Source of the DNA: a virus | Lineage: Duplodnaviria > Caudoviricetes | Length of the DNA stretch: 64,000 bases | Direction: 5' to 3' (one strand) | Virus record (IMG/VR): IMGVR_UViG_3300028048_000064 | Coordinates: 64,001 to 128,000 of that record | Shown: piece by piece, positions 1-64,000 of the stretch | How the letters are laid out: every line of letters starts with the position of its first letter | Position numbering within the stretch: the first letter of the stretch is position 1 | The notes under the pieces: model-generated | The model's input: only the letters and a program-made list of their open reading frames with translations | Told to the model about the DNA's origin: nothing | The model's database searches: none | Program-made: the position numbers and the translations under genes

Positions 1-498
1 GATGACTCATATTACGATAGGGAGAAACTTCCGGCATGGGATGTAACCTTTAAGTTCCAGATGCTGATTGATGAGGAAGCTGTTTATGAGCACATTTGGG
101 ATGGAACTGTATATCCTAAGTATGTACGTAACGGTGTTGACTTGACAAATTCAGATATTCTCTATCGAGATAAAGACCCATCTTCTTTGCATTTCAGTTA
201 TGCCATCATTCACCATATGACACATGGTAAAATTGACCTTGTTTATCATATTATCAAGCAGATTTGTGAGGTTATGAGTTATAAGTTCGAAGATAGCAAC
301 AAGTATACCAAGCGAATGAAGTATGGTGACAGAAACTACATCCTCTCGACCTATAATAAGGATTGGGTTGATATTGCAAGACAGTCATGCCTTGAAAAGA
401 CTAAGGCATATATGAATGAACTTGCACGTGAGGAAAAATATGCGGATACATTTGGACTGACTCCCGGTCAGTACGAATATATTGAGAATCGTCTTTGA
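1..498 (+). CDS. hypothetical phage protein, 5'-truncated by the window edge
   Basis: Frame is open from base 1 (DDSYYDREKLPAWDVTFKFQ) into the annotated 145-aa ORF; no family recognised. Confidence 0.6.
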   Translation, partial: DDSYYDREKLPAWDVTFKFQMLIDEEAVYEHIWDGTVYPKYVRNGVDLTNSDILYRDKDPSSLHFSYAIIHHMTHGKIDLVYHIIKQICEVMSYKFEDSNKYTKRMKYGDRNYILSTYNKDWVDIARQSCLEKTKAYMNELAREEKYADTFGLTPGQYEYIENRL

Positions 499-520
499 TT
501 CTAAAACATCTCCTTTCTCC

Positions 521-548
521 GGCTGTTCCTCAATGGAGCAGCCTTTTT
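521..548 (+). terminator. intrinsic terminator
   Basis: GGCTGTTCC-TCAAT-GGAGCAGCC followed by TTTTT. Confidence 0.7.
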
Positions 549-591
549 ATACGAACATTTTTGTTTAACAGATTAATTTTATATTTAATAA

Positions 592-2022
592 ATGAGTTCA
601 AATCGTAATGACAGAAGTACATTAGGATATCTTGGCGCTGATTTTCAATTAAAACTTGTTAAGTGTTTTTTTGAAGACCAGAAGTATTTTTCTGCGATAC
701 AGGATATAGTAGACCAAAATATGTTTAGCAATGAACATCTTAGAAGAATTGTAGGTTTCATGAAAGACCGTTATAACTTTAATGAAACTGTTACGACATA
801 TTTTGAAATGGAAACTATTATCAGAAGCAAGGTTTCTGATGCTATATCTGTTGAGCAACTGCTTGCACATATTGAGAAAATCAAGGAAATGGATTTGAGT
901 GGTATGGATTTGGTTGAGGAAGAGTCAGAGAAGTTCTTCAAACAGCAAAACCTAACCAAAGCAATCAATAAGGCACAAGACATTATTAAAAAAGGTGATT
1001 TTAGCAATTATTATGCTATTGAGGATATTGTAAAGAAAGCACTTGAAGTCAATACAAAACAAGATTTTGGTTTTAGACTATTTGATAATATTGAAAGTGA
1101 TTTGAAAGAGGATTATCGTAGTGCAATACCTACAGGTGCTGAAAAACTTGATAAAGCACTTTATGGTGGCTTGGCTAAGGGTGAGTTGGGTGTTATTGTA
1201 GCACCCCCTGGTATAGGAAAGTCATCTACTACTACAGGATTTGCTGCAAATGCTGCAATAACCAAGAATGAATATAATAACTACAACGGATATAAAGTAC
1301 TCCATTTCTTCTTTGAGGATGAAGAAATAAACATTAGACGTAAATATTATGGTTTTGTAACTGATATTGATGCTTGTACGCTTTCTTTACCTGATGTAAG
1401 ACCAATTGCAATTCAGAAACTGAATGAAGATACTGATGTCAGAAGAATGCTAAGAGAAAATGTAATTTGTGAACGTTTATCAACAGGTGAAGTAAGGGCA
1501 TCAGAAATTAAGAATAAAATCAGACAGTATATAGCAAGGGGTTTTAAACCGGACCTTATTATCATTGACTATTTTGAATGTATTAAATTCGAAAAGTCTG
1601 ATGTAGGTGACAGTGAATGGTCAAAAGAGGGTGTGACAATGCGTAAACTTGAATCTATGGCAAAGGAGTTCAATGTTGCTATGTGGGTTCCGGTGCAAGG
1701 CACACGTGACTCAATTGGAGCAGAGATAGTTGGTCTTATGCAAGCAGGTGGCTCAGTGAAAAAGACACAGATTGCACATGTGGTAATTACAATGGGTCAG
1801 ACCGACGAAATGAAGACCCAAGGCAGAGTTAATATGTTCCTTGGTAAATTCCGTGCAGGACGTATAGATAAGAATAAATTCCTGAATGTGTATCTTAATA
1901 ACGGTACTTGTAAGTTCGATATGTCTGAAATGGATGATGGGGTTGATTTACCTTATGAACAGAGACAAACAAACCGTATGAATGAAATTGCAAGGGAAAC
2001 AAAGCAAACTTATCAAAAATAA
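592..2022 (+). CDS. dnaB: DnaB/T4 gp41-like replicative helicase
   Basis: Walker A APPGIGKS, LIIIDY Walker B, catalytic FFFED, Q..R and LGKFR motifs of SF4 helicases. Confidence 0.9.
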   Translation: MSSNRNDRSTLGYLGADFQLKLVKCFFEDQKYFSAIQDIVDQNMFSNEHLRRIVGFMKDRYNFNETVTTYFEMETIIRSKVSDAISVEQLLAHIEKIKEMDLSGMDLVEEESEKFFKQQNLTKAINKAQDIIKKGDFSNYYAIEDIVKKALEVNTKQDFGFRLFDNIESDLKEDYRSAIPTGAEKLDKALYGGLAKGELGVIVAPPGIGKSSTTTGFAANAAITKNEYNNYNGYKVLHFFFEDEEINIRRKYYGFVTDIDACTLSLPDVRPIAIQKLNEDTDVRRMLRENVICERLSTGEVRASEIKNKIRQYIARGFKPDLIIIDYFECIKFEKSDVGDSEWSKEGVTMRKLESMAKEFNVAMWVPVQGTRDSIGAEIVGLMQAGGSVKKTQIAHVVITMGQTDEMKTQGRVNMFLGKFRAGRIDKNKFLNVYLNNGTCKFDMSEMDDGVDLPYEQRQTNRMNEIARETKQTYQK

Positions 2023-2210
2023 AGACAAGTAAATAGTCAAAAATTATAATTTTTAACAAACTTTTTTTATAAAATTTTTATTCTGTGTATATCAGACAGT
2101 TAGACAAAATGCATAAATTTTTCAACAAATTTTGTATGCTTTTTTGAAAAATGGAGTGATATATATTATATACCAAGTTACAGAATAAAGATTAAATATT
2201 GATATAAATT

Positions 2211-4427
2211 ATGCGTGTTTTAAAAAGAGACAAAACAACAGAGGAATTTCAGTTTGAAAAGATTGAAAGTGCAATTAAGAAAGCATTTGAGTCTTGTGAA
2301 GTACCAGTAAATCAGAAGGTTATAGAATGTATGCATAACCGTTTCAATGAAAATGATGATATTACAGTGCATGTTGAAGAAATACAAGATGCGGTTGAAG
2401 ATTGCTTAATGCAGTGGTGTCCTCCTGTAGCCAAGAAATATATCATATATAGGTATGAGCACAAAGTAATCAGAGAAAGTAATAATAAACTTTATCGTGA
2501 TATCACAAAGAAACTGATGGCAGAAGATGTACAAAATCAGAATGCTAATCTTGACGAACATTCATTTGGCGGAAGAATGGGAGAAGTTAATAGATTAGTT
2601 ATGAAAGATTACGCCTTAAAATATTGTATGTCAAGAAAATCACGCAATAATCATTTGAATAATGAAATTTACATTCATGATTTGGACTCATATGCTGCTG
2701 GTATGCATAATTGTCTTTCAATACCCTTTGATGAACTTCTTGCAAATGGCTTTAACACAAGACAAACTGATGTAAGACCAGCTAATAGTATCAATACGGC
2801 TTTTCAATTAGTTGCTGTTTTGTTCCAATTACAATCACTTCAACAGTTTGGTGGAGTAAGTGCAACGCATCTTGATTGGACTATGGTGCCATATGTTCGC
2901 AAATCATTTTACAAACATTTTGCTGTTGGTGTAGAAACTATTAATGATTGTAATATTTCAAGCAATGAATATAACGATACATTATCAATTGATGACCAAA
3001 AGTATCATGAATATGGCGAAAAATGCTACAACTATGCTTTAAATAGGACTAAAAAGGAACTTAAACAGGCAGTTGAGGGTATGTATCATAATCTTAATAC
3101 TTTGCAATCACGTAGTGGAAACCAATTACCGTTTACAAGTATTAACTATGGCACGTGTACTTTGACGGAGGGACGTATGGTAATTAAGGCTTTGTTAGAT
3201 GGTTCGTTAGCGGGCGTTGGTAAATTCCATAAGACACCAATTTTCCCTTGTGGTATTTTCCAAATGATGAAGGGTGTTAATAGAAAAGAAGGTGAACCAA
3301 ATTATGATTTATTCAAACTTGCATTAAAATCAACCTCACAGAGATTATATCCTAACTATGCTAATTGTGATTGGAGTGGCAACGCAGGGTATGATAAGAA
3401 TGACCCTAAGACATATTTTAGTACAATGGGGTGCAGAACAGCCAATGGTTTTGATATAAACGGATTAGGACAGCAGAAAGACGGACGTGGTAATATTTGT
3501 CCTGTAACTATTATTATGCCAACACTTGCAATGCAAGCAAAGGAAAAAATTGAAGAAAAGGCAATTAAAGAAGAAAGAAAATATTCAAACGACGAAGTTG
3601 TTGCTGAGTTTATGAAAATTCTTGATAAGAAGATTTCAGAGGCTAAGGACATGCTTATTGAACGTTTTGAATGGATTTGCAAACAAAGTCCTGCTTCCGC
3701 TAAGTTTATGTGGGAAAATAATACTATGGCAGGATATGTACCTGAAGAAGGTATTAGGTCAGCACTCAAGCATGGCACAATTGTGATAGGACAACTTGGT
3801 TTGGCTGAAACATTACAAGTCCTTATTCATACAGACCACACAACAGAAGATGGAATGAATCTTGCAAAGGAAATAGAAGGTTTGTTCAAGAAACGTTGTG
3901 CCGAATATAAAGAAAAATATAAATTGAATTTTGGTGTATATTACACCCCTGCTGAAAATCTTTGTTATACGGCAATGAAGAAATTCAAAGACAAGTACGG
4001 TACTATACCTAATGTTTCAGATAGGGAATATTTCACTAATTCAATGCATGTTCCTGTATGGCAAAAGATGACACCGTTTGAGAAAATTGACATCGAGTCT
4101 CAATTGACTGGCTATTCTTCGGCAGGTTGCATTACTTATGTTGAATTACCAAGTACAACAAAGAATAATATTGAAGCACTTGAAACAATTGTCAGTTATG
4201 CTATGGATAAGGATATACCTTATTTTGCTGTTAATATTCCGGTAGATAACTGTAATTCTTGCGGTTATTCGGATGAAATGGGTGATACATGTCCGATATG
4301 CGGAAGCAGCGACATTAGTAGATTAAGACGTGTAACCGGATATCTTACGGGTCACTACAAGTCGGCATTTAACTATGGTAAACAGTGTGAAACAGAAGAA
4401 AGAGTAAAACATATTGAAAAATTTTAA
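2211..4427 (+). CDS. nrdD: anaerobic (class III) ribonucleoside-triphosphate reductase with N-terminal ATP cone
   Basis: VLKRD ATP cone, IYIHDLD, HNCL and MGCRT cysteines, TPAENL, CxxC...CPxC zinc site, RRVTGY glycyl-radical motif. Confidence 0.97.
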   Translation: MRVLKRDKTTEEFQFEKIESAIKKAFESCEVPVNQKVIECMHNRFNENDDITVHVEEIQDAVEDCLMQWCPPVAKKYIIYRYEHKVIRESNNKLYRDITKKLMAEDVQNQNANLDEHSFGGRMGEVNRLVMKDYALKYCMSRKSRNNHLNNEIYIHDLDSYAAGMHNCLSIPFDELLANGFNTRQTDVRPANSINTAFQLVAVLFQLQSLQQFGGVSATHLDWTMVPYVRKSFYKHFAVGVETINDCNISSNEYNDTLSIDDQKYHEYGEKCYNYALNRTKKELKQAVEGMYHNLNTLQSRSGNQLPFTSINYGTCTLTEGRMVIKALLDGSLAGVGKFHKTPIFPCGIFQMMKGVNRKEGEPNYDLFKLALKSTSQRLYPNYANCDWSGNAGYDKNDPKTYFSTMGCRTANGFDINGLGQQKDGRGNICPVTIIMPTLAMQAKEKIEEKAIKEERKYSNDEVVAEFMKILDKKISEAKDMLIERFEWICKQSPASAKFMWENNTMAGYVPEEGIRSALKHGTIVIGQLGLAETLQVLIHTDHTTEDGMNLAKEIEGLFKKRCAEYKEKYKLNFGVYYTPAENLCYTAMKKFKDKYGTIPNVSDREYFTNSMHVPVWQKMTPFEKIDIESQLTGYSSAGCITYVELPSTTKNNIEALETIVSYAMDKDIPYFAVNIPVDNCNSCGYSDEMGDTCPICGSSDISRLRRVTGYLTGHYKSAFNYGKQCETEERVKHIEKF

Positions 4428-4925
4428 ATGAGAGTTTTAAGTATAACATATCCTGATGTAAATAATGGTTTGGGCTGTCGTGCTACTTTATGGGTAGCCG
4501 GCTGCTCACATCATTGTAAGGGTTGCCATAATAAAGAAACATGGTCATTTGAATGTGGTAAGGAATTTGATGAAGAATATAAGCAGAAATTATTTGATGT
4601 TATTTCATTACCTTATATAAAGGGTTTAACATTATCTGGTGGAGACCCATTAGACAGTTATGATGATGTTCTTTCTTTGTTAAAGGATTTTTATGAAAAA
4701 TTCGATGGCACAAAGGATGTATGGCTTTACACCGGATATACAATGAAAGAGTTGTTTGCTAATGGATGGAAAGAAATCATAAACTATGTTGATTACATAG
4801 TTGATGGGAGATATGAAGAAGATAAACGTGATGTATCTTTAGCGTTCAGAGGTTCTAAAAATCAAACAATATATGAGAAATGTGGTGAACATTTTATAAA
4901 AAGTAAATTAAACGATGGAAAATAA
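4428..4925 (+). CDS. nrdG: class III RNR activating radical-SAM protein
   Basis: NGLGCR, CSHHCKGCHN (CxxxCxxC), GLTLSGGDP, VDGRY, FRGSKNQ; abuts nrdD. Confidence 0.96.
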   Translation: MRVLSITYPDVNNGLGCRATLWVAGCSHHCKGCHNKETWSFECGKEFDEEYKQKLFDVISLPYIKGLTLSGGDPLDSYDDVLSLLKDFYEKFDGTKDVWLYTGYTMKELFANGWKEIINYVDYIVDGRYEEDKRDVSLAFRGSKNQTIYEKCGEHFIKSKLNDGK

Positions 4926-5526
4926 ATATTTAAATAAATTTTTGACTGCAATATTTGCCGGCATTGCAATTTCAATAGGCGGTTTGGCATTTCTTACAAT
5001 GGGCAATGTTATCGGCCCAATTTTATTTACATTTGGTCTTATAACAGTAGTGCATTATAAGTTGGCATTGTATACAGGAACAGTAGGCTTTCTTGAATTG
5101 GTTGGATTTAATAATCAAGTACTAACAAATTGGAAGATAATATTAACAGTTATATTAGGTAATATAATTGGGTGTGGCATAGTTGCATTATTGGCAAGTT
5201 ATGGTAATTTTACATTTGCAATCGCTGCTAATAGTATAGTAATGTCAAGACTATCACAGCCGATTATTTCTGTTATTATTAGAGCAATTGGATGTGGAAT
5301 GATTATGAGCACAGCAGTACAATTTGCAAGGGAAGGTAGATTTCTTCCTTTACTTTTTGGTGTACCTTTGTTTATATATTGTGGCTTTTATCATAGCATC
5401 GCCGATACTTTTTACTATTGCTTCTCATCCATGAAACCAACCGGTTCAATGTTATACACACTGTCTATGACTTATTTTGGAAATTATCTTGGATGCAGTG
5501 CTTATAAACTGTTTGTTAAAAAATAA
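4915..5526 (+). CDS. formate/nitrite transporter (FNT/FocA family) channel, short form
   Basis: Multi-TM protein with FNT-type motifs AGIAISIGG, LYTG, GNIIG, AIGCG, GFYHSIAD, GNYLG; overlaps the nrdG stop. Confidence 0.8.
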   Translation: MENKYLNKFLTAIFAGIAISIGGLAFLTMGNVIGPILFTFGLITVVHYKLALYTGTVGFLELVGFNNQVLTNWKIILTVILGNIIGCGIVALLASYGNFTFAIAANSIVMSRLSQPIISVIIRAIGCGMIMSTAVQFAREGRFLPLLFGVPLFIYCGFYHSIADTFYYCFSSMKPTGSMLYTLSMTYFGNYLGCSAYKLFVKK

Positions 5527-5599
5527 TACAATTCACACTTTATAAATAAAACTACGACATCTATATTTATACTATATAGGTGTTTTTATTTTATATATT

Positions 5600-5986
5600 A
5601 TGGCAAGGACACAAAAATACGGAATTAAATTCCCCATTACAGTTAAAAGTGAAGAAAAGACATTCTTTGACTTGGATAATACTGCTGGTGAGGGAATAAA
5701 ATCACAGATAATGCATCTTATCTTCACACCAATTGGGCAAAGGATAAGAAGGCCTCTTTTCGGGTCTAAACTTATACAATTTATATTCTCACCAAACGAT
5801 GGTGAAAGCTGGGGTGATGTTGTATCTGAAATTAAGGATATGGTTAAAAGAAATATTCCAAATTGCAACATTGATGATATAAATGTCTATGAGGTAAATG
5901 AAGGTTTGGGGCTTGTTGTAAGTATAAAATACAGTGTTACGGAAAACGGTGGCACAACGCAATATCAAATAATGACAAATATATAA
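5600..5986 (+). CDS. gp25-like baseplate wedge subunit
   Basis: GIKFP, LIFTPIGQRIRRPLFGS pattern of the GPW/gp25 family. Confidence 0.85.
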   Translation: MARTQKYGIKFPITVKSEEKTFFDLDNTAGEGIKSQIMHLIFTPIGQRIRRPLFGSKLIQFIFSPNDGESWGDVVSEIKDMVKRNIPNCNIDDINVYEVNEGLGLVVSIKYSVTENGGTTQYQIMTNI

Positions 5987-6001
5987 TTTTATATTAGATA
6001 A

Positions 6002-8068
6002 ATGGCAGAAAACAGAATACAATATTCAGCAAGAAATTATGATGATTTTAGAAAATCCATTATAGATATTTCAAAAAAATACTATCCAGACATTTCTAAT
6101 AGTTGGGATGATGCGTCTATTGGAAGTTGGCTGACAGACGTTTTCGCTGATGTGGCCGATGCCATCAATTATCATATTGACAGAACATATCAGGAAACAT
6201 CAGTTAATGCAGCCGGCCAGAGGAAGTCATTACTTAATATTGCAAGGAATAATGGTGTAAAGGTTCCGGGTAAGAAAGCTGCTATTGTTGAGGTAGAGTT
6301 ATCATGTGAGTTACCTTTATATACACAGGGTAACACATCTAATGGTGACTTGAGTCAAGCAGATGAGAATTATGCACCTTATATTAAGAGGGGTACATTA
6401 TTTTCAACCGGTCTTGTAACGTTTGAATTAATTCATGATGTTGATTTCACACAGCAGTTTGATGAGGATGGTATTTCAAACAGACAGATAATTCCAAATC
6501 ATGATTCGAATGGTAATATTGTAAGTTATACATATAAGAAGTTAGGAATTGCAGTTGCCGGCCAGAGCAAGGTATTCAAGCAGATTATTACGAATAAAGA
6601 CATAAAACCATTTATGAGTATATTGCTACAAGATAGCGACATACTTGGTGTTGAGAGTATCATTGTAAAGAAAGGTACAGATTTATCAACTAATCCGGCA
6701 ATTACTGATTATAGTGTTGATGAGGAAACATTTACAAGAACGAAAAACGGTAATGAAGAAACAATTAACCGTTATTTTGAAGTCGATAACCTTGTTGACC
6801 AATACAGATTTGGATATGAAATCGAAGAGGTTACAGATGATGATGGTAACACTATTAGATACAATCCTGTTTGGGAAAAAGAAACAACTGAATATGTAAT
6901 TGCCAAAATTGGTAACGAATATAAAGAAGTTAAACTTGATAATCCTATTGTAATCAGACAAATAGCCAAGGGTAAATGGAAACGTCTTAAGAACAAGTTT
7001 GTTACTGAATTTACTGACAATGGTTCATTGAAAATCACATTTGGCGCTGGCTTAAAGAACCAATATGGTACTATTCCAACAGAAGCCAAGCAATTTACTC
7101 AATATATTATGTCACGTATGGCAGCTAATGACTATATGGGTGTATTACCTGAAACGGATACAACTATGTATATTCTTTATAGAGTTGGTGGTGGTGAACA
7201 GAGTAACATTGCAAAGGATACACTTACAAATATCACCAATTTGAGCATGACAATTGAAGGAAACTGTGATGATGGTGATGATGCAAGAAAGAAGAGGGAC
7301 GTACAGAATTCATTGTCTGTAACGAATACAACTCCGTCTTATGGTGGTAAGGATGAACCGTCTGATGAGGAATTAAGACAACTTATCAAGTATAATGCCG
7401 GTGCTAAGAACAGATGCGTTACATTGCATGACTATGAAGCAAGGATTATTGAACTTCCTGCTAAGTATGGAACACCATTCAGATGCGGTGTTGTTGAAGA
7501 GAACAACAAAGTAGTTATTTATACACTTGGTTTAGATGCTGAGGGTCATCTTGAAAGCAAATTATCAGAATATGTTGCTAAGAACATCAAGGAATATCTT
7601 TCAATGTACAAGATGATTAATGATTTTGTTGAGATACGTTCCGGAAAGATTATTAATGTGGCTTTTGAGATTGACATCTATATTGAAAAGTCATATGATA
7701 AGGCCGATGTAACCAAGAAGGTCATTGAAATGGTTCAAAACTATATGGATGTGCGTGCCCATTTAATGGGTCAGGAAATTTTCCTTGGCGATTTGGAGAA
7801 AGAAATCTCAAAGATGGATGGTGTTAAGAATCTTATTGAGTTAAGGGTATATAATAAAGTTGGCAAAGGGTATTCAGATGATGCAACAACTCAGCAACTT
7901 ATTGATGCCAATGACTGTTGTTACAGTGAATATTCAGAAGGTGACGGTAATTATGACAACAGAATTGACTTGAAAGCAAGCGATAAAATACTGTTTACAG
8001 ATGCCAATAGTATGATTGAGGTTAAATATCCGAATAAAGATATTGTAGTTAATGTTCGTCAAAGATAG
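6002..8068 (+). CDS. baseplate wedge protein (T4 gp6/baseplate-J-like)
   Basis: YSARNYDDFR N-terminus, ITFGAG, YRVGGG, GGKDEPS..ELR, NRCVTLHDY motifs; follows the gp25-like gene. Confidence 0.85.
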   Translation: MAENRIQYSARNYDDFRKSIIDISKKYYPDISNSWDDASIGSWLTDVFADVADAINYHIDRTYQETSVNAAGQRKSLLNIARNNGVKVPGKKAAIVEVELSCELPLYTQGNTSNGDLSQADENYAPYIKRGTLFSTGLVTFELIHDVDFTQQFDEDGISNRQIIPNHDSNGNIVSYTYKKLGIAVAGQSKVFKQIITNKDIKPFMSILLQDSDILGVESIIVKKGTDLSTNPAITDYSVDEETFTRTKNGNEETINRYFEVDNLVDQYRFGYEIEEVTDDDGNTIRYNPVWEKETTEYVIAKIGNEYKEVKLDNPIVIRQIAKGKWKRLKNKFVTEFTDNGSLKITFGAGLKNQYGTIPTEAKQFTQYIMSRMAANDYMGVLPETDTTMYILYRVGGGEQSNIAKDTLTNITNLSMTIEGNCDDGDDARKKRDVQNSLSVTNTTPSYGGKDEPSDEELRQLIKYNAGAKNRCVTLHDYEARIIELPAKYGTPFRCGVVEENNKVVIYTLGLDAEGHLESKLSEYVAKNIKEYLSMYKMINDFVEIRSGKIINVAFEIDIYIEKSYDKADVTKKVIEMVQNYMDVRAHLMGQEIFLGDLEKEISKMDGVKNLIELRVYNKVGKGYSDDATTQQLIDANDCCYSEYSEGDGNYDNRIDLKASDKILFTDANSMIEVKYPNKDIVVNVRQR

Positions 8069-8142
8069 CTTTTTGTGAATTAACTATATATTTATACATG
8101 ACAAAAGGATTTTTTTTCTACATAGTTTTTAATTGATTTTTT

Positions 8143-8176
8143 CCACCCTTGCATGGTATTGCTGGGGTGGTTTTTT
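8143..8176 (+). terminator. intrinsic terminator
   Basis: CCACCC...GGGTGG stem followed by TTTTTT. Confidence 0.6.
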
Positions 8177-8233
8177 ATTGAAAAAATACATATTTTTAGT
8201 TATATTAATAATAATATAAAGTACTTTATTTTT

Positions 8234-8491
8234 ATGAGTTGTAATTGTAAGAACAAATATAAAGGATTTGAGAAACTTGCTTATGGCGGCAAATCAACAG
8301 ATGAAAAGAAAAAGTTCAATTGGTTTGAAAAAATATTGAAAGTTTTGCTTCAGATAGGGTTTGGAATTTTAAGTGGCGCTGTAATTATTATTATGGTAGT
8401 GCCAATGCTTGTGTATATCATTGGATGTCTTATTTTGGGCAAAGAGGCACATTTCAATATCAAGAACATAACAAAGAAGCAGAAGAAATAA
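8234..8491 (+). CDS. small membrane protein with N-terminal MSCNC motif
   Basis: Start moved to ATG 8234; one long hydrophobic segment and a basic tail. Confidence 0.6.
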   Translation: MSCNCKNKYKGFEKLAYGGKSTDEKKKFNWFEKILKVLLQIGFGILSGAVIIIMVVPMLVYIIGCLILGKEAHFNIKNITKKQKK

Positions 8492-8511
8492 GCAGGTTTT
8501 AAACAGGATTC

Positions 8512-11500
8512 ATGGCAGAAAATTATAAATCATATCGTATTCGTACCAATGTTGGTCAGGATTCTCCAAATGTAATCAATGTACAACTTGACCAAACATA
8601 TGATGCATTTGAAATATTGTCATTGAAGATTGACAGTGATAATGCATATAATCTATTTCAATCAGATAAGGGTATTATTGTTGGCCGTGTATTGGCTAAT
8701 GGCGGATTTGGTGTGCCTAATGCCAAAATCTCGATTTTCATACCTACTGATGATACTATGGATATGGAAAAACATATTCTTTATCCTTATTCATCAGTGA
8801 ATGATACAAATAATGACAGAATACGTTATAATCTTCTACCGGATGAGAAAGATGAGGCATGTTATCAAAATGTCGGTACATTCCCAAATAAACGTTATGT
8901 GCTTGATAATGATGATGTAATTGAGGTATTTGACCGTTTTTGGAAGTATACAACAGTTACAAACAGTGCCGGTGACTATATGATGTATGGTATACCAACC
9001 GGTAGTCAGACATTGCATGCAGATATTGATTTATCGGATATTGGATTGTTGTCAGTCAGACCAATTGATATGATGTACAAAGGATTTAATATCAATCAGT
9101 TTGAAAGCCCGAATAAATTCAAACAAGATACTAATTTAAATAGTCTTGCACAGATTAAGACACAAGATGTAGGCGTATTTGTTTATCCTTTCTGGGGTGA
9201 TAGTACTGATAATCCTGAGAACATTGCAGTTACACGTTGTGATATTCAAGTTGATTATAAGTTTGAGCCAACATGTGTATTTATTGGCAGCATTATAACA
9301 GATACAGGTAGTAATGCTATTGGTAAGAACTGTGCAGGCACAGATGAAGTTGGTAAAATGTCTGACTTAGTGGCCGGTGAAGGTTCTATTGAAATGATAC
9401 GAAAAACCTTTGACGGTAAGGTTGAACAATTTCAGATTAAGGGTAATCGTGTAATTGATGGTGACGGAGTGTGGTGTTATCAGATACCGATGAACCTTGA
9501 TTATGTGATGACTGATGAATATGGAAACCTTGTACCAAGTGACAATCCTGATAAGGGTATCCCTACAAGAGCAAGGGTTAGATTTAGAATTTCATTGGAT
9601 GATGCCATAAGTGACAGTACTGCAAGGAAGAGATGTAAATATCTTGTCCCTAACAATCCACGTATGGATGAGGAACGTTTTCCTGAGTTCTACAAGTCAC
9701 ATGAGGCCGATTATGAATTTGGCAGCAATACAAAGGAAGAAAGTTATTGTGACTTATTCTGGAATAAGGTTTATTCTGTGAAAAACTATATTCCGAGAAT
9801 ACAGAAGAATACCAAGATTACAAATAGAAAACATACTGGTATTAAGTTGATTAACCATTATGGTGATAATAACCCAATGCCGTATAATAATCTTAGTCTG
9901 AAACTTTCATTTACATATAGGTTTATCTGTGTATTAACAAAGATATTCATATTGTTGGTGACATTCCTTAATGGAATTATTACATTGTTGGCCGCAGTTC
10001 CATGTATCCTTTATTCGCTGTTTCAGACAATTGCGGATTTGTTTAATTCAATGCGTATCAGAATTAGGGCATTTGGTAAGACGCTTATTGATATTTGTCT
10101 TGGATGCCCTATTGGTGCGGTATTTCAGACTTTTGCCGATTTGTTTCATGCAATTATTCCATCGTGTATTGCAATTTCATCTGATTTCTGTGCAGGTGAT
10201 GTAACACACGCATATACTTATTATTCAGGTTGCGGTAGATTTCTCGGCATAAGAATGTCATGGTTATCTTGTGCTTGGGATGTGACACAAGATAGGCATA
10301 ATGAAGAGCAAGCAGAACTTGATAACCCGGAAGACAGAACAACAGCACAAAACGAGAATGCTGAGCTATATAACTGTGTTGAAAGTGAATTGGCTGAAAG
10401 TAATGATGCTGCATCATTTAATTTCCAAAATGACTGGATAAATGGTAGCCTTTATGCGCCGTTGTGGTTTAGAAAGATTACTCCGAAGAAAAAATTCCTT
10501 TTTGGTACAATTACTCGTAAGGCAAAGGATGAGTGGTGTTCTTCAGACCATGTATATACAGGTAGTTTAAGACTATATTATCCTTGTGCTGTCAATAGAA
10601 ACGGTAATCAGTCATATACTAACCATAATGGTGATATTGAGAATGCAAGGTATATGAATGCTGACACTGGTTGTGGCGATGACTGTCATACAAATTACAC
10701 ACCGGTAGGTTTGAACAACGGTCTTATTTTGACAAGGCAGACAATGCTTGGTCAAACTGTATATTATTACAAGGCAGTTGAATATGATGCCACTATAAAG
10801 GATATAAAACTTTTGTTTGCAAGTGACATCATATTGTTGGGTAGTTTAAATGATTGTGACTTAAATGGTGTTCCACAATTCTTTAAATCTCTTGAGTCTT
10901 CAACATATAAACTTCCGTCAAACATGCTATTTACTGATAATGAAATTAAAATATCATTTAGCCCTGATGGTAAACAAGTTAAGAGTGTTGACCAAGTAAG
11001 TCATACTGAAATGACAGGTAATGACTGGGGAAACTCAAATGATGATATGTGTAATGGCGATGACGGCGGCTTATTCTACGATATTGGTTGTTCTTCCATT
11101 GAACTTGAACCAAAGTCATGTATTAACCTTTCACGTATTTGTGAGTTTGGCGTATCGTTGGATGAAGCAAAACAAGTTCCTGACTTGGCAGCATTACAGT
11201 CAGATGAAACAGGTAATAGCTCATTCTCAACACTGATTCCAGACGGTTTTATTTCAAAGGATGAACTTTACAATGATGATTGGAGAAGTATGTTTGCTAC
11301 AATGAATGGTAATGAATTGAAGACTAAACTCAATAAGGAGAATGGTCTTAAAGAGTATGACTTCAGATATTTGTATGTAGACAACTTTGATAATTCATTG
11401 CAGTCTGAAATGCGTAATTCTCAGCGAAATTGTGGTGATTACACATATAGGAATAACTATAAACTTGAAATGTTTAGCCCTGGTTATTATGATTTCAGAA

Positions 11501-14500
11501 TGGGTAAAAATCCTTACTACTACGATGCATTTGATGGTGGTAATGGCACATTCCCACGTTATGAAAATTCATTCTATTTCTACTTTGGCTTAAAGGTTGG
11601 AAAGACAGCATTGGATAAGTTTAATAGTCAGTTCTTCAGTGAATGTACAAATGTTGCCAATGCTGAGGATGCTGTACAGATAGTTTCAAAGGGAAATACG
11701 TGGTGCTCAGAGATTAATGATAGTTATGGTGACGAAGCCCTTGATGATGGAATTATAACACCAAGTGAAATGACAGGCTTGGATGATAATGACGGATATG
11801 TTAAATTTGATTTGACAGAAGTTTCATTACCTTGTGATATTGACATTATCAATTTGGATAATTCAGTGTATGTATATCCGACAATAGAACAAAATACATA
11901 CGAAAAAATAGCAATTGGTAAATATTGGTACAATCATATTGCTTCAGTAGATGAAAAGAAAGGTTATACATTAATTTCATCAATACCTGCATTAAAGAAT
12001 GGTTCTTATAAAGTTGTTATAACAGATAATGACGGAAATATAATGGAATTTAGATTTAACATGACATCTGACTTCCTGACGTTTAAGACTGAAGCAACAT
12101 CATTTAGACAACCGGATAATGTATTGCCTGATGACATGGAGGTTATTGCTAATAATACCGATGGTGTGGATTGTACTAGTAGTGATTATGATTTACACTC
12201 TTCACGTACCATTGGTGGTACTATATTGGTTGATACGATAATTGATAATCAGACAAGTGATTTATTAGATAATTTCCTAATTACCGTAGACTCTGAAAAG
12301 AACATTGGTTATCGCCCTGACGATGGTGATGGAAAATACCATTTTGCCATAAAGTATAAAATACAAAGACCGATACGTCCGGCAGAAATATCTTATGACG
12401 ATGATGGTATAATAGATGCAGAAACGGGATGGATTACTGATGGTAATGATGATGCATTACTTTGTACAAAAGTTGTACAAGAGGGGTCAAAGATAGAAAA
12501 TGTGATGTTCCTAATTGGCGTACCAAAGAGTGATGAGAATTACATTATAAAGGTAAGGCAACTCTGTAATGGCGTTGAAACACAAAATGTTTCTACACAG
12601 TATGTAAAGGTTAAATCTGCTACACCATTTAAGATGTACATCAATGATGTTGTTGATTATGATGTTATTTCACATTGGAAAACTGGGTGGTATGCTGATG
12701 GTAAAAGAAAAATCTCTTATGATGGTATTGTAAGCCCTAATTGGTATAATATTGGCGATAACAATGACTATAAGTGGGAAAACTACAGTAACATGAAAGA
12801 CAACATGGATGCTCTTCAAACAAAATTTGAAGAAAGAACTGCTTTGATTGATAGTTTAAGCAATGCAATTAATGGTATCCCGTCTGCATATTCAAGTTTC
12901 AAGCCAATTGTATATACAGGAATTGAGAATGATATCGAAACCAATATTTCATACTATCCAAGCGTAAATGGGCAACTTACGGATGATTACATTAAAGAAA
13001 ATATAGAAAATGAACAAAAGAGTATTATAAATGACAATGTTGCACAGACAGGTACCATTTATTATTTTAATGAGCTGATTAATAACGGAAATGACCAAAT
13101 CCGTGACATTAATGAAAGAGTTAGTACAGGAACTAATCCGTATATGTTTGGTATTAATCAATTAAATGAGTATATTAATACTTGGAGTAGAGAAATTGAG
13201 AGGATTGAATCTAAGGATGAATTAACAGAAGAAGATGAAAATCTTATAGGTGACTATACTACAAGAATATTATTATTCCAAGATGCTGTTTCTACTCTTC
13301 AAGCACAGATTACTAATATAGAAAATAATATTAATAATTGGCAAGATATTATTACATCATTAACTGAATGGATTAATTATGACAATGATATTTTAGAGCG
13401 TTTTGAAACAATTAGGGAACAACAATTGGAATTTGTTGATACGATGCGTTTAACATTCCAATTAACATGTCCGAATGAAGAAAAGAGCATAAGATTTAAA
13501 GGTATTACCGATGATACACCGGTTTCATTTGTCAGTGCCTTCAGAGGTGAGGAAACATTGTCAGAAGAGGTTAGGAATACACTTGAAAAACAAATATCAA
13601 ATGGTAATATTGGCTTACTTGATAATATTACTATACCAAGTTTGACTTATACAGAAAGTGAAAAATTTGGTAATACAGATTATAGGATTGGAGCAACAAA
13701 TTATTGTTTCGGTACTGATAATAGAGCTGATTTCACTGAGAATAAGGCTACAGGAGGCTCAGTACAAGTAAAACCTATTAAATATCCTTATTTCATTGGC
13801 ATTAAAAATAAGGCTGATAAAGTTATACCGAATGATTTGGATTTTGACGGTGTTCACAATTTATTTGGCTTCCATATTGTAGATAAGATTTTCAATATGG
13901 AATATGCTGCATGGTCATCATTTATTGACTTACCATATTTCGGTATATTACATGATGCAATGAAAGAGGAAAAAGTCAGAATGAGTGGTATATTTGCAAG
14001 TAATGTTTTAAACGGTTATATTAATAGCAAAGATGAAAATGGTATTACAACGTTCCAAAAACAACGTTATGGTAATAATGGAATTAAGATATATACTCCA
14101 ATTAGTAATGATAATACAGAAGAAACATTACCTACAAAGAGATACATTATTTCAGAAGACTATGGGATAGATGTTGATAATTATGATTTAAATACGGATG
14201 AAGGTAAAGAGGCCTTAACAATTGACACATTGGCAGTTGTTGAGAATATTCTTGATGGTATTGGAACAGAATATAATGAAAATGCATTAAAGGCATATAT
14301 TAAGAGTAAAATCACTTATGCAACACAATACGGAATGAATGCATTTGAATATGCATTAACTAATTTCTTGCCATGTCCGAATTATAAAATAACCAAAGTA
14401 TATGAAGGTGGTAATGATGTAACCGGCAAGTACTTGCATCAATATTTGACAGTACCTAATAAGAATAACTCAGTTAAGGTTACTGATAAAAATGCTTGTT

Positions 14501-15816
14501 CAAACAGTTTTAATGTCTATGGTCCGATGAAGGTTGTTTTGGATGAAGAAGAGTCTTATCAGGATATACGTTATATTGAAGATGATGAGGATGAATATGA
14601 TTTAGGTAAATTATCATTTAATGTGGAAGGTGCAAGTGGTAAGGGTGTAACATATTACATTTTTAATATAAGTGACGTAATAGACCAAAAAGGTGAACCT
14701 CGTGACCGATATCCACTAAATTATATTAATAAACTCTATTTAACAATGCAAGATGGTGGCAATGAAGTTAAATTGCCAATATGCCAATTGATGTATACTG
14801 GGGATGAGTCAATGACCGGCGTTTTTAGAAATGACCAAAATACGGCAAAATATTTGTTTAATATAAACACAACAAAAAGTTTATTACAGACATATTGTGA
14901 TACAGGTGTTCCATCACAGTCTTCAGACCCAACAACAGGAAGAACATATCAGACTATGGGCTATGGTAATAATGGTGAATTTGGAATGAATTGGAGAACA
15001 AGACACACATCACCATCAGCAATGCATTATGTTGTTGCTGTTAGTGAAAATAACTGCATGGCTATATCTCCGGTATTTGATTTTTCAGAGATAAAATGTG
15101 ATATACAGTTGGTAAAGGTTTATATTAGAAAAAACCCTGGTGATGAAAATACTTTGATGTATAAATGTAAAATGTGGGTAAATAATTTAGGTGACATCTA
15201 TTATTTAAGAAATTATCCATTTACAGTCTCACTTATGTATACTGATAATGTTGACCATGTGGTTTTATCTACTGCTGAGGTTGATGCCGGCAACACTAGT
15301 CCTGCGTATTTTGACATCACAGCTGAACAATATGATGCCATTGGCAATGAATATTTCTGGCCATATATCCGTCTTACAGATTGTACAACATTACGCCATA
15401 TGATTGGCCCTAGCAGACATTGGCCATTCTACGATGAAAAGCTTGAAATTGAATGGCAGACAAATGGTGGATATTGGTGTATCAAGCAGTTTGCACAGAA
15501 TGAGACGTTAGACCAACAAGATATAGTTTTCTATGAAAATGCGGAACAAATAAACGACCAAAGAAACAGACAATTATATGCCACAAATAGTGAAACTGCT
15601 CAAACCTATTATCTTAATTACAATATCCGAAGTGATGATTATTGGTCAAGCCCTACCAATACAAAAAGTATTTTAAAGAAAAAGAAAAGTGGCGGCGGAT
15701 ATTATACATTTAGAGGGTGGGCTTTGCAGCCTGATGGAAATCCAATGCCGTTTAATATAAGTGAACAACTTGTATATAATACACCAATTACTTGGTATGC
15801 AATTTGGGGTGAATAA
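8512..15816 (+). CDS. very large (2434 aa) virion/baseplate-associated protein
   Basis: Lies in the structural block. N-terminal GRVLANGGFGVPNAKISIF...TNSAGDY resembles a prealbumin-like fold. Has a Cys-rich and hydrophobic segment, a coiled coil, and a C-terminal TFRGW...WYAIW resembling a Listeria-Bacteroides repeat. Confidence 0.6.
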   Translation: MAENYKSYRIRTNVGQDSPNVINVQLDQTYDAFEILSLKIDSDNAYNLFQSDKGIIVGRVLANGGFGVPNAKISIFIPTDDTMDMEKHILYPYSSVNDTNNDRIRYNLLPDEKDEACYQNVGTFPNKRYVLDNDDVIEVFDRFWKYTTVTNSAGDYMMYGIPTGSQTLHADIDLSDIGLLSVRPIDMMYKGFNINQFESPNKFKQDTNLNSLAQIKTQDVGVFVYPFWGDSTDNPENIAVTRCDIQVDYKFEPTCVFIGSIITDTGSNAIGKNCAGTDEVGKMSDLVAGEGSIEMIRKTFDGKVEQFQIKGNRVIDGDGVWCYQIPMNLDYVMTDEYGNLVPSDNPDKGIPTRARVRFRISLDDAISDSTARKRCKYLVPNNPRMDEERFPEFYKSHEADYEFGSNTKEESYCDLFWNKVYSVKNYIPRIQKNTKITNRKHTGIKLINHYGDNNPMPYNNLSLKLSFTYRFICVLTKIFILLVTFLNGIITLLAAVPCILYSLFQTIADLFNSMRIRIRAFGKTLIDICLGCPIGAVFQTFADLFHAIIPSCIAISSDFCAGDVTHAYTYYSGCGRFLGIRMSWLSCAWDVTQDRHNEEQAELDNPEDRTTAQNENAELYNCVESELAESNDAASFNFQNDWINGSLYAPLWFRKITPKKKFLFGTITRKAKDEWCSSDHVYTGSLRLYYPCAVNRNGNQSYTNHNGDIENARYMNADTGCGDDCHTNYTPVGLNNGLILTRQTMLGQTVYYYKAVEYDATIKDIKLLFASDIILLGSLNDCDLNGVPQFFKSLESSTYKLPSNMLFTDNEIKISFSPDGKQVKSVDQVSHTEMTGNDWGNSNDDMCNGDDGGLFYDIGCSSIELEPKSCINLSRICEFGVSLDEAKQVPDLAALQSDETGNSSFSTLIPDGFISKDELYNDDWRSMFATMNGNELKTKLNKENGLKEYDFRYLYVDNFDNSLQSEMRNSQRNCGDYTYRNNYKLEMFSPGYYDFRMGKNPYYYDAFDGGNGTFPRYENSFYFYFGLKVGKTALDKFNSQFFSECTNVANAEDAVQIVSKGNTWCSEINDSYGDEALDDGIITPSEMTGLDDNDGYVKFDLTEVSLPCDIDIINLDNSVYVYPTIEQNTYEKIAIGKYWYNHIASVDEKKGYTLISSIPALKNGSYKVVITDNDGNIMEFRFNMTSDFLTFKTEATSFRQPDNVLPDDMEVIANNTDGVDCTSSDYDLHSSRTIGGTILVDTIIDNQTSDLLDNFLITVDSEKNIGYRPDDGDGKYHFAIKYKIQRPIRPAEISYDDDGIIDAETGWITDGNDDALLCTKVVQEGSKIENVMFLIGVPKSDENYIIKVRQLCNGVETQNVSTQYVKVKSATPFKMYINDVVDYDVISHWKTGWYADGKRKISYDGIVSPNWYNIGDNNDYKWENYSNMKDNMDALQTKFEERTALIDSLSNAINGIPSAYSSFKPIVYTGIENDIETNISYYPSVNGQLTDDYIKENIENEQKSIINDNVAQTGTIYYFNELINNGNDQIRDINERVSTGTNPYMFGINQLNEYINTWSREIERIESKDELTEEDENLIGDYTTRILLFQDAVSTLQAQITNIENNINNWQDIITSLTEWINYDNDILERFETIREQQLEFVDTMRLTFQLTCPNEEKSIRFKGITDDTPVSFVSAFRGEETLSEEVRNTLEKQISNGNIGLLDNITIPSLTYTESEKFGNTDYRIGATNYCFGTDNRADFTENKATGGSVQVKPIKYPYFIGIKNKADKVIPNDLDFDGVHNLFGFHIVDKIFNMEYAAWSSFIDLPYFGILHDAMKEEKVRMSGIFASNVLNGYINSKDENGITTFQKQRYGNNGIKIYTPISNDNTEETLPTKRYIISEDYGIDVDNYDLNTDEGKEALTIDTLAVVENILDGIGTEYNENALKAYIKSKITYATQYGMNAFEYALTNFLPCPNYKITKVYEGGNDVTGKYLHQYLTVPNKNNSVKVTDKNACSNSFNVYGPMKVVLDEEESYQDIRYIEDDEDEYDLGKLSFNVEGASGKGVTYYIFNISDVIDQKGEPRDRYPLNYINKLYLTMQDGGNEVKLPICQLMYTGDESMTGVFRNDQNTAKYLFNINTTKSLLQTYCDTGVPSQSSDPTTGRTYQTMGYGNNGEFGMNWRTRHTSPSAMHYVVAVSENNCMAISPVFDFSEIKCDIQLVKVYIRKNPGDENTLMYKCKMWVNNLGDIYYLRNYPFTVSLMYTDNVDHVVLSTAEVDAGNTSPAYFDITAEQYDAIGNEYFWPYIRLTDCTTLRHMIGPSRHWPFYDEKLEIEWQTNGGYWCIKQFAQNETLDQQDIVFYENAEQINDQRNRQLYATNSETAQTYYLNYNIRSDDYWSSPTNTKSILKKKKSGGGYYTFRGWALQPDGNPMPFNISEQLVYNTPITWYAIWGE

Positions 15817-15854
15817 TTTTTGACTAAAAAATATTTAGAATAAAGGCATAATCA

Positions 15855-18596
15855 ATGAGTACAACAATTAGGTTAGGACAGACAGACTCTGTAAATTCAG
15901 TAAACAGACAGAATTTTTTGGATGTGGAACTTAAAAACACATCCAAACTTTCCCATTTTACTGATATAAAGACAACTATTGACCAATATGAGCAATTTGT
16001 TAATGAAAGGGAAAAATGTGACAAATACAGATTAATCCTTACGATTAACCCATATTGTTCTAATGTTCTATTTAATACCATCACTGAAGTGGTATATGCT
16101 GAGGGTTCTACCTATTGTGAAAATGTAGTTGGAGAGAATAAGGCTGAAAATGTAAATAGCAGAAGTGGCGTAGTCTATGGTTTACCTGACCCCACAAGGT
16201 TTCAAATGATAGCAGATACCGAGTATTCTAAAATTGGTACTGCAAAAAGAAGTGAATATGAAGAAAATTATGTCTATCATCCGGGGTATGATATTTTCAA
16301 TAATCATACATTAAGGAATACAACATTCAAGATTGTCAATAAGTTAAAGAATAGTAGCGAAGACGCAAAGAAGGTATTCAATACAATTGCTGACACTATG
16401 CGTTATCAAGACGGCTCAGAGGTTAAGTTTAAAAGAAGAGAGGTCTTTGAGGTTGGTGATGCACAGACAAAGCATTTATATTTAAATGAGGATGTTTTAA
16501 CATATGAGGACAGTGTGAATGCCAACTTAACAGAGGAAAACGGTTGGTATGGTTTCATTAATGCATCTACAATACAGTCAAAAAACCCGACGGATAGTTT
16601 TAATGATTTAGGAATTGCGTATACGTTAAATGACCGCAAGCCTTGTGAGTTTATTGATATGTATCCTGACAGGACGTTGTATTCATTTACACCTAAATAC
16701 AATAAGTACCGTCATAGATTAGAACATAATTGGGACATTATCCTTACATATCCTTATGAAAAGACTAATGAATATGATGTTGTTAGTTTTGAAGATGGGA
16801 ATAAACGTGTTAGTGCGTTAACAATTGTTTCGGCCACAAAGACATATGGAATGAGTGGTGAATGTGTGGTATTATTCAGATGTCTTACTAAACATGGGCT
16901 TAAACGTGGTGATACTGTACGTTTTTATTATGATAATAACGGATGGAAGACATATGAAAAGGATTTCATGGTGAAAGATGTAGGTGATATGAATAAGGAG
17001 AAGAAAGAATATTACTTCTATATTACCGATATGGACTTCATACGTTTTGTTGCAGGTAGCACTTATGCAAATGCAACTGATGAAGAATTACCGCAACCGA
17101 TTGACATGAAATACCGTTTTGCAAGGGTTGTCAATGGCGAACCTTGTGAATATTATATCAGAAAATTCAAGAAATTGCCTAATTTCAAGTTTAGAAAGGA
17201 GAATTTCTCACTTGATGGGTATTATGGAATTGATGACATTGATAGTTACAGGGCATATATTAATAGATATGTTGATGAGAATGCAAAGGAAGATGACAAA
17301 ATGGTGTTGTTTGACCATGAACAATATAAATTAGGCTTTGCATCAACAATTTACAATGATGATACAACGCAAGTAACATTTACAGATACAATTGACGTTG
17401 AAAACCTTGTAGATGAGTTCGGAAGACCTTTGACAGAAATATATGCAACAGTTATTAAAACAAATAGAGGCCATGAGGAATGGTATGGAGGTGAAGTATC
17501 TAACGACAAAGTTGAATTTTCACATTGTTTTGGTAAGGTATCATGTGGACTTTTATTCTCACAAGAATATACTGATAGGTCTGCTAAAGTTATAGGTGAG
17601 GCAAATGATACATGTGTGTTAGATTATCGAACAACTTATGGTGATATTACATGTATGTATTATGAAGCAACTAATTGTATAGGTGGAAATGCTTATGATA
17701 CAGACATTACGGTTGACAATAAGGATGAATTTTTTGGAGATATCATAGAATTTACCCCCTCTAAGGTGGAAACAAGAATAATTCAGCCGTTTTCGTTTAG
17801 ATTTAATACAAGACAGCGTGAGTTAAATGATAATAATAACTACAAATTAGTCTATACAGAGATAGAAACAGATGATTATGATAAAGATGGTTTTGTAATA
17901 AAAGACACAACAGTTAATAGTCAAATTTCTCTCCGTCCTGAAGGCTATTATTATCAAGCCCATTACCGTATTCCAATACGTGAGTTCGGTTCTGTAAATC
18001 AGGATTCTCATTATGATATTATTTTGTCTGATATATCAATAGTGCAAGCGGATGCCATATATATTAAGCTTGTGGCTGTTAGGAATGCGCATTTATCTGT
18101 TGGTGATACATTATATATGTGTATAGACAGTGAGAATAAGATGTATGAATTTGTTGTTACGTACATTGAAAACCGTGTAACATATTATGTAGTACCTAAG
18201 TGTCCGGCTAATGACAGCCCTTGGCATTATTTCACAGAGAAAACGTGGTATGATATTGTAAATGAAACTAAAACAAGGAAAAAAGAAGATGGTACTATTG
18301 TTTTCCGTAAGGTAAATGAAAATATTCCTATATATGCGCAGAAAGTAGCAAATAATACCTATTTGTGGAGAGATGTATTGAAACCCGGTGATAAAGACAT
18401 TCTTAATTTACCCGAATATGCTTATGCAAATGACAGTTTCTATATCACAAATGAAATTAATTTCTTCTTGAAGAGGCAAGACCCACAGGGTATGAATAAT
18501 TTATATTGTGATGATGGTTTCCCGAATGATATTTCAGGAAATATCAAGAAAGAATCTAATTATTTCTATAGAAAGGAAAACGAGGTTGTATGTTAA
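15855..18596 (+). CDS. putative virion structural protein (913 aa)
   Basis: Long ORF in the baseplate/tail operon; no family recognised. Confidence 0.5.
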   Translation: MSTTIRLGQTDSVNSVNRQNFLDVELKNTSKLSHFTDIKTTIDQYEQFVNEREKCDKYRLILTINPYCSNVLFNTITEVVYAEGSTYCENVVGENKAENVNSRSGVVYGLPDPTRFQMIADTEYSKIGTAKRSEYEENYVYHPGYDIFNNHTLRNTTFKIVNKLKNSSEDAKKVFNTIADTMRYQDGSEVKFKRREVFEVGDAQTKHLYLNEDVLTYEDSVNANLTEENGWYGFINASTIQSKNPTDSFNDLGIAYTLNDRKPCEFIDMYPDRTLYSFTPKYNKYRHRLEHNWDIILTYPYEKTNEYDVVSFEDGNKRVSALTIVSATKTYGMSGECVVLFRCLTKHGLKRGDTVRFYYDNNGWKTYEKDFMVKDVGDMNKEKKEYYFYITDMDFIRFVAGSTYANATDEELPQPIDMKYRFARVVNGEPCEYYIRKFKKLPNFKFRKENFSLDGYYGIDDIDSYRAYINRYVDENAKEDDKMVLFDHEQYKLGFASTIYNDDTTQVTFTDTIDVENLVDEFGRPLTEIYATVIKTNRGHEEWYGGEVSNDKVEFSHCFGKVSCGLLFSQEYTDRSAKVIGEANDTCVLDYRTTYGDITCMYYEATNCIGGNAYDTDITVDNKDEFFGDIIEFTPSKVETRIIQPFSFRFNTRQRELNDNNNYKLVYTEIETDDYDKDGFVIKDTTVNSQISLRPEGYYYQAHYRIPIREFGSVNQDSHYDIILSDISIVQADAIYIKLVAVRNAHLSVGDTLYMCIDSENKMYEFVVTYIENRVTYYVVPKCPANDSPWHYFTEKTWYDIVNETKTRKKEDGTIVFRKVNENIPIYAQKVANNTYLWRDVLKPGDKDILNLPEYAYANDSFYITNEINFFLKRQDPQGMNNLYCDDGFPNDISGNIKKESNYFYRKENEVVC

Positions 18597-20410
18597 AATA
18601 TCAGTTAAATGTTAATAAGATAAAGAATGATATTGTCCCAATTGTTTTGAATGAATATTCAATTGAGACCTTGCAAGGTGATGCCTTTAAGGATAAGAAG
18701 ATGCTTGCTTGTTATACAGAAGAAGACATTGATTTTGATATGGGGGCAAATATTGTTTCCATGTATGAACAATATATGGTTAATGACGATTTTATTTCCT
18801 CAACAGCCTACAATTTCAATACAATTTATCATCCATTTGGTGTTAATAAGGAGAAAAAGTTCTTTTCCCTATTGTTTGATGCATATTTCTATTTGACAGC
18901 AGATAGAACAAGCATTATAACAGATGAAGATGACAATAATAAACAATGGTGGTATATATGGTTTAATGGAAGCCATTTATTTGAAACAGAAAATAGTCAA
19001 ACATATACATTATATGTAGGATATAATACAGCAAATGGCTATACAAAAGGAGAAATAGAAGTAACTGCTGATAATGTTGTAACAAGTTCGGTTTTAAGAT
19101 TTGAAAAAAGTGTACTTGAGTCTCTTGATAATCTTGAATGGGAAGAATTGAGAAATGTAATATTTTTTGAAGAAGATGGCAGACAAGTAAGTGACTTGAC
19201 AAATGTATCATTTTTCCGTGACAATTTCATTTTCACTGATGGTATGTTCAGTTTGTTCCTTGATAGGGCAACTGAAGGTGTAATAGTACCATTAAGTCAG
19301 AAATTTTCAACTGATTTGCTTCAAGATGAGTTGATAAATCATGATTTTGTCAATGAGGAACGTAGAAAGGCTATTAATCGTATTACCGATATGGAAAAGG
19401 ATATCTATTATCCTGTTATTTGGGATACTGCTAATAAAAGGATATATTACAGCAATAGTGGTGGCAAGGTTAAGAACGGTGAAGTATATAACATAGAGTT
19501 TAATCTTCATTTCAGAAAGCATGAGGGTGATAATTGGTTAGTTAGTCCAACAAGTTATTGGAATGGGGTTAATGACAACGCCACTTTTTATAGTAATGGT
19601 TTTTTCAATACGGCATATCCAAATAAGGAGAGTCAACCTGACTTATTGACATACCTTGGTTTTACCAATAATGATGTGAAATATCAGAAGAATAAGTTAA
19701 AGAAGTCATTTTTAAGACTTATGTTCTTTGATTCGATGAGTCCCACAAATCAAAATCTTCTTGCTTATTATACGGTATTCATGGATAGTGGTGGATATTT
19801 CAGTAAATTCGTAAAGTATGTTGAATTGACTGACTATTATAAAGCTCCGGCAGATGGCGGAAGAGCAATAACTGATTTGGTTGGTTTAAGGGTCGATAGA
19901 GAACCTACAATTGATGAAAGGGGAGAACTTATACAAGAAAGCACCGTTGATGAAGTAAGATTAGGTACACGTTTTATTATTTCGGATAAATATTCATCCG
20001 ATGCATCAAGTGAGGGTTTTTACCTATATTTGTGGAAAGACAATTTTGAGGGTACTGTACCACAGGATATTTATATGAAGGTTGAGTTTAACCATGCGGG
20101 CTATGGAAGAACAATACCATTTATGATGCCATTCTGGGATAATAAGAAATGGCCAAGTAAAAAAGGTATTAAAACCTTTGAAGAAATACTTGCGGATTGG
20201 AAAAATGGAAGTGGTACAGACGGCCCTTATGGTATTCAGCAATATTTGAAATATTCATATATTCATTTTAAGTACCGTTATGATAAGGCTACTAAACGTC
20301 ATGTATATTATCTTGATGATGAGTTCTATGGAACAGACCCAAGTAAAGGTGGTGTACATTTCGCCAATAATAAAATAACTTTAAACCTTTATGAGGCAAA
20401 AATAGTATAG
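18590..20410 (+). CDS. putative virion structural protein (606 aa)
   Basis: Overlaps the upstream gene; structural-operon context. Confidence 0.5.
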   Translation: MLKYQLNVNKIKNDIVPIVLNEYSIETLQGDAFKDKKMLACYTEEDIDFDMGANIVSMYEQYMVNDDFISSTAYNFNTIYHPFGVNKEKKFFSLLFDAYFYLTADRTSIITDEDDNNKQWWYIWFNGSHLFETENSQTYTLYVGYNTANGYTKGEIEVTADNVVTSSVLRFEKSVLESLDNLEWEELRNVIFFEEDGRQVSDLTNVSFFRDNFIFTDGMFSLFLDRATEGVIVPLSQKFSTDLLQDELINHDFVNEERRKAINRITDMEKDIYYPVIWDTANKRIYYSNSGGKVKNGEVYNIEFNLHFRKHEGDNWLVSPTSYWNGVNDNATFYSNGFFNTAYPNKESQPDLLTYLGFTNNDVKYQKNKLKKSFLRLMFFDSMSPTNQNLLAYYTVFMDSGGYFSKFVKYVELTDYYKAPADGGRAITDLVGLRVDREPTIDERGELIQESTVDEVRLGTRFIISDKYSSDASSEGFYLYLWKDNFEGTVPQDIYMKVEFNHAGYGRTIPFMMPFWDNKKWPSKKGIKTFEEILADWKNGSGTDGPYGIQQYLKYSYIHFKYRYDKATKRHVYYLDDEFYGTDPSKGGVHFANNKITLNLYEAKIV

Positions 20411-20415
20411 AGGAT

Positions 20416-22302
20416 ATGAAAAAGATACAGAAAACCATATGTAGAGAGGAATTGAAATCACGTATTCCAGGTTTATTTGCCTATATAGAGGAAAATGATG
20501 CCGACGAATTTAAGTTGCATAAGGCAACTGATTCGTTGCAAGGCTGTTGGGGCAAAATCATAGAGAATATCAAGTTGCCAAATGGAATAAATCTTAAAAT
20601 CGGTAATGAAACAATATTAAGTCAGTATGATACAAATAAGAAAGAACCTGTTTATTCATATCGTACATTAATCAGTTATTACTACCAATATAAGGATTAT
20701 CCTTTTAAAACAAGTGTTGACGACGGTAGCTTTATTGGGTTTATGGAAGAAGGCATCGGAAAGATAGAGATTAATTTTACCACGCTTGGACTGAATGAAA
20801 AAGATAATGACCTTGTGCCACATTATATCTATTTGGCCAATGTAAGGAATTTAATCAACCAATATTCAAAGTTAAAGGTTATATATGATTATTACAAAGA
20901 TGAAGAAAATGTAGAAAGTGATATTTGTTGCCTTTTAGCCAAATATATAAGGATGGGTGGTGACATCATGTATAATGAATTAATACGTTTGAATGATATT
21001 GCCGAAACAGAAGCAACTAAATATTATGGCTATGCTGTTAAGGATGCAGATGAGGTTAATAACAAGGTTACAAAGAAACTAACCTTGAATATGGGTATAA
21101 ATTTAAACCAATCAATTCATGATATAGGTTATCTGTCTTGCTACCTTAATGATTGGGTTGGGGGTGATGCCCATAAAGAAGGTGAATTATATACCTATGA
21201 TGGAAACACATACGTTTGTATGAAAGATAATAATGATGAGTTCAATAAGGAAACATTTGAATTTGATTTTAAGGAAGACTCAAGGCATTTTCAGAAATTA
21301 ACAGACATTAGTCGATGGCCTAAACCTTTACAACCGGGTAATAAAACCATACGTGACAATATTATTAAAGCCGATAACCCATATGGTACAAAATTTGTTG
21401 TTGAACGTGATGAATATGAATTAGATTATTCTGCCGATAGTAAATTGAAGTCACTTAGAAGATATAAGACATATATCAATGGTGAGGATATTGAGGAAGA
21501 ACCGTCTGATAACGAGGATTGGCTATTCTATTACAGAATAGGTGTTGTGTCTAACTATACTACCGTTACAGATGAATTTGGGAATATTTGTGATATAGAA
21601 GAACTTAATAAAGGTAATAAAGTTGCGGCTGAAACTGGTGATAAACTTGCTGCATTTGGCAATGTAATTACCAATATAGTTGCAAATAAGAATAAGCGAA
21701 CAATAACATTTACATATGTGATAAATGCTCATTTGAAGTCTTCTGAATTACAACCTGAAAAGATAAACGGTAACTATCCAACTGATGACGACGGTAATAA
21801 ACTTTATAAGTTCAAGGATTTTGTCTATGATGATAGCACTGCATATAAGCATTATGGTGTGAAATATGAAGAAACTTATACATATGATGAAGGCAGTGAA
21901 CTTGATACGTTGGTAAAAGGACAAGATGCATTCACGTTTTATGAATATGTAAATGACATTAACGATACAATAACATCATACAATAAGTATGCTTTCAGTT
22001 TGGTTAATTCTACACGTTATTATGATAAGCGGCTAGATACACAGATAGTATCAATTCCTTATGTAAAAAGTGACTATGAAGCCATTATAAAAAACGAAAC
22101 AGACTATTTATTTGCAGATACATTCAAGAGAGATTATCTGAATGATATAACATATAAACCAACTGTTGAGAATGATGTGAGGATAGACAGAGGTAACTAT
22201 GCTGCATTTGAAAAACATTTGAAACTTGGCGAAATCAAGTCTATGGAAACAATGGAAAACTTCTCTAATGGTTCATTCTTCAATATACAGAAGGTTAATT
22301 AA
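20416..22302 (+). CDS. putative virion structural protein (628 aa)
   Basis: Operon context only. Confidence 0.5.
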   Translation: MKKIQKTICREELKSRIPGLFAYIEENDADEFKLHKATDSLQGCWGKIIENIKLPNGINLKIGNETILSQYDTNKKEPVYSYRTLISYYYQYKDYPFKTSVDDGSFIGFMEEGIGKIEINFTTLGLNEKDNDLVPHYIYLANVRNLINQYSKLKVIYDYYKDEENVESDICCLLAKYIRMGGDIMYNELIRLNDIAETEATKYYGYAVKDADEVNNKVTKKLTLNMGINLNQSIHDIGYLSCYLNDWVGGDAHKEGELYTYDGNTYVCMKDNNDEFNKETFEFDFKEDSRHFQKLTDISRWPKPLQPGNKTIRDNIIKADNPYGTKFVVERDEYELDYSADSKLKSLRRYKTYINGEDIEEEPSDNEDWLFYYRIGVVSNYTTVTDEFGNICDIEELNKGNKVAAETGDKLAAFGNVITNIVANKNKRTITFTYVINAHLKSSELQPEKINGNYPTDDDGNKLYKFKDFVYDDSTAYKHYGVKYEETYTYDEGSELDTLVKGQDAFTFYEYVNDINDTITSYNKYAFSLVNSTRYYDKRLDTQIVSIPYVKSDYEAIIKNETDYLFADTFKRDYLNDITYKPTVENDVRIDRGNYAAFEKHLKLGEIKSMETMENFSNGSFFNIQKVN

Positions 22303-22356
22303 CATTTGAAAAAATTGAGTTTTTAATATAAATTAATAGATATACAGACAAGGTAG

Positions 22357-23265
22357 ATGAATAATACATATGGGATTGTAAAATCAAGTTTAATAGACCC
22401 TGCACAGGATGTACAGGTATTCTATCATTATAGACCAAGCCGTAGTTCAGAGGATAGTTCATTTAAGTCTTTCAAAGAGATTACAGATGTTTCATCTATT
22501 TTCTCAAATTCGGTAATTGATACAGATGATTTTGATAAACGTTTACCTGGTATGTATAATCTTAATTTGCCGGTTTCAATATTCGGGAAAAAAGGCATCT
22601 ATACGATTTATATTAGACCAAAGGAGTTTACATGCACAATCAAGGATGTAGGCTCATTGGCCGCATATCCTGATATAAAGGGTATTGTCATTGACATGAA
22701 CAGCGTTGAAAATCAGACATTGTTTGAGGCTGATAAACTTGTTGGCTATCGTGTTGAATACTTTGACTATGAGGGTAGTGGTTTGAAAAGACAAGAGTAT
22801 TATAGGCTTATTACAAGTAATAATATGTGTGAACCTGTTTCACAGAATTTAACATCTGCCAATACAAATTCAAATGGCTACAGATTTAATGGAAGTGGTA
22901 CGTTGTGCTTTATGACACTTACACCATCTACAAGTCCAAGTTTTAAGAGTAATTCCAAGCCTTATATAGGCTCTCCTAATCAGCAAATTGTAATTACTAA
23001 TACCAAATTTGACCCGGTAATGATTGAGGTTGAAATGGTTGACCATGATATTGAAACGCTGAGTATAATGAGTGAAGGAAATGTGGTAAGAAACCTCGAT
23101 AAAGGACAAGTGTCTTATTATAACTTTGAAAATGAGATATATAAGCAGTATGAGTTCTCTACCATTAAGGATAATTACACAAAGAATAGTGTTGCAGAGA
23201 TTAAGATTGACAGAAGTAACAATATTGATAATGAACTTGATATAAATGATTTAATAGAGGCATAA
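22357..23265 (+). CDS. putative virion structural protein (302 aa)
   Basis: Operon context; beta-rich composition. Confidence 0.5.
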   Translation: MNNTYGIVKSSLIDPAQDVQVFYHYRPSRSSEDSSFKSFKEITDVSSIFSNSVIDTDDFDKRLPGMYNLNLPVSIFGKKGIYTIYIRPKEFTCTIKDVGSLAAYPDIKGIVIDMNSVENQTLFEADKLVGYRVEYFDYEGSGLKRQEYYRLITSNNMCEPVSQNLTSANTNSNGYRFNGSGTLCFMTLTPSTSPSFKSNSKPYIGSPNQQIVITNTKFDPVMIEVEMVDHDIETLSIMSEGNVVRNLDKGQVSYYNFENEIYKQYEFSTIKDNYTKNSVAEIKIDRSNNIDNELDINDLIEA

Positions 23266-23268
23266 ACA

Positions 23269-26034
23269 ATGGGTCGTTACAGTAAATTACATAGTAATTA
23301 CATACTTAGTAAGAAGCATCAAGTCACCCATAAGGGTACAATCTTTGAAAGAGACTGGGTGACAATTGGCTCACAGCATCAGATTGAGAAAGGCAAGAAG
23401 CCTTATTATTCTGATACTAACTTCTTGTTTACTGACAACTCATATCCATCATATAAGAAAAAGTATAACTATGGAAAATGGGTTGCATCATGGGATTATG
23501 ATGATGTCAAGGATGCAAAAGATGAGGTAAATAAGGTTAAAGTCAATAAGACAAGTAACGACATACGTGATTTTGCCTATTATGGCTCTGCTGTAGAGTT
23601 GGTTAAGTCCTCTGTTACTAATATCATTAATTGGTTTCCAGCATATGTGGCATGTTCACACTCAGATATATATGTACCAAATGAAGATGGTACGGGATTT
23701 GTTGTATTAACAGGAACTAGATACAATCACATGATTGTAAACCCCTTTAATATTGATTTTGTACATACTTTATCACAAGAGGAAAAGGAAGGCACTAATG
23801 TTGATAGGTTTATGGCTGAGTCATATACTAGATATATGATTAAATTCGGTAATGATACACCCGGAGAAATTATAGCATATAGAAAAACACAATATGTTCC
23901 ATTAAATAGTAATTCAGATAACTCATTCGGTGTTTATACAGAAAACGAAGCTAAAACAAAAATAAAAAGTGGCGAATACCGTTATGCTGATTGCTACCCA
24001 GAATATTGGCTACCAGGTGGTAACAGAAAACCACTTTATCAAATAAACTTAGGTGCTGAGAATGAAACACATTTGGAACTTATTTTCCAAGCATATATCA
24101 TTGACTCAGAGATTGTTTTGCTTACCAAAAATAGTGGAACATCTGGTAATCCTGATTTTATGATTATTCCAAAAGAAGAAGTATTTGAGGAATATTTCAA
24201 CAATCTCGATGATTTTGAGAAACAACTTCTTACATTAAATTCAAAACCTGTATATAGAAATTCATTTTTGACACCTTTTGAGGGTGAGACAGATTATAAA
24301 TATGTATATCGTGATTATACATGGCCTTCAATAAGTGTTGATGGGTATCCTTATTCGTTTATTGACATTGTTTCAGAGGGTTATACTGATTATCTGTCAA
24401 GATTGGTTGATATGGCAACCACTTATGATGAATTATGGTGTGATAGCCTATATAGGAATATGACCCATGAGGCAATCAAGAACTTTGATTGGACTTATAC
24501 AAAGGACTATACTGACGGTGATGAACAAGATAATATAGATGGCGGTAATCAGATGATGAAACTTCTACGTATCTATGGCCGTGCATTTGATGACTTGAAG
24601 AGATATGCCGATGGCATTGGTTTTGTGTCAAAGAATACTTATGACGGCTATAACAATGAACCAGATGCAGAGATTTCAGATAGACTTGAGTTAATGGGTT
24701 GGGATGCCCCATCAGTTATACCAGATGCTACTGACGGAAATACAGATATTATCAAGATTGAAAAATCTTTCCTTGATAATGGAAATTATAAATGGTTTGA
24801 TGCCCAAAACTCAGAGGATATAGACACAGCCAAGACAGACATTAACTTTGCAAAACATCTTTTACTTTCATCAAGTAGGATTTTGAATACAAAGGGTACA
24901 ACGCAGGCTATTGATATGGTTATGGCATTGTTTGGATTTGGTGAAAAAGATTATACTTTAACAGAAAGGTTCTATAAGATACCTTATTCTTCATTGAAGA
25001 ATTTTGATGACGAATATACCACATCAGAAGAAGAAACAATGACATATGGTGAATTGGTTGATAATATCAACTTTTATAAGGACTATCCAAAGGCTTATGA
25101 TGATATATACAGTGGTGTACCTCTTGGTGATTACTATGTTTCCAAAAAAGCATATGTTAATAAAAATAACGGGTCTGTTATTGGGCAACAAGCTTATAAT
25201 GAGTTAGATGATAATACTAAAAAAGATTATGAGGAAGTAATGAAAACCACTCACTATATTATTCCTTTCTATACACAGAAGAGAGTGTATGATGGGGATT
25301 TATACTTCAATTCAAAGGGCGGTTGGGGTAAAAATGATATTGATGGCCAATATCTTGAAACCATGTCATATCTACATATTGTAGATGATTTCAGTGAATT
25401 GTTAAATCTTAACCCAAGTTCATTAAATGATGAAGACATATATTATGTATCAGATATGACAACTTACAGTGAATATGTGGAAACATTACCTGAGAATTTA
25501 TCCCATTTCTTTGTGATTATTGAAAATGGAAAATATAATCCACAACTTCCGGAGTCATGGGCTAATGTTGATATGACAAGTGATACAGATATTGCCAAGA
25601 AAGCTAAGTATCTTGATAGTTTGGTTTCTAACAATATTGGAAATAATCCACATGTCGGCTATGGTGCATATGATATGGGTGAGGATTTCATTGAGTATAT
25701 GAAGAAACCATTCAAATTTGCCCTTGATGAAGAATTATTGCCGGATGAATGGAAAGATGAAGCAGATAATTTCACATTTGTGGCTGACTATGAGGATAGC
25801 GTTGTAGTGTTTGGCAATGGAAATGAAGATAACATATATGGTAAGGTGAAGATAATTGATGATGGCACTACGGATTACTATATCAATCACAAGTATCTGA
25901 AACTCAAATTCAATCTTGATGATGAGAGGCAACCAAACGAACTTTTCAGAAATTATTTCATGAATGTTGTTCTGAAATATGTAATGCAAGTTATACCATC
26001 AACAACAATTTTGGAAATAAATTTCAATAGTTAA
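23269..26034 (+). CDS. putative baseplate/tail protein (921 aa)
   Basis: YGRAFDDLKRY and LNTKGTTQAIDMVMALFG resemble the KGT motif of P2 gpI-like baseplate proteins. Confidence 0.55.
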   Translation: MGRYSKLHSNYILSKKHQVTHKGTIFERDWVTIGSQHQIEKGKKPYYSDTNFLFTDNSYPSYKKKYNYGKWVASWDYDDVKDAKDEVNKVKVNKTSNDIRDFAYYGSAVELVKSSVTNIINWFPAYVACSHSDIYVPNEDGTGFVVLTGTRYNHMIVNPFNIDFVHTLSQEEKEGTNVDRFMAESYTRYMIKFGNDTPGEIIAYRKTQYVPLNSNSDNSFGVYTENEAKTKIKSGEYRYADCYPEYWLPGGNRKPLYQINLGAENETHLELIFQAYIIDSEIVLLTKNSGTSGNPDFMIIPKEEVFEEYFNNLDDFEKQLLTLNSKPVYRNSFLTPFEGETDYKYVYRDYTWPSISVDGYPYSFIDIVSEGYTDYLSRLVDMATTYDELWCDSLYRNMTHEAIKNFDWTYTKDYTDGDEQDNIDGGNQMMKLLRIYGRAFDDLKRYADGIGFVSKNTYDGYNNEPDAEISDRLELMGWDAPSVIPDATDGNTDIIKIEKSFLDNGNYKWFDAQNSEDIDTAKTDINFAKHLLLSSSRILNTKGTTQAIDMVMALFGFGEKDYTLTERFYKIPYSSLKNFDDEYTTSEEETMTYGELVDNINFYKDYPKAYDDIYSGVPLGDYYVSKKAYVNKNNGSVIGQQAYNELDDNTKKDYEEVMKTTHYIIPFYTQKRVYDGDLYFNSKGGWGKNDIDGQYLETMSYLHIVDDFSELLNLNPSSLNDEDIYYVSDMTTYSEYVETLPENLSHFFVIIENGKYNPQLPESWANVDMTSDTDIAKKAKYLDSLVSNNIGNNPHVGYGAYDMGEDFIEYMKKPFKFALDEELLPDEWKDEADNFTFVADYEDSVVVFGNGNEDNIYGKVKIIDDGTTDYYINHKYLKLKFNLDDERQPNELFRNYFMNVVLKYVMQVIPSTTILEINFNS

Positions 26035-26046
26035 CTATAAAGATTA

Positions 26047-26688
26047 ATGACGGTAAATGTAGAGAATAATACCTTGGAGTTTGATGCAAATTGGACTGAA
26101 GGTAGTAGTAATAATAAGAAGTCATTTACTGTAAGTGGCAGTAAGGGATTTCGTTATGAGGTAAGTGAGGGTGATTGGTTTGATGTTACTCTTACTGACA
26201 ATACATTTACTGTTACCGTAAGAGAAAACTTCAATATTGGCGAAAGAAACGGATATATATTGCTAAATAACAATATGGTACATGGCAATACAAGTGACGA
26301 AGATACAATAGATGAATTAGAGGTTGATATTCATCAGGATGGTATGAAATGTACAATAAACATTTCAGAAAATAGTGCCTCATTTGCTTCAAATCCAACA
26401 CATGAAGATGGTGATAAGATAATAATAAAGGAAGATAAGACTTTTACTGTTACAACTACAGGTGGGGTAAAGGATTTTATCATAAAGGAAATAAGGGAAG
26501 AATATACAAATAATACCAAACCAGTTCAATTTGACCATGGAATTAAGGTTGAAAAGATTAGTAAGACGCAGTTAAAGATTACAAGTTATGGCCGTGTATT
26601 TGACCCTAATGATAAAAAGTATATCATAACATTGGCACATAAAAACAATCGTGAAATAGCAAAAACAATAACAGTTACATACAGTTAG
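26047..26688 (+). CDS. BACON-like domain protein
   Basis: DWFDVT...FTVTVREN...ERNGYI has the W/N/R pattern of BACON domains. Confidence 0.6.
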   Translation: MTVNVENNTLEFDANWTEGSSNNKKSFTVSGSKGFRYEVSEGDWFDVTLTDNTFTVTVRENFNIGERNGYILLNNNMVHGNTSDEDTIDELEVDIHQDGMKCTINISENSASFASNPTHEDGDKIIIKEDKTFTVTTTGGVKDFIIKEIREEYTNNTKPVQFDHGIKVEKISKTQLKITSYGRVFDPNDKKYIITLAHKNNREIAKTITVTYS

Positions 26689-26700
26689 AAAAAAGACATT

Positions 26701-27081
26701 ATGGTACAATCATATTATAGTTATAAGAAACAATTACGTGAAAGTTATGTTGAACCGACAGTTTCATTACAAGAAGCAGCAGAGTCAACAAGAAAAGTCA
26801 GACGTAAGTCAAATGATAAATCTACTGATGAGGTTTATTTTGACCGTGAGGGTGGTGAAATGAGGTTTAAATATAAGTTAGAGCCTGAGCATGCAGAACT
26901 ATATGTTGAGATTTCATCTGATTTTATAACATATAGAACTGAGGATAATGATTTGATTTTAGTCGCAAAACCAAACCCATATAGTTTAGAAAGAAGATGT
27001 ATTGTTAAGATAATGAATTCATTTAATCCGTTATTCTCGCAGACAAAAGTCGTTATTCAGAAAGGAGTTGACCAAAAATAG
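26701..27081 (+). CDS. hypothetical protein with degenerate BACON-like C-terminus
   Basis: LVAKPN...ERRCIVKI...VVIQKG. Confidence 0.45.
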   Translation: MVQSYYSYKKQLRESYVEPTVSLQEAAESTRKVRRKSNDKSTDEVYFDREGGEMRFKYKLEPEHAELYVEISSDFITYRTEDNDLILVAKPNPYSLERRCIVKIMNSFNPLFSQTKVVIQKGVDQK

Positions 27082-27091
27082 CCAACTCCTT
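27063..27091. terminator. hairpin terminator between convergent genes
   Basis: AGGAGTTG...CAACTCCT stem at the convergent junction. Confidence 0.55.
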
Positions 27092-27099
27092 ATTTTTTC

Positions 27100-27930
27100 T
27101 TAAAGATTGATTAATCTTTCCTCATCATTTTGTATATCTTCATATGAGGTTATTTCGAATTTATATGTTCTATATAGGTTTTTAACCTCATGAAGCGTAT
27201 ATTTCATTGTATCAATATCCCATATGACAAATCCATGACCAGTTGTATTTTCTCCACTGTTGCATTGGAATACTGAGCCTGCATAGACAATTGGAACACC
27301 GTTTTTCTTTATTGTCTGATGTTTATGTATATGTCCTGCCATTACGCAGTCACATTCTTTGAAATCATCTGTATTGATACCACTTTCTGACATTCTGCCA
27401 ATATCCGTAACAGCACCGGCGATATCACCATGATATAAACCAATTAGTTTACAATCCGGGTTTTCTTCTCTTAACCCATCAATATTTGGTTTTGCGAACT
27501 TATCGAACATTGAGTATAGAACCCATATGATGTTATCATCCTTAATGTATCCGCTTTTATATTCAAGAGCCTTATCAGCATATATAATATTTGGATAAGC
27601 CCCTTTAATTGTGAATGTTGGCGATATTGAGTCCATCCTGTCTTGATTATTTTCAAGCATATCATGATTACCGGCCACAATAATCGTTTTGGCCATTGCA
27701 TTGAGATAATTCAAAAACTCATGGAATAAATCCTTTGATTCGTTGTCTGCTTTGATTTTCTTTTCAAATACATCACCAACGATGACAATTCTGACTTCCT
27801 CTTTCTTTAAATCCTTGATTTCAAGCATGATTTCGCCTGCAAGTTGCTTCAACATATCAGAGAATGGTCTATCTGTTGAAGAACTGTTAGGTATGTGCAA
27901 ATCAGCCATGAAAATAACTTTCTTAACCAT
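27100..27930 (-). CDS. sbcD: Mre11/SbcD-like (gp47-like) metallophosphoesterase nuclease
   Basis: ADLH, VGDVF, AGNHD, YHG, AGHIH, YAGS phosphoesterase motifs. Confidence 0.9.
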   Translation of the reverse strand: MVKKVIFMADLHIPNSSSTDRPFSDMLKQLAGEIMLEIKDLKKEEVRIVIVGDVFEKKIKADNESKDLFHEFLNYLNAMAKTIIVAGNHDMLENNQDRMDSISPTFTIKGAYPNIIYADKALEYKSGYIKDDNIIWVLYSMFDKFAKPNIDGLREENPDCKLIGLYHGDIAGAVTDIGRMSESGINTDDFKECDCVMAGHIHKHQTIKKNGVPIVYAGSVFQCNSGENTTGHGFVIWDIDTMKYTLHEVKNLYRTYKFEITSYEDIQNDEERLINL

Positions 27931-27948
27931 AGTTTCTTAAATTTTTTG

Positions 27949-27980
27949 CAAAGATACTACTTTTATTCCAAAAAAACAAA
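27949..27980 (-). promoter_or_regulatory. Bacteroidota sigma-A-type promoter
   Basis: Minus strand TTTG-N20-TATCTTTG upstream of the sbcD-like gene. Confidence 0.75.
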
Positions 27981-28009
27981 TAAAATTTGTTAAAAAATTC
28001 AAATTCTAT

Positions 28010-28025
28010 AGGTACCTAGGTACCT
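28010..28025. repeat. perfect 16-bp palindrome, also a tandem 8-mer (AGGTACCT)2
   Basis: AGGTACCTAGGTACCT in an AT-rich divergent intergenic region. Confidence 0.8.
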
Positions 28026-28084
28026 TATGTATTGAAAAATAAAATTAAAATATATAATTTTATTTTTATATAATATTATACTAG

Positions 28085-28846
28085 ATGGACCAGGACCTAA
28101 AGAAGCGAATTATACTTGGTTTGGATGTTTCCACACGTTGCATTGGTTCTACCGTTGCAAGCCTTGATGAGGATGGAACAATTAAGATTTTGGAAATAAG
28201 TCATTTGAAACTTAAAACCCCAAGAAAAACTAAGGGGACAAAGATTTTGTTCCAGAAGAGTGATGTATTTAAACAGAAGTTAGAGGATAAGTACACAAAA
28301 TATTTCATTACTGACGTTATTATTGAAGAGCCACTTATCAGCAGCAATAATGCTGAAACGGCAGCAACACTAATGAGATTTAACGGTATGATTTCACAGT
28401 GTGTAAAGGATGTTCTTGGTATTATTCCGGAATATATTTCTTCATATGATGCAAGAAAGTTTGGTTGCCCATCATTGATTGCAATCAGAAAGTACAATAA
28501 GGTGGGTGAAGTATATTCTCGTAAGAAGATAATGAAATGTATCAAGAAAAATGAATTAGTTTTGTTTGGCGCTTATCCGTTTGACTGTGCAAAGAAGTTC
28601 ATACTTTGGAATTATGTTTCAGAGAAGTTCCCTTACATCAAATGGGACTATAACAAGAAGGGTGAATTGAAAAATGAGAATTTTGATGCAAGTGACAGCC
28701 TTATGTGCGTTCTTGGCTATGTTTCCAAATGTAAGTATGGTGATAAGGAACCAGAGATTGTGAATAGTACGAGCAAAAAGAATAAAATTGAGTATACAAT
28801 TGATTTTTGCGGACAGAAATTTGACAAAGTTATAGATTTTGAGTAG
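28085..28846 (+). CDS. RuvC-like Holliday junction resolvase
   Basis: ILGLDVST, VIIEEP and FDASDS acidic RNase H-fold motifs. Confidence 0.75.
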   Translation: MDQDLKKRIILGLDVSTRCIGSTVASLDEDGTIKILEISHLKLKTPRKTKGTKILFQKSDVFKQKLEDKYTKYFITDVIIEEPLISSNNAETAATLMRFNGMISQCVKDVLGIIPEYISSYDARKFGCPSLIAIRKYNKVGEVYSRKKIMKCIKKNELVLFGAYPFDCAKKFILWNYVSEKFPYIKWDYNKKGELKNENFDASDSLMCVLGYVSKCKYGDKEPEIVNSTSKKNKIEYTIDFCGQKFDKVIDFE

Positions 28847-28871
28847 TTTTTTAATTAAAATTGCTTAAAAA

Positions 28872-28903
28872 TTTGGATATTTAGTATATTTTTAGTATCT
28901 TTG
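28872..28903 (+). promoter_or_regulatory. Bacteroidota sigma-A-type promoter
   Basis: TTTG-N20-TATCTTTG. Confidence 0.75.
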
Positions 28904-28924
28904 CAAAAAAAAAATAGAAGCAAA

Positions 28925-29941
28925 GTGGAAGAAAGTGTACTAAATTTGTTATATACCTTTTTGGGTAGTTATGGAAAACATTCAGGTGAATGGTATTCTT
29001 TTAATTGTCCTGAGTGTGCAGCAGAGAAAGGAGTTAAGGCCGACAATAAATACAACCTTGAAGTGAAGATAGACCTTACAGTTAAGGGCTGTGGAGGGTA
29101 TCATTGTTGGCGTTGTAAGGACACAAATGGTACAAAAGGTACACTTGTATCACTTTTCAAAAAATATGCCTCTAAAACGGTCTTAGATGAGTTTAAACAG
29201 ATAGTAAATGACTTCCGTGAAGCAAAGAAGTATGAACTATTTGATGGAAGTGGTGTAATTCCGGATGAATTTATTGAAGATAATGAATTTTATCTCCCTG
29301 AAGGTTTTAAACCTATAAGGGAAAATGACAAATATGCTGCCGATGTTAAGCAATATCTCTTGAAACGTGGTATTGATGATAAGATTATTAAGAAATACAA
29401 TATTGGTTATATTGGAAACAATCCATCAGTACATTTCTCATTAAGAAATAGGGTGGTTATACCATCATATGATGCTTTTGACAGCCTTAACTATTGGGTC
29501 GGACGTGATTATACAGGGAAAAACAAGATTAGATACAAAAACCCAAAGGCTGAGAAGACACAATTCATATTTAACGAGGGAAAAATCAATTGGTATGAGC
29601 CTATTACACTTGTAGAAGGTCCATTTGACCATATTGTAGTACCAAATTCAATTCCTTTGTTGGGTAAAACCTTGGATAAGGATTATTTGCTATATAAGAC
29701 ACTTATTCAGCGTTCAAGAAGTCTTATTTACATATTATTGGATGATGATGCATTATATAACGCCAAGAAGATATATAAATTGCTTGAAAATTCAGAATTA
29801 AGTGGCCGAATTAGGTTAATTGAATGTCCGGCAGGTTATGATGCTTCATTGGTGTATGAAAAATACGGAAAGAAAGGGATTGTTTCACTTTTAACACATG
29901 CCAAGAAGTTAAATGACTATGATTTAGCAACTTTTCACTAA
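28925..29941 (+). CDS. DNA primase (zinc finger + TOPRIM)
   Basis: CPEC...HCWRC zinc finger, YLLKRG, RVVIP, LVEGPFD, LDDD. Start moved to GTG 28925 because the TTG at 28901 lies in the promoter. Confidence 0.88.
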   Translation: MEESVLNLLYTFLGSYGKHSGEWYSFNCPECAAEKGVKADNKYNLEVKIDLTVKGCGGYHCWRCKDTNGTKGTLVSLFKKYASKTVLDEFKQIVNDFREAKKYELFDGSGVIPDEFIEDNEFYLPEGFKPIRENDKYAADVKQYLLKRGIDDKIIKKYNIGYIGNNPSVHFSLRNRVVIPSYDAFDSLNYWVGRDYTGKNKIRYKNPKAEKTQFIFNEGKINWYEPITLVEGPFDHIVVPNSIPLLGKTLDKDYLLYKTLIQRSRSLIYILLDDDALYNAKKIYKLLENSELSGRIRLIECPAGYDASLVYEKYGKKGIVSLLTHAKKLNDYDLATFH

Positions 29942-29945
29942 ATAA

Positions 29946-29977
29946 TTTGGTCATTTCAGAAAATTATAGTATATTTG
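29946..29977 (+). promoter_or_regulatory. Bacteroidota sigma-A-type promoter
   Basis: TTTG-N20-TATATTTG. Confidence 0.75.
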
Positions 29978-30003
29978 CAAACGTAAAAGAATATTAATTA
30001 AAA

Positions 30004-30435
30004 ATGACTGTTGAAGTAGAGTTAATAAATAGGATATATACGAATTTATGTGAGTTCTGTGATGCCAATGGCTTAGATGTACAGGAATACATGTCAAATG
30101 CTATTACGGAAAGATATAATCTTGATAAGTATGGTGATTTGAATGAGAAGTTGGCAAAGAAAGAAGAAAAGAAGCCAACTACTAAACGTACTAAGAAAAA
30201 TCAAAGCGAAGCAGAGTTAGCAACAGAAGAATTCAACAAAATTGTAGTTGATAAATTAGTTTCTATGGTTAAAGGAAATGATGAACAAGACAATAGAGCA
30301 CAGACTGATGAAATCAGAGAAGAAGTCATCAAGGAGGAAACAGAAGAAACAAAGCAGCCAACAATTGAACCCATTGTGGTACAAGGAGATGGTGACAAAC
30401 CTAAGAAGGTAAGAAGAACATTAAAAACTAAGTAG
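30004..30435 (+). CDS. hypothetical protein
   Basis: ORF directly after a promoter; charged C-terminus. Confidence 0.55.
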   Translation: MTVEVELINRIYTNLCEFCDANGLDVQEYMSNAITERYNLDKYGDLNEKLAKKEEKKPTTKRTKKNQSEAELATEEFNKIVVDKLVSMVKGNDEQDNRAQTDEIREEVIKEETEETKQPTIEPIVVQGDGDKPKKVRRTLKTK

Positions 30436-30451
30436 AAAAGAAAAAATATAT

Positions 30452-32872
30452 ATGGTAAATGTAAATCCGACTGATAAACTTGTATTTGATTTGAAGATGC
30501 TTCAGATTGACTACAATGAACAGAAGAAACAATCACTTAGAAAGGAAATATCAGAGAAGTATGGTGTTCCCTTGAAGAATGTTGAAATAAATTTCATACC
30601 AATTACTGTCAATAAGGATGGTGATAGAATTTCCTTGACATCAGATGTTATTGAGAATATCCAAGACCCAAATTTCCAAGTTGGTTTGTTTAAGGAATAT
30701 TTGGATTTAAAGGATATTAAGGATGTAGATTTTGAGGAAATCAAGAAAATTGATGCACAGGTCAACGCATTTGTAGATTTTGACCAATATTCAAAATATA
30801 AGTTGTATAAGTTCAAGTATGTAAAGTGGAAGAATTACCTTTCATATGGTAATGATAACTATTTTGACTTTACTAAACTTCACGGCCTTGTCCTTTTGAA
30901 TGGAGAACCTGAAAACCAGAGTGGTAAGACTACATTTGCCATTGATTTGCTTAGATTTGCATTATTTGGAAAGGCACAAAAGTCACCAAGTCTTGACAGT
31001 GTGTTTAATGTGTATCATCCGGAAGAAACTGAGGTAATGGTTGAAGCCGGTATTGAGATAGATGGCATAGACTATGTTATTAGAAGAACTGTTACACGTC
31101 CGGCATTAGCAAAGAGAACAAAGAAGAGTAAGGCCAAACAGAAGATTGAATATTTCAAACTCACAAATGGAGATTATGAACTTATTGAGAATTGTGAGGG
31201 TGAAAGTGGAACAGAAACCAATAATATTATTAAAGAGTCAGTAGGAAGTGTTGATGATTATAACCTTGTAATTTCTGCAACGGCAAAGACACTTGGTGAT
31301 TTGTTGGATATGGGTCAGACAGATAAGGGTAAACTCTTTTCTCGTTGGCTTGGATTACTTACAATTGAAAAGAAAGAAGAAATTGCCAAGGATTTGTGGA
31401 AGAAACAGATTTCTCCGTCTTTGCTTTCAAATACATATAATAAGGCAACTATTGATAGCGAAATCACTGATTATGAGGCAGCAATCAAGGGAGATAAGGA
31501 AGAGGTTGAGAAGACTCAAGTAAAATTGAATGCATCCAATGATAGGATAAATTCACTTAATACGGAAAAAGTCAATGTCCTTACCAATAGAAAGGAAATC
31601 AAAGAGGAATTGATTAAACTTGATGTTACAACCATTGAGACTAAACTTACAAATCATAATGCAGAACTTACCAATTACCGTGCTCAGTTGGCAAAATTCA
31701 AAGAGGATTATACAATTGTAAAAGATGCTAAATATGATGAGGATGAATATAATAAGGTAAATACTGCACGAGAGGGTAAAATTAAGGAACAGAAGGTATT
31801 TCTTGATAGGAATATTGAAATAAAGGTAGAAATCGGTCATTTACGTACAGATACCAAACGTATTGAGAAACTTATTGAGGATAAGGTTTGTCCTACTTGT
31901 GGCCATCCAATTGAATTAGATGAACAGAATGGCTTTATAGATAAGAATAAGCAAGCAGAGGATAAACTTATTGAGGAAGGAAAGAAAAACAAAGCCGAAA
32001 TTGATAAATTCACCGAAGAGATAGATAAGTTAGCAAAGACAATGGATGAAATGCTAATTCAGAAGGAAAATCTTAGGAAAAAAGGTGAATTAGAACTTAG
32101 AATGACAGCCATTAAGTCAAATATTGACACTATCAAACTTAAAATTGCTGACTTGGAGAGGCAAAAGGCTGAAATTGAAACAAATAGGGATAATATCAAA
32201 TATAATAATGAAATTGACCTTAAAATAAGAAATCTTGACGAAAGCATTAAGACTGAAACAAGGATTAAGGAACAATTCATTAAGGATATTGAAGCATATA
32301 ACAATGATGCCAAGAATTACGAGAAAGAGATAGAAAAACGTAAGACGTTGGTGGCTAAATTGTTAGAGGAAGAGAAAATTATCAGAAATTGGACTATTTA
32401 TCAACAATTAGTCGGAAAGAACGGTATTGTAAAGATTGTACTTAAGAGAGCATTACCGATTATCAATAATGAAATTGCACGTATCCTTAATGGTTTATGT
32501 GACTTTGAAGTAAAGTTGTCAGTTTCAGATGATGGTAAGGTTTGCATGGATTTGATAAGGGATGGCGTTGCATTGGATTTATCCACAGGTGCTTCCGGTT
32601 TTGAAATGACAGCATCTGCTCTTGCAATAAGAAGTGCTTTGGCAACCGCAACGGCTCTTAGCCATAGTAATGCGTTGGTTCTTGACGAGATTGATAGTGC
32701 TGTGGCAGCGTCGAATTATGATAATCTAAGGGAACTGTATAAGCGAATAATCAAGAATTATGATTTCATATTACATATATGCCATAATGAGTTGCTGGCA
32801 GATTGGCACGATATTTGCATAACAGTGACAAAGGATATAAAGAACAATGTTTCAACAATTAAACTAAAATAA
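30452..32872 (+). CDS. sbcC: Rad50/SbcC (gp46-like) SMC ATPase with N-terminal extension
   Basis: KNYLSYG, NQSGKTT Walker A, long coiled coil with CPTCG zinc hook, ASGFE signature, LVLDE Walker B, ICH. Confidence 0.9.
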   Translation: MVNVNPTDKLVFDLKMLQIDYNEQKKQSLRKEISEKYGVPLKNVEINFIPITVNKDGDRISLTSDVIENIQDPNFQVGLFKEYLDLKDIKDVDFEEIKKIDAQVNAFVDFDQYSKYKLYKFKYVKWKNYLSYGNDNYFDFTKLHGLVLLNGEPENQSGKTTFAIDLLRFALFGKAQKSPSLDSVFNVYHPEETEVMVEAGIEIDGIDYVIRRTVTRPALAKRTKKSKAKQKIEYFKLTNGDYELIENCEGESGTETNNIIKESVGSVDDYNLVISATAKTLGDLLDMGQTDKGKLFSRWLGLLTIEKKEEIAKDLWKKQISPSLLSNTYNKATIDSEITDYEAAIKGDKEEVEKTQVKLNASNDRINSLNTEKVNVLTNRKEIKEELIKLDVTTIETKLTNHNAELTNYRAQLAKFKEDYTIVKDAKYDEDEYNKVNTAREGKIKEQKVFLDRNIEIKVEIGHLRTDTKRIEKLIEDKVCPTCGHPIELDEQNGFIDKNKQAEDKLIEEGKKNKAEIDKFTEEIDKLAKTMDEMLIQKENLRKKGELELRMTAIKSNIDTIKLKIADLERQKAEIETNRDNIKYNNEIDLKIRNLDESIKTETRIKEQFIKDIEAYNNDAKNYEKEIEKRKTLVAKLLEEEKIIRNWTIYQQLVGKNGIVKIVLKRALPIINNEIARILNGLCDFEVKLSVSDDGKVCMDLIRDGVALDLSTGASGFEMTASALAIRSALATATALSHSNALVLDEIDSAVAASNYDNLRELYKRIIKNYDFILHICHNELLADWHDICITVTKDIKNNVSTIKLK

Positions 32873-32896
32873 AAGAATATGAGTTAGGAAAGACAT

Positions 32897-33601
32897 ATGA
32901 GAAGAACACAAAAGTTCGAGAAATTAGACGAAATTGATGCATATTTCGAAGATATAAAACAATATAGACCACTTTCTTCAAGGGAAGAAAAGGAACTTGC
33001 CAAGAAGATTAAAAAGGGTGATAAAGCAGCACTTGATAAGTTAGTAAAGGCTAATCTGAAATTCGTAATAAACTATGCAAAACAATATAGAAAAAGCGGA
33101 GTTCCATTTACTGATTTGATTTCAGAAGGAAATATTGGGCTAATTAAGGCAGCAGAGAGATTTGATGAAACCAAAGGTGTAAAATTCATTTCATACGCAG
33201 TTTGGTGGATAAGAAACTCAATCCAAGAATGTATTGAACGTTATTTGGGTAATGATGAGGAAGTAAATGCAGAAACTTATATGTTTGACAAATGCAATAC
33301 ATCTGAATATGAATATTCTTCAAAATTGGTAAATAATGAATTTGAGGAAGAACTGAATAATATTCAAAGCAGAGAAGCAACAATAGCCGAGCTTATGAAA
33401 ACTCTTAAAGAACGTGAGATTAAGATACTTTCACTTTATTTCGGCCTATATAACGGTAAGGAAATGACACTTGATGAAATCGGCCAAGAAATGGATTTAA
33501 CAAAGGAAAGAGTAAGACAGATTAAGGATAAGGCATTGGTTAAATTAAAGGTAAATGCCCTTTCATCAGATGAGTTTTATACTTTTAAGGAACTGAGATA
33601 A
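32897..33601 (+). CDS. phage sigma-70 family RNA polymerase sigma factor (RpoD/RpoS-like regions 1.2, 2, 4)
   Basis: LVKANLKFV, DLISEGNIGLIKAAERFD, KFISYAVWWIR, TLDEIG...LTKERVRQI. Confidence 0.92.
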   Translation: MRRTQKFEKLDEIDAYFEDIKQYRPLSSREEKELAKKIKKGDKAALDKLVKANLKFVINYAKQYRKSGVPFTDLISEGNIGLIKAAERFDETKGVKFISYAVWWIRNSIQECIERYLGNDEEVNAETYMFDKCNTSEYEYSSKLVNNEFEEELNNIQSREATIAELMKTLKEREIKILSLYFGLYNGKEMTLDEIGQEMDLTKERVRQIKDKALVKLKVNALSSDEFYTFKELR

Positions 33602-33657
33602 TAATTAGGGAACTATATACCTGTTATTCCCGAATGGGATGTCGAGGATTTACTATA

Positions 33658-34915
33658 TTGACGTTTCACAGGGTGTCCAATGACATTGCCCTCGCCGTCC
33701 TTTAAACCGGTTCCCTCCGGTCTATTATATTCGCATCCTTCTCCACAATACCTACTAAGGCTTGTGGATTCAAGGCAAATCTCTTTATGTTTATTGCTGC
33801 ATTAATATCACGGTCATGATGCATACCACAAACAGGACAATTCCATTCACGGTCTTTTAATGTCATGTCAGACTTAACATATCCGCAATTGCTGCATGTC
33901 TTACTACTTGGCTCAAACCTACCAATGAATATCACGTTCTTACCAAGCCAATCACTCTTGTACATGACCTGACGGACAAACTCACCCCAAGATGCACTTT
34001 GTATACTATTCGCAAGTTTGTGATTCTTCAGCATACCATCTACATTAAGGTTCTCAAGACAAATGGTGTCATAACGTCTTACAAGGTCTGTTGTGAGTTT
34101 GTGAAGAAAATCTAAACGCATATTGGTTATTTTCCTATATTGTTTTGCAATCTTCAATCTCATTACTTCATACCTGTTAGAGCCTTTTACTGTCCTTGCA
34201 AACCTACGTTGCAGCAAGGCAAGCCTTGCTTGGATATGTTCAAGATATTTTGGATTTGAGTATTTAGTCCCATCAGACAGTATTGCGTAATCCTTTATCC
34301 CAAGGTCGATTCCAACACTTGTTTCTTCAGAAATTTTGGTTTTCGATTTCTGAGGTTTGTTGTCTTCGACCACAATGGTACACCAATACTCGCCGCATTT
34401 ATCTCTACTGACAGTCAGTGTTCCAATATTAGCACTTGATAAATCAAATAGCTTGTTCTTGCATAGTTTAACCCACCCGCATTTTGGTATTCTGACTTTC
34501 CAATTTTCAAAGTCAAATCTGATTGCATTAATATATTTTGAACGGTCTTTTGATTTTTTCTTTGATTTGAATTTAGGAAAACCTTTTTTTGCTTTGAAAA
34601 ACTGTGTGTATGCATTGTCAAGGTTGCGTAGTGACTGCTGAAGGCATTCAGCCGGTACATTTTTCAACCATTTATATTCCTCAGTATTTTTTAGTGTGGT
34701 TAGTTCCTTTGCGAGTTCAAAATAAGTTATAGTTTTATGTTCGTTAGCCCAAGCCTTTGTTTTTTTATCAAGTCCCCAATTGTATATGAACCGAGCACAG
34801 CCAAATGTTTGCAGTAATTGGTGTTGCTGCTTGTATGTGGGTTTAATTTTGTACTTATATGCTCGTTTCATGATATTACTTATAGTTTTTACCTGTTTTC
34901 TATAAATAAATATCA
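33658..34915 (-). mobile_element. tnpB-only IS200/IS605-like element (no tnpA in window); boundaries approximate
   Basis: Inserted antisense to its neighbours. A GC-rich segment after the stop ends ...GTGAAACGTCAA, a candidate right end/omegaRNA scaffold. Confidence 0.55.
33702..34871 (-). CDS. tnpB: TnpB RNA-guided endonuclease (IS200/IS605 family)
   Basis: AYKYKIKP/GCARFIYN N-terminus, GIDLG, ICLENL and DRDINAA RuvC triad, CSNCG/CPVCG zinc finger. Start moved to the ATG at 34871. Confidence 0.93.
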   Translation of the reverse strand: MKRAYKYKIKPTYKQQHQLLQTFGCARFIYNWGLDKKTKAWANEHKTITYFELAKELTTLKNTEEYKWLKNVPAECLQQSLRNLDNAYTQFFKAKKGFPKFKSKKKSKDRSKYINAIRFDFENWKVRIPKCGWVKLCKNKLFDLSSANIGTLTVSRDKCGEYWCTIVVEDNKPQKSKTKISEETSVGIDLGIKDYAILSDGTKYSNPKYLEHIQARLALLQRRFARTVKGSNRYEVMRLKIAKQYRKITNMRLDFLHKLTTDLVRRYDTICLENLNVDGMLKNHKLANSIQSASWGEFVRQVMYKSDWLGKNVIFIGRFEPSSKTCSNCGYVKSDMTLKDREWNCPVCGMHHDRDINAAINIKRFALNPQALVGIVEKDANIIDRREPV

Positions 34916-34978
34916 TAATGTTTTGAAAAATTTTCTTTATTTAACTATATTTATGTTATAAGATTAAGGTAATATACT

Positions 34979-35596
34979 ATGGCAAATAAGAAAACAGCAA
35001 GTAAAAAGGCTAAGAAAGATACAAAGAAAGTAAAGAATGCTGAAGCAAATGTAGATGTAAAGGATTTGTTTTTGGCTGAAGCTAAGAGTAGTGCATTTAC
35101 AGAGGAAACAATAAGTGAATTGGACGGGATAAAGGTTGAAAGTCCATATAAGAAAAAGGAAGTAGAAGAACCGGTTGATACTCCAACAGATGAGGTAGAA
35201 GTAAGTGATGCAGTTATTGATGCAACTGATATTCCTACTGATGAATTAGCTGATATAATTATGACATCAGCACAGGATGATGTTGTTAAGATTGTTGATG
35301 AAGAAAATGAGACTGTTGAAGAAAAAACAGTAGGTGAGTTACTTGAAGAAGTTATTGAACAGCCGGAGAAAGAAGAAGTTATAAATGTTCCGTTTGTACA
35401 GATAGCCGGTGAGGAAACAAATGATGCCAATGAAGGAGTTGCAACATATGCAACTACATATTCAACAGAGGAAATCAAGGAAGAAGTAAAAAATGAAACG
35501 CCTCAACCTAAAAAGGATACTATTAAGCCAAAGAAACGTTCAACATCAAGGGAAGTGTATGGTTATCATTGGATGGGTATGATTTTTGATGAGTAA
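34979..35596 (+). CDS. acidic low-complexity hypothetical protein
   Basis: K-rich N-terminus, E/D/T-rich body; preceded by TATATTTAT. Confidence 0.6.
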   Translation: MANKKTASKKAKKDTKKVKNAEANVDVKDLFLAEAKSSAFTEETISELDGIKVESPYKKKEVEEPVDTPTDEVEVSDAVIDATDIPTDELADIIMTSAQDDVVKIVDEENETVEEKTVGELLEEVIEQPEKEEVINVPFVQIAGEETNDANEGVATYATTYSTEEIKEEVKNETPQPKKDTIKPKKRSTSREVYGYHWMGMIFDE

Positions 35597-35624
35597 TTAA
35601 TTAATTTTTAAATAAGTTAAGGAA

Positions 35625-36134
35625 ATGAATAAAGATAAAGGATATATAGAGATTTCAGAAAGTCTCAAAAGGATACGTTCAATCAACGAAGGTAAGGTTT
35701 TGAATGAGAATTATACATCAACATCTACGTCTTCATCATCTTACAGTGAACCTACAACTACCGACGATGCTGATAGTAAGAAAGTTGATACTGTGCCATA
35801 TACGATGCAGGATGAGTTGATGGCTAATATTACACAGACAGCAAAGACACAGTTTGGCGCTGATTTCTCACAGTCAGATAACCCAATGCTGTATTATCCA
35901 AAGGATGGTGATGTCACATTGAGTGGTACTATTGGTGATATGAATGATGCCAAATTCCAATTCAGATATAAAGATTCTTCCGGCAATGGATGTTATGTAT
36001 GGGTTGACCCATTACAACTGACAGATGAAACAATTAAGAAACTATCAGTAATAAATGGAGTATATAAGAATTGGAAGAATGACCTTGCATCCGCAGAAGA
36101 TATAAAGCCGATGGGCTATAAAAATAGACAGTAA
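35625..36134 (+). CDS. hypothetical protein (possible head-internal protein)
   Basis: N-terminal ISE/INE/LNE motifs. Confidence 0.55.
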   Translation: MNKDKGYIEISESLKRIRSINEGKVLNENYTSTSTSSSSYSEPTTTDDADSKKVDTVPYTMQDELMANITQTAKTQFGADFSQSDNPMLYYPKDGDVTLSGTIGDMNDAKFQFRYKDSSGNGCYVWVDPLQLTDETIKKLSVINGVYKNWKNDLASAEDIKPMGYKNRQ

Positions 36135-36140
36135 GAGAAT

Positions 36141-36165
36141 AAGCCACTTAAATGTGGCTTTTTTT
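36141..36165 (+). terminator. intrinsic terminator
   Basis: AAGCCAC-TTAAAT-GTGGCTT plus a T run. Confidence 0.7.
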
Positions 36166-36203
36166 CTTGTCAATTCAATATTTATTGTATATATTGAATA
36201 GTG

Positions 36204-36422
36204 ATGGCAATTACTGATAATGATATAAAGAGAATGCTTCATGAGGAACTATCCAAACAAGAGGTTAGGTCAATGATTGATGACAAATTGGCAGAATATC
36301 TGAAGGATAGGGAATTGAAGAAACAAATAAGGAATGTAGCAGTGGACGTTATTGAGGATTTCTTCCATGAGATGTGGAGAAAGAACGGCTTCTGGAAAAG
36401 TCCGATTAAAAACAAATTATAG
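36204..36422 (+). CDS. hypothetical protein
   Basis: Short ORF in an operon. Confidence 0.55.
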   Translation: MAITDNDIKRMLHEELSKQEVRSMIDDKLAEYLKDRELKKQIRNVAVDVIEDFFHEMWRKNGFWKSPIKNKL

Positions 36423-36437
36423 GAGGAAAAAAGAGGC

Positions 36438-37637
36438 ATGAATGACGTAATAATGGCTAATTTGAAGAAATATGCTGCTAATAATAAAAGCAGTGTTTTC
36501 GCATTAAGTAATTGGTTGACTCTGAAAATGAAGAATTTTTCATTGACTGAGGCTCTTGCATGTGTTTATTTGTTTGCCGGCGGTCATGAAGATGAAATGA
36601 CAAAGATTATCAAGCAATTGACAGAGAAAAGAAAGGTTAATGGCCGTACACAAGTATATAATGCAGATAATGTTGATGTTATTGACATTATTCGTGGTAC
36701 AAATGGTAAACTCCAATTAAAAGGATATAATCCTGATAAAGAACCTATGGCTAAAGGACAGCATCTCCCAAGAAATCAGAAGATTTTCAGAAAGAGTGAT
36801 GACCAAGTTAATAAAACTTATCAGAATTCTGAAAGGAAAATGATGGATTTCGGTCAAAAGGTAAGGGAAATGTTTCCGGGTGAGTCTAATATGTATATAA
36901 CCCATGCAATGCAAGCCATTAAGAGGTATGCTAATGAAAAGAAGATAAGTACAGATAAGGTATTAAATTCAATTGAAAAGGGTAGACTCAAGTTAAAGGA
37001 TGAGGAATATAATTCATTTGAAGTAGTGTCGGCTTTTAACGAATCTAGAACAATTATAATCAGTGAGTCAGTATTCAATGAAATCAATAGGGAATACGAA
37101 ATGACAGAATATAAATTCTATAATAATATAAAGAAATTCCTCGCTGATTTGCTTGCAGACCCTGTGAATGCTAAACCAACAGATATATTGTTGAAAAATA
37201 AACTTACACGTTCAAAACTTCTTAAATATCTAATCGGTCTTGGCATTTTAGAAAGAGATAATAAACTTTCTGACAAGGATGAAAATGGAATGCCGAAGAA
37301 TGTAACAATGCTTACCAAATTCAAAGTCCCTAGGAAAAACCTTGACAGAAAACTTAAAAAGATGTGGATAAGGCTCTTTGAAAGGAATATACCTGAGAGA
37401 AAGCATAATACCGAATTAAATGAAGAAGGCGAAGGTGCAACAACAGCCGATGCATCAGGTGAGTTTGTACAGCCATTATTTTCTGTTCAAAGGAGAAAGA
37501 TGCCTGTAGAGGTAGAAGAAGCAACTACCACTTCAACAGCAGGAAACTATGAGTATGATGTGCCATTTGTCGGTGATGAAGAAACATTGGCAAGGAAAAA
37601 TGGTGTTGGTGGCTCAGTTTCTGTAAATAAAGCGTAA
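36438..37637 (+). CDS. hypothetical protein (possible head-internal protein)
   Basis: 399-aa ORF with IIISES/LNEE motifs. Confidence 0.55.
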   Translation: MNDVIMANLKKYAANNKSSVFALSNWLTLKMKNFSLTEALACVYLFAGGHEDEMTKIIKQLTEKRKVNGRTQVYNADNVDVIDIIRGTNGKLQLKGYNPDKEPMAKGQHLPRNQKIFRKSDDQVNKTYQNSERKMMDFGQKVREMFPGESNMYITHAMQAIKRYANEKKISTDKVLNSIEKGRLKLKDEEYNSFEVVSAFNESRTIIISESVFNEINREYEMTEYKFYNNIKKFLADLLADPVNAKPTDILLKNKLTRSKLLKYLIGLGILERDNKLSDKDENGMPKNVTMLTKFKVPRKNLDRKLKKMWIRLFERNIPERKHNTELNEEGEGATTADASGEFVQPLFSVQRRKMPVEVEEATTTSTAGNYEYDVPFVGDEETLARKNGVGGSVSVNKA

Positions 37638-37647
37638 TTTTTTGGCG

Positions 37648-37848
37648 ATGTCAACTATTTATAGATATAATAATAGCGATGACTTCGACCGGTCAGTTGT
37701 AATAGATAAGTTACAGCATATAGCCGGCGAGTTGGAACTTGAACAAGAGAAACCCGATGAGGAACGAAGCAGAGAAGCGGAGTTTAAACTGATTTACCGA
37801 CAGTTCATCGAGGGGTTGAAACTATCAACAGGATACAATTATAGATAA
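37648..37848 (+). CDS. hypothetical protein
   Basis: Short ORF in an operon. Confidence 0.5.
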   Translation: MSTIYRYNNSDDFDRSVVIDKLQHIAGELELEQEKPDEERSREAEFKLIYRQFIEGLKLSTGYNYR

Positions 37849-37868
37849 AAGTTAAATATATTTAAACA

Positions 37869-38738
37869 ATGTTATCAAAAAGATATACGTTCAGCGAATT
37901 AAATCAAATCCTCATGGAAAGCAACTATGGGTTCAATCCTCGTATTGGTGAGAAAGTTGAGAGTGAGGATAAGAAGAATAACGAAAAGGCAGTGGACGAT
38001 ATCATGAAACAGTCTAAGGAGTTCGATGGTGGAATTACTGATAAGAAGAAAAACACCAACAAGGAAGATATACAGGACTTCAACAAGACAACACTTGATG
38101 TCAAGTTTGCATCTGAACCCGGTGATTCTTATGTAGAAAGGGTAAAGGCACAAGTTCATGGTTTCCCATCTGCTGACAACGAGAAAAACAGCAAGATTAA
38201 GGAAGATAACAAGTCCTTAGACTTTGAAGGTAACGAAGAATTCTATGATGCTCAGAAAGAGAAATCAAAGGAAGTAAATGATAAGGAGGCAGAGTTGAAG
38301 CATGCCGGCCTTAAAGCGCGTGAGTTACCAAAAGAAATATTTAAAAATGATACATTATTTAAAAACGAGAATAAGACAATGAAGCGTTTACATTTCAAGA
38401 ATACAATATTCCTCAGTGAAGCACAGATGCTGAAGAAAGTCCCTGAAGAGTTCAAGAACTCTGATGGCAAATTTATTATGAAGGATGCAAGTGATACAGA
38501 GTACCTGGTAGAGTGCAAATATAATGACACTTTCAAGTGTGCAAAACTCACTGTCCTCAATAAGACCAATAAGGAGCAGATTAATGAAGAGTTGGAAAGA
38601 ATGAAGCAACTCTATGATTATAGCAGTTCAAACTACATGGGTGGTACAACTGCCAAGTCAAGAAAGGATGAGACAAAAACCTTGTCTGAAATGATTGACC
38701 ATGTTAAGGACATGGATAAAACTGTTAAGGGAGAATAA
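37869..38738 (+). CDS. hypothetical protein (possible head-internal protein)
   Basis: Charged protein with FSE..ILME and INEELERMKQL motifs. Confidence 0.55.
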   Translation: MLSKRYTFSELNQILMESNYGFNPRIGEKVESEDKKNNEKAVDDIMKQSKEFDGGITDKKKNTNKEDIQDFNKTTLDVKFASEPGDSYVERVKAQVHGFPSADNEKNSKIKEDNKSLDFEGNEEFYDAQKEKSKEVNDKEAELKHAGLKARELPKEIFKNDTLFKNENKTMKRLHFKNTIFLSEAQMLKKVPEEFKNSDGKFIMKDASDTEYLVECKYNDTFKCAKLTVLNKTNKEQINEELERMKQLYDYSSSNYMGGTTAKSRKDETKTLSEMIDHVKDMDKTVKGE

Positions 38739-38770
38739 TAAACTGACTATTGAGGATAACGGAGACGGAG

Positions 38771-39448
38771 ATGGAGCATTTAGAATTTTTAGAAAAGACT
38801 ATCAAACTGATGGATAAGTATGGTTTGTGGAAGATATTCCAAGCTACACTTGTATTGGCTGGTTTTCTTTACATAACATATAATGTCCAAAATCTGCCTG
38901 ATATAGTGTCAGTTGCTTTTAACAATGAGACTGAGATAAAACAGAAATCACATGATGCTGCCGTCGAAGTAAGAAGAGCAATCAAGCCAAATGTGGATAT
39001 GCTTCTTAAAGATGCCTTGTCCACAATGAATGCAGACCGTGCATTCGTAATCGAAATGCACAACGGTACGAATAACGTTGCAGGACTGCCATTCATCTAT
39101 GGTGAAATGACCTATGAAGAGGTAAGGTCACATATAGCACACATTGATGAGGATTATACATCTGTCAATCTGTCAAGGTTCAATTTTCCAATATATATTG
39201 AAAACAACCATATATGGCGTGGAAGTATCGAGGAATTAGGTAAAATTGATTCGAAGCTGGCATCAAGGCTTGCATCAAACGACGTTACCTTTCTTGCAAT
39301 TATAGGGCTTCATGGTGTGAATAACGAATTGGGATATTTCGGTTTCACATTCTGTAATGGAAAAGCCGTTCCAACTGAACAAGAAATTGAAATATGTCTT
39401 ACATCAACAGCCCAAAAACTGTCAATATTACTCGATTCTAAAAGATGA
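38771..39448 (+). CDS. single-TM protein with GAF-like C-domain; candidate T4 T-type holin
   Basis: One TM helix then ADRAFVIEMHNG...LGYFGFTF; heads a run of membrane-protein genes. Confidence 0.45.
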   Translation: MEHLEFLEKTIKLMDKYGLWKIFQATLVLAGFLYITYNVQNLPDIVSVAFNNETEIKQKSHDAAVEVRRAIKPNVDMLLKDALSTMNADRAFVIEMHNGTNNVAGLPFIYGEMTYEEVRSHIAHIDEDYTSVNLSRFNFPIYIENNHIWRGSIEELGKIDSKLASRLASNDVTFLAIIGLHGVNNELGYFGFTFCNGKAVPTEQEIEICLTSTAQKLSILLDSKR

Positions 39449-39471
39449 TTTAATAGTTTGGAGGGTTAGAT

Positions 39472-39729
39472 ATGACGTTAACGAAGAGACAGAGGAACAT
39501 CATCGATGTAGCACAGTGGATACTTATAGGTATCATGCTATTCGTTTGCACAGTAGTTTATGTTGGAAACGTAAAACTCAGCAACGAGGACAGAGTGCTT
39601 AAAAAAGAAAGTACTTATATCAAAATCTACAGTGACCACAGAATTCATGAATTGGAAAAAGAAAACAAAGAATTAGCTGATTCACTGCTGAAAATAACCG
39701 AAAAATTGAAAGAGTCAACAGTTAACTGA
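39472..39729 (+). CDS. small TM plus coiled-coil protein (lysis-cassette candidate)
   Basis: N-terminal TM, C-terminal heptads. Confidence 0.45.
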   Translation: MTLTKRQRNIIDVAQWILIGIMLFVCTVVYVGNVKLSNEDRVLKKESTYIKIYSDHRIHELEKENKELADSLLKITEKLKESTVN

Positions 39730-39744
39730 AATTAAAGCTTATTT

Positions 39745-40257
39745 ATGACTGATATAGATAATAAAAAATTTTTCTACGTTCTATTAGCACTGATTGCATT
39801 GCTAATTGGGTCAATAATACTGAATATCACACAGTATCAAGACCTTCACAATAGTGAAACAAAAACCACTATTGTTGAGAAACATGACACCCTTACAGTA
39901 CATGATACCCTCACAATTGATAACCCACAACCTGCTGAGATAATAGAGACAACCAAATATATTAAAGTACCTGTCAAGAGTGATGAAAAAGATACCGTAT
40001 ATGTTGAACTTGCAAAAACAGAGAAAATATACAAGGATGATTCAACATACGAATGTAAGGTATCAGGCGTAGAACCAAATCTTGATTATATCAAGGTTTT
40101 TCCGAAGACAACTATTATAACCAATGAAAAGACAATCACAATAGAAAAAACACGTAAAGCACATTTCAATTGGGGCTTACAAGGTGGTTTAGGATATGGC
40201 ATATTAGGGAAGAAATTTGATATATATGTGGGATTTGGCGCACAATATAGTTTTTGA
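39745..40257 (+). CDS. N-terminal TM protein with C-terminal amphipathic beta hairpin (spanin candidate)
   Basis: HDTL/DTVYV repeats; ends WGLQGGLGY...YVGFGAQYSF. Confidence 0.5.
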   Translation: MTDIDNKKFFYVLLALIALLIGSIILNITQYQDLHNSETKTTIVEKHDTLTVHDTLTIDNPQPAEIIETTKYIKVPVKSDEKDTVYVELAKTEKIYKDDSTYECKVSGVEPNLDYIKVFPKTTIITNEKTITIEKTRKAHFNWGLQGGLGYGILGKKFDIYVGFGAQYSF

Positions 40258-40281
40258 AAACAACTTTACATATTTTTCTGA

Positions 40282-40312
40282 CGGCTAAATGTTGAGTTTA
40301 GCCGCTTTTTTT
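40282..40312 (+). terminator. intrinsic terminator
   Basis: CGGCTAAA...TTTAGCCG plus a T run. Confidence 0.7.
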
Positions 40313-40343
40313 ATTATATTGATATTATATTTAATCGATTAAT

Positions 40344-40526
40344 ATGTTTTTGACGAAAATTTTTGTTTTTATATTCATAATGTGCCTATTAAATCTGATT
40401 AGAGAAGGCTTTAGATTTGGAATTTGCTTTGCAAAGAATGAAAAGTATAAAAGTAATACAGTAAGGACAATATTCTTGTGGGCATCTATTTCATATGTCC
40501 TAACAATAATTTTTTGTGGGTTTTAA
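40344..40526 (+). CDS. small two-TM membrane protein
   Basis: Two hydrophobic segments. Confidence 0.5.
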   Translation: MFLTKIFVFIFIMCLLNLIREGFRFGICFAKNEKYKSNTVRTIFLWASISYVLTIIFCGF

Positions 40527-40541
40527 AAAGGAATAATATAT

Positions 40542-41081
40542 ATGGATTTACAGGAAAGACTAATTGAATTATCAGAATATGGAGCAAATTTCAATGTTGC
40601 AAACGGTAATTTCGTAATAAAAATCAAATATGATAGCAAATGGTCTATCATTCAACCTGATGGTGATGAAATTGCATTCTATCGTGATGAGAATGATTCA
40701 TCAGTATACTATTATGTTGCACCGGTATCTATCAGTATAGATAAGATATTTGCAGCAATTGATGAAACTATTGACTATAATAGGGAACTTGAACAGAAAG
40801 TCGTACTGTTTAAACAGAAAATGGAAGAATTGCAGAATATCTTTGCAAAAGAAAGCCTTGAAGTACTGAATACCTTGGAGTTTAAGGTTAAAAAGAAAAA
40901 AGTTGCCAATAATAAAAAGGAAAAACAAACCAAGGAAGAAGTTGAGGAACAAACCGAAACAAAAAATGAAGTAGAGTCTACAACAGTAGAGGAAACAAAG
41001 GAAACTGAAAAGGAAGAGAAAAAAGAAGATAAACTTTCAGAGATAGATGATAAAATAAGTAAGATATTAAATAATAAGTAA
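40542..41081 (+). CDS. hypothetical protein
   Basis: ORF with a K/E-rich tail. Confidence 0.55.
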   Translation: MDLQERLIELSEYGANFNVANGNFVIKIKYDSKWSIIQPDGDEIAFYRDENDSSVYYYVAPVSISIDKIFAAIDETIDYNRELEQKVVLFKQKMEELQNIFAKESLEVLNTLEFKVKKKKVANNKKEKQTKEEVEEQTETKNEVESTTVEETKETEKEEKKEDKLSEIDDKISKILNNK

Positions 41082-41088
41082 AGGTAAA

Positions 41089-41484
41089 ATGATGACATTA
41101 ATTACATTTTTAAGCTACATATTTTTATTATACGGGCTATCCAACCTTGTGGTCTATAGTAATGGCATTTTCCATATATTTGAGAAGTGGCGTTTAATTG
41201 CACATAATATCGGAGAACAATTTGGCGAATTATTCACATGTATGATGTGTTTCTCTACATGGGTTGGCCTTGCATTAAGCCTTATTAATAATATCTTTTT
41301 ACCATCAGTACCATTTACAGCATTTAATATGATATTAGGGGCAGTAGCACCTTGGTGGTTTGTTATGGTACTTGATATGGGATTTGCAAGTGCTGTTGTA
41401 TGGCTATTACATCAGTTAGAGGAAATGATGGAAAGAACCGGCAATGTTGTTTACGAAGACGAAATGATTAATCAACAAACTTAA
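41089..41484 (+). CDS. DUF1360-like membrane protein
   Basis: TM helices with LFTCMMCFSTWVG (CxxCxSxW). Confidence 0.6.
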   Translation: MMTLITFLSYIFLLYGLSNLVVYSNGIFHIFEKWRLIAHNIGEQFGELFTCMMCFSTWVGLALSLINNIFLPSVPFTAFNMILGAVAPWWFVMVLDMGFASAVVWLLHQLEEMMERTGNVVYEDEMINQQT

Positions 41485-41496
41485 CATATACGCACT

Positions 41497-41748
41497 ATGG
41501 GTTTCGATTTACAGAAAGAATTGAATAACAATGAGAATGACAAGATTGCCATTGAAGCACAAGTTGAAAAATACAAGAAGACTTTTGCTGATGAGTTAGT
41601 TAAAAAAGGCGTAGGAAAGGAAATGTCCGAAAGCCTTAAATATAATTCACAACCGGTAAAGTTAAGGAAACCTTTCAAACTAAGGGTAAATGAAAAGATA
41701 GAGAAGTTTAAAAATAAATTGAAAATCGTATTAGGAGTGGAAGAATAG
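41497..41748 (+). CDS. hypothetical protein
   Basis: ORF in an operon. Confidence 0.5.
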   Translation: MGFDLQKELNNNENDKIAIEAQVEKYKKTFADELVKKGVGKEMSESLKYNSQPVKLRKPFKLRVNEKIEKFKNKLKIVLGVEE

Positions 41749-41749
41749 G

Positions 41750-42016
41750 ATGGTTATAGATGATTTTTTTGAAATTGCCAATGGACTTGACAATACATTG
41801 CTGATGCTTCAGGAGAAGTACCAAACGGATTTAAAAAGAAAATTCACAATTGGAATACAATTGCCAAAGGATGAATTAAGAAGACTTGACCATGACCTTT
41901 ATGTAATGCAGAATGGTAATGAAGCCGGCTTTACTGGAAGTGATGAAATAAGAGCCAAGATAATGGGACTTGACTTTGTTGTCGTTTCAGAAGAAGAAAA
42001 AGAGGAAGAAACCTAA
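41750..42016 (+). CDS. hypothetical protein
   Basis: ORF in an operon. Confidence 0.5.
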   Translation: MVIDDFFEIANGLDNTLLMLQEKYQTDLKRKFTIGIQLPKDELRRLDHDLYVMQNGNEAGFTGSDEIRAKIMGLDFVVVSEEEKEEET

Positions 42017-42942
42017 TTGGCTTTTTCCTTTTCTTTTTTCTTTTTTTCCTGAAATGTACGTTTGCGATTTTTTTGACCTGTCTTGTTTTGTAATTCATCT
42101 ATAATCCATGTTGATAACCTCCTGTTAAGTTTATCGGTGAATAGTATGTACTTGTTTTGTTTTAATTTCTTAACAGCTTTCTCTAATATATCATATAGCC
42201 TTTCAGCTTCCTCATAACTTTTACAAGATATGAAATCATACTCCAAGTCATATTGTATGATGATGTGTTCCTGATATAGGAATATTCTTTTTATATTCTC
42301 ACGACATACATCCTTTAAAAGTATCTCTTTAAGTATAAAATGGGCAGTTTTCTTATCCTTTACAGGGTGATAGCCATATACCTTGAATTTTTCTTCAACA
42401 AGCCAATCATGCTTTGCAATGATTTTATAGTCACTGTCGGTTATGACGTTTTCAACGAATTTTCCGAACTCATTCTTGAATTTCTTTGCCTTTTCTACAT
42501 CTGCACCGACCTTTTCAACAATCATTATCTCATATTTGACAGGTTTTGTTAGTTTTCCATTAATGGCAATACCATCACTTGTTTCCAATACAGCCATAGG
42601 GCATAGTACTGACTTCATGTTTTCCTCTACAGCATTGTTATACATATCATAGGCATCATTCCTCCACCATGTAGTGCCAATACGCTTAACCCTACGCCTA
42701 TTCTTCATAACAACAACCATATAATAAGCATACTTGTCATTGTTTTTCTTCTTCTCAGCAAGAATAACGGCACGTCTTTTCTTATAAGCACGCTTGTTTT
42801 GCTTGCTTTTAAGTTTTTTCTTATGGGCAATTTTCTTTAATCTTTCCTTTTCAGCCTTCTTCTCGGCTCTTTTGCGTTCCCTTTCAAGTTTTCTCTGTTT
42901 TTCCTCTTCACGTCTTTTTAAAATCTTTTCTAATTGTGTCAT
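42013..42942 (-). CDS. basic hypothetical protein (possible nucleic-acid binding)
   Basis: K/R-rich helical N-terminus; 309 aa. Confidence 0.6.
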   Translation of the reverse strand: MTQLEKILKRREEEKQRKLERERKRAEKKAEKERLKKIAHKKKLKSKQNKRAYKKRRAVILAEKKKNNDKYAYYMVVVMKNRRRVKRIGTTWWRNDAYDMYNNAVEENMKSVLCPMAVLETSDGIAINGKLTKPVKYEIMIVEKVGADVEKAKKFKNEFGKFVENVITDSDYKIIAKHDWLVEEKFKVYGYHPVKDKKTAHFILKEILLKDVCRENIKRIFLYQEHIIIQYDLEYDFISCKSYEEAERLYDILEKAVKKLKQNKYILFTDKLNRRLSTWIIDELQNKTGQKNRKRTFQEKKKKEKEKAN

Positions 42943-42986
42943 AGACAGTTAAATTTCAATTTTATCATAAATATGTACTGAAAAAA

Positions 42987-43018
42987 TTTGGTTGTAAAGA
43001 GAAAAAATAGTATCTTTG
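42987..43018 (+). promoter_or_regulatory. Bacteroidota sigma-A-type promoter
   Basis: TTTG-N20-TATCTTTG. Confidence 0.75.
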
Positions 43019-43060
43019 CAACCGATAATAAAATTTATTAACTTAAATACGTAAAAGAAA

Positions 43061-43540
43061 ATGAAGACATTTGATTTAACAGAAGAGAACCAGAACCTGT
43101 TTAATGATTTGTTTGAGGAAACAGGTTATCATAACTACATGCAATTGAGACTTATCGGTGTTGCAAAGTCAAAGGAAGTTATTACAGTTAATAGGCCTAA
43201 TGCAATTGCAAAGCATGTTGGGCATCTTCCTGATGATGTTGTAACTATTCTTGTATATGAGGATGCTTTTGACCGTCTTGATGACAAGAGTAAGAAACTC
43301 CTTATTAAGGATGCATTCAACCTTATTGCATATGATGATGAGAAGGATAAGATTGCCATTGGTGCTCCGATGATTACCGTTACAGTTGCAGGTAGACAGA
43401 AGTGGGGTGAGGATTTGATTAATAGTGCAGAGTTTGCTGTTGCTGCTATTGCTCAAATCGAGGAAGAAAAGAAAGAGGCCAAGGAAGCAGAAAAGGCACG
43501 TAAGGCTGCTGAGAAGGCTGCAAAAAAGAGAAATAAGTAA
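43061..43540 (+). CDS. hypothetical protein
   Basis: ORF directly after a promoter; AK-rich tail. Confidence 0.6.
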   Translation: MKTFDLTEENQNLFNDLFEETGYHNYMQLRLIGVAKSKEVITVNRPNAIAKHVGHLPDDVVTILVYEDAFDRLDDKSKKLLIKDAFNLIAYDDEKDKIAIGAPMITVTVAGRQKWGEDLINSAEFAVAAIAQIEEEKKEAKEAEKARKAAEKAAKKRNK

Positions 43541-44307
43541 TGCATAGCAACTATTCTTTATATCACGGTGACTGTATTGATATCATGCATCAGCTTATAG
43601 ACATGAACGTCAAGGCTGATGCTATCATCTGTGATGTTCCATATGGCATACATAATAATAAGTTTGATACGGTTATACCATTTGATGATATGTGGGATTG
43701 TATCAATAAACTTGTTAAACCAAAGGGTAATATCGTCTTGTTTGGTGGCGGATTGTTTGCCTGCAAGTTGGTTTTAAGTAATGAGAAAAAATTCAGATAT
43801 GAATTGATTTGGAAAAAGTCAAAATGTGGCTCACCACTCACTGCCAAGTATATGCCGCTAAAAAAGCATGAAAATATTCTTGTATTTGGTGAAAGTGCTG
43901 CGTATTATGAACCACAAATGACAACCGGAACACCATATAAAAGGAAATACACACCAAATAAGGTAAATAACCTCGGTTATGGTATTGCCGGTGTACAGAC
44001 TGATAATAAAGGCACAAGACACCCATCAACAGTACTTGATTTTCCACAAAAATGGAGAAGACAAGACCAACTTCATCCGACACAGAAACCGGTTGAATTA
44101 ATGGAATTCCTTGTTAAGTCATATTGTCCTAAAAATGGTCTGGTAATAGATTTTTGTGCAGGTAGTGGAAGTACGGGAGTTGCATGTATAAACACCGATA
44201 GGAATTTTATAGGTATAGAACTTGACTTGGATTATTATAAGATAATGGAAGAAAGGATTAAAGAAGCAGTTATTAATAAAGAAACAAACGAACTTACGAA
44301 TGGATAA
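43540..44307 (+). CDS. orphan N4-C/N6-A DNA methyltransferase (beta class)
   Basis: DVPY catalytic motif, HPTQKP, DFCAGSGST SAM-binding motif, FIGIE. Confidence 0.88.
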   Translation: MHSNYSLYHGDCIDIMHQLIDMNVKADAIICDVPYGIHNNKFDTVIPFDDMWDCINKLVKPKGNIVLFGGGLFACKLVLSNEKKFRYELIWKKSKCGSPLTAKYMPLKKHENILVFGESAAYYEPQMTTGTPYKRKYTPNKVNNLGYGIAGVQTDNKGTRHPSTVLDFPQKWRRQDQLHPTQKPVELMEFLVKSYCPKNGLVIDFCAGSGSTGVACINTDRNFIGIELDLDYYKIMEERIKEAVINKETNELTNG

Positions 44308-44986
44308 TATTAAGGATTTAAAACTATTTGCCTCTGATATGGGTGTGAATAGCAATACTTTTGACGAATATCAGAAGTACAATTTCAGAAATTCATATAT
44401 TGAGCCAACAGTTATTGAGGAACGTTCAAATATGGGGCCTATGACATCTATATCTGTGTATTCAAGACTATTGATGGATAGGATTATATTCCTTGGTACA
44501 GAGATAAATGATGATGTGGCTAATATCATTTCAGCACAGTTGCTATGGCTTGAACAACAAGGTAGTAGTGATATTACCATACAAATTTCAAGCCCCGGCG
44601 GGAGCATATACGATGGCCTCCAAATCATTGACTCTATGGAGTACATTAAACCTGATGTTTCAACAGTGTCAATGGGTATGGTTGCATCAATGGCAACTGT
44701 TATTGCAAGTTGTGGAACAAAGGGAAAGAGATTTATTCTTCCACATGCAAGATTTCTTGTTCATCAGCCATTACAAGGCGGAGGTGGCGGAATGAAACAG
44801 TGCAGTGATGTACAAATCCAAGCAAAGGAAATACAGACACTGAAAGAGGAATTACAGCAAATGCTTGCAGAAAACAGTGGTCAGCCATATGATGTAATTG
44901 AAAAGATGTGTGACCGAGATACTATTCTTACAGCAAAGGAAACGGTTGAATACGGATTTGTGGATGAAATTATAACAAGAACATGA
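44300..44986 (+). CDS. clpP: ATP-dependent Clp protease proteolytic subunit
   Basis: SRLLMDRIIFLG, ISSPGG, VASMA (Ser), LVHQP (His), DRD (Asp). Confidence 0.93.
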   Translation: MDNIKDLKLFASDMGVNSNTFDEYQKYNFRNSYIEPTVIEERSNMGPMTSISVYSRLLMDRIIFLGTEINDDVANIISAQLLWLEQQGSSDITIQISSPGGSIYDGLQIIDSMEYIKPDVSTVSMGMVASMATVIASCGTKGKRFILPHARFLVHQPLQGGGGGMKQCSDVQIQAKEIQTLKEELQQMLAENSGQPYDVIEKMCDRDTILTAKETVEYGFVDEIITRT

Positions 44987-45132
44987 CGTTAGAGGAATTA
45001 ATCGAAGGCCTTTTCAGTAACGCACTTAATGGTATGCCGTCATTCCCTGAAGATATACAAGAAAAAATTAAGAAAGAAATAGAAAAAGCTGAAAAAGAGA
45101 CTAAGGAATGTATTGAAACAAATATGAAATAA
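44983..45132 (+). CDS. small hypothetical protein (49 aa; not in the ORF track)
   Basis: MTLEELIEGLFSNALNGMPSFPEDIQEKIKKEIEKAEKETKECIETNMK; start overlaps the clpP stop (ATGA). Confidence 0.55.
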   Translation: MTLEELIEGLFSNALNGMPSFPEDIQEKIKKEIEKAEKETKECIETNMK

Positions 45133-45159
45133 TATTTATTGTTATAATAAGCAATAAAA

Positions 45160-45861
45160 ATGGCATACATAAGTGAAAATATCAAACGTTTATTCTATTT
45201 TGTAGAAAGTCAGACAATATACGAAATTAGCAAACATCAAGATGCAGATAATTGTGGGCTTTGTATGGGTTATACTAAAACCGAAGACGGCGACTATGTA
45301 ATTAAGGAAAATTCGGAACTTGCAACTATATTCCCATATTTTACTATTACATATTCTACATATAAATTCGTAGAAGACGAAGATGAAGAAGGAAATAAGG
45401 TTATAAAAAAGGTAATTGATGATACAATTCCACCTGTAACGAAATACTTCTGGTTGCAAGACCTAATTCACGATGGGGACAAAATAGCAAATAATAAGTT
45501 TGTTTGTACTGTTGGTTTGCACGGAGATACTTCTGCAACATTCCTTGACAGATACATTAAAAAAGTAACTGAGGATGCAGTTGCAAAGATTAAGAATAAT
45601 TATCTGCCGGACGAATTGAGAAGACAGTATCCTGGTTATCTTATTGGTACACCTTATGATAGTTTTGTTGATGGTAAGGATGTCAAGGTTACTGCAACAT
45701 CACTCACAGCAGCACAACAGATACTATCTGATGTTAATATAAAAACTCTGTATAATAATGCGGCAAAAGAAAAAGCAACCGCATCTGCAAATACTGTTCT
45801 TAGAAACATTAACAATCAGGTAGATACCTTGGAGATAACAACTGAACCAATTTCTGATTAA
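45160..45861 (+). CDS. hypothetical protein
   Basis: 233-aa ORF. Confidence 0.55.
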   Translation: MAYISENIKRLFYFVESQTIYEISKHQDADNCGLCMGYTKTEDGDYVIKENSELATIFPYFTITYSTYKFVEDEDEEGNKVIKKVIDDTIPPVTKYFWLQDLIHDGDKIANNKFVCTVGLHGDTSATFLDRYIKKVTEDAVAKIKNNYLPDELRRQYPGYLIGTPYDSFVDGKDVKVTATSLTAAQQILSDVNIKTLYNNAAKEKATASANTVLRNINNQVDTLEITTEPISD

Positions 45862-45885
45862 TAACAATAAAAATAGAGCCACATT

Positions 45886-46017
45886 TTATTTTGCGGCTCT
45901 TCTTATAAATCTACGAGTAGTTGTTGTTCCAGTTGTTCCGCTTGTCGTTCTTGGCGGGGTTTTGATTATCTTTTTCGGCTGTGTTGCCAAATTCTTCTTA
46001 CCGCAATTGCATCCCAT
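45886..46017 (-). CDS. small basic protein with MGCNCG N-terminus (43 aa; not in the ORF track)
   Basis: MGCNCGKKNLATQPKKIIKTPPRTTSGTTGTTTTRRFIRRAAK, co-oriented with the upstream ferritin-like gene. Confidence 0.6.
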   Translation of the reverse strand: MGCNCGKKNLATQPKKIIKTPPRTTSGTTGTTTTRRFIRRAAK

Positions 46018-46056
46018 CTTATTTTATCCTTTATCTGTTATATCTTTATTTTAAAA

Positions 46057-46467
46057 TTAATTCAGTTTATAGTCTGAAACCTTATCAAACTTGCAAAGGA
46101 ATTGGTTTTTAAGCATATTTGCCTTATAATCATCAATTGTTGAAACAATACCTGACAGTTTTTCAATTTTACTGTATTCAGTCTTCAATATATCAACAAT
46201 CTCCATTGCTCTTGCACAAAGTTCACCAAGGTCATCCGTTTCATTGATTTCAAGTTTATTCAACTTGGTTAATTGGGTATATGATGGCTTACCATAGTAG
46301 CCAAATGTCTGTTCTGCCAATTCATCAGCAAAATCAACAATTGTATTTCTGATTTTATCACACATCTCATGTGCATGATTGCTGTCAGTTGAATAGTGTA
46401 TCATTTTCGTAGCGTCAGCATACAGATACAACTTGAATATAATGTCACTTATCTGTGTAATGTCCAT
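46057..46467 (-). CDS. ferritin/Dps-like four-helix protein
   Basis: KMIHY...HAHEMCD...FADELAEQ resembles the Dps-type H-x(n)-H...D-x3-E pattern. Confidence 0.65.
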   Translation of the reverse strand: MDITQISDIIFKLYLYADATKMIHYSTDSNHAHEMCDKIRNTIVDFADELAEQTFGYYGKPSYTQLTKLNKLEINETDDLGELCARAMEIVDILKTEYSKIEKLSGIVSTIDDYKANMLKNQFLCKFDKVSDYKLN

Positions 46468-46535
46468 TTTTATTTGTAAATTTTACTATAAATATGTATA
46501 AAAAACCAAATATTAACAATATTTAACGTGTTTTA

Positions 46536-46567
46536 TTTGGACATTTGAAAATAAATTAGTAATTTTG
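46536..46567 (+). promoter_or_regulatory. Bacteroidota sigma-A-type promoter
   Basis: TTTG-N20-TAATTTTG. Confidence 0.65.
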
Positions 46568-46582
46568 TCAAAAATCTGAATT

Positions 46583-46786
46583 ATGAGTATAGTTTATTTA
46601 ATAATTGCTATTATTATAGTGTTAAACGGTACACGTGTTAGAAACAAATATGTGAATTATTATTTTAACTTTGAAACAAGCAACCCATGTAATGAATTTG
46701 CACATTTTTTGGGAACATTTTTTGTTGCTTTAACTGAAGGTGTTTGTTGGTGGTATATAATAAAAACAATAATTAAGTATATATAA
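46583..46786 (+). CDS. small membrane protein
   Basis: Two hydrophobic segments. Confidence 0.5.
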   Translation: MSIVYLIIAIIIVLNGTRVRNKYVNYYFNFETSNPCNEFAHFLGTFFVALTEGVCWWYIIKTIIKYI

Positions 46787-47610
46787 TGTTTCAACCGGTT
46801 ATTAAGTGGAGTGGCAGCAAAAGAAGCCAAGCAAATGAGATAATAAAGTACTTTCCAAAGGAAATAGACACATATTATGAGCCGTTTTGCGGCGGAGCAA
46901 GTATGCTATATGCATTAATCACATCAGATATTAGTGTTAATAACTATGTTTGCTCTGATATTAATTCAGATTTGATTAATCTGTGGAGATATATCAAGAA
47001 TAACCCATATATTCTTGCTTGTGAATATGAAAGACTGTGGAGAGAACTGAATAAGGATAAAGATATTGCAAGACAGAAAGAATATTATAATAGAATAAGG
47101 TTTGTATTCAATGAAAGTAGGCATCCAGTACATTTCCTATTCTTAAATCGTACATGCTTCAACGGATTAATAAGATATAATTCAGATAATGAGTTTAATA
47201 GTCCATTTCATCTTAATAGACCTGGTATTGAACCAAACAAATTAGGGAAAATACTTGAAAATTGGTCAGAATTACTTCAAAAGAATGATGTTACATTCCT
47301 AAAATGCGATTATAAGGATATTTTGCCATTTGAGGGTGATTTTGTATATTTAGACCCACCATATGCAAATACAAACGGAATGTATTCAGGAAATTTCGAC
47401 AATGAAGAGTTTTTTAAGTGGTTAAAGACAGTAAGGGCCGAATGGGCATTAAGCTATGATGGTAAAAGTGGTAATGATGATAATACATTCGATGTACCAA
47501 AGGAATTATATACAAAACATGTATATATAAAAAGTGGAAACAGTTCATTTAAGAGAATAAAACAAAGTGATAACAAAGCAATAGTTTTTGAAAGTTTATA
47601 TTTAAAATAA
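46786..47610 (+). CDS. Dam/D12-class DNA adenine methyltransferase
   Basis: KWSGSK, YEPFCGGAS, DINSDLIN, LNRTCFNGL, YLDPPY. Confidence 0.9.
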   Translation: MFQPVIKWSGSKRSQANEIIKYFPKEIDTYYEPFCGGASMLYALITSDISVNNYVCSDINSDLINLWRYIKNNPYILACEYERLWRELNKDKDIARQKEYYNRIRFVFNESRHPVHFLFLNRTCFNGLIRYNSDNEFNSPFHLNRPGIEPNKLGKILENWSELLQKNDVTFLKCDYKDILPFEGDFVYLDPPYANTNGMYSGNFDNEEFFKWLKTVRAEWALSYDGKSGNDDNTFDVPKELYTKHVYIKSGNSSFKRIKQSDNKAIVFESLYLK

Positions 47611-47615
47611 AAAAT

Positions 47616-48074
47616 ATGGAGAAATTATGTACAACCTTGGAACAATCCAAAAAACTCATTAAGTTAGGGATTAGTGCTGACACTGCTGATATGAGATATG
47701 GATATATTGCTCCGTATGATTATTCTGACAGAATGTTTGACGGAGGCTATGATGAAGTACCTTATCCAAAGGATTTTCTGAAATTGAATGCTGATTTCTC
47801 AGAAAATGAGTATGAAAGTTATTTTCCTGCATGGAGTCTTGTAGCTTTGTTGAATATAATGCCGAAATGTATAACAATTAAGGTAACTGAACACAGCGCA
47901 TATTTCTATTTCCTTGAATGGCAATTTGCCAATGACAATTCTTTGAGATATGTCGGGCATGATGGAAAATGCCTTGTGGATATATACAGTGACCATGATG
48001 ATGATAAATATAAAGATACTATTGATACGGCAGTGGAAATGATTATTTGGTTAAAAGAAAACGGAAAAATATAA
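47616..48074 (+). CDS. hypothetical phage protein
   Basis: TTLEQSKKL..LG...ADM, PAWSL..LL..MP pattern. Confidence 0.6.
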   Translation: MEKLCTTLEQSKKLIKLGISADTADMRYGYIAPYDYSDRMFDGGYDEVPYPKDFLKLNADFSENEYESYFPAWSLVALLNIMPKCITIKVTEHSAYFYFLEWQFANDNSLRYVGHDGKCLVDIYSDHDDDKYKDTIDTAVEMIIWLKENGKI

Positions 48075-48388
48075 TGACAAAGGAAATTGAGGAATTTATA
48101 CTTTTAAATGATAAAGAAGATAAAATGTTTTTAAATAATGCGGAAAGGGAAATGTTTATCATATTATCTGACCAAATCTGCATGCTGTTTGAAGAACATA
48201 ATAAAGAAAGATATTTTGATAAGTTAAAACTAATTAAGGATTTCTACAATAAGATATTTGTCTTTACGGTAAGACCGTTGATGGAAAACAACGAAAAACT
48301 GATGAAAGAACTTGAGCTACAGATGAAATACGGCACAAGAATCACATTATTGCCGGAAGAAATTGACAAAATAATAGCAAATATATGA
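48074..48388 (+). CDS. hypothetical protein
   Basis: Start moved to the ATG coupled to the upstream stop. Confidence 0.5.
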   Translation: MTKEIEEFILLNDKEDKMFLNNAEREMFIILSDQICMLFEEHNKERYFDKLKLIKDFYNKIFVFTVRPLMENNEKLMKELELQMKYGTRITLLPEEIDKIIANI

Positions 48389-48696
48389 CAAAGAAATTTT
48401 GGAATAATTGGAAAAGTAGGCTCGGTGATACTAAGCAAATTTACCTTTGCCGTCAAAAAACAAAGTGGTCTGATTATGAAAATAATTTACACTATTCAAA
48501 GAGGTTATTAAATGACCATATTGGCGAAAGAATACTTTCTTATAAATTCAATGGTAATACTGTTGATTTGGTGATTGAAAGAAAACGTTATGTTGATGAC
48601 GGTCATTTTAATTGGCATTATAATATTGAAAATGAATACATTACTATAAAAAGAAAGGATATAGTATCTGTTAGTTTTGGAAAAATTAAATATTAA
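48385..48696 (+). CDS. hypothetical protein
   Basis: ORF in a tightly packed early-type operon. Confidence 0.5.
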   Translation: MTKKFWNNWKSRLGDTKQIYLCRQKTKWSDYENNLHYSKRLLNDHIGERILSYKFNGNTVDLVIERKRYVDDGHFNWHYNIENEYITIKRKDIVSVSFGKIKY

Positions 48697-48699
48697 GAT

Positions 48700-49089
48700 A
48701 TGTGTTATACAATCAAGAAACTTTACAAGACATACGGTAAACGGAAAATCCAAGTATATGACGGTAAAAAACTGTTTGGCACTATTTCTAACGCATGGGG
48801 ATGGATATGCATTGACCCAGTAGAAAGAGGCGAAGGGAATGATTACAAAAATAATGTATTCAGCCGGGTTTTTATTAAAAACCATGATATTCTCCGAAAA
48901 ATTGCAATGGAAAATCTTTGGTGGTTGCTTCATTCAGACCACATTAACGAAGAATATACTGAACAGGAAGCATGGGAAGAAAAAATTAAGAATTGGGATA
49001 GAGGAATTGTAGCATTTCATTCAGATAATGAATCAGTATTTTTCCCAGGTGAAAAGGAAATTGCGTTAAATTCAATTAATAATAAATAA
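48700..49089 (+). CDS. hypothetical protein
   Basis: ORF in an operon. Confidence 0.5.
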   Translation: MCYTIKKLYKTYGKRKIQVYDGKKLFGTISNAWGWICIDPVERGEGNDYKNNVFSRVFIKNHDILRKIAMENLWWLLHSDHINEEYTEQEAWEEKIKNWDRGIVAFHSDNESVFFPGEKEIALNSINNK

Positions 49090-49102
49090 TATAACAAATA
49101 CA

Positions 49103-49432
49103 ATGAATAGATTAGAAGAAATATGGCAAGCCTTTCAGAAATATAAGTCAGTAACCGAAACTGGTAGTCTATCTGAAGGTGATTTTATTGCAGGCGCTGA
49201 ATGGTCCGATGAAAATCCAAGGACTGATATAATACCACGAGGCTCAATATCACATATAAGGATAATATTGGTTAATAAGTTCTGTGATATTGCTAAGAAA
49301 TATAGCAACTGTACCATTGACGAAGTTCCTGAAATGAAAGAAGCCTTTGACATGGCGGATATGTTTGATAAGGCTTGTGAGTACGCTGGATATAAGTTTA
49401 ATAATAATAAAGGAATTTACGAATTTAAATAG
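49103..49432 (+). CDS. hypothetical protein
   Basis: Contains FIAGAEW, a motif common in Bacteroidota phage small proteins. Confidence 0.5.
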   Translation: MNRLEEIWQAFQKYKSVTETGSLSEGDFIAGAEWSDENPRTDIIPRGSISHIRIILVNKFCDIAKKYSNCTIDEVPEMKEAFDMADMFDKACEYAGYKFNNNKGIYEFK

Positions 49433-49440
49433 TATAAATT

Positions 49441-49818
49441 ATGAAAGTATATATAGTAGCAAGACCCTATGATGAGATTGAGGAATTTATTCCTATGTAT
49501 GTAACAACGTATGAAGATAAGGCTCGTACATTTTTAAAGTGGTATAGTGATGAATCCATTCAAATGGTCATTTTCTCTAAAGAGTGGAATCCTGAAGACC
49601 CAAAAGGTTCACCAAATATTCTATTCAACTATCTTGATGGAGATTTGACATATAAACAAGATATGACTGAAAAGAATACTTTGTATGGTAAGTATAAAGA
49701 ATGGCTTGAATTGGATGAAGAAGAAGCAGAAAAATATATGTTTGGCGACCCAGATGAAGACAAAGATGAGAATGGAATGTTGAACGTTAAAATTTGGAAT
49801 TTGGATAAAGATGAGTAG
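49441..49818 (+). CDS. hypothetical protein
   Basis: ORF in an operon. Confidence 0.5.
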   Translation: MKVYIVARPYDEIEEFIPMYVTTYEDKARTFLKWYSDESIQMVIFSKEWNPEDPKGSPNILFNYLDGDLTYKQDMTEKNTLYGKYKEWLELDEEEAEKYMFGDPDEDKDENGMLNVKIWNLDKDE

Positions 49819-50032
49819 GTTTACAAAACGTCGCAAGGCTGCACGGCAAGAAAAGGAAGAAAAACAGCGTAGATTGGAAGAAAATTTAAAGAAATCTGAA
49901 AAAACATGTAATGACATTCTGAAGGTCTGTGATTATATTAATAAAAATCATCCGGAATTTGATTCGTTAGATGGAGATAAACGTGTAGAACTTTTTGGCG
50001 AAATTTTTAATAATATGCATAATGAGACATAA
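49811..50032 (+). CDS. hypothetical protein
   Basis: ORF in an operon. Confidence 0.5.
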   Translation: MSRFTKRRKAARQEKEEKQRRLEENLKKSEKTCNDILKVCDYINKNHPEFDSLDGDKRVELFGEIFNNMHNET

Positions 50033-50213
50033 CTACAAAGAACCATATTGGGCAAAATATGTACCAAGTTGGAAGAAACCACCGAAGTATATTCCTCCTA
50101 AAAGAGAATATAAACCATTGCAACATTGTAATGGTTGCACAGCGACATGTGAATATTTTGGCTATACAGAATACGAGAAATCGTATTTATGCCCCTATTA
50201 TGATTTGCAATAA
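50022..50213 (+). CDS. small Cys-containing hypothetical protein
   Basis: HCNGCTATC...CPY. Confidence 0.45.
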   Translation: MRHNYKEPYWAKYVPSWKKPPKYIPPKREYKPLQHCNGCTATCEYFGYTEYEKSYLCPYYDLQ

Positions 50214-50254
50214 ATAAGAAAATAATAGGTTTTTATAATTTTTAACGAAAAATA

Positions 50255-50286
50255 TTTGGTACTTTCATTTTTTTGTAGTACCTTTG
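50255..50286 (+). promoter_or_regulatory. Bacteroidota sigma-A-type promoter for the TROVE transcript
   Basis: TTTG-N20-TACCTTTG. Confidence 0.75.
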
Positions 50287-50297
50287 CAAACGAAAAT

Positions 50298-50415
50298 AGA
50301 AAGATAACCTCGTCTAAGGGTAAGTGCAGGGGTTTGACACACAATGTACATTTGTGAAAAGGGTTGTCTGTGAGGCAAGTAAGGAAAGTGCAACGCCACC
50401 CTAATTAGTCTTTCT
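50298..50415 (+). ncRNA. candidate structured RNA / 5' leader of the Ro60 gene
   Basis: GC-richer segment with AGAAAGA/TCTTTCT ends, AGGGT/ACCCT pairing and a CACAA/TTGTG hairpin. Confidence 0.35.
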
Positions 50416-50474
50416 TTTTTAAATATAGAATAAAAAATTTCTTTTAATAATAACAAATTAAATAGTGATAGATT

Positions 50475-52139
50475 ATGGCAAAGTTTAATTCAAAGAAAGA
50501 GGCTACAAAGCCAACCGTAATTAATGAGATGGGCGAGAAGGCTTTTGAACTTACCGCAAAGGAAAATCTCGTACAGAGTGTGTTAACCTCATTCCTTCAG
50601 GGACAGTACTATGAGAGTGAGTCTGAGGAAGTAAAGAAAATTCTTGATTGTGTAGATAAGGTTGACCCATTGTTCGTGGCAAAACTTGCATTGTATGCAC
50701 GTAATGAGGGTAATATGAGGTCATCAAGCCATTTGCTTGGTGCTGCATTGGCAAAGTATATTGCCGGTCAGAATTATGCCGCACGTTTCTATAACAAACT
50801 CATTGTCCGTCCGGATGATATGTCTGAGGTGCTTTCATGCTATGGTTCGTTGAACGGCATGAATATTACTGATAAGTCACTTCGTAGGATTCCAAACTCT
50901 ATTAAGAAGGGATTCAAGGCTGCACTTGAGCGTCTTGATGCTTATCAGATTGACAAATATAAGATGAATAGCCGTCAGGTGAAACTCATCGACCTTGTTA
51001 ATCTGTTGCACCCAACGCCAACACAGAAGAATAAGGAAGCTTATAAGCGTCTTATTAACGGTGAGTCTCTTGCTGACCTTTATGAGAGTAAGGTACTGGA
51101 GAAGGAAATGTCAAAGGGTGGCCAGACAGCCAAGACTGAGGAAGAGAAGACTGCTGCAAAGGAGGAAGCAATCTCTACCGTTCTTGACAATGTTAAGGGT
51201 ATGCCTATTTTCAATCTGCTTCGTAACCTGCGTAACATTATCCTCTATGCGCCAAACCGTATAGACGATGCTATTGCACAGTTGACCACAAGGGAAAAGA
51301 TTGTCAATTCAAGATTGCTTCCATTCCGTTTCGCAACTGCATACACAGAAATTGAGAACATGAGTTATGAGGCAAAGAAGCCATCATCTTCAATCGCTTT
51401 GGAAAGCGAAATCAGTAAGATGAAACTCACTCAGAATGAGTTTGCCGCTATTAAAGCAAAGGTTCTTAATGCTCTTGAAGATGCACTTGAGTATGCTTGT
51501 GAGAATATTCCGGAGTTTGATAACGGCACATACATCTTGGTAGACTCGTCAGGTTCTATGCGAGGGGACATGGGTGGTTCTTCCCGTGTATCTGCATTTT
51601 CAAAGACTACCACTTCAATTATTGGTTATTTGTTTGCTGCAATGGTCGGATGGAAGCAGAAGGATATCTATATCGGCTTGTTCGGTGATAGGCTTATTCC
51701 AGTGGAAGTTGACCGTTCTAAGAGGATGCTCGATTTCTGTAACTACATGAACAGTAAGGGTGGCTCATGTGGTGGTGGTACAGAGGCTGGTATTTATGAC
51801 TTCCTTCGCCAGTGCATTAAGGAGAAGAAGAAGGTGGATAACGTAATCGTCTTCTCTGACTGTCAGATTGGTTCCGGTGCAGAGACTGCATGGTATGGCA
51901 CAGATAGTAGTGACCGTAGTGGACGCTTCCAGGACTTGTTCAAGGAGTTCAAGAAGATTAACCCAATGTGTAACTTCATTGTGTGCAATCTTCGTTCGGC
52001 TAAGGGTAACTCAGTATTCCACAAGTCACAGAGAATACTTAACATCGCTGGTTGGAGTGAGAAGATTTTCGATGTGATTAAGTCCAACACCGTTGGTATG
52101 GATGCAATCATCAAGAAGATTGAAGCCATCGAGATATAA
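50475..52139 (+). CDS. TROVE-domain Ro60/Rsr RNA-binding protein with C-terminal vWA domain
   Basis: NEMGEKAF, FVAKLALYARNE, RPDD, YQIDKY, LLRNLRN, SRLLPFRF, DSSGSM MIDAS, GGT, VFSDCQ, AGWSE. Confidence 0.92.
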   Translation: MAKFNSKKEATKPTVINEMGEKAFELTAKENLVQSVLTSFLQGQYYESESEEVKKILDCVDKVDPLFVAKLALYARNEGNMRSSSHLLGAALAKYIAGQNYAARFYNKLIVRPDDMSEVLSCYGSLNGMNITDKSLRRIPNSIKKGFKAALERLDAYQIDKYKMNSRQVKLIDLVNLLHPTPTQKNKEAYKRLINGESLADLYESKVLEKEMSKGGQTAKTEEEKTAAKEEAISTVLDNVKGMPIFNLLRNLRNIILYAPNRIDDAIAQLTTREKIVNSRLLPFRFATAYTEIENMSYEAKKPSSSIALESEISKMKLTQNEFAAIKAKVLNALEDALEYACENIPEFDNGTYILVDSSGSMRGDMGGSSRVSAFSKTTTSIIGYLFAAMVGWKQKDIYIGLFGDRLIPVEVDRSKRMLDFCNYMNSKGGSCGGGTEAGIYDFLRQCIKEKKKVDNVIVFSDCQIGSGAETAWYGTDSSDRSGRFQDLFKEFKKINPMCNFIVCNLRSAKGNSVFHKSQRILNIAGWSEKIFDVIKSNTVGMDAIIKKIEAIEI

Positions 52140-52154
52140 GGCTGAATATTCAGT

Positions 52155-52301
52155 AGAATAGTTGACTGAGGCTATTTGCAAGAGAATAGCTGCCACAGGC
52201 CGGTGAAAGCAATAGGAGATAATTACGTAATAATACCTATGGGCGTACACCTATTAAGAGAAAATAAAAGTTAGAACTAGGCTGTTTCTAGCAACTATTC
52301 T
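52155..52301 (+). ncRNA. candidate end-paired structured RNA directly downstream of Ro60 (Y RNA candidate)
   Basis: AGAATAGTTG (52155-64) pairs with CAACTATTCT (52292-301); internal GCTATT/AATAGC and ATAGG/CCTAT helices; pyrimidine tail. Confidence 0.45.
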
Positions 52302-52360
52302 TTCCTTTTTCAGAAAAATATCCTATATTATTAATATACAACTTTTAAAATTTAAATCCT

Positions 52361-52576
52361 ATGAGTAAGAAGTTATTTAAAAATCTGATGGCTCAGAAGC
52401 AGTCTGAGTTCAGAAAGTGGGCAAGCAGATATGGTCTTACATTTAAGACTACTTCAGAGATGGAGCGTGAGCGTTCTGTACGTGAGAAGGAACAGGAACG
52501 TGTTGGTTCACAGCGTGGTGATAATGCACGTGGTGGACGTGGTAATAAAAACCATAAAATGCGTAACCATGCATAA
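52361..52576 (+). CDS. small basic protein with RG-rich tail
   Basis: 71 aa containing RGDNARGGRG; stop overlaps the MTase start. Confidence 0.55.
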   Translation: MSKKLFKNLMAQKQSEFRKWASRYGLTFKTTSEMERERSVREKEQERVGSQRGDNARGGRGNKNHKMRNHA

Positions 52577-54026
52577 TGAGCAAGTATTTACCCCATCTTG
52601 GATGGTGAGGCTTATGCTTGATAAATTGCAGTATTCTGGAAACGGGGTACTGCAAAAGCATATTATAGATAATAGTTGTGGTAAGGGTGCATTCTTAACC
52701 AATGTAGTAGATAGGTACTGTAAGGCTTATATTGCAGCCAATGGTTCTGAAAATGGGCTTAAACATGAACTTGAAACATATATTCACGGAATTGAAGTTG
52801 ATGAAGCATGTTGGGGAATAACAATTGTTGAACTTAACAGAGTTGCCTTAAAATACAATATTGAAGATGTCAATTGGAATATAATTAATGGTGATGCACT
52901 TGGGATTAATTCATTTGATGGTAAAATGGATTATGTTGTTGGTAATCCACCTTATTGCAAGGTACATGACTTTGGTGACAAATATGATTTAATTAAGAAA
53001 TATTCATTTGTACAAGGTGGAATGCCTGATTTATATCTTGCATTTTTTGAGATTGGCATCCATATGTTGAATGAAACCGGTAAGTTAATCTATATTACAC
53101 CAAGTACATGGACGGTAACTGTTGCAGGAAAAACGTTTAGAAAATACCTAATTGAAAACAATACACTATCTGATGTAATTGTTATGGAGCATGAACAGAT
53201 ATTCCCGGAGGCAACCACATTTACAATGATTACACAGATTGATAATTCCAAGAAAGATATAAAGGAGGATTATAATAAGGTAACATTATATAAGTATAAT
53301 CCTAAAACCGTTGATTTTGATTATATTGCAACAAGACCATTATCATTGTTTACCGTTGGGGAAATGTTCTGTTTTGTAGGGGATACAGATACATTAAACC
53401 TTATGAAAGGGGTTAATAAGCATGAATATGATGATATTATCAAGGTTAAGAACGGATTTGCAACATTGAATGATAAATTATTCATTATCGATGAGAATAT
53501 ACCGGAAACAGACCCAAGATTTGTTGCAAAGGACTATATCATGGTTATTAAGGCATCAACAGGTGAACAGAAATGGGCAATTTTCCCTTATAATATGCAG
53601 AAAGACATGAAACCGTTCAAATTCGATGAGTTAAGTGAATATGCAAGAAACTATCTTCTTGAAAGAGCAAATGAACTGCATTTGGAAGAGCAAGGCAGAA
53701 TGAAAGGAAAATGGTGGCTCTATGGACGGACTCAAGCAATTAATGATGTTGCAACAGGAATGAGATATTCTGTCAGCCCGATTATCAGTTGCAAGGAAGA
53801 TGTAATTGTTAAGTATGTATTTTCCGGTATGGGTGTATATGGCGGAGTGTTTGTAATACCAAATGGAACAGAACTTGATTTTGACGTTGAGGAATGCCTG
53901 AAGACTGATGAGTTTATCAGTTATGTGAAAGCACTTGGCAGATTTAAAAACGGTGGTTATTATACATTCTCATCAAAGGAATTACAGAATTATCTGAATT
54001 ATAAGTATAAACAAAGCAGAATGTAA
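52569..54026 (+). CDS. Eco57I/TaqI-like (gamma class) N6-adenine DNA methyltransferase
   Basis: QVFTP, IDNSCGKGAF, GIE, VGNPPY, DLYLAF. Start moved to ATG 52569. Confidence 0.88.
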   Translation: MHNEQVFTPSWMVRLMLDKLQYSGNGVLQKHIIDNSCGKGAFLTNVVDRYCKAYIAANGSENGLKHELETYIHGIEVDEACWGITIVELNRVALKYNIEDVNWNIINGDALGINSFDGKMDYVVGNPPYCKVHDFGDKYDLIKKYSFVQGGMPDLYLAFFEIGIHMLNETGKLIYITPSTWTVTVAGKTFRKYLIENNTLSDVIVMEHEQIFPEATTFTMITQIDNSKKDIKEDYNKVTLYKYNPKTVDFDYIATRPLSLFTVGEMFCFVGDTDTLNLMKGVNKHEYDDIIKVKNGFATLNDKLFIIDENIPETDPRFVAKDYIMVIKASTGEQKWAIFPYNMQKDMKPFKFDELSEYARNYLLERANELHLEEQGRMKGKWWLYGRTQAINDVATGMRYSVSPIISCKEDVIVKYVFSGMGVYGGVFVIPNGTELDFDVEECLKTDEFISYVKALGRFKNGGYYTFSSKELQNYLNYKYKQSRM

Positions 54027-54053
54027 TTGGTATTTTAGATTAATTCATATATA

Positions 54054-54090
54054 AAAAGAGAGCATTGATATTTTTTTCTTTGCTCTCTTT
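54054..54090. terminator. hairpin terminator
   Basis: AAAGAGAGCA...TGCTCTCTTT. Confidence 0.55.
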
Positions 54091-54359
54091 CTTTTTAGAA
54101 TTGTTTACTATATTTTTACAATAAAAATTTTTCTTAAATTTATATTTTTTTCTTTCTGATAACTTGTTTCTTTTTGTATGAAACTATATATTTATCTAAT
54201 GAAGTCAGGTAGAAAACGCCGGCATTCTTGCCAATTTCTGATGGAATCTATATTCCGAGAGTATACGCTGACATACAGAGATATATGCTTGCTATGCTGC
54301 ATTTTTTTACTTGGTGGAAATAACATTTAAAATAAAATATTTTACATATTATATCAAAC

Positions 54360-54950
54360 ATGGTAAATTCATTTTGCAAGGCTGAGGACTATCAGCAAAT
54401 ACTTAACGTAAGGGAAAACGTGTCTATTATCCGTTTTTCAAAAGAACCAATTATGGAACCTGTATATGAGGGAGAAGGCGAAGATATGCACCCAACAGGT
54501 GAATACGTAGACTCAGGCCTCGTTAAATTCACAGAGGAAACTATTATCGGTGAACTGACACCGGAGAAAATCATTGACGTAAGACTTCATGAAGTAGACG
54601 TATATGATGCTTCAGAGGATGTAAACCTCATCTTCGTGAACGGTAAACCAATGTGGTTCGACAAGGTGACACGTACATGCATCAGCTATTCAATGCAGAT
54701 TGAGAAAGAAGCAGGTAATACAACTACTACCCTCTATGATAATGACGGTACTGCATACGTACTCCCAATCGATGATGCACTTAGCATGTTTGGAGCAGTT
54801 GAACTCTATGCAAAGGCTTGCTATAATAAGACACAAGAACATAAGGATAACCTTAAAGCACTCACTACCGTACAAGAGGCACTTGACTATAATATCAAGA
54901 CCGGATATCCTGAAAAACTCAAATTCACTACCCCACAGGAAAGTGAATAA
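54360..54950 (+). CDS. tail-fibre-assembly-like protein (DUF4376-like)
   Basis: YDASEDVN...MWFDK..R, ELYAKACYNKTQEH...YNIKTGYPEKL; precedes the DGR target. Confidence 0.6.
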   Translation: MVNSFCKAEDYQQILNVRENVSIIRFSKEPIMEPVYEGEGEDMHPTGEYVDSGLVKFTEETIIGELTPEKIIDVRLHEVDVYDASEDVNLIFVNGKPMWFDKVTRTCISYSMQIEKEAGNTTTTLYDNDGTAYVLPIDDALSMFGAVELYAKACYNKTQEHKDNLKALTTVQEALDYNIKTGYPEKLKFTTPQESE

Positions 54951-55015
54951 TAGATAGTTTCATACAAAAACCATATTTTTAAAATAATATTATATTAATA
55001 TAACAAGGGAATAAA

Positions 55016-57550
55016 ATGCCAAACGTAAACAATAATATAATTACAAAAGATTGGATGGATGTACATGATGCGGTATTGACTTCCAAACTTAAAGGATTGG
55101 CCGATGCACAGATAGTCCTAACTCTTGATGCTGCTCCGGCAAATTGGGAAACCTATACTACCTATACAATCGGTACAGGGGCATCTGCCGAAGTACATGA
55201 TTTCAAGGAAGGTGATGAGGTTAGAGTACCGGACACAGGTGCTGTCAATGGCTTCTCCTATTATAAGCTTATTAAATTCACCGGAACTGGTAGTAATAAA
55301 ACTGCTACATGGGTGAAAATCGGTGATGGCACTGGTGACTATAGAGGAACTATCAAGGTAACACTGCAAGCAATTGTTAATAATGCACAAGCGTCAGGCG
55401 ATGACCTTAATGGACTTACCGTTAGTGTACAGAACGTTACAGGTAGCGAAGCTGCTATTGTAAAGACATGGGCGGGTAGTGAATTGGTATTCAATCAATT
55501 GACACCAATGAAGGAATACCTTATTACCGTACAGACAAAGAACGATACATATGTAACGAAAATCGGTGGCAATGTTGGTAATACTTATACTGTTGCATCA
55601 TTGGGTATCGCACAGGAAGTATCAAAGACATTCCAATATTTTGCAGAACAATATACAATATCAATTGACAGTAACCAAATTGATAAGACTGATATTGCCA
55701 ATGCAAAGGTTATATATAATGAAACACAATATGCTAATGGTGCTTCATTCAAAGTGCCACTTGGAACAACTATTGCAGTTGACGGCGAAAGTCAAAACGT
55801 AACAGCAACTGACTTGACAAGTACTGGTTATTCATGTGCATTGTCACTTACTAACCATGTTATTAATGCGTTGTACAGTACTGAGGTTTTATCAATTACT
55901 TCTGTAACCTCTGATAAGGCCGGTGATGATTTCGCTGGTGTCACATTTACTGTAAATAATGTTACTAAAACCTATGGTACCGATACACTTACATGGAAAA
56001 TACCATACGGTAATAGCGATATAGTTACAGCTGATAGAACAGGATTTAGTGTTACTATTACTAAAACACCTAATACAGATAAAGCTGACTCGGTATCTAA
56101 AACTGCAACAATCGCATATGAAGAAATGAAAAACGGAGTGTTCGCATATTATTCAAACGGCGATATGAAACCACTTGCACAAGCAGATAACACTGCAATT
56201 GGCGTAGCTGTTATTGATGATGATGCATGCTTTGTAATCGGAAAAAATACTACACAGTTAGCATTTGGTGGATACGGTACAGTTAATTTAACAGGTACTG
56301 CAATGGTAACAACTGATAGTACTACTGCTAAAACTGACTTTGACGGCTATCGTAACACATCAAGAATAATGAATGCACTGAAAGACCAAGCAGGCAATGG
56401 TTCAAGTCCTTATCCTGCAACTACCGGCGCTCCTGCTGCTGAATGGTGCAGAACACAATTCAATGGAGAAGGTTATCTGCCTTCATTAGGTGAAATGAAT
56501 TTTGCTTATCAACATAAAGCTGACATTGATGCAATGATGACCGCTATTGGCGGTACTGCAATGGGAACAAATTACAGCCATTGGACATCAACCCATTATA
56601 ATACAACGCAGTACTCGTGGAGGCTTAGTTGGAATGGTGGCTATGCGAATTACGGCAACCGTTATACCAATAGCTACTACGTGAGGGCGTTCCAAGCTCT
56701 TAAAACTTCAATTACTTTAAATCTTTCTGCAACGGGTAGTTCATCTATCGGTGGGCAAACCGTACTTGTGTCCGACAAATTAGGTAATGTACAAACAGCA
56801 ACATCTGATAGTAATGGTCAAGTGACATTTAGCAACGTTGCATGTGGACAGGTATTTGTTAGCGTTAAAAAATGCTTGGTTAACTCAAATCGTACAATTA
56901 AGGTGTCACCAAACAATAAAGTATTTACTATTGGGTTCAGTATCCCTAATGTAGGCCTATACTACTATAGCCTTGATAAAAATGGCAATGGCGTATTATC
57001 ACCAAGTTCAGCAACCAATGCAATTGGTGTGGCTGTTGTAACAAGTAACTGTGCATTTGTTATTGATAAAAATGATTTATCCGCAGCAAAGGGAGGTACA
57101 GGTATTGCATGGGGTGGTTATCAAGTTGATTTAAGCAATATTGGTGTAATGGTAACAGATAATAGTACAACTGCCAAAACGGACTTCTCTGGTGAGGAAA
57201 ATACTGCCAAGGTTATAAATGCATTGTACCAAGTACAAGGTGCTGCATACAACACTTATCCTGCAACGTATGGTGCTCCTGCATTGGAGACATGTACCAC
57301 TGCATTTAATGGTAAAGGCTATATGCCATCACTTGGTGAATGGAATGCTGCATACAGCAATAAATCAACGATTGACTCTATGATGCAGAATATTAGTGGA
57401 TATACAGCAATTAAAAGTGGATACCATTGGGGTAGTACAATATATAATGCTACGCAGGGCTCGTGGATTCTTTATTGGAATCTTGGCAATTCGGATGGCC
57501 TCGACCGTTATAACTATAGCAGCTACGTGAGGGCGTTCCAAGCTCTTTAA
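55016..57550 (+). CDS. DGR target protein (tail fibre/adhesin) with two tandem C-type-lectin-like domains, each ending in a variable repeat
   Basis: Duplicated AIGVAV...TAKTDF.G..NT...GAPA...GY.PSLGE...W.ST...YVRAFQAL units; both match the TR except at adenines. Confidence 0.9.
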   Translation: MPNVNNNIITKDWMDVHDAVLTSKLKGLADAQIVLTLDAAPANWETYTTYTIGTGASAEVHDFKEGDEVRVPDTGAVNGFSYYKLIKFTGTGSNKTATWVKIGDGTGDYRGTIKVTLQAIVNNAQASGDDLNGLTVSVQNVTGSEAAIVKTWAGSELVFNQLTPMKEYLITVQTKNDTYVTKIGGNVGNTYTVASLGIAQEVSKTFQYFAEQYTISIDSNQIDKTDIANAKVIYNETQYANGASFKVPLGTTIAVDGESQNVTATDLTSTGYSCALSLTNHVINALYSTEVLSITSVTSDKAGDDFAGVTFTVNNVTKTYGTDTLTWKIPYGNSDIVTADRTGFSVTITKTPNTDKADSVSKTATIAYEEMKNGVFAYYSNGDMKPLAQADNTAIGVAVIDDDACFVIGKNTTQLAFGGYGTVNLTGTAMVTTDSTTAKTDFDGYRNTSRIMNALKDQAGNGSSPYPATTGAPAAEWCRTQFNGEGYLPSLGEMNFAYQHKADIDAMMTAIGGTAMGTNYSHWTSTHYNTTQYSWRLSWNGGYANYGNRYTNSYYVRAFQALKTSITLNLSATGSSSIGGQTVLVSDKLGNVQTATSDSNGQVTFSNVACGQVFVSVKKCLVNSNRTIKVSPNNKVFTIGFSIPNVGLYYYSLDKNGNGVLSPSSATNAIGVAVVTSNCAFVIDKNDLSAAKGGTGIAWGGYQVDLSNIGVMVTDNSTTAKTDFSGEENTAKVINALYQVQGAAYNTYPATYGAPALETCTTAFNGKGYMPSLGEWNAAYSNKSTIDSMMQNISGYTAIKSGYHWGSTIYNATQGSWILYWNLGNSDGLDRYNYSSYVRAFQAL
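56606..56701 (+). repeat. DGR variable repeat VR1 (internal)
   Basis: 96-nt ungapped match to the TR; 16 mismatches, all at TR adenines. Confidence 0.95.
57452..57547 (+). repeat. DGR variable repeat VR2 (C-terminal)
   Basis: 96-nt ungapped match to the TR; 19 mismatches, all at TR adenines. Confidence 0.95.
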
Positions 57551-57555
57551 AACTT

Positions 57556-57580
57556 TATTCTCCCCAACCAGGGGAGAATA
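57556..57580 (+). promoter_or_regulatory. hairpin downstream of VR2/IMH (DGR homing hairpin and/or terminator)
   Basis: TATTCTCCCC-AACCA-GGGGAGAATA, a perfect 10-bp stem. Confidence 0.75.
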
Positions 57581-57711
57581 TTTTTTACTTTATTTAGGCT
57601 GTATTTGTTTTTTAACGCTCTTAATTGGTGAACTATCCACGTCTAAAAGTAAGGTACTTTTTGCAAATTTTGTTAAAAATACTTAAATAAAAACATTTTT
57701 TGTGAAAAATA

Positions 57712-57743
57712 TTTGTATATATGCAGAAAAAGTATTACCTTTG
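57712..57743 (+). promoter_or_regulatory. Bacteroidota sigma-A-type promoter for avd-TR-RT
   Basis: TTTG-N20-TACCTTTG. Confidence 0.75.
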
Positions 57744-57786
57744 CACAACAAAATTAAACATTAATACTTTTAAAAAGTAAAATTCG

Positions 57787-58152
57787 ATGGCAAAGACTAA
57801 TACATTATCCGTATATAAAGTTACGGAGGAACTAACAACAAGAGTTTACTTACTTATTGGTAATTATAGTAAAAAATTTAAACATACCCTTGGTGATAAA
57901 ATATGTGAAGGATGTATAGAATTACTTAGTTATATAACATATGCTAATAGGTCAGAAGAAATTGCTGTACGCATAAAGTATTTGAATGATTTTCTTTTAA
58001 AATTTGAAATTGTAAAAAATCAATTAAGATTATCTTATAAACTTAAATGTATAAGTTTAAAACAAATGACTGATATTTCTGTTTTAATCAATGACGTTGA
58101 AAAACAGATTGTTAGTTGGAAGAAATTTAGTAAAACTAAGGAAAATAAATAG
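57787..58152 (+). CDS. avd: DGR accessory variability determinant (four-helix bundle)
   Basis: Basic 121-aa helical protein (LSVYK...KFKHTLGDKI...LRLSYKLKCIS...QIVSWKK) immediately upstream of the TR and RT. Confidence 0.85.
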   Translation: MAKTNTLSVYKVTEELTTRVYLLIGNYSKKFKHTLGDKICEGCIELLSYITYANRSEEIAVRIKYLNDFLLKFEIVKNQLRLSYKLKCISLKQMTDISVLINDVEKQIVSWKKFSKTKENK

Positions 58153-58281
58153 ATAAAAAATTTTTGTCAGAATCATTGAAGTTACGGCGACAATGAGTGA
58201 ACGTTTACTATTAAAAAGAGGGGTGTGCACTGTAAACCTTTAATATTAAGGAGCAGTTAAGTGAATAGTTACACCATGAAA

Positions 58282-58377
58282 ACGCAGAACTCGTGGAAAC
58301 TTAATTGGAATAATGGCAATACGAATAACAACAACCGTTATAACAATAACAACTACGTGAGGGCGTTCCAAGAACTT
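58282..58377 (+). repeat. DGR template repeat (TR)
   Basis: 13 AAY codons and 39 adenines; parent of VR1 and VR2; followed by a GCCACTAT/ATAGTGGC hairpin in the TR-RT spacer. Confidence 0.95.
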
Positions 58378-58468
58378 TTTATAGTAGATATTAAGAGCCA
58401 CTATATTTCAAATAATAGTGGCATTTTTTTTATTAACAATTTTGTTTAATAAAAAAAAAAATAATATT

Positions 58469-59671
58469 ATGGTGGCATATGAAGACATATTTGAAGCATA
58501 TTTTGAATGCAGAAAAAAGAAAAGAGGTAAAAAAACTTCTTTAGAGTTTGAAATGAGTTATGAGGCAGAATGCGTATCTTTAGCAAATGAAATAAATAAT
58601 CGTACATATGAGATTGGTACATCTATAGCATTTTTTGTGCAAAGACCAAAGAAAAGAGAAGTCTTCGCCGCCAATTTTAGAGACCGTGTTGTCCATCATT
58701 GGTTAGCGTTAAGGCTTGAACCTTTATTTGAAAATTTGTTTATTGAAGACACATATAGTTGCAGAAAAGATAAAGGTACGCAATATGGCATTAAATGTTT
58801 AAAAGAAAAAATTGAACATTTAAGTAATAATTATACTGAAGATTGTTATGTTTCAAAATTTGATTTACAAGGCTTTTTCATGTCAATTGACAAGGAAATT
58901 CTTTGGACAAAATTAAAACACTTTATAGAAGAAAACTACAAAAACACTGTTGATTTTGATGATGTATTATGGGTAACAGAAAAAATAGTCAAGCATTGTC
59001 CGGAGAAAAACTGTATAAAACGTTCTCCTGAAAGTTGGTGGATTGGTTTCCCCGAAGACAAGTCATTATTTACTTGTGGTGAAGGGAAAGGCCTTCCAAT
59101 TGGCAATTTAACATCTCAACTATTTGCTAATTTTTATATGCATGAATTTGATGCAATGATGGTAGAAAAATTTGGAGACGGGTATGGCAGATATGTTGAT
59201 GACTTTTTCATAATTGCTAAAGATAAACAAGAGATATTGAATTTTATAAATCCAATGAAAAAGTTTCTTTTTGAAAGACTGCATGTAAAGCTTCATCATA
59301 AAAAGATGTATTTGCAGCATGGGTCAAAAGGTGTTAAATTCATTGGGGGTGTTGTCAAACCAAAACGTATTTATACGGGTAATGAAACCATAACCAACTT
59401 CTGTAATGCCATTGATGACATTAATAAAAATTATCGTAAATATACAATTGAAGACATTGTATGCCGTCTTAATAGTTATTTTGGTTTTTTGAGACACACT
59501 AAAAGCTTTAATATAAGAAAAAGAATGTTTTTAAAACTTAATTTAAAAGTTACTAGTAAGCTTTATTGCAGAGGCTTTTACGAAAGTGTTGTAATTAAAA
59601 AACAGTTTAAAAAGAAAAATAAATTAAAAAATAAGATAAGAAGTTTAATAAAGAATAGTGTTGAATTTTAA
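58469..59671 (+). CDS. DGR reverse transcriptase
   Basis: KKREVFAANFRDRVVHH, YSCRKDKG, KFDLQGFF, GLPIGNLTSQLFANFY, RYVDDF, FIG. Start moved to ATG 58469. Confidence 0.95.
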   Translation: MVAYEDIFEAYFECRKKKRGKKTSLEFEMSYEAECVSLANEINNRTYEIGTSIAFFVQRPKKREVFAANFRDRVVHHWLALRLEPLFENLFIEDTYSCRKDKGTQYGIKCLKEKIEHLSNNYTEDCYVSKFDLQGFFMSIDKEILWTKLKHFIEENYKNTVDFDDVLWVTEKIVKHCPEKNCIKRSPESWWIGFPEDKSLFTCGEGKGLPIGNLTSQLFANFYMHEFDAMMVEKFGDGYGRYVDDFFIIAKDKQEILNFINPMKKFLFERLHVKLHHKKMYLQHGSKGVKFIGGVVKPKRIYTGNETITNFCNAIDDINKNYRKYTIEDIVCRLNSYFGFLRHTKSFNIRKRMFLKLNLKVTSKLYCRGFYESVVIKKQFKKKNKLKNKIRSLIKNSVEF

Positions 59672-59719
59672 AATTTTTATGTCACTCCTATATATTTATA
59701 ATATATAATTTATAAAATT

Positions 59720-60001
59720 ATGAAACAGAAAATACTAATTAACGAAAAACAGTTGCATAACATAGTAAAAAGAACTGTGAATAATGTCTTGAAAGAATGG
59801 GACGATGTTAATGATGAGTCATATCGTGAAAAAACGTTTATTGACGATTTATATAATATACGTGCATATATTGATGCTGCAATAGAGGATGCTGAAAAAG
59901 GTAAATATACGCAAGAGAATGGAAGCTGGTGGCTAAAGCGTTTATATGATAATTGCAAGAGCTTTATCAGTAATTATGATAAGGTTTTTAATTTTTCTTA
60001 A
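59720..60001 (+). CDS. hypothetical protein (possible head-internal protein)
   Basis: N-terminal KILINEKQLHNIVKRTVNNVLKE; preceded by TATATTTAT. Confidence 0.55.
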   Translation: MKQKILINEKQLHNIVKRTVNNVLKEWDDVNDESYREKTFIDDLYNIRAYIDAAIEDAEKGKYTQENGSWWLKRLYDNCKSFISNYDKVFNFS

Positions 60002-60061
60002 AAAAACTTGATACTTTTTGAAAACTACTCTATATTTATTTTTAAAATTAACCAAATAAAA

Positions 60062-60250
60062 ATGCAGAAATCTTACATCAGCGCATCAGCAAGCAGACAA
60101 TGGCTTCAGGGAACCACAACAAGTTGTTCTCCGATTAATAGTGCGTTGTACGATAATTTTGTGCCAGCATTTGAACATGGTTTAGATTATGATAAAATTG
60201 AAAAGGGTATAAAGCAGCGAAAAAAGAAAATATTAAATGTAGCCGCATAG
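60062..60250 (+). CDS. small hypothetical protein ending in -LNVAA
   Basis: Start moved to ATG 60062; followed by a terminator. Confidence 0.5.
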   Translation: MQKSYISASASRQWLQGTTTSCSPINSALYDNFVPAFEHGLDYDKIEKGIKQRKKKILNVAA

Positions 60251-60285
60251 AAACATTCCGATTTAAAACTCAATATATTTTCCCC

Positions 60286-60331
60286 AAAGCTGTGATGAAG
60301 ACCCTAAAAAAGTAAAAATCACGGCTTTTTT
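60286..60331 (+). terminator. intrinsic terminator
   Basis: AAAGCTGTGAT...ATCACGGCTTT plus a T run. Confidence 0.55.
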
Positions 60332-60392
60332 ATATTATAATAAGGTGTATTCCTTAAAAAACATTAAATGGGATAAAAAAGTTGAGAAAATA

Positions 60393-60424
60393 TTTGGATA
60401 TTTCAAAATTAGTTAGTACCTTTG
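60393..60424 (+). promoter_or_regulatory. Bacteroidota sigma-A-type promoter for the tRNA/ncRNA cluster
   Basis: TTTG-N20-TACCTTTG. Confidence 0.75.
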
Positions 60425-60727
60425 CATCGCAATTCAGAAATAATACTTCTGATAAAGCGAAAAACGGAACAATGAGGCAGAAATACCGAATGTAAGTTTC
60501 CAAAAAGAGTTCTTTGACATATTGGGACAACAAAATAAAGCAAAAAAATCAATGCGGAGAGGATTGGTGAAAAACCACATTCATTTTTGTCTATAAGGTG
60601 ACGAATTGGGGTCAGGTAGTCAGTAATTACAAGCCCACCTTACGGGATGAGCCTATAAACAAACAAAATGAATTAGTTCAGTAAATATAAGATAGAAATA
60701 TCTAACAGAATTCCAAATTGGTGAAAT

Positions 60728-60797
60728 GCGTCTTTGGTGTAATGGTTGCATATCTGATTTCCAATCAGAAGGACAGGTTCAATTCCTGAAGACTGCT
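60728..60797 (+). tRNA. tRNA-Gly(TCC), slightly atypical
   Basis: TCTGA-TT-TCC-AA-TCAGA anticodon arm and GGTTCAATTCC T arm; acceptor GCGTCTT/AAGAC(T)GC has a bulge. Confidence 0.75.
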
Positions 60798-60802
60798 CTC
60801 TT

Positions 60803-61256
60803 TTGCATATCATAGGTAGTTTCTTCAAAATTCGGTGGAAATCCTTCCCTTCAAACCTGCAATTTATAATGTGTGGCTTAAGTATGGCGGAGGAACCACA
60901 ACACTAATCAATAATGTGCAAGGATAATACCGAGTTAAATTGAGATAATGACCTCCTTAATTGGACTGGGAAAGTTAAAAGCTTTTTATCTTATAGTACC
61001 TAAGTTGAAATTTATATAGTAGAAAAGCGGAGCACGTGTGAATCGGAGGTAACCAGTTCTAGTAGAAGCACTTCATCGTGTGGGCTGGGCATAAATGAGG
61101 AGATACTACTATGTAACTTGCAAGAATTTCAATAAGGTAATTTCAGACTACAACAAACAAAGAATAGAGGAATAGCAATTTGCTATAAACTCCACTGTCA
61201 ACTGACAGGAAGTAGGCTTTATTGTACAAACCACTTTGTTTGGCTATGATATGCAA
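60803..61256 (+). ncRNA. large (~455 nt) end-paired structured RNA candidate
   Basis: 13-bp perfect closing stem TTGCATATCATAG/CTATGATATGCAA, many internal helices, and no ORF in the track. Confidence 0.6.
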
Positions 61257-61272
61257 TCTTTAGAAAATATAT

Positions 61273-61562
61273 AGAACAAGTACAGACCACTGAGTAGGAA
61301 CTGGGGAAGTGATAGGTAAATGCTAGCTTCATATTTATCATGTAGACGGACTCAAAGCAGTACCGACAGCCCAGTGAAAGGTGTTGGTTAGGATAAGGAG
61401 TTATCCAATACGTGAAGAGCAGCGTATTTCGTGAGAAGCCATAAGCAGGAACACAACAAATGCCGTAAAACAGCGCAAGTGCCTAATAGCGGGTTTCCTG
61501 ATTAAATCTGAATAGATGATAAAAGGTTGCAAAAGTCTGTACCTCGTAAATTTACTTGTTCT
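61273..61562 (+). ncRNA. ~290-nt end-paired structured RNA candidate
   Basis: AGAACAAGTA/TACTTGTTCT and GTACAGAC/GTCTGTAC pairings plus internal hairpins. Confidence 0.55.
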
Positions 61563-61569
61563 TTTGAAT

Positions 61570-61641
61570 GCTTGGATAGCTCAGAGGCAGAGCATCGCAC
61601 TGTTAATGCGAGGGTCGGGATATCGTAATTCTCTCCAAGCG
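61570..61641 (+). tRNA. tRNA-Asn(GTT) with non-canonical T arm
   Basis: GCTTGGA/TCCAAGC acceptor, TAGCTCAG D arm, TCGCA-CT-GTT-AA-TGCGA; T loop reads ATCGTAA. Confidence 0.75.
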
Positions 61642-61658
61642 CAAAATATTTTTGTATT

Positions 61659-61779
61659 AAAAACTCCGAGGGTTGGAAGATGGTTGGACTTACGGCAAAT
61701 GCTAGGAACCTGATGAACCGTAAGTCAAAGGTGTGTTGTAGGAGTTGCAGGTGAAACGGACAACAGTGTAGGAGTTTTT
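61659..61779 (+). ncRNA. ~120-nt structured RNA candidate between tRNAs
   Basis: AAAAACTCC/GGAGTTTTT, GACTTACGG/CCGTAAGTC and TGTTGT/ACAACA helices. Confidence 0.5.
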
Positions 61780-61785
61780 TTATAT

Positions 61786-61943
61786 GTGGCAGTAACTCAG
61801 TTGGTAGAGTGCCGGACTGAATACAGAGTAAACTGAAAAATCAAACTTCGTATTGGTTGAGTGGCTGAAACTTTTAAACATTGGTTCGAATCCAATATAC
61901 GAAGCAAATCCGGTTGTCGGTGGTTCAAATCCACCCTGCCGCA
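61786..61943 (+). tRNA. tRNA-Phe(GAA) interrupted by an 85-nt insert (61822-61906) containing a tRNA-like module
   Basis: Removing the insert gives a canonical cloverleaf: GTGGCAG/CTGCCGC, CCGGA-CT-GAA-AA-TCCGG, GGTGG-TTCAAAT-CCACC. Confidence 0.88.
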
Positions 61944-61971
61944 CATTTATATGAAAAAAAAACGTTCGAAA

Positions 61972-62003
61972 CTTGTTTATTCAACTATTTATTAGTATAT
62001 TTG
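61972..62003 (+). promoter_or_regulatory. Bacteroidota sigma-A-type promoter for the endonuclease
   Basis: CTTG-N20-TATATTTG. Confidence 0.65.
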
Positions 62004-62021
62004 CAATATATTAGTAAAAAA

Positions 62022-63068
62022 ATGAAAATGATTGATATTACAAGCGACGAAAACAAGAGAGAAATTTACAAATTATTTGATTCTTTTAATAAAAAAGAAG
62101 ACATATACAATTATTTTGGAATAAGTCATAATAGCTATGGTGTTAAGTATGTTAATGCTATTGCATTAGAGATTAATTTTGATTTAAATATTTATCATAA
62201 AAGACGTTTTCCGGAAAGATTTTGTTTAAATTGTGGAAAAAAATTAAAAAAAGGACAAAAGAAATTTTGTGGCCATTCTTGTTCAGCCTCATATAATAAT
62301 GCTACAAGTGCAAAAGTTGTTAATAAGAAGAAAAAACAAGTAAAAAGTCGGGTAAACAAACAAAATAAATGTAAAGTATGTGGAAAAATAGATTGTTTAC
62401 ATACAGGCGTTTGTAATCATCATTCTTTAAATTGGTTTGATAATCTTATATATTTCGGTTTTGATAAAACGAAGTTAGGAACTGATGGCGTTTTTAATGA
62501 ATATGAAAATGTAAAAAAGAAAATTTCAGATGAATATAAAAATGGTTTGTCTGTATCTGCAATCAAAGAAAAATATAATTATCAGGGTTCAACTGAACGT
62601 CTTGTTCATGTTATGAAAAACATGGGAATTAATTTACGTTGTTTATCTGATGCTTTGCGTAAAGCCATTAGCGAAAAACGTTGTAAATTGCCAGAAGTTA
62701 TGAAACAATTTAATTATGGGTGGCATAATACATGGGATGGATACAAAGTTTTTTATCGCAGTTCATATGAATATGATTTATGCAAATATTTTGATGACAG
62801 AAAAATACACTATGAAATGGAAAATTTAGTAATTGAGTATTTTGACACCATTTTAAATAAAAAGCGTTATGCGTTACCAGATTTTTATATTGAAAAAGAG
62901 AATAAAATTATAGAAGTTAAATCAAGAGTGACATTTGTTAAACAGAATATGATAGATAAAATGAAACGTTATATAGAGTTAGGGTATGATGTTTTATTAA
63001 ATTATGAGCATAAAATGTATACCTTTGATGAAATGCTTAAAATTGAAGAATATAAGTATAAGATTTAA
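62022..63068 (+). CDS. free-standing homing-type endonuclease: zinc finger plus C-terminal PD-(D/E)xK (TnsA-N-like) domain
   Basis: CLNCGK...KFCGHSC zinc finger; YRSSYE...YALPDFYI...IIEVK. Start moved to ATG 62022. Confidence 0.75.
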   Translation: MKMIDITSDENKREIYKLFDSFNKKEDIYNYFGISHNSYGVKYVNAIALEINFDLNIYHKRRFPERFCLNCGKKLKKGQKKFCGHSCSASYNNATSAKVVNKKKKQVKSRVNKQNKCKVCGKIDCLHTGVCNHHSLNWFDNLIYFGFDKTKLGTDGVFNEYENVKKKISDEYKNGLSVSAIKEKYNYQGSTERLVHVMKNMGINLRCLSDALRKAISEKRCKLPEVMKQFNYGWHNTWDGYKVFYRSSYEYDLCKYFDDRKIHYEMENLVIEYFDTILNKKRYALPDFYIEKENKIIEVKSRVTFVKQNMIDKMKRYIELGYDVLLNYEHKMYTFDEMLKIEEYKYKI

Positions 63069-63075
63069 ATAATTT

Positions 63076-63274
63076 GGGAGGTTATTCCGTAAGTGGTAGC
63101 GGGGCTGACTGTATACAGAGTAAACTGAAAATCAAATTTTAGTTTGGCTGAGTGGTTGAAAGCTAAGGCACTAAGTGCTGAGTGAATTTACACTCACATT
63201 CGCCGGTTCGAATCCGACAACTAAAACAAATCAGCTGCTTAACGGCTCGGGTGGTTCGACTCCATCACCTCCCA
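63076..63274 (+). tRNA. tRNA-Tyr(GTA) interrupted by a 115-nt insert (63114-63228) containing a tRNA-like module
   Basis: Removing the insert gives GGGAGGT/ACCTCCC, GCTGA-CT-GTA-AA-TCAGC, a long variable arm and GGTGG-TTCGACT-CCATC. Confidence 0.88.
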
Positions 63275-63308
63275 CATAATTTTTCATAACTAATGTTTCT
63301 GATTGAAT

Positions 63309-63599
63309 ATGTTACAGAAAATTAAAGAAAAATATAAACGATACAAAAGGTTAAAAGGACTTAGAACATATCGTAAGTTAAGAAACACTTTTGATACTGA
63401 ATATGGAAAATTCCTTGCTTATATGTATTATGTCGGTGGTGAAGGAAAATTAGAAGACTTATATAAGTTATTTAATCCTGAAATAATTAGACGTGCTTGG
63501 TTTGCCGGATATTTTAACGTCTATGATAAAAATTTAGGGTGGAAAGACCATCTGTACAATACAGATGTATATAAAAAATATGATAATGGAAAAAAATAA
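63309..63599 (+). CDS. hypothetical protein
   Basis: Basic ~96-aa ORF within the tRNA cluster. Confidence 0.5.
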   Translation: MLQKIKEKYKRYKRLKGLRTYRKLRNTFDTEYGKFLAYMYYVGGEGKLEDLYKLFNPEIIRRAWFAGYFNVYDKNLGWKDHLYNTDVYKKYDNGKK

Positions 63600-63832
63600 A
63601 ATTCAGACCCGATGTTTTGCTGTGTCAGAGTAAATAAACAGTAGGTGGGATATGGTATGTCACCTTGATAGAAGAAACAGAGAGAAACTGTGCTAATATC
63701 AGAATAAACCATTAATACTAGTTAAGGGTAATGAGGTTTTGTAGGTAAGGAAACCGCCGCACTAAGTTTGGAAACAATAAATAAGAACTAAGTGAAATGG
63801 TAAGTTGGTTTATGGATTTCCAACGTAAATTT

Positions 63833-63905
63833 AGCCCATTCATCTAGCGGCCTAGGATACATGCCTCTCACGCATGTCACAGCAGTTCAAATCTGCTATG
63901 GGTTA
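63833..63905 (+). tRNA. tRNA-Glu(CTC)
   Basis: AGCCCAT/ATGGGTT, CATGC-CT-CTC-AC-GCATG, AGCAG-TTCAAAT-CTGCT. Confidence 0.88.
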
Positions 63906-63916
63906 CAAATTATTTT

Positions 63917-63993
63917 GGGGGCGTAGTTCAGTTGGCTAGAACATCTGCTTTGCAAGCAGGGGGTCGTGGGTTCAAGTCCCACCGTCTCCACCA
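63917..63993 (+). tRNA. tRNA-Ala(TGC) with encoded CCA
   Basis: GGGGGCG/CGTCTCC with G3-U70, TT-TGC-AA loop, GTGGG-TTCAAGT-CCCAC, ACCA. Confidence 0.95.
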
Positions 63994-64000
63994 ACTTGAT

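Follow-up and report, generated by a model that had tools for sequence, protein, structure and literature searches.

A structured non-coding element in a huge-phage tRNA operon descends from a family of tRNA group I introns and is probably a splicing-dead relic

Introduction

What kind of RNA is specified by the 454-base structured non-coding stretch that lies 3' of a tRNA-Gly gene in the tRNA operon of a huge phage? The stretch, at 60803-61256, is part of the window that we analyzed, a 64,000-nucleotide piece of DNA comprising bases 64001-128000 of the 149.9-kb IMG/VR huge-phage record IMGVR_UViG_3300028048_000064, which is approximately 41% complete by the CheckV estimate. Positions are those of the window except where G000 precedes them, in which case they are those of the whole record. 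The original prediction, which was made from the sequence alone, described the stretch as a large non-coding RNA that might belong to a new kind of ornate RNA and might be linked to the processing of tRNA inserts.

Results

Structure and setting of the element

We found the predicted 13-bp terminal stem to be perfect, with TTGCATATCATAG (60803-60815) fully complementary to CTATGATATGCAA (61244-61256), and the nested helices listed with it (TTGAAATT/AATTTCAA, TAGTAG/CTACTA, AAACAAAG/CTTTGTTT, ATAGCA/TGCTAT and CTGTCA/TGACAG) are all present in the sequence and in the minimum-free-energy fold. The element was said to follow tRNA-Gly directly and to lack an ORF. Indeed, the gap to tRNA-Gly(UCC) is 5-6 nt, and 60803-61256 holds no notable ORF, either in the standard code or when TAG, TAA or TGA is read as sense. 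The description of a large, multi-helix, stem-closed element of the non-coding RNA type in the tRNA operon is thereby borne out. Two further pairings, ACCTCC/GGAGGT and GGACTGG/CCAGTTC, had been put forward as possible pseudoknots; the two pairings cannot both form as one duplex, because their partner segments are wrongly ordered. GGACTGG/CCAGTTC recurs in L015, the sole relative with the same P6 extension, and may represent a loop-loop contact between P6 and P8.

By itself, the 13-bp stem is at approximately chance level, as a second perfect long-range 13-nt inverted repeat is found at 26963/27485 in the 64-kb window. The folding energy is only modestly better than that of shuffled sequences, and the difference is not strand-specific (z = -2.2 for the plus strand and z = -2.1 for the opposite strand). 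What raises the element above chance, on the alignments described below, is its homology to a covarying intron family and not its thermodynamics. When the window was scanned with Rfam, no match was obtained in 60803-61256, whether matches had to reach the gathering threshold or only E <= 10. Neither setting gave a match to GOLLD, ROOL, other large ornate RNAs, tmRNA or RNase P RNA, in agreement with the earlier judgment that the element is neither a tmRNA nor an RNase P RNA.

The surroundings of the element are rich in tRNA genes. An array of approximately 25 tRNAs occupies G000 124700-136300 (window 60700 onward), together with a tmRNA (tag GETTYALAA) and a tRNA that reads UAA. Despite the UAA-reading tRNA, ORFs in the standard code cover most of the 150-kb record well. 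The acceptor stem of tRNA-Gly(UCC) is imperfect, with either two mismatches at its top (G-G and C-U) or one bulged U, the D stem has 3 bp and the T stem has 4 bp, and this tRNA may be damaged or unusual. Upstream of it, a 430-nt non-coding stretch contains a weak Rfam match to the DUF2693 RNA at 60509-60602 (26 bits against a gathering score of 81, E 0.04). Two tRNAs of the array (window 61786-61944 and G000 136097-136262) are split in the anticodon loop by tRNA-shaped inserts of 85-93 nt, and that of tRNA-Thr(CGU) amounts to an entire suppressor tRNA (anticodon UUA), a "tRNA-in-tRNA" arrangement that has been described for Lak phages (PMC6784885).

A separate RNA candidate of approximately 290 nt (61273-61566) starts 16 nt after the element and ends just before tRNA-Asn(GUU) at 61570-61641. 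It is conserved over its full length in the Prevotella phages Lak-A1 and Lak-B1, where it lies directly 5' of tRNA-Ile. The candidate is closed by a 10-bp helix (AACAAGUA.../...UACUUGUU) in which two pairs are compensatory, and it has several invariant internal hairpins. Judged by these sequence comparisons, it looks more conserved than the 60803-61256 element. A resemblance to RNase P RNA was considered and discarded, as the candidate has no Rfam match even when it is scanned as an isolated stretch.

The element has relatives in the anticodon loops of huge-phage tRNAs

A sensitive self-comparison revealed three collinear conserved blocks that are common to the element and to a non-coding stretch 6 kb downstream in the same genome. 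Two of these blocks, scanned as exact patterns in IMG/VR, gave 21 loci, and a third pattern gave 67 stretches. In most of the loci the motif lies within a 460-750-nt insertion in a tRNA anticodon loop, as determined using ARAGORN. The interrupted tRNAs include those for Arg-UCU, Leu-UAA, Ser, Thr, Tyr, Trp, Met and Pro as well as suppressors with the anticodons UUA and CUA, and the tRNA-Leu(UAA) relatives are interrupted at the U34/A35 site. The insertions form a family of ORF-less introns of 460-750 nt from huge phages of the rumen and gut, the shortest member being the 359-nt intron of locus L019.

In the intact relatives, the last base of the 5' exon is a U, which pairs with a G in the short guide sequence immediately 5' of P2, and this guide covaries with the exon (GGA/TCT, GAGT/ACTT, GGTT/GACT, GTG/CAT and GCA/TGT). 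The introns end ...CATAGAGTGGYARG, that is, with a terminal G. For an alignment of 38 intact introns and the window copy we wrote out 13 helices, covering P2, P3, P4, P5, a conserved P5a hairpin, P6, P7, P8, the closing helix of the P9 domain, P9 and P9.1. Standard pairs fill 94.7% of the alignment cells, as compared to 33-44% after the partners are slid by 1-3 columns. Both sides have changed in 39 of the 69 pairs, and none of 500 shuffles attained the observed values. P7 forms a pseudoknot with P3, and both helices covary in the relatives. The Rfam model RF00028 (Intron_gpI) aligns over its full length to the intron of L019 with a score of 38.4 bits (E 3e-8), short of the gathering score of 50. 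The structure line of this match is consistent with our assignment of P3, P4-P6, P7 and P8. The larger members escape this model: nine related loci scanned with Rfam gave no intron match, and RF00028 found nothing in the window copy (E <= 10) or in G000. The relatives are group I introns, given the U at the end of the 5' exon with its covarying guide, the terminal G, the P3/P7 pseudoknot, the covariation and the RF00028 match to L019. Their P2 has a GAAA loop and their P8 a CCUAAG/UAUGG receptor. The family core is Azoarcus-like and may belong to the IC3 subgroup, as the GAAA in L2 with its receptor in P8 and the short P9 region resemble those of Azoarcus. We found no paper describing a family of long ORF-less tRNA introns in huge phages; the family is large, covaries well and is apparently undescribed.

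Traces of the family were also seen elsewhere. Its P7-P3'-P8 block is present in unannotated sequence of the crAss-like phages cr116_1 (MT774389, 18968-19025) and IAS virus (KJ003983, 86717-86764), with 88-94% identity over a stretch of approximately 50-60 nt. Six loci (L012, L040, L041, L046, L071 and L073) have a recurrent variant of the intron in which a tRNA-like module begins within approximately 10 nt after the P7 3' strand (GGTAAAAATACTCTC); the "anticodon" loop of this module is oversized. At all of these except L041, the 5' flank has a conserved GGTCAGTGGTGGAGGACTGA...CAGCCCCTAACAA motif, and L012 has a weak tmRNA-like match in Rfam. The variant may interrupt a Y-RNA-like or tmRNA-like gene and not a tRNA gene.

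The window copy retains the scaffolding domains and lacks the catalytic core

A profile HMM of the 38 intact introns matched the window at 60822-61248 (nhmmer, E 7.9e-43, profile positions 87-523). Between the P3 5' strand and the P9.1 5' strand, copy and profile align collinearly apart from two clean gaps. The first gap (profile positions 281-304) takes in J6/7 and the P7 5' and P3 3' strands, and the second (417-423) takes in the P7 3' strand. The copy retains 86 positions with a conservation of at least 90% in the family, of which 83 are unchanged, and the 11 conserved positions that it lacks all fall in the two core deletions. At an E-value of 8e-43, a spurious alignment to the intron family is very unlikely, and on the evidence of this profile the window copy is a descendant of the huge-phage tRNA group I intron family. 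The features of the copy are collected in Table 1.

Table 1. Features of the element and its upstream neighbor in the window
Feature	Position	Strand	Basis or remark
tRNA-Gly(UCC), intact upstream neighbor	60728-60797	+	ARAGORN; Rfam tRNA 44.3 bits
5' arm of 13-bp closing stem	60803-60815	+	first 9 nt = part of tRNA-Gly
CATAG, last 5 nt of 5' arm	60811-60815	+	matches family P2 3' strand
J2/3 and P3 5' strand remnant	60816-60826	+	fold, alignments
P4-P6 domain, intact	60831-60993	+	alignments, helix table, profile
P4	60831-36 / 60929-34	+	
P5	60841-46 / 60920-25	+	P5 extension present
P5a hairpin, conserved	60901-04 / 60916-19	+	
P6 with extension	60941-48 / 60986-93	+	
Scar of ~23-nt deletion (J6/7, 5' strand of the guanosine-binding helix P7, P3 3')	60994-60997	+	nhmmer alignment
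P8 with 11-nt-receptor-like motif	60998-61139	+	helices 10 and 11, profile
Scar of 7-nt deletion (P7 3' strand)	61139-61140	+	profile alignment
P9 domain	61145-61242	+	fold, helices 12 and 13
3' arm of closing stem	61244-61256	+	CUAUG = family P9.1 5' strand

P4, P5, P5a and P6 are all present and paired. The P5 extension is approximately 93% identical to that of L054, a tRNA-Ser intron, and the P6 extension is approximately 93% identical to that of L015, a tRNA-Leu intron, with no indels in P4-P6 relative to either. From these identities, the window copy is, like other members, a mosaic. P8 reads in the order CCUAAG, UUGAAAUU, a 106-nt copy-specific extension, AAUUUCAA and UAAGG, with pairing between 61005-12 and 61125-32, and its receptor thus has UAAGG where the family usually has UAUGG. 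In the P9 domain, ACUAC is the 5' strand of the family's domain-closing helix, and P9 itself consists of CAAACAAAG (61154-62) paired with CUUUGUUUG (61234-42), with a copy-specific extension that has two hairpins.

Missing from the copy are the parts on which catalysis would depend. Upstream of 60811 there is no exon, no guide sequence (GAGT or GGA in the family) and no P2 5' strand. The P3 5' strand reads UUUCUUC as compared to AAUCUCC in the family, and its partner strand is deleted. Downstream of 61248, ATATGCAA replaces the ...CATAGAGTGGYARG end of the family, and no tRNA 3' half follows. Both tetraloops, GAAA in L2 and GUAA in L9.1, are absent. Since no guanosine-binding P7, guide sequence or terminal G is found, the alignment leaves the copy with no recognizable catalytic apparatus and predicts that it is unable to splice; by the same comparison, the features of a working group I intron are all absent except the scaffolding domains. 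The suggested link to the processing of tRNA inserts consequently finds no support. As for novelty, the helices that had been taken for a possibly new RNA are P4-P6, P8 and P9 of the intron family, and the homology refutes that suggestion: the element is a new, defective member of the known group I class, not a new ornate RNA.

The closing stem and a rebuilt junction

The origin of the terminal stem can be read in part from the family, in which the P2 3' strand (CCAUAG) is complementary to the P9.1 5' strand (CUAUGG). The closing stem of the window copy consists of these two orphaned strands plus 8 new pairs (UUGCAUAU/AUAUGCAA), which bring it to 13 bp. The 8 nt that follow CUAUG (AUAUGCAA) stand in place of the GUAA loop, the P9.1 3' strand, the GURGY strand, the terminal G and exon 2. 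In addition, GUAGUUU (60816-60822) can form 7 bp with AGACUAC (61145-61151), substituting for the 3'-terminal GURGY strand of the family; this helix replaces the family's ACUAC/GURGY helix and has 2-3 extra pairs. On this pairing model, the family three-way junction (closing helix, P9 and P9.1) is rebuilt in a permuted topology.

Neither an extended P2 nor the closing-stem sequence is present in any other family member examined. Bases 60745-60753 of tRNA-Gly (TTGCATATC), as read from the sequence, recur at the 5' start of the element, and this 9-nt identity in the 5' arm suggests that a piece of a duplicated exon 1 survives there. Perfect complementarity could have arisen without selection, either through a fold-back template switch at the CATAG/CTATG repeat or from an ancestral long P2.

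Other truncated copies and the search for orthologues

A 3'-truncated copy in the same genome (G000 130579-130949) abuts an intact tRNA-Ser(UGA). The slightly longer stretch G000 130561-130970 (L002 ~1355-1764, outside the window) can be described as a defective copy with an orphan tRNA 5' half; it has P1, P2, P3, P4-P6, the P7 5' strand and P8, and is without the P7 3' strand, P9 and the 3' exon. A lone P8 fragment lies at G000 130254-130396, 300 nt upstream of this second defective copy. Differently truncated copies are found next to intact tRNAs at four loci in related contigs (L061, L066, L043 and L051), among which that of L061 begins at the same J2/3 point as the window copy and retains P4-P6 and P8, with a degenerate P7. 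We considered whether the truncated copies that abut complete tRNAs might have a terminal G directly before tRNA position +1, and thereby a ribozyme-made 5' end, and rejected this, as the G is the tRNA's own first base; the base before that first G is a T in the three clear cases of truncated copies abutting tRNAs.

Patterns specific to the junctions of the element identified no orthologue with the same architecture in IMG/VR or in JGI metagenomes. The pattern GTTTGGCTATGATATGCAA had two matches, both unrelated and due to chance, TATAGTACCTAAGTTGAAATT had none, and CAATAAGGTAATTTCAGAC had three unrelated matches in metagenome contigs, one of them within a kinase gene. Likewise, the flanking proteins (a 417-aa ORF upstream and the downstream ORF) have no relatives in IMG/VR. 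Among GenBank phages, the element was unmatched and the downstream segment alone matched Lak phages.

Discussion

The element derives from a group I intron, can no longer splice and is probably decaying as a relic. On this reading, rapid turnover of tRNA cassettes in the array would have overwritten both flanks of an intron-bearing tRNA gene, and small deletions would then have arisen in its core, where the sequence is repeat-rich. The RNA is probably transcribed along with the adjacent tRNAs and discarded as spacer after RNase P and RNase Z have released them, in which case the element would have no function of its own. The genome holds two more defective copies and other contigs hold truncated ones, and the finding of multiple truncated copies beside intact tRNAs fits a rapid turnover of tRNA cassettes that overwrites older intron-bearing genes. 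The loss of both docking tetraloops, the altered P8 receptor and the failure to find, in IMG/VR or the JGI metagenomes, an orthologue of this architecture also speak for a relic, as does the lack of close relatives of the flanking proteins in IMG/VR. Against it, the decay does not look random: all three small deletions are in the P3/P7 core, the conserved positions elsewhere are nearly all unchanged, P4-P6 has no indels relative to L054 and L015, and the 8 closing-stem pairs together with the 2-3 added pairs of GUAGUUU/AGACUAC rebuild the junction, an outcome that would not be expected from neutral decay alone. It also counts against a relic that phage genomes usually rid themselves of useless DNA. 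These huge phages nevertheless carry much non-coding sequence (PMC6784885).

The non-random pattern is the basis of a tentative alternative, which we regard as possible though rather unlikely, namely that the element is an exapted RNA in which the group I scaffold (P4-P6, P8 and P9) came under selection after the core was removed and was re-closed by the new stem. Possible roles would be those of a stable non-coding RNA, of a decoy or binding platform for an intron-recognizing protein, or of an element in the processing or stability of tRNA transcripts. Consistent with this, both P7 strands are gone while the rest of the scaffold is preserved, the 13-bp stem and the 7-bp helix recreate a three-way junction, and the changes at the 5' end all make new pairs. 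The possible P6-P8 loop-loop contact GGACUGG/CCAGUUC is common to L015, the second copy in L061 starts at the same J2/3 point with P4-P6 and P8 kept and P7 degenerate, and tRNA-adjacent intergenic regions of Lak megaphages are highly expressed (PMC6784885). However, the core is rich in short tandem repeats (GTGT, AGAGAG, TATATA and GAGA) and is a hot spot for slippage, so that clustered deletions need not signal selection. The loss of both domain-docking tetraloops and the mutated P8 receptor make the native fold doubtful, and the segment with the remodeling changes derives from an unsampled lineage of a mosaic intron, so that drift is not measurable there. The element is, moreover, a singleton in IMG/VR and the JGI metagenomes, and its folding z-score is only -2.2 and not strand-specific. 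A more specific form of this alternative, slightly more doubtful still, is a domesticated scaffold, with its core removed, its ends closed by the stem and its junction permuted, that is kept by selection as a stable RNA of the tRNA operon; it might serve as a protein platform or decoy for factors that recognize the family's many active introns.

Far less probable is a part in a working ribozyme system, either as a fragment of a split group I ribozyme that another RNA would complete in trans or as a helper that processes neighboring tRNA inserts. Azoarcus group I constructs do assemble from fragments in vitro (PMC2709566), and neighboring tRNAs contain unexplained inserts. However, the 150-kb record has no complementary fragment that would supply P1, P3', P7 and the terminal G, the other copies in it are themselves defective, and without P7 there is no guanosine site. 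Completion by the short tRNA inserts was rejected, as these are tRNA-shaped and have no core motifs resembling P7 or P3. That the element represents a new, unrelated class of large ornate RNA, for which the lack of any Rfam match in 60803-61256 even at E <= 10 might be cited, is refuted by the strong profile homology to a covarying group I family, one member of which is matched by RF00028.

Group I introns in the anticodon loops of bacterial tRNAs are well known (Williams 2020, bioRxiv 10.1101/2020.01.27.920355; PMC13168695). The intact phage relatives share the anticodon-loop site with the intron of Azoarcus pre-tRNA-Ile (IC3) and with the cyanobacterial and plastid tRNA-Leu(UAA) introns, including the classic U34/A35 position. 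They also share with bacterial tRNA introns the 5' U-G pair, the terminal G, the P3/P7 pseudoknot, the P2 GAAA and the P8 receptor. The phage introns differ in being 2-3 times larger (460-750 nt), with extensions on P5, P6, P8 and P9, and all but the shortest escape RF00028. The window copy has P4-P6, P8 and P9 in common with its intact relatives; without exons, P1, P7, P3' and the terminal G, it is not a functional member of this group. Lak megaphages, for which "enigmatic" tRNA introns and highly expressed intergenic regions have been reported (Devoto et al. 2019, PMC6784885), offer the same setting of huge gut phages whose tRNA arrays contain interrupted tRNAs and large non-coding spacers. 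However, the inserts described in that paper are short and tRNA-shaped, with none classed as group I, and a BLAST search of the deposited Lak genomes found no copy of the intron family. Group I introns are also abundant in protein-coding genes of gut jumbo and crAss-like phages (PMC12880540, PMC7886860); these are mostly approximately 200 nt long, whereas the present family targets tRNAs and its window copy has no exons. The remodeling and re-use of a group I scaffold has a precedent in the GIR1 lariat-capping ribozyme (PMC2219692), which, in contrast to the window copy with its lost P7 and P3 and no known activity, keeps its catalytic core and a defined reaction.

For annotation, the element is a useful caution: what looks like a novel "ornate RNA" next to phage tRNAs can turn out to be a decayed group I intron to which Rfam is blind. 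If the scaffold was in fact retained after loss of the core, it would be a rare natural case of a ribozyme fold re-used non-catalytically. As an intron relic, which is the reading that we prefer, the element is of modest interest, and its wider context matters more. Huge phages of the rumen and gut carry long ORF-less group I introns in many tRNAs, suppressors included, along with many truncated copies, and the intact and truncated introns together record a fast birth-and-death cycle of introns and tRNA cassettes.

Follow-up and report, generated by a model that had tools for sequence, protein, structure and literature searches.

Introns in the tRNA genes of Lak megaphages have been reported as "enigmatic" (Devoto et al. 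2019, Nat Microbiol, PMC6784885), with the remark that such an intron "itself may encode a tRNA" and with the finding that identical introns are retained across cohorts in Lak genomes (PMC6784885), and a 2026 survey of jumbo phages repeats the intron observation (PMC13037316). Both papers come without an architecture, a boundary rule or a mechanism (PMC6784885, PMC13037316), and we found no published mechanism for Lak-type introns in the literature. The DNA analyzed here, a 64,000-nucleotide stretch from a rumen jumbo phage (the window), contains two tRNA genes that are interrupted by structured inserts, an observation that we could confirm.

A covariance model (R1), trained on copies from rumen phages only, gave full-length matches in the window's phage (G000), in its sister phage (G001) and in Lak-A1 and Lak-B1, with E values from 3e-22 to 7e-5. 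The two Lak-A1 matches (45 and 40 bits; E=6e-8 and 1e-6) each lie in a tRNA anticodon loop, as does the Lak-B1 match (32 bits; E=7e-5). Since R1 finds the same element in both Lak genomes, the inserts can, by sequence and structure, be identified with the "enigmatic" Lak tRNA introns and belong to a class of Lak-type, tRNA-shaped introns. An earlier reading, made from the sequence only, had pointed to intron-containing tRNAs in Lak megaphages, and rightly so; its suggestion of novelty fails, the class having been in print since 2019 (PMC6784885; repeated in PMC13037316). Like the inserts of the window, Lak introns have a leader hairpin, an A-rich linker and a tRNA-like body ending in C, and they interrupt the same tRNA types (Phe GAA, Thr UGU and "Tyr GTA"). 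The hairpin loop AGUAAA is common to the window and the Lak-A1 Phe intron, with AAACAA and AAUAAA also present in Lak. The phages themselves are of different lineages, with an estimated ~365 kb for the rumen phage and 33% GC in this region versus 540 kb and 26% GC in Lak.

The first interrupted gene, tRNA-Phe(GAA) (61786-61943; this gene, the tRNA-Tyr gene, their parts and the tRNA-Asn gene below are on the plus strand), carries an 85-nt insert (61821-61905) in its anticodon loop. Exon 1 (61786..61820) supplies the 5' strand of the acceptor stem, the D arm, the 5' strand of the anticodon stem and CUGA, and exon 2 (61906..61943) supplies AAA, the 3' strand of the anticodon stem, the variable loop, the T arm, the 3' strand of the acceptor stem and A73, followed by C-A. 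The Rfam tRNA model spans both exons (52.4 bits over 61786-61943) and leaves a gap of 88 nt in the anticodon loop. The second gene, a class II tRNA-Tyr(GUA) (63076-63274), is interrupted in the anticodon loop by a 115-nt insert (63113-63227) between exon 1 (63076..63112) and exon 2 (63228..63274), each of which is 100% identical to its counterpart in the sister phage. The discriminator A73 is consistent with Phe, and A73 and the long variable arm, as read from the sequence, are consistent with a bacterial tRNA-Tyr. Outer cloverleafs also fold in relatives. No further Phe or Tyr tRNA was found in the 150-kb phage record, which is 41% complete. The earlier identification of the two tRNAs is confirmed, at the positions claimed and with undegraded outer exons; for Phe, the insert shows up with both the Rfam model and the intron mode of ARAGORN.

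In its default mode, ARAGORN misses both interrupted genes. Its intron mode reports the 85-nt intron and calls the Phe gene Cys(GCA), an artifact of intron placement (A73 fits Phe), and leaves the outer Tyr gene uncalled; the anticodons assigned to interrupted genes in general (Cys, Ser, Gly, Val and Lys) were likewise rejected as placement artifacts. The inner element of the Tyr gene is called only when the threshold is relaxed, as Leu(UAA)-like and with an anticodon stem of 3 bp. Phage tRNAs with such introns are overlooked or misnamed by tRNA finders, which distorts estimates of phage codon supply and of stop-codon recoding.

The two inserts are built alike. N-U-A comes first, then a small hairpin whose A-rich loop has 6 nt, and a linker that is likewise A-rich; next is a tRNA top half (an 8-bp stem, a D loop with GG and a T arm), followed by a final C. 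In the Phe intron, A-U-A is followed by the leader hairpin CAG-AGUAAA-CUG (61824..61835), the single-stranded linker AAAAAUCAAA (61836..61845), which would correspond to the mimic's 5' leader for RNase P, and the tRNA top-half mimic (61846..61904). The latter comprises the 8-bp stem (61846-61853/61897-61904), then UG, a D-like arm (61856-61871; its GG at 61861-61862), a linker of 8 nt where a tRNA would have its anticodon and variable arms, and the T arm AUUGG-UUCGAAU-CCAAU (61880-61896). The coordinates of all these parts, including the final C, were confirmed base by base; R1 scores this intron at 106 bits, and the MFE folds of its relatives show the same layout. The Tyr intron has the same 24-nt leader (hairpin at 63116..63127, identical by sequence check), followed by a class-II-like mimic (63137..63226) with a stem (63137-63144/63219-63226), a D arm (63147-63163), degenerate anticodon and variable arms (63164-63201; the anticodon arm has a 3-bp stem with a mismatch) and a T arm (63202-63218), and again a final C. 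It scores 46.8 bits with R1 (E=3e-8), and the Rfam tRNA model gives 34 bits on 63138-63226. We rejected the inner element as a functional tRNA, the cloverleaf being incomplete in both inserts and neither having CCA after it. Leader, 8-bp stem, D arm and T arm had all been part of the architecture described by the sequence-only reading; the terminal CA that it added is better read as the stem plus C.

The window contains two exact copies of the 18-nt leader, TACAGAGTAAACTGAAAA (61822 and 63114), and no more; allowing up to three mismatches gives three matches, a number equaled in 0 of 100 shuffles. As noted previously in support of covariation, the acceptor-like stems differ in sequence (CTTCGTAT/ATACGAAG and TTTTAGTT/AACTAAAA) and pair perfectly in both inserts. 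Since MAFFT alone misaligned the divergent members, structure was counted on an alignment fitted to the model, which biases the covariation count toward structure; in this alignment (n=9), 99.3% of the cells are paired, compared with 24-42% after sliding of the partner column. Both partners have changed in 14 of 16 pairs, with double changes at 8/8 stem pairs and 4/5 T-stem pairs. The stem of the leader hairpin covaries as well (CAG/CUG, AUGG/CCAU, ACGG/CCGU, CAGG/CCUG and CAAUC/GAUUG), and its loop is 6 nt long and A-rich in all nine aligned members and in the Lak-A1 Thr intron. What is conserved is the tRNA top half (stem, GG and T loop), the anticodon arm being dispensable: every member with a T arm retains GG and the T loop, and the Arg intron of the sister phage, which has a 9-nt hairpin loop and no canonical T loop, still contains GG. 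The linker AAAUYAA is kept from rumen phages to Lak, and U at intron position +2 and A at +3 are invariant. These data support a single structured, covarying family. They also support mimicry of the acceptor/T stack and the D/T elbow, the part of a tRNA that is read by tRNA-end nucleases, with the features of such a substrate (a stack of 8+5 bp, GG in a D-like loop, a T loop of the UUCGAAU type and an unpaired A-rich leader) all present in members that have a T arm.

Where the introns begin and end follows from one rule. When the intron is taken to run from N-U-A to the stem plus C, a canonical 7-nt loop with U33 and A37 results in 12 of 12 genes, with the break at 33/34 (Arg), 35/36 (Asn) or 36/37 (Thr, Lys and Lak Phe); because a single rule gives canonical loops throughout at differing loop positions, it is the intron and not the tRNA that fixes where the break falls. 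In the Phe and Tyr genes, the terminal A is ambiguous, so that the break lies at 35/36 or 36/37, and the boundary of Phe exon 1 may shift one base rightward. A break directly after base 36, as proposed earlier with one base of ambiguity because of an A, is one of these two positions. The predicted spliced junctions are GGACUGAAAAUCCGG (Phe) and UGACUGUAAAUCAGC (Tyr). Anticodons derived by the rule match the tRNA body, as for Asn, with G73 and a class I shape, and the intron-bearing Arg(UCU) gene is syntenic with an intron-less Arg gene of the window's phage. The 35/36 position of the Asn introns was fixed using an intron-less tRNA-Asn(GUU) in the window (61570..61641; Rfam tRNA, 50.8 bits), homologous to the Asn genes that carry introns in the sister phage and in Lak; it has its D arm, an odd T arm and G73 in common with L005:6018-6175. 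The Lak gene published as Tyr(GTA), of class I and with G73, is probably an Asn(GUU) gene with an intron at 35/36. As to the 3' boundary, position 74 is C in 78 of 83 tRNA genes from four phages, with A or T next in nearly all and CCA encoded in few, and every intron 3' end shows the same context as those tRNA 3' ends (stem, N and C, then A or U after the boundary). This parallel supports an intron 3' boundary placed exactly at the predicted cut site of a tRNA 3'-end nuclease.

Intron types are exchanged between tRNA genes: downstream of the leader, the introns diverge between the identical Tyr exons of the window's phage and its sister, and the Phe intron of the window is identical to the sister phage's Tyr intron at 77 of 85 positions. 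In 2.9 million viral contigs, the exact 18-mer leader was found only in G001 and in one chance match within a coding region, and a looser leader pattern gave mainly chance matches. Combining leader and T loop retrieved Lak-like contigs from the same set; the same search also turned up unrelated-looking structured RNA in other tRNA arrays. Linker plus T loop yielded 30 loci, among which the model recognized just two free-standing mimics and no introns. The leader pattern gave no tRNA intron in 185,579 bacterial and archaeal genomes, and a cluster of matches in Lachnospiraceae was set aside as a different, terminator-adjacent element. A BLAST search with the introns against 50,697 phage records gave short T-arm matches only, and these pointed to the Lak loci.

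An RNA ligase of family PF09414, its KxDG motif intact, is encoded in the tRNA arrays of both the window's phage (G000:C1:132056-132790; 98-99 bits) and G001; that of the window's phage is a short protein of 244 amino acids with no adjacent Pnkp found. In Lak-A1 and Lak-B1, PF09414 genes are located close to the tRNA regions; tblastn with the rumen-phage ligase gave no match to the Lak ligases, which are not close relatives. In viral contigs, relatives of the ligase were found in G001 only, and searches of PDB and NCBIfam gave no sequence match. T4 Rnl1 (PF09511) has no match in G000 or G001. Neither EndA (PF01974; four archaeal controls positive) nor RtcB (present in the Bacteroides thetaiotaomicron control genome) was found in G000, G001, Lak-A1 and Lak-B1, two of which are complete genomes. 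The earlier expectation of an RNA ligase gene is borne out by the ATP-dependent enzyme in the array and not by RtcB, which it had also named. Homing-endonuclease-like open reading frames (ORFs) are abundant in the tRNA arrays, and many other array ORFs are without family assignment.

In contigs from two rumen RNA runs and from two DNA runs, no joint was seen at the intron borders across 61500-63400, and 61752-63400 is covered by an unspliced contig only, with neither a spliced junction nor an excised intron; since ordinary RNA-seq contigs capture mature tRNAs poorly, this is weak evidence either way. Both RNA runs do contain a closed unitig of 297/299 nt, at 20 to 100 times the neighboring depth, that joins window position 61565/61567 back to 61269, the junction lying 2 nt apart between the runs. 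If joined, its ends are predicted to lie in a loop of 7 nt that caps a 10-bp stem. Situated near the split genes, this unitig is an indirect sign of RNA ligation in vivo.

We favor, at a probability of roughly 45%, the reading that these are Lak-type introns of working phage tRNAs, removed by proteins that read the shape of the intron. Splicing by tRNA-end nucleases and a phage ligase is our best, albeit unproven, account of this; the splicing itself and each enzymatic step we infer. The intron would fold as the top half of a tRNA, with the 8-bp stem stacked on the T arm and the D-loop GG closing the elbow. A tRNA 3'-trimming nuclease of the RNase Z type might then cut after the single C past the stem, giving exon 2 a 5' phosphate. 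RNase Z cleavage is described as falling after the discriminator, and such a cut would fit only with an 8-bp stem and C as the discriminator; a 7-bp reading would place it one base further. A second cut, before N-U-A and three bases 5' of the leader hairpin, would give exon 1 a 3' OH, and here an RNase E/G-like single-strand endonuclease is a guess from the invariant U +2 and A +3 only. RNase P may also separate the leader from the mimic. However, an RNase P cut at the 5' end of the mimic leaves a 24- to 25-nt leader on exon 1, so the 5' splice site is not RNase P's and a further activity is required. Of the proposal that the mimic recruits RNase P and RNase Z, with a ligase rejoining the halves, the placement of the 3' boundary and the ligase gene thus stood up, and the definition of the 5' site by RNase P did not. 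Finally, the outer cloverleaf would hold the exons together as a nicked 7-nt anticodon loop, to be sealed by the ATP-dependent ligase of the tRNA array. ATP-dependent RNA ligases require 3'-OH and 5'-P ends, and those of phage tRNA clusters are also explained by the repair of anticodon-nuclease damage (the T4 paradigm). It seems somewhat unlikely that all parts hold together as a third way of tRNA splicing in bacterial viruses, beside ribozymes and EndA, combining the mimic and the cell's tRNA 3'-end nuclease, a 5' cut at N-U-A and the hairpin, and a phage ligase that would also make the abundant 297-nt circle by closing a junction that resembles an anticodon loop.

Alternatively, both cuts might be made by one dedicated, unrecognized endonuclease of phage or host that reads the three-way junction of anticodon stem, leader hairpin and mimic stem and cuts four bases apart across it (after C and before N-U-A), with a ligase joining the exons and the tRNA shape serving folding, stability or some task of the excised intron. 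Both splice sites are indeed fixed to intron helices and would meet if the hairpin stacked on the mimic stem; between rumen phages and Lak, N-U-A, the 6-nt loop and the linker have stayed more constant than a spacer would require; and the ORFs without a family leave room for such an enzyme. Yet no candidate protein was found, EndA homologs are absent from the four phages, and neither the retention of exactly those elements that form the elbow nor the copy of the phage tRNA 3'-end context at the 3' site is explained, so that we consider this unlikely. We regard a new small self-cleaving or self-splicing RNA as very improbable, even though the boundaries are intron-autonomous and single-stranded nucleotides are conserved at both junctions. 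N-U-A, the hairpin loop, the linker and the final C would then form the active site, and host RtcB, possible in Bacteroidota hosts as in the B. thetaiotaomicron control, or a phage ligase after end healing would do the joining. Against it, even permissive filters and a limit of E up to 5 gave no Rfam match to a small ribozyme (hammerhead, twister, pistol, hatchet, HDV-like/theta) over 60000-64000; the roughly 10 invariant nonhelical bases are mostly a standard T loop plus GG; 85 nt with two plain helices leave little space for a catalytic core; and the phages have ATP-dependent ligases, which need 3'-OH/5'-P ends, and no RtcB.

The inserts might also stay in place, either as mobile DNA that inactivates tRNA genes or in a two-headed, tRNA-like RNA that acts as a decoy or shield against host anticodon nucleases, the role suggested by the sequence-only reading. 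This would agree with RNA and DNA contigs that are unspliced only, with the movement of an intron type between genes and with homing-endonuclease-like ORFs in the arrays. It is nonetheless rather improbable in light of Lak introns that are identical across cohorts (PMC6784885), of exons that are intact and identical across phages, and of interrupted genes that are the sole Phe and Tyr tRNAs found in the partial record. Moreover, removal of the insert restores a perfect 7-nt loop and the right anticodon in 12/12 genes, at three loop positions.

To our knowledge, textbooks hold protein-spliced tRNA introns to be absent from bacteria. Excision by RNase Z/P-type enzymes and rejoining by a phage ligase, if true, would be a new splicing route and would extend the physiological substrates of RNA ligases, in phages and bacteria, beyond those of damage repair. 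New here are the boundary rule, the 3'-context parallel, the exclusion of RNase P from the 5' cut, the presence of a ligase gene with no EndA or RtcB, and intron swapping; the first three make the "enigmatic" class testable at the bench.

Among known systems, group I tRNA introns, such as those of tRNA-Leu(UAA) and Azoarcus tRNA-Ile, also occupy the anticodon loop of bacterial-type tRNAs and are mobile, often with homing genes nearby. Unlike the inserts of 85 and 115 nt, they measure ~200 nt or more, have a catalytic core (P3-P8) and a terminal G, and follow a 5' exon ending in U. Among 4227 Rfam families, the inserts matched neither group I introns nor any other family apart from tRNA, be it at the gathering threshold or at E up to 5; all 12 introns end in C and not G, and the last base of the 5' exons is A or U. 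A bulge-helix-bulge, with two 3-nt bulges on either side of a 4-bp helix, holds both splice sites. Here, folds place both sites in the junction of anticodon stem, leader hairpin and mimic stem, with the 3' end consumed by the 8-bp stem, and, with EndA absent from the four phages as well, the earlier conclusion that neither system fits holds. The EndA/TSEN introns resemble the proposed route in being protein-dependent introns of the anticodon loop, with exons held by the cloverleaf and joined by a ligase, but they lie at 37/38 rather than at 33/34 to 36/37, and their cleavage leaves cyclic phosphate and 5'-OH ends instead of the 3'-OH and 5'-P ends expected here. In mascRNA (MALAT1 3' end), plant mitochondrial t-elements and mitochondrial tRNA punctuation, a tRNA mimic recruits RNase P and RNase Z; these are systems of cutting only, whereas here the flanks would be rejoined, and a conserved leader hairpin is added. 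In phage T4, Pnkp and Rnl1 reseal anticodon loops broken by PrrC. Archaeal Rnl3 circularizes small RNAs (PMC9014305). With these two systems the present locus would share a phage ATP-dependent ligase beside tRNA genes and a nicked loop or juxtaposed ends as the proposed substrate; it differs from T4 repair in having a PF09414 ligase instead of Rnl1, for which a role in splicing rather than in repair is suggested.

The tRNA-Phe(GAA) and tRNA-Tyr(GTA) genes were both found to be interrupted in the anticodon loop by an insert that itself resembles a tRNA, as the sequence-only reading had described. The Rfam tRNA model spanned 61786-61943, skipping 88 nt within the anticodon loop, and separately matched the inside of the second (Tyr) insert (63138-63226). 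ARAGORN, when introns were allowed, placed an intron of 85 nt in the first gene. The 18-nt leader, at the 5' end of each insert, occurs exactly twice in the window and had three matches at up to three mismatches, a number reached by 0 of 100 shuffles. A base-by-base check placed the Phe intron at 61821-61905, between exons at 61786-61820 and 61906-61943, and the Tyr intron at 63113-63227, between exons at 63076-63112 and 63228-63274. The Cys identity given by ARAGORN for the first gene was rejected, since the intron had been placed two bases too far left and A73 is consistent with Phe; in the second gene, A73 and the long variable arm match bacterial Tyr. Both introns start with A-U-A, a hairpin (CAG-AGUAAA-CUG) and an A-rich linker; next come an 8-bp stem, UG and a D-like arm containing GG, and the introns close with a T arm containing UUCGAAU, the second strand of the stem and a final C. 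Only the Tyr intron has, after the D-like arm, degenerate anticodon and variable arms.

Searching phage genomes with the leader and modeling the intron, as had been suggested from the sequence, extended the family in two steps. An exact leader search led to a sister rumen phage (G001; 235,653 bp), in which tRNA-Asn, -Tyr, -Thr, -Lys and -Arg are interrupted on the same plan. A covariance model based on three copies from the rumen phages matched the Lak megaphages Lak-A1 and Lak-B1, always within a tRNA anticodon loop, at loci that had been indicated earlier by a weak BLAST match. For Phe(GAA), Gly(TCC), Thr(TGT) and Tyr(GTA), Devoto et al. (2019; PMC6784885) described "tRNAs with highly conserved introns"; they termed these introns enigmatic and remarked that one of them "itself may encode a tRNA". 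A 2026 survey put at 77% the share of recoded jumbo phages with tRNA introns, of which it said that they "could encode another tRNA" (PMC13037316). The window introns are members of the Lak tRNA-intron family, and the idea of a candidate new system had to be abandoned: the class was already published, though unexplained, and a literature search found no published mechanism for Lak-type tRNA introns. In the genome record of the window's own phage (G000), a further interrupted, Thr(CGU)-like tRNA was located outside the window (G000:C1:136097-136262); its insert, 93 nt by ARAGORN with unreliable placement, has a fuller tRNA-like body first and the hairpin after it.

In an alignment of nine members, which was fitted to the model and thereby favors the structure, base pairing was present in 99.3% of cells, versus 24-42% with partners slid, and both-sided changes, still plain by eye, were seen in 14 of 16 pairs (long stem, 8/8; T stem, 4/5; leader hairpin, 2/3). 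These compensatory changes bear out the covariation noticed between the two window inserts, and the intron structure is under selection. Intron U+2, A+3 and the final C are invariant in all members. T-arm-bearing members retain GG in the D-like loop, the T loop and the unpaired A-rich linker (AAAUYAA); the Arg intron of the sister phage has the GG and lacks a canonical T loop. The hairpin loop is 6 nt and A-rich (AGUAAA, AGAGAA, AAACAA or AAUAAA), except in the Arg intron (9 nt). The conserved part is the top half and elbow of a tRNA, the anticodon arm being dispensable.

A single rule, under which the intron runs from N-U-A to the stem plus C, gave 7-nt loops with U33 and A37 in all 12 genes (CUGAAAA, CUGUAAA, CUGUUAA, CUUGUAA, CUUUUAA and CUUCUAA), with anticodons that match the rest of each tRNA. 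The break falls at 36/37 in Thr, Lys and Lak Phe. The interrupted genes of class I that have G73 are homologous to the intron-less Asn gene of the window (61570-61641) and become Asn(GUU) with a break at 35/36; the G001 gene syntenic with the intron-less Arg(UCU) of G000 becomes Arg(UCU) (L005:14313-14466), with a 78-nt intron at 33/34. A rule fixed to the tRNA (always 36/37) was rejected, as it would turn Arg into an amber suppressor and produce a G73-bearing class I "Tyr". Since one intron rule fits all twelve genes and the tRNA-fixed rule does not, the cutting activity appears to measure from the intron helices rather than from the tRNA body. In Lak, the intron-bearing gene that was published as tRNA-Tyr(GTA) (L123:2900-3065, L124:2849-3065) is of class I and has G73, and a class II Tyr gene free of introns is found close by; the interrupted gene is probably better taken for a second tRNA-Asn(GUU), interrupted at 35/36.

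We tentatively favor, with a probability of roughly 0.45, splicing by tRNA-end nucleases and a phage ligase: a tRNA 3'-end nuclease (RNase Z-type) would make the 3' cut, and a phage RNA ligase would then join the exons. The 3' boundary has the same context in 12 of 12 genes (stem-N-C, then A or U across the boundary). With an 8-bp reading of the stem, the C serves as discriminator and cleavage would be at the canonical RNase Z bond; with a reading of 7 bp and a -1:73 pair, it would be after C74. By ARAGORN, C74 is present in 78 of the 83 tRNA genes of G000, G001, Lak-A1 and Lak-B1, with A or T next in almost every case; few of these genes encode CCA. Such 3' ends form an unusual, uniform signature (G000:C1:124728-136262; the G001 locus L005; loci L166 and L167). 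Under either stem reading, the intron 3' site appears to copy what serves for 3'-end maturation of the phage's own tRNAs. At the 5' side, RNase P would be expected to cut just ahead of the mimic stem (before 61846 or 63137), 25 or 24 nt 3' of the splice site, and exon 1 would keep the leader; of the proposal that RNase P, RNase Z and a ligase act together, the ligase and the cut at the 3' side are plausible, the cut at the 5' side being left unexplained. Exonuclease trimming was rejected as the maker of this end, given that, depending on the tRNA, exons end 2, 4 or 5 nt after the anticodon stem. The invariant U+2 and A+3 immediately upstream of the hairpin suggest an endonuclease, which we would guess to be RNase E/G-like; an enzyme of this kind favors U at +2. 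The ligase search proposed at the outset returned a PF09414 RNA ligase (244 aa, intact KxDG) in the tRNA array, 4 kb past the window end (G000:C1:132056-132790), with a 94%-identical counterpart in the G001 array; Lak-A1 and Lak-B1 have several PF09414 genes each, one adjoining the tRNA region. Neither EndA nor RtcB was found in G000, G001, Lak-A1 or Lak-B1, nor T4-type Rnl1 in G000 or G001, an enzyme set that would fit 3'-OH/5'-P chemistry. Ligases in phage tRNA clusters are expected for repair as well.

A bolder reading, with a distinct, intron-autonomous splicing route that also makes a neighboring circular RNA, strikes us as less likely. The circular RNA, a candidate of 297/299 nt (61269-61567, + strand), appeared abundant among contigs from two rumen metatranscriptome runs of one sample: contigs of 327 nt (depth, 899) and 329 nt (depth, 562) run from 61464 to 61565 or 61569 and then on from 61269 or 61271, which amounts to 61565/61567 joined to 61269, with a junction that differs by 2 nt between runs. 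Their start/end overlap of 30 nt is the expectation for a closed 31-mer unitig from a 297- or 299-nt circle; its neighbors have depths of about 40 and 6, and DNA runs are flat over it. Its conservation in G001 (L005:6175-6475) is 90%, the flanks being unrelated, and it has no Rfam match. It begins with AUA, like the introns, and its predicted fold has a 10-bp terminal stem, so that end joining would create a 7-nt anticodon-like loop (UUU/AUAU, joined at the slash); if the circle is real, RNA ligation takes place at an anticodon-loop-like junction in this phage. Across the interrupted genes (61752-63400), the RNA contigs are unspliced (depths of about 40 and 3.5-7.7), which is compatible with splicing or with none, and no contig joint at the intron borders was seen among the contigs of the two runs. 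Two further non-coding stretches (both + strand) lie nearby: 61657-61781, between tRNA-Asn and tRNA-Phe (RNA contig depth, 77; 95% conserved in G001, L005:6507-6637), ends in a terminator-like run, GGAGTTTTTTT, and 63599-63832, downstream of tRNA-Tyr (95-99% identical to G001; no Rfam match), contains GTCAGAGTAAATAAACAG, which recalls the leader hairpin.

Intron types are exchanged among the tRNA genes. The Tyr exons are identical between G000 and G001 (37 + 47 nt), the introns having only the 24-nt leader in common; the window Phe intron is identical to the G001 Tyr intron at 77 of 85 positions, and for each of Phe, Thr, Lys, Arg and Asn only one of the two phages has an intron. Among the tRNA genes are HNH endonuclease ORFs and, between the interrupted Phe and Tyr genes, a 348-aa ORF (62022-63068, + strand) missing at the equivalent place in G001. 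With a Zn-ribbon-like N-terminal part, a weak TnsA-like PD-(D/E)XK match (residues 263-307, E=0.04) and a C-terminal part labeled "head closure" in PHROGs, it is possibly a free-standing homing nuclease. The interrupted genes belong to the beginning of a long array of tRNA genes (26 Rfam tRNA matches). The window takes up positions 64001-128000 of a 149,924-bp IMG/VR record; since this record was rated 41% complete by CheckV, the phage should measure ~365 kb. The stretch occurs in sequencing runs from bovine, sheep and other metagenomes of gut or rumen. A diversity-generating retroelement (56597-59671, + strand) comprises a reverse transcriptase (58418-59671; RVT_1, 72 bits), a template repeat (about 58273-58381) and two variable repeats (56597-56705 and 57443-57551), which differ from the template mostly at its adenines (18/25 and 23/29).

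Other phage tRNA arrays (loci L158:7690-8020, L162, L164; L169:12230-12302; L191:8116-8205) contain an unannotated structured RNA of ~330 nt with CAGAGTAAACTG and a T-loop arm, and in these arrays units of hairpin, A-rich linker and tRNA top half stand free, outside any tRNA. Finally, Lachnospiraceae and related Clostridia (L204, L205, L206, L215, L217-L221 and L224-L226) have a conserved element ending in CATTACAGAGTAAACTGCTAAAAATCAA, with a terminator hairpin directly 3'. Although it lacks the tRNA mimic, this element has the hairpin-plus-linker motif in common with the intron leader.

Follow-up and report, generated by a model that had tools for sequence, protein, structure and literature searches.

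The tRNA-Phe(GAA) gene at positions 61786–61943 (+ strand) of the window, meaning the whole 64,000-nt stretch of DNA that was analysed, is interrupted within its anticodon by an 85-nt insert, and this insert belongs to a family of introns that recurs in tRNA genes of Lak-type phages. The 150-kb fragment to which the window belongs comes from a bovine gut (rumen) sample and represents a Lak-like megaphage. We propose that the insert is a mobile, protein-dependent tRNA intron of the Lak-megaphage type, which would be cut by the tRNA end-maturation enzymes of the host and sealed by a phage RNA ligase, a reading to which we give an even chance of being correct. New in this work are the rule for the intron boundaries and the terminal C, the mobility of the intron, the occurrence of its leader as a stand-alone module, and the RNA ligase genes in or beside the tRNA arrays.

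The insert is one of the 'enigmatic' tRNA introns of Lak megaphages described by Devoto et al. (2019; PMC6784885; bioRxiv 10.1101/356790), who listed introns in the tRNA genes for Phe (GAA), Gly (TCC), Thr (TGT), and Tyr (GTA), found that their presence varies between genomes, and noted that one intron 'may encode a tRNA' (PMC6784885). Those introns share with the insert the phage group, the anticodon-loop site, and the tRNAs concerned, and the copies in the Prevotella phages Lak-A2 and Lak-B1 were recovered by our covariance model R1. However, they were published without an architecture, a boundary rule, or a mechanism, and the window copy is a bovine-rumen relative whose sequence is unlike that of the Lak-A Phe intron. 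Crisci et al. (2021) merely mentioned the Lak tRNA introns, and a literature search found no paper giving a mechanism for them.

A tRNA-Phe gene split by a reduced tRNA-like insert

The Rfam tRNA model (RF00005) matched a full tRNA over 61786–61943 with 52.4 bits and approximately 88 nt looped out of the anticodon loop. When positions 61821–61905 were taken out, a 73-nt tRNA-Phe cloverleaf with a 7-nt anticodon loop and A73 remained (Table 1). A sibling intron lies 1.3 kb downstream, in the tRNA-Tyr(GTA) gene at 63076–63274; it has the same leader and insertion place as the Phe intron and a longer tRNA-like body. This inner body scored 34 bits as a tRNA with Rfam and resembles a class-II tRNA almost in full, except that its anticodon hairpin is collapsed. 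The outer tRNAs of the split genes all scored as tRNAs, and no Phe or Tyr tRNA gene without an intron was found in the 150-kb fragment.

ARAGORN called the Phe gene tRNA-Cys(GCA), with the intron placed one base leftward and the C left in the exon. This call was rejected on tRNA identity, as the discriminator here is A73 and a Cys gene exists separately, with U73. In the same register, moreover, the class-II Tyr body would become Cys and the Asn bodies would become Ser. For annotation, this means that bacterial tRNA finders miss or mis-assign such split genes, as in the conversion of Phe to Cys by ARAGORN.

Table 1. Features of the split tRNA-Phe gene and its surroundings (window coordinates)
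Feature	Position	Strand	Basis
tRNA-Phe(GAA) exon 1, up to anticodon nt 35	61786–61820	+	Rfam RF00005; spliced cloverleaf
Intron, 85 nt (equivalent: 61822–61906)	61821–61905	+	Covariance model R1 (97.2 bits, E 2.5e-15); family boundary rule
Leader, 25 nt	61821–61845	+	Sequence reading
Leader hairpin, 3-bp stem (61824–61826/61833–61835), purine-rich 6-nt loop	61824–61835	+	Covariation; RNAalifold de novo
A-rich linker, conserved AAAUYA core	61836–61845	+	Conserved columns, alignments A1 and A2
Acceptor-like 8-bp stem, 5′ strand, including −1:73-type pair	61846–61853	+	Pairing in 15 parsed copies
D arm, class-II type, 3-bp stem, GG at 61863–61864	61856–61871	+	Sequence
8-nt linker replacing anticodon and variable arms	61872–61879	+	Sequence
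T arm, 5-bp stem (61880–61884/61892–61896), canonical 7-nt T loop (61885–61891)	61880–61896	+	Sequence; covariation
Acceptor-like stem, 3′ strand	61897–61904	+	Pairing, covariation
Single unpaired C, predicted 3′ splice site after it	61905	+	Invariant across family copies
tRNA-Phe exon 2, starting at anticodon nt 36	61906–61943	+	Rfam RF00005; spliced cloverleaf
ORF between the two split tRNA genes, 348 aa	62022–63068	+	Atlas feature search; C-terminal motif
Sibling intron, 115 nt, in tRNA-Tyr(GTA)	63113–63227	+	R1 69 bits

Direct reading of the sequence bore out the initial annotation of the insert as an acceptor stem, a D arm with GG, and a T arm, with an 8-nt linker standing for the anticodon and variable arms; two unpaired nucleotides separate the 5′ strand of the acceptor-like stem from the D arm. 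We also agree that the insert is not a decoding tRNA. It has no anticodon arm, and among the relatives the body may have no more than a GG loop at its middle. The body alone (61846–61905) gave no Rfam tRNA match at E ≤ 1 and no ARAGORN call, and is not the cloverleaf with an anticodon arm and >29 bits that defines a canonical tRNA. To the earlier description we add the membership of the insert in a mobile intron family, the recognition of its 24-nt 'leader' as a conserved and covarying module, and the finding that the D arm is its least conserved part.

Thermodynamic folding alone does not single out the tRNA-like fold. The minimum free energy structure of the insert (−14.1 kcal/mol, z = −0.9) kept the acceptor stem and not the T arm, and the tRNA-like fold came to −10.3 to −12.6 kcal/mol. 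When the whole precursor was folded, the outer cloverleaf and the inner acceptor stem were predicted together (z = −2.3). The fold is more than a chance arrangement, because the covariance model of the family found only two matches with E < 1e-9 in the 150-kb genome, namely this insert and its tRNA-Tyr sibling, and because the helices covary in the relatives.

Relatives of the insert and covariation of three helices

Approximately 20 distinct relatives were recovered, by pattern scans and with model R1, from the Phe, Tyr, Asn, Gly, Arg, Thr, and Lys tRNA genes of Lak-type phages. Their sources were two further megaphage contigs of IMG/VR (G001 and G007), the published Prevotella phages Lak-A2 and Lak-B1, and several metagenome contigs. 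The insert has in common with this family its position in the anticodon loop, the leader hairpin followed by the AAAUYA linker, the 8 + 5-bp stack with the T loop, and a C as the last nucleotide. A metagenome scan with a 13-mer plus the T loop gave mostly chance matches and 7 useful loci. Apart from an additional Arg intron (L289) and what may be a stand-alone leader (L219), scans of viral contigs for two other leader variants returned nearly exclusively coding-sequence or chance matches, and a BLAST search of the split genes against the phage collection retrieved exon pieces only.

When the copies were parsed module by module, 15 of 15 formed 8 + 5 bp around a T loop and ended in a single C, and 7 unrelated acceptor-like stem sequences occurred among them, with 8 of 8 pairs formed in all 15. 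In a model-fitted alignment of 24 distinct rows (four of them ordinary tRNAs), which leans towards the model and with which the independent 15-copy parse agrees, 94.2% of the cells were paired vs 60.6% in shuffles. The covariation score was 0.88 vs 0.22 in shuffles, none of 500 shuffles reached 0.88, and slid controls scored 0.08–0.19. Three helices covaried strongly in this alignment: the leader hairpin (100% of cells paired, with all three pairs changing on both sides), the acceptor-like stem (99.5%, all 8 pairs), and the T stem (98.3%, 4 of 5 pairs). The D stem did not; only 63.5% of its cells were paired, so that its conservation across the family is weak. A single clear compensatory change was seen, inside the L062/L125 Tyr subgroup, and in L141 the D arm is reduced to a GG loop. 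RNAalifold, applied to a MAFFT alignment, recovered the leader hairpin and the T stem. Among all column pairs of 21 distinct introns with their flanks, no covarying run was found beyond the three helices, including any leader pseudoknot.

A self-splicing insert, whether a group I intron or a small ribozyme, is extremely improbable. The only established mechanism that we know of for tRNA introns of bacteria and phages is the self-splicing of group I introns, which generally speaks for this class, and the insert resembles them in its anticodon-loop site, its mobility, and its association with a probable homing endonuclease gene. However, group I introns have a conserved P3–P9 catalytic core and usually exceed 200 nt, whereas the insert, at 85 nt, is far below group I size (approximately a third or less), has no ribozyme core, and gave no Rfam match at E ≤ 1 when 60000–64000 was searched; moreover, only three simple helices covary, with no pseudoknot signal.

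The middle of the body is highly variable. The linker region (8 nt here) measures 0–9 nt in the relatives or is expanded to 40–90 nt, and the body middle ranges from a bare 13-nt GG loop (L141) to approximately 110 nt (Lak-B1 Asn). The acceptor/T stack with the T loop is therefore the constant part, and its elbow partner is the variable part. Such variation would be odd for a specific ligand, and this bears on a reading in which the released mini-tRNA is the product that matters, acting as a decoy or regulator of elbow-binding factors, with the surrounding tRNA gene serving mainly as a scaffold for expression and processing. The suggested targets are tRNA-targeting defence nucleases, the CCA-adding enzyme, and Ro60-type complexes, and the reading is compatible with splicing. 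The top half of the body is under strong structural selection, and the C at the end of an excised body could be extended to CCA, as this reading would have it. Nevertheless, the body conserves its helices and T loop only, on unrelated stems, the exons are intact and covarying, and nothing links the copies to any defence system, so that we consider a mini-tRNA product distinctly improbable.

Inserts of other kinds were also encountered. A third split tRNA gene, in the G000 genome at 136097–136262 (beyond the window), holds a 93-nt insert of different build, which has no such leader, scores 38 bits as a tRNA in its inner part, and was not matched by model R1. In the G007 genome, a Thr-type tRNA at 266464–266581 (L199) is split by an insert with a leader hairpin and a closing stem and without a T loop, which may be degenerate or a different subtype.

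Intron boundaries and the terminal C

In the window Phe copy, an A at each end makes 61821–61905 and 61822–61906 equivalent, and the insertion point is likewise ambiguous by one A in the window Tyr, L005 Tyr, and L039 Phe genes. The boundary rule was fixed by the unambiguous Asn and Lak-A2 Phe and Gly cases. Insertion occurs at 35/36 in the Asn genes of L005, L141, Lak-A2, and Lak-B1, and at 36/37 in the Phe genes of Lak-A2 and Lak-B1, the Tyr genes of the L062 group, Lak-A2 Gly, G007 Arg, G001 Thr and Lys, and Lak-A2 Thr. Every intron begins with W-U-A, 2–3 nt before the hairpin, and ends with the stem plus a C. The insertion point is thus 35/36 or 36/37 according to the gene, yet the intron ends are constant, indicating that the intron, and not the tRNA, sets its own boundaries. 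The interval 61822–61906 originally given for the insert is therefore an equivalent reading, although the relatives place the intron one base to the left, and of the 'CA' at which it was said to end, the C belongs to the intron whereas the A falls in the exon under the family rule. Two 'Tyr' calls of Devoto et al. (2019) also read better as Asn under this rule.

The single terminal C has a counterpart in ordinary tRNA genes. In five such phages (G000, G001, G007, Lak-A2, and Lak-B1), nt 74 was a C in 99 of 102 ordinary tRNA genes, and CCA was present in 4 of 102. Three Bacteroidales genomes (G008–G010; Prevotellaceae, Paraprevotella, and Phocaeicola) gave C74 in 32 of 33 tRNA genes and CCA in 2 of 33, so that the pooled counts were 131/135 and 6/135, respectively. 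The 3′ junction after a single C parallels this N73-C74, no-CCA signature, and since C74 is near-universal in the phage and Bacteroidales tRNA genes, the last intron nucleotide copies a host-wide tRNA-gene 3′ signature. The eighth base pair of the stem is the equivalent of −1:73 and covaries in the introns; in the 102 ordinary genes, a −1:73 pair was no commoner than expected from base composition (73 observed vs 69 expected). A host enzyme that generally cleaves after C74 and one that cleaves after the first unpaired nucleotide would both be predicted to cut at the 3′ junction; for an enzyme that cuts after N73, the rule would hold only if the additional −1:73 pair moved the cut by one nucleotide. 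Judged by sequence comparison, the terminal-C parallel is the strongest argument for regarding the insert as a processing signal. This function had been put forward in the initial annotation, and it is the best-supported reading through the match of the 3′ boundary to the tRNA-gene signature, a match by comparison only, although no RNA ends were observed. The decoy role named alongside it has nothing specific in its favour.

Fixed ends of this kind could also be the work of a dedicated, unrecognised phage endonuclease that grips the tRNA-like body and cuts both junctions, with no part for host RNase P or RNase Z. This is unlikely, given that a terminal C copying a host-wide signature would be needless for a private enzyme, that no PF01974 gene was found in the five phage genomes (two of them complete), and that the leader module is found in small unrelated phages too. 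Its attractions are that both junctions are fixed relative to the intron structure, that the 5′ site follows no known tRNA-enzyme logic, and that the majority of Lak genes lack a functional assignment (Devoto et al. 2019; PMC6784885).

Mobility of the intron and neighbouring nuclease genes

The tRNA-Tyr exons are identical in the window and in contig L005, whereas the introns are different. The L005 Tyr intron is approximately 90% identical to the window Phe intron and shows a compensatory change in the T stem, from A-U to G-C. One intron lineage therefore occupies Phe in the window and Tyr in L005, indicating that the intron moves. In the close relative L096, the Phe intron is present, the Tyr gene is different and intron-less, and there is no ORF between them.

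The ORF that lies between the two split genes in the window was nearest to viral 'endonuclease family' clusters in the Atlas feature search (0.97), with NUMOD3, TnsA-like, and DUF559 neighbours. It contains zinc-ribbon-like CxxC pairs, and its C-terminus reads like a PD-(D/E)xK motif; no Pfam match and no match in a PDB sequence search were obtained. On these features, the ORF is a probable free-standing homing endonuclease, which we offer as a lead only. An HNH endonuclease gene adjoins the ligase gene described below.

Movement between Phe and Tyr genes and the nuclease genes adjoining the split genes would suit a selfish insertion that is never removed, in which case the split tRNA would be dead and the tRNA-like shape would reflect the origin of the insert or its means of finding anticodon loops. 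RNA was seen unspliced only, and host tRNAs could cover the Phe and Tyr codons. Against this stand perfect exon cloverleaves in deeply diverged lineages with compensatory changes, as in the T stem of the Phe exons between Lak-A2 and Lak-B1, the retention of the intron at the orthologous Phe gene in these two phages, and the presence of up to four intron-bearing tRNA genes per genome. We therefore hold permanent retention of the insert to be improbable.

The leader as a stand-alone module

The leader module (hairpin plus A-rich tail) also occurs without the tRNA-like body, as a single-copy, intergenic element 30–60 nt upstream of a start codon, in small, unrelated phages. Two lineages were distinguished. 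The first comprises 13 contigs (L004, L006–L014, L016–L019) with the variant of the window, and the second comprises 4 contigs (L035, L037, L048, and L051; e.g., L035:7667–7700) with the Lak-B1 variant over approximately 24 nt. In the second lineage (e.g., L035), the leader precedes the gene upstream of the major head protein gene. The first stand-alone match, taken alone, could be a chance 17-mer match in so large a collection, but the extended sequence identities argue against chance for the stand-alone leaders.

Two other identities were considered for the leader. A promoter for a phage RNA polymerase is unlikely, as the stand-alone motif is single-copy in five phage contigs and the hairpin stem covaries as an RNA structure. 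The idea that the leader copies the anticodon loop of its target was dropped, as the likeness is limited to CAG/CUG stems and fails for the Thr, Gly, and Lys copies.

RNA ligase genes and the proposed splicing route

An RNA ligase gene (PF09414, 222 aa, E 5.6e-28) is located at genome positions 132122–132790, inside the tRNA array of this genome and 4 kb past the window, and homologues were found near tRNA arrays in G001, Lak-A2, and Lak-B1; G007 (82% complete) has introns and gave no PF09414 match. A PDB sequence search with the ligase identified no solved relative. Large phages often carry RNA ligases for other reasons. In the five phage genomes, two of which are complete, no RtcB, no archaeal-type splicing endonuclease (PF01974), and no RNase Z-type metallo-beta-lactamase was found, so that the cuts are probably made by enzymes of the host. 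The ends left by RNase P and RNase Z are 3′-OH and 5′-phosphate, and the type of the phage ligase fits such ends.

From the observed architecture, covariation, boundary rule, C74 parallel, mobility, and ligase genes, we infer splicing itself and each of its enzymatic steps as follows. The intron has two modules: a hairpin on the 5′ side, whose hexaloop is purine-rich and which is followed by an A-rich tail, and a pre-tRNA-like 'top half'. The latter, a non-decoding structure composed of the 13-bp acceptor/T stack, the T loop, and the GG element without an anticodon arm, would present the intron to the tRNA end-maturation enzymes of the host. In sequence, the insert has substrate features expected for RNase P and RNase Z (the acceptor/T stack, the T loop, and no CCA after the discriminator). 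An RNase Z-type enzyme would cut the 3′ splice site after the C74-like C, which is also the first unpaired nucleotide after the stem, and would leave a 5′-phosphate on exon 2. The cut by RNase P would separate the leader from the stem. Because the 5′ splice site is 25 nt upstream of the RNase P site, these two enzymes alone could not produce it, and the model therefore lacks one enzyme. Since precise trimming back by an exonuclease is unlikely, the conserved hairpin probably directs a separate endonucleolytic cut. The 5′ splice site, 2–3 nt upstream of the leader hairpin, would then be set by the hairpin via a further putative endonuclease; the junction context beside the hairpin, N followed by W-U-A, is presumably reminiscent of RNase E/G-type sites. 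The outer anticodon stem would hold the exons together, and the ATP-dependent RNA ligase of the phage would seal them by joining the 3′-OH to the 5′-phosphate. Among the points against this route is the poor conservation of the D arm, and hence of the elbow.

Known systems resemble parts of this route. In the mammalian MALAT1/mascRNA and MEN-beta transcripts, an embedded non-decoding tRNA-like fold is the cut signal for RNase P and RNase Z. The likeness lies in such a fold inside a longer transcript; however, MALAT1/mascRNA and MEN-beta make a 3′ end with no exon rejoining and no leader hairpin, and mascRNA keeps an anticodon-arm-like stem. The tRNA-like domain of tmRNA shares the acceptor/T stack, the T loop, a reduced D element, the lack of an anticodon arm, and recognition by tRNA enzymes, but tmRNA ends in CCA, is charged with Ala, and has a tag frame, whereas the insert has no G3:U70 (3:70 is C-G), no CCA, and an 8-bp stem. 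ARAGORN called no tmRNA at the insert, which falls outside the definition of a tmRNA. Archaeal and eukaryal tRNA introns are similarly short, protein-dependent, and close to the anticodon, with the mature domain holding the exons and a ligase sealing them. They differ in lying at 37/38 and in using EndA and RtcB with the opposite end chemistry, whereas the insert lies at 35/36 or 36/37; no bulge–helix–bulge, with its two 3-nt bulges about a 4-bp helix, could be drawn, the junction flanks of the insert show no complementarity, and EndA/RtcB genes are absent from the five genomes. In the repair by T4 Pnk and Rnl1, a phage RNA ligase reseals a broken anticodon loop held by the tRNA body. The T4 system responds to cleavage by a host nuclease and has to heal the ends, whereas the intron would be cut in a programmed way and the enzyme of the phage is a PF09414 ligase of 222 aa.

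RNA contigs of the region

The RNA evidence came from two metatranscriptome runs (X2 and X3) of one bovine sample. An RNA contig of run X2 extends unbroken over 61752–63823, through both introns, and represents unspliced precursor or carried-over DNA. The contigs of the two runs contained no exon join, intron circle, or end at 61821, 61846, or 61906, although contigs cannot show absence. Standard libraries lose mature tRNAs.

In the intergenic stretch 61268–61569, RNA contigs from both runs of this one sample showed head-to-tail joins, with cycle lengths of 297 and 299 nt and a depth of 560–900. These joins were absent from the DNA runs, indicating that RNA ends were ligated on transcripts of this phage, in one sample only. 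In run X3, the join agrees with a 3′ end produced where RNase P would cut tRNA-Asn. The RNA of approximately 298 nt is probably a circular or concatemeric phage RNA ending beside the 5′ end of tRNA-Asn. Its sequence, which had no Rfam match, is approximately 90% conserved in G001 and begins there 3 nt past a tRNA-Asn.

In its widest form, the proposal is that these introns are a third kind of tRNA intron and the first to be spliced by proteins in bacteria or their viruses, with cutting by host end-maturation enzymes, resealing by a phage ligase, a portable 5′ hairpin signal for RNA processing that also serves mRNAs of structural genes in other Bacteroidota phages, and circular phage RNAs made by the ligase. 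We advance it tentatively, as a possibility with the balance somewhat against it. If true, it would amount to a new splicing route, in which a short intron makes use of RNase P/Z-type enzymes and a ligase, and would explain a seven-year-old puzzle of megaphage genomes. The boundary rule, by which the intron ends at a C74-like C, makes the model directly testable.

Several other features of the region were recorded. The tRNA-Asn(GTT) gene at 61570–61641 (Rfam, 50.8 bits) was missed by ARAGORN and has an aberrant T arm; its G001 orthologue holds an intron of the same family. RNA contig depth was 270–480 over the ORF-free stretches 60500–61261 and 63613–63758 vs 6–40 over the neighbouring ORF, and this high-depth intergenic RNA fits the 'highly expressed intergenic regions' of Lak phages. 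A weak match resembling DUF2693 RNA, far below threshold, was found at 60509–60602. Directly upstream of the non-coding stretch, at 57787–59671, are the genes of a diversity-generating retroelement, which encode Avd (PHROG 3206, E 2.8e-23) and a reverse transcriptase (RVT_1, E 5e-20).

Follow-up and report, generated by a model that had tools for sequence, protein, structure and literature searches.

The virus record IMGVR_UViG_3300028048_000064 (here G000) comprises 149,924 bp, with a CheckV completeness of 41% and a GC content of approximately 38%. The window, which is the whole stretch of DNA analyzed here, covers 64,000 nucleotides (positions 64,001 to 128,000 of the record), and coordinates below refer to the window unless they are given as genome positions. 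A diversity-generating retroelement at 55016 to 59671, with a reverse transcriptase (58418 to 59671, RVT_1), a bAvd gene (57787 to 58152), and an upstream 844-aa ORF, precedes a long tRNA array that runs from near 60.7 kb. Nuclease-type ORFs are free-standing in the array, at 62022 to 63068 and 63309 to 63599 and at genome positions 131145 to 132041 and 128721 to 129470. The first of these encodes 348 aa and has an N-terminal domain in common with a 298-aa HNH-type paralogue; an HNH_2 protein is also present, and a 96-aa ORF that follows the tRNA-Tyr gene is absent from a 235-kb IMG/VR relative (G001) owing to an indel. Three conserved blocks between tRNA genes are free of ORFs (60797 to 61266, 61267 to 61565, and 63599 to 63832). 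The second is 81 to 90% identical to G001 and to contig L020, and its part from 61412 to 61560 is 77 to 89% identical to Lak-A1 and Lak-B1, while the third is 86% identical to G001. No Rfam match was found in these blocks. They are candidate structured RNAs and perhaps have a connection with the 'highly expressed intergenic regions' of Lak phages. The tRNA-Asn(GTT) gene of the array (61570 to 61641) has an odd T arm, GGGAT-ATCGTAA-TTCTC, and was missed by ARAGORN, with an Rfam score of 50.8 bits. Further downstream, at genome positions 136097 to 136262 (L126:8097-8262), an outer tRNA-Met(CAU)-like gene with the loop CUC/.../AUAA holds a complete 72-nt tRNA with the anticodon UUA (ARAGORN 'Stop tta'). 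This inner tRNA, a possible ochre suppressor, starts exactly at the 5' junction and is followed by a 22-nt trailer with a 5-bp hairpin, the mirror of the leader-type introns described below; no homologue of it was found in G001.

Within the array, a class II tRNA-Tyr(GTA) gene at 63076 to 63275 is split in its anticodon loop by a 115-nt insert (63113 to 63227). Excision of the insert leaves an 85-nt tRNA-Tyr(gta) that ARAGORN calls at default settings, and uninterrupted tRNA-Tyr genes of Enterococcus phages align with the outer exons in two pieces covering 81 nt. Excision of 63114 to 63228 gives an identical spliced product, the ends of the insert being ambiguous by one A; the sequences of related inserts favor the boundaries 63113 to 63227. 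A sister insert interrupts the tRNA-Phe gene of the same array. The features are as follows.

61821..61905, plus strand: sister intron (85 nt) in tRNA-Phe(GAA), outer gene 61786 to 61944; its leader is identical to that of the Tyr intron, and its minimal body has neither an anticodon arm nor a variable arm
63076..63112, plus strand: 5' exon of the outer class II tRNA-Tyr(GTA), ending in ...GCTGA CTGT (anticodon positions 34-35); 100% identical to G001
63113..63115, plus strand: ATA, the N-U-A trinucleotide that opens the intron, from the 5' junction to the leader hairpin; (A/T/C)-T-A in all dissected members
63116..63127, plus strand: leader hairpin CAG-AGTAAA-CTG, with 3/3 pairs varying on both sides across the family
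63128..63136, plus strand: A-rich linker AAAATCAAA, with little or no variation among the Phe, Tyr, and Lys introns; A/T-rich and 8 to 12 nt long in the others
63137..63144, plus strand: 5' strand of the 8-bp acceptor-like stem, TTTTAGTT (7 bp plus a -1:73 pair), with 8/8 pairs varying on both sides among 16 distinct sequences
63147..63163, plus strand: tRNA-Ser-type D arm GCTG-AGTGGTTGA-AAGC, aligned by the Rfam tRNA model and exactly the D arm of phage tRNA-Ser
63164..63201, plus strand: variable middle at the anticodon-arm and variable-arm positions (constrained fold); elsewhere in the family this place has 0 to about 50 nt of unrelated sequence
63168-63178, plus strand: hairpin GCAC-TAA-GTGC of the variable middle, at the anticodon-arm position (constrained fold)
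63179-63196, plus strand: 6-bp hairpin TGAGTG-AATTTA-CACTCA of the variable middle, at the variable-arm position (constrained fold)
63202..63218, plus strand: T arm GCCGG-TTCGAAT-CCGAC with one C.A mismatch; GGTTCGAWTCC is near-invariant in the family, and 4/5 stem pairs vary on both sides
63219..63226, plus strand: 3' strand of the acceptor-like stem, AACTAAAA, from family segmentation and covariation
63227, plus strand: invariant C, the final base of the intron and position 74 of the inner module; C in 17/17 members
63228..63275, plus strand: 3' exon of tRNA-Tyr (AAA TCAGC ... ACCTCCC A C), from ARAGORN on the spliced product and comparison with G001

An earlier note, made from the sequence alone, had described the insert as a class II-like tRNA mimic, and the stem, D arm, two hairpins, and T arm that it listed were all recovered in their places. 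The Rfam tRNA model, whose gathering score is 29, scores 63138 to 63226 at 34.0 bits (E = 0.0026 over the whole window and 8.7e-06 over the local stretch). The alignment includes the acceptor, D, and T arms, with a 34-nt insertion where the anticodon arm belongs. The cloverleaf of the earlier note folds at -21.8 kcal/mol, against -23.4 kcal/mol for the minimum free energy structure, and when the tRNA frame is enforced in folding, the middle forms both hairpins. In a rival fold, AAACUGAAAA of the leader pairs with UUUUAGUUU of the acceptor 5' strand (63122 to 63146), and the nearest-neighbor model rates this fold as 4 kcal/mol more stable; it is specific to the Tyr copy and could be either a switch or a product of chance.

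The module lacks the canonical anticodon arm with a 5-bp stem, a 7-nt loop, and U33. At default settings, ARAGORN called no tRNA in the insert alone, which is consistent with its not being a normal tRNA, and at relaxed settings it called a tRNA-Leu(taa) whose anticodon stem has 3 bp and whose 7-nt loop, ACUAAGU, has C rather than U at position 33. The thermodynamic fold closes this hairpin to a 3-nt loop. The earlier note was thus right that this is no normal anticodon arm and went too far in stating that a 7-nt loop is impossible, since one can be drawn. The class II traits of the insert are a D arm identical to that of tRNA-Ser and the 6-bp variable-arm hairpin, the latter known from a single sequence. 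A search for homologues of the long Tyr body by a pattern of D arm plus T loop returned ordinary tRNA-Ser genes only, and no close relative was found among the phage's own tRNAs. Both middle hairpins therefore rest on one sequence, and the covariation described below covers the leader, acceptor, and T helices.

The Tyr insert is one of a family of 20 tRNA-gene interruptions that follow one plan, drawn from this phage, G001, metagenome and IMG/VR contigs, and Lak-A1 and Lak-B1, and 17 of them were dissected in detail. Members outside the Lak phages came from pattern scans, ARAGORN with the intron option, and a covariance model, and the Lak genomes were added from the literature. The 5' junction is followed by N-U-A, a hairpin of 3 to 6 bp with the loop A(G/A)UAAA (ARUAAA), which is sometimes longer, and an A-rich linker of 8 to 12 nt. 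The body then consists of an 8-bp stem, an optional D arm, a free middle of about 0 to 50 nt, the T arm GGTTCGAWTCC, the 3' strand of the stem, and an invariant C, after which the 3' junction follows. The introns range from 79 to 141 nt. Five interrupted tRNAs are present in G001 (Asn, Tyr, Thr, Lys, and Arg), a tRNA-Lys intron is found in at least five metagenome contigs and one IMG/VR contig, and another contig carries Asn and Thr introns. A metagenome scan with a 17-mer gave at least 7 real copies among the 119 matches listed, and further metagenome copies surely exist. In the window and the 20 kb downstream of it, a covariance-model search found no leader-type copies besides Phe and Tyr. 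The covariance model (R1) scores the Tyr insert at 73.5 bits, and the insert has the features of the Lak-type introns, namely, an anticodon-loop site, a canonical tRNA upon removal, a covarying acceptor/T module, the NUA-hairpin leader, and the terminal C. The conserved 5' leader hairpin and the invariant terminal C, together with the published precedent in Lak phages, had escaped the earlier note.

The helices of this plan covary. In an alignment of 16 distinct sequences guided by the model, the fraction of paired cells is 92.6%, compared with 66.5% in shuffles, and 15 of the 16 pairs vary on both sides (acceptor, 8/8; leader, 3/3; T, 4/5). Fitting an alignment to the model favors structure; for the acceptor and T helices, the T loop and the terminal C provide an independent anchor as well. 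Controls with slid partners gave 30 to 45% pairing. The leader hairpin occurs in compensatory variants (ATGG/CCAT, ACGG/CCGT, CAGG/CCTG, and CAATC/GATTG), and pair 2 of the D arm is C-G in the Tyr insert and T-A in the Phe insert, which is likewise compensatory. The possibility that the leader imitates the anticodon loop of the spliced tRNA was also considered, as ACUGAAAAUC equals the spliced Phe loop; it was rejected as a general feature, since the Thr, Lys, and Arg leaders keep the hairpin and not the string. The motif CAGAGTAAA showed no clear enrichment outside introns.

The middle of the body differs widely among members. Phe-type bodies have an unstructured linker of 6 to 9 nt, the Lak-A1 Thr intron forms a hairpin of 9 bp closed by a 4-nt loop, and the Lys and Lak-B1 Asn introns have about 50 nt with unrelated hairpins. 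None of the family members has a canonical anticodon loop and several have no anticodon arm at all, in agreement with the view that the insert is a tRNA mimic and not a nested decoding tRNA. Because other members hold 0 to about 50 nt of unrelated sequence at this place and never a proper anticodon loop, the two hairpins of the Tyr insert appear to be dispensable for the role of the family. The expected difference in length from the Phe insert (115 versus 85 nt) was confirmed and lies between the acceptor stem and the T arm (57 versus 26 nt). When the 17 homologous inserts are aligned, indels are confined to the stretch between the D and T arms, as had been anticipated. The accompanying idea that only the elbow and the ends are constrained holds in that length varies only there, and the constrained core is even smaller, the D arm being lost in the member at L180 3964-4029. 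Very few bases outside the T loop are invariant. As read from the aligned members, the constrained core is the acceptor/T minihelix with its ends, and the tRNA-like module acts as a structural handle rather than as a decoder.

Some ancestry can still be read from the Tyr body. Its D arm is letter-identical to that of phage tRNA-Ser, and the D arm sequence GCTGAGTGGTTGAAAGC is present in 40 viral contigs, in which ARAGORN called 32 of the 37 genes as tRNA-Ser. The proposed descent from a tRNA-Ser/Leu-type gene can be narrowed on this basis: a class II ancestry is a reasonable reading of the sequence, with Ser rather than Leu as the source. The long body may be either ancestral or secondarily expanded. 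The middle of the Tyr copy is a decayed pair of tRNA-Ser-like hairpins within a free expansion segment.

The presence of these introns varies between related phages. The tRNA-Phe gene is interrupted in G000 and uninterrupted in G001, and tRNA-Asn is interrupted in G001 and uninterrupted in G000. For tRNA-Tyr, the intron-less homologues seen are distant ones, in Enterococcus phages, and the G001 gene carries a different intron body, which is a short Phe-type body with a different acceptor stem. The Tyr exons of G000 and G001 are nevertheless 100% identical (37 + 48 nt), and bodies have evidently been swapped while exons and leader were kept, as far as these sequences tell. The interrupted Phe and Tyr genes are the sole ones for these amino acids in the tRNA array, and removal of the intron in silico restores a canonical tRNA in 15 of the 17 members. 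These introns are small, have no ORF, and are apparently mobile, and their insertion sites are anticodon loops in the tRNA genes of large gut phages.

The insert ends are ambiguous in the Tyr, Phe, and Lys genes because they are flanked by A's. The 3' junction was fixed by the unambiguous G001 Asn intron (L001 2224-2380) in comparison with the uninterrupted Asn gene of the window (61570 to 61641), the loop of which is CTGTTAA. This loop is restored only if the intron starts after CTGT and the 3' junction comes immediately behind the terminal C. Applied to the other genes, this rule gives canonical loops in all members, agrees with the Arg(UCU) reading indicated by the D loop and synteny, and places the junction one nucleotide from the tRNAscan prediction, in the same manner as the one-nucleotide offset of the Lak Thr intron from its tRNAscan prediction (Devoto et al. 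2019, PMC6784885). The 5' junction always lies 3 nt before the leader hairpin, and its position in the outer loop ranges from 33/34 to 36/37, being 35/36 in Tyr. Under the after-C rule, the Lak 'Tyr(GTA)' genes (L130 14004-14168, minus strand, and L131 17707-17922, plus strand) would become Asn(GTT), in keeping with the G73 and the class I shape of these genes; an uninterrupted class II tRNA-Tyr is encoded separately in Lak-A1.

The ordinary tRNA genes of these phages end in a characteristic way. Among 110 genes in nine arrays (G000 124728-136262, L001, L129, L130, L131, L044, L125, L023, and L180), C74 is encoded in 103 and CCA in 4, so that the typical gene ends in N73-C74 followed by a non-CCA trailer. 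Such partial encoding of CCA is unusual and is consistent across the arrays. The intron module, read as 7 bp plus a paired -1:73, also ends in N73-C74, and the 3' junction lies exactly there. This identity between the module end and the end of an ordinary tRNA gene hints that a 3'-maturation activity frees the 3' exon; it is the strongest hint that the activity forming normal tRNA 3' ends may also cut after C74 of the module. The RNase Z of Bacillus subtilis cuts after N73, not C74, and C74 pairs with RNase P RNA (PMC1874595). The enzyme for the C74 end is therefore uncertain, and the invariant C could serve RNase P instead.

Several enzymes were sought that might take part in removing the intron. 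A PF09414 RNA ligase of 222 aa is encoded inside the tRNA array of this phage (genome positions 132122 to 132790), and a ligase with 97% identity is found in the array of G001. PF09414 proteins, which we take to be ligases joining 3'-OH to 5'-phosphate ends, are also encoded by Lak-A1 and Lak-B1, and in Lak the closest homologue of the G000 ligase lies away from the tRNA array and looks split. The presence of the ligase in the array was considered as a general association and discarded, as it holds for G000 and G001 only. The proteins common to the arrays of these two phages are the ligase and an HNH-like domain only. RtcB and the archaeal splicing endonuclease EndA (PF01974) were both absent from G000, G001, Lak-A1, and Lak-B1, whereas they were detected in the control genomes, archaeal ones in the case of EndA. 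Rfam ribozyme and intron models gave no match to the insert at the gathering score or at E values up to 10. The 348-aa nuclease-like ORF at 62022 to 63068 was considered as a splicing enzyme and set aside, as it is without a Pfam match and is missing in G001 and Lak-A1.

On this evidence, the Tyr insert is probably a protein-spliced intron, the tRNA shape of which recruits tRNA end-processing enzymes, a reading to which we assign a probability of roughly 0.55. RNase Z or an equivalent enzyme, which makes the ordinary tRNA 3' ends of the phage, would cut right after N73-C74 of the module and leave a 5' phosphate on the 3' exon. The other cut would fall 3 nt upstream of the leader hairpin. The 5' junction is about 24 nt upstream of the RNase P site at the junction of leader and body, and RNase P and RNase Z alone therefore cannot make the end of the 5' exon; another nuclease, guided by the NUA-hairpin, is needed for the 5' cut. 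A host enzyme of the RNase E/Y type or a dedicated nuclease is a candidate, and the preference of RNase E-type enzymes for sites that match the U at intron position +2 offers a lead, but no more than that, for this cut. The outer cloverleaf would keep the exon halves together, and an ATP-dependent RNA ligase, for example, the PF09414 enzyme of the phage, would rejoin them. Recombination or homing may spread the introns among tRNA genes and phages, perhaps aided by the free-standing endonucleases of the arrays. That RNA ligases are common in large phages counts against this explanation. More tentatively, the family may represent a further route of tRNA splicing, in which the end-maturation machinery (the N73-C74 activity, RNase P, and a hairpin-guided nuclease) would act as the endonuclease and a phage 3'-OH/5'-P ligase would reseal the exons, with the leader-hairpin, C74-ended subfamily as a distinct variant.

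Other explanations agree with parts of these data. A dedicated phage or host endonuclease might read the NUA-hairpin and the minihelix and make both cuts, with the same ligation and with the end-processing enzymes uninvolved in the junctions. The 5' junction, fixed 3 nt from a conserved hairpin and loop, is like a protein recognition site, RNase P is unable to make the 5' cut, and many ORFs in the tRNA arrays have no annotated function. We nevertheless consider such an enzyme unlikely, given that the G000 and G001 arrays have only the ligase in common besides the HNH-like domain, that the 348-aa ORF beside the Tyr gene is missing in G001 and Lak-A1, that no EndA-type enzyme is present, and that the terminal N73-C74 is the same as the end of an ordinary tRNA gene. 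It is less probable still that the excised tRNA-shaped RNA is itself the product, stable like mascRNA from MALAT1, with its removal being secondary and its role being that of a decoy for tRNA-targeting defenses or tRNA-binding enzymes. Against this reading stand bodies of almost wholly different sequence and size, a dispensable D arm and middle, and elements that in the loci searched are found only inside anticodon loops and never free-standing; in its favor are a conserved T loop, elbow, and C74 end, and the addition of CCA to the released module is imaginable. Anticodon nucleases target some of the isoacceptors among Lys, Tyr, Asn, Phe, Thr, and Arg, and the interrupted genes, being of these six kinds, include such targets.

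The insert could also be a selfish DNA insertion that is kept in the RNA, leaving tRNA-Tyr dead, with the tRNA shape as a relic of the origin of the element. Such an insertion would account for the variable presence of the elements in many different tRNA genes and for the homing-type endonuclease genes nearby, but it is very unlikely in view of exons that are perfect and identical across phages with differing bodies, of the interruption of the only genes for tRNA-Phe and tRNA-Tyr in the array, of the compensatory changes that preserve three helices of the insert, and of an insert end that coincides with a tRNA-type 3' end. Known tRNA introns of bacteria and phages self-splice (group I), and the conserved hairpin loop and the A-rich linker have no assigned role, so that a new small self-cleaving or self-splicing ribozyme with the tRNA-like fold as its scaffold can be envisaged. 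The lack of an Rfam ribozyme or intron match even at E = 10, the few invariant bases beyond the T loop, and a body that can shrink to a bare minihelix make this highly improbable, and the ligase encoded here, a PF09414 enzyme presumably acting on 3'-OH and 5'-phosphate ends and not an RtcB-type one, fits protein nucleases and not cyclic-phosphate ends. Finally, we see hardly any chance that a nested decoding tRNA, tRNA-Leu(UAA) or Ser-like, is released from the precursor. The Rfam tRNA score above the gathering score, the relaxed ARAGORN call of Leu(taa), and the complete tRNA(UUA) nested in tRNA-Met elsewhere in the genome speak for it, but ARAGORN calls nothing at default settings, the 3-bp anticodon stem comes with C33 and a loop closable to 3 nt, the anticodon arm is missing from homologous introns that share the leader and D arm, and the phage already has a normal tRNA-Leu(taa).

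To our knowledge, the tRNA introns described from bacteria and their phages are all self-splicing. If the reading as protein-spliced introns is true, these tiny protein-dependent introns would form a widespread class and constitute a new splicing route that borrows tRNA-trimming enzymes and a repair-type ligase. In the Tyr copy, the class II-like hairpins appear as a dispensable decoration on a minimal handle. For annotators, the junction rule is to cut after the inner N73-C74, which corrects anticodon calls such as that of the Lak 'Tyr' genes to Asn.

Like group I introns, the family occupies an anticodon-loop site, is apparently mobile, and occurs in phage tRNA regions with homing-type endonucleases. 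Its members differ from group I introns in measuring 79 to 141 nt and in having no group I core and no Rfam match; the Tyr insert has 115 nt, against a size criterion of about 200 nt or more. The tRNA introns of archaea and eukaryotes, which have a bulge-helix-bulge and are processed by EndA/Sen and by RtcB or Trl1, are also small, lie in the anticodon loop, and have exons held together by the tRNA body, and protein splicing would be a further likeness. The introns described here have no bulge-helix-bulge, their junctions are at 35/36 (33/34 to 36/37 in relatives) rather than at the canonical 37/38, and the expected ends are 3'-OH and 5'-P. In the sequence of the Tyr insert, no 4-bp helix of the bulge-helix-bulge kind was found between loop bases 32-35 and the 3' end of the intron.

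Elements of the mascRNA/MALAT1 type are tRNA-like modules that are cut by RNase P and RNase Z. They have in common with the Tyr insert a non-decoding tRNA-shaped module within a longer transcript, with ends set by tRNA end enzymes, although cutting by RNase P or RNase Z would apply here by analogy. They differ in being eukaryotic, in lying at the 3' ends of transcripts and not in a tRNA anticodon loop, and in that their flanks are not religated.

The closest counterparts are the tRNA introns of the Lak megaphages, which were called 'enigmatic', one of them with the remark that it 'may encode a tRNA' (Devoto et al. 2019, Nat Microbiol, PMC6784885, Fig. 4, Table S6), and a 2026 survey repeats such introns for jumbo phages (PMC13037316). 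The Phe, Thr, and 'Tyr' introns of Lak-A1 and Lak-B1 have the NUA, the hairpin with the ARUAAA loop, the A-rich linker, the 8-bp stem, the T arm, and the terminal C, the Lak Phe leader contains ACAGAGTAAACTGT, and the variation in length between Lak-A and Lak-B lies in the middle. The Tyr insert differs from them in the phage lineage, in a host gene that is a true class II tRNA-Tyr, in the Ser-type D arm, and in the two middle hairpins. The shared architecture, the junction rule after C74, and the insufficiency of RNase P and RNase Z for the leader-hairpin subfamily are not in PMC6784885 or PMC13037316, and neither paper proposes a mechanism. If true, the proposed splicing route would also explain the megaphage introns reported in 2019, and the Tyr insert is a newly found member, with an unusually tRNA-Ser-like body, of this published but unexplained kind.
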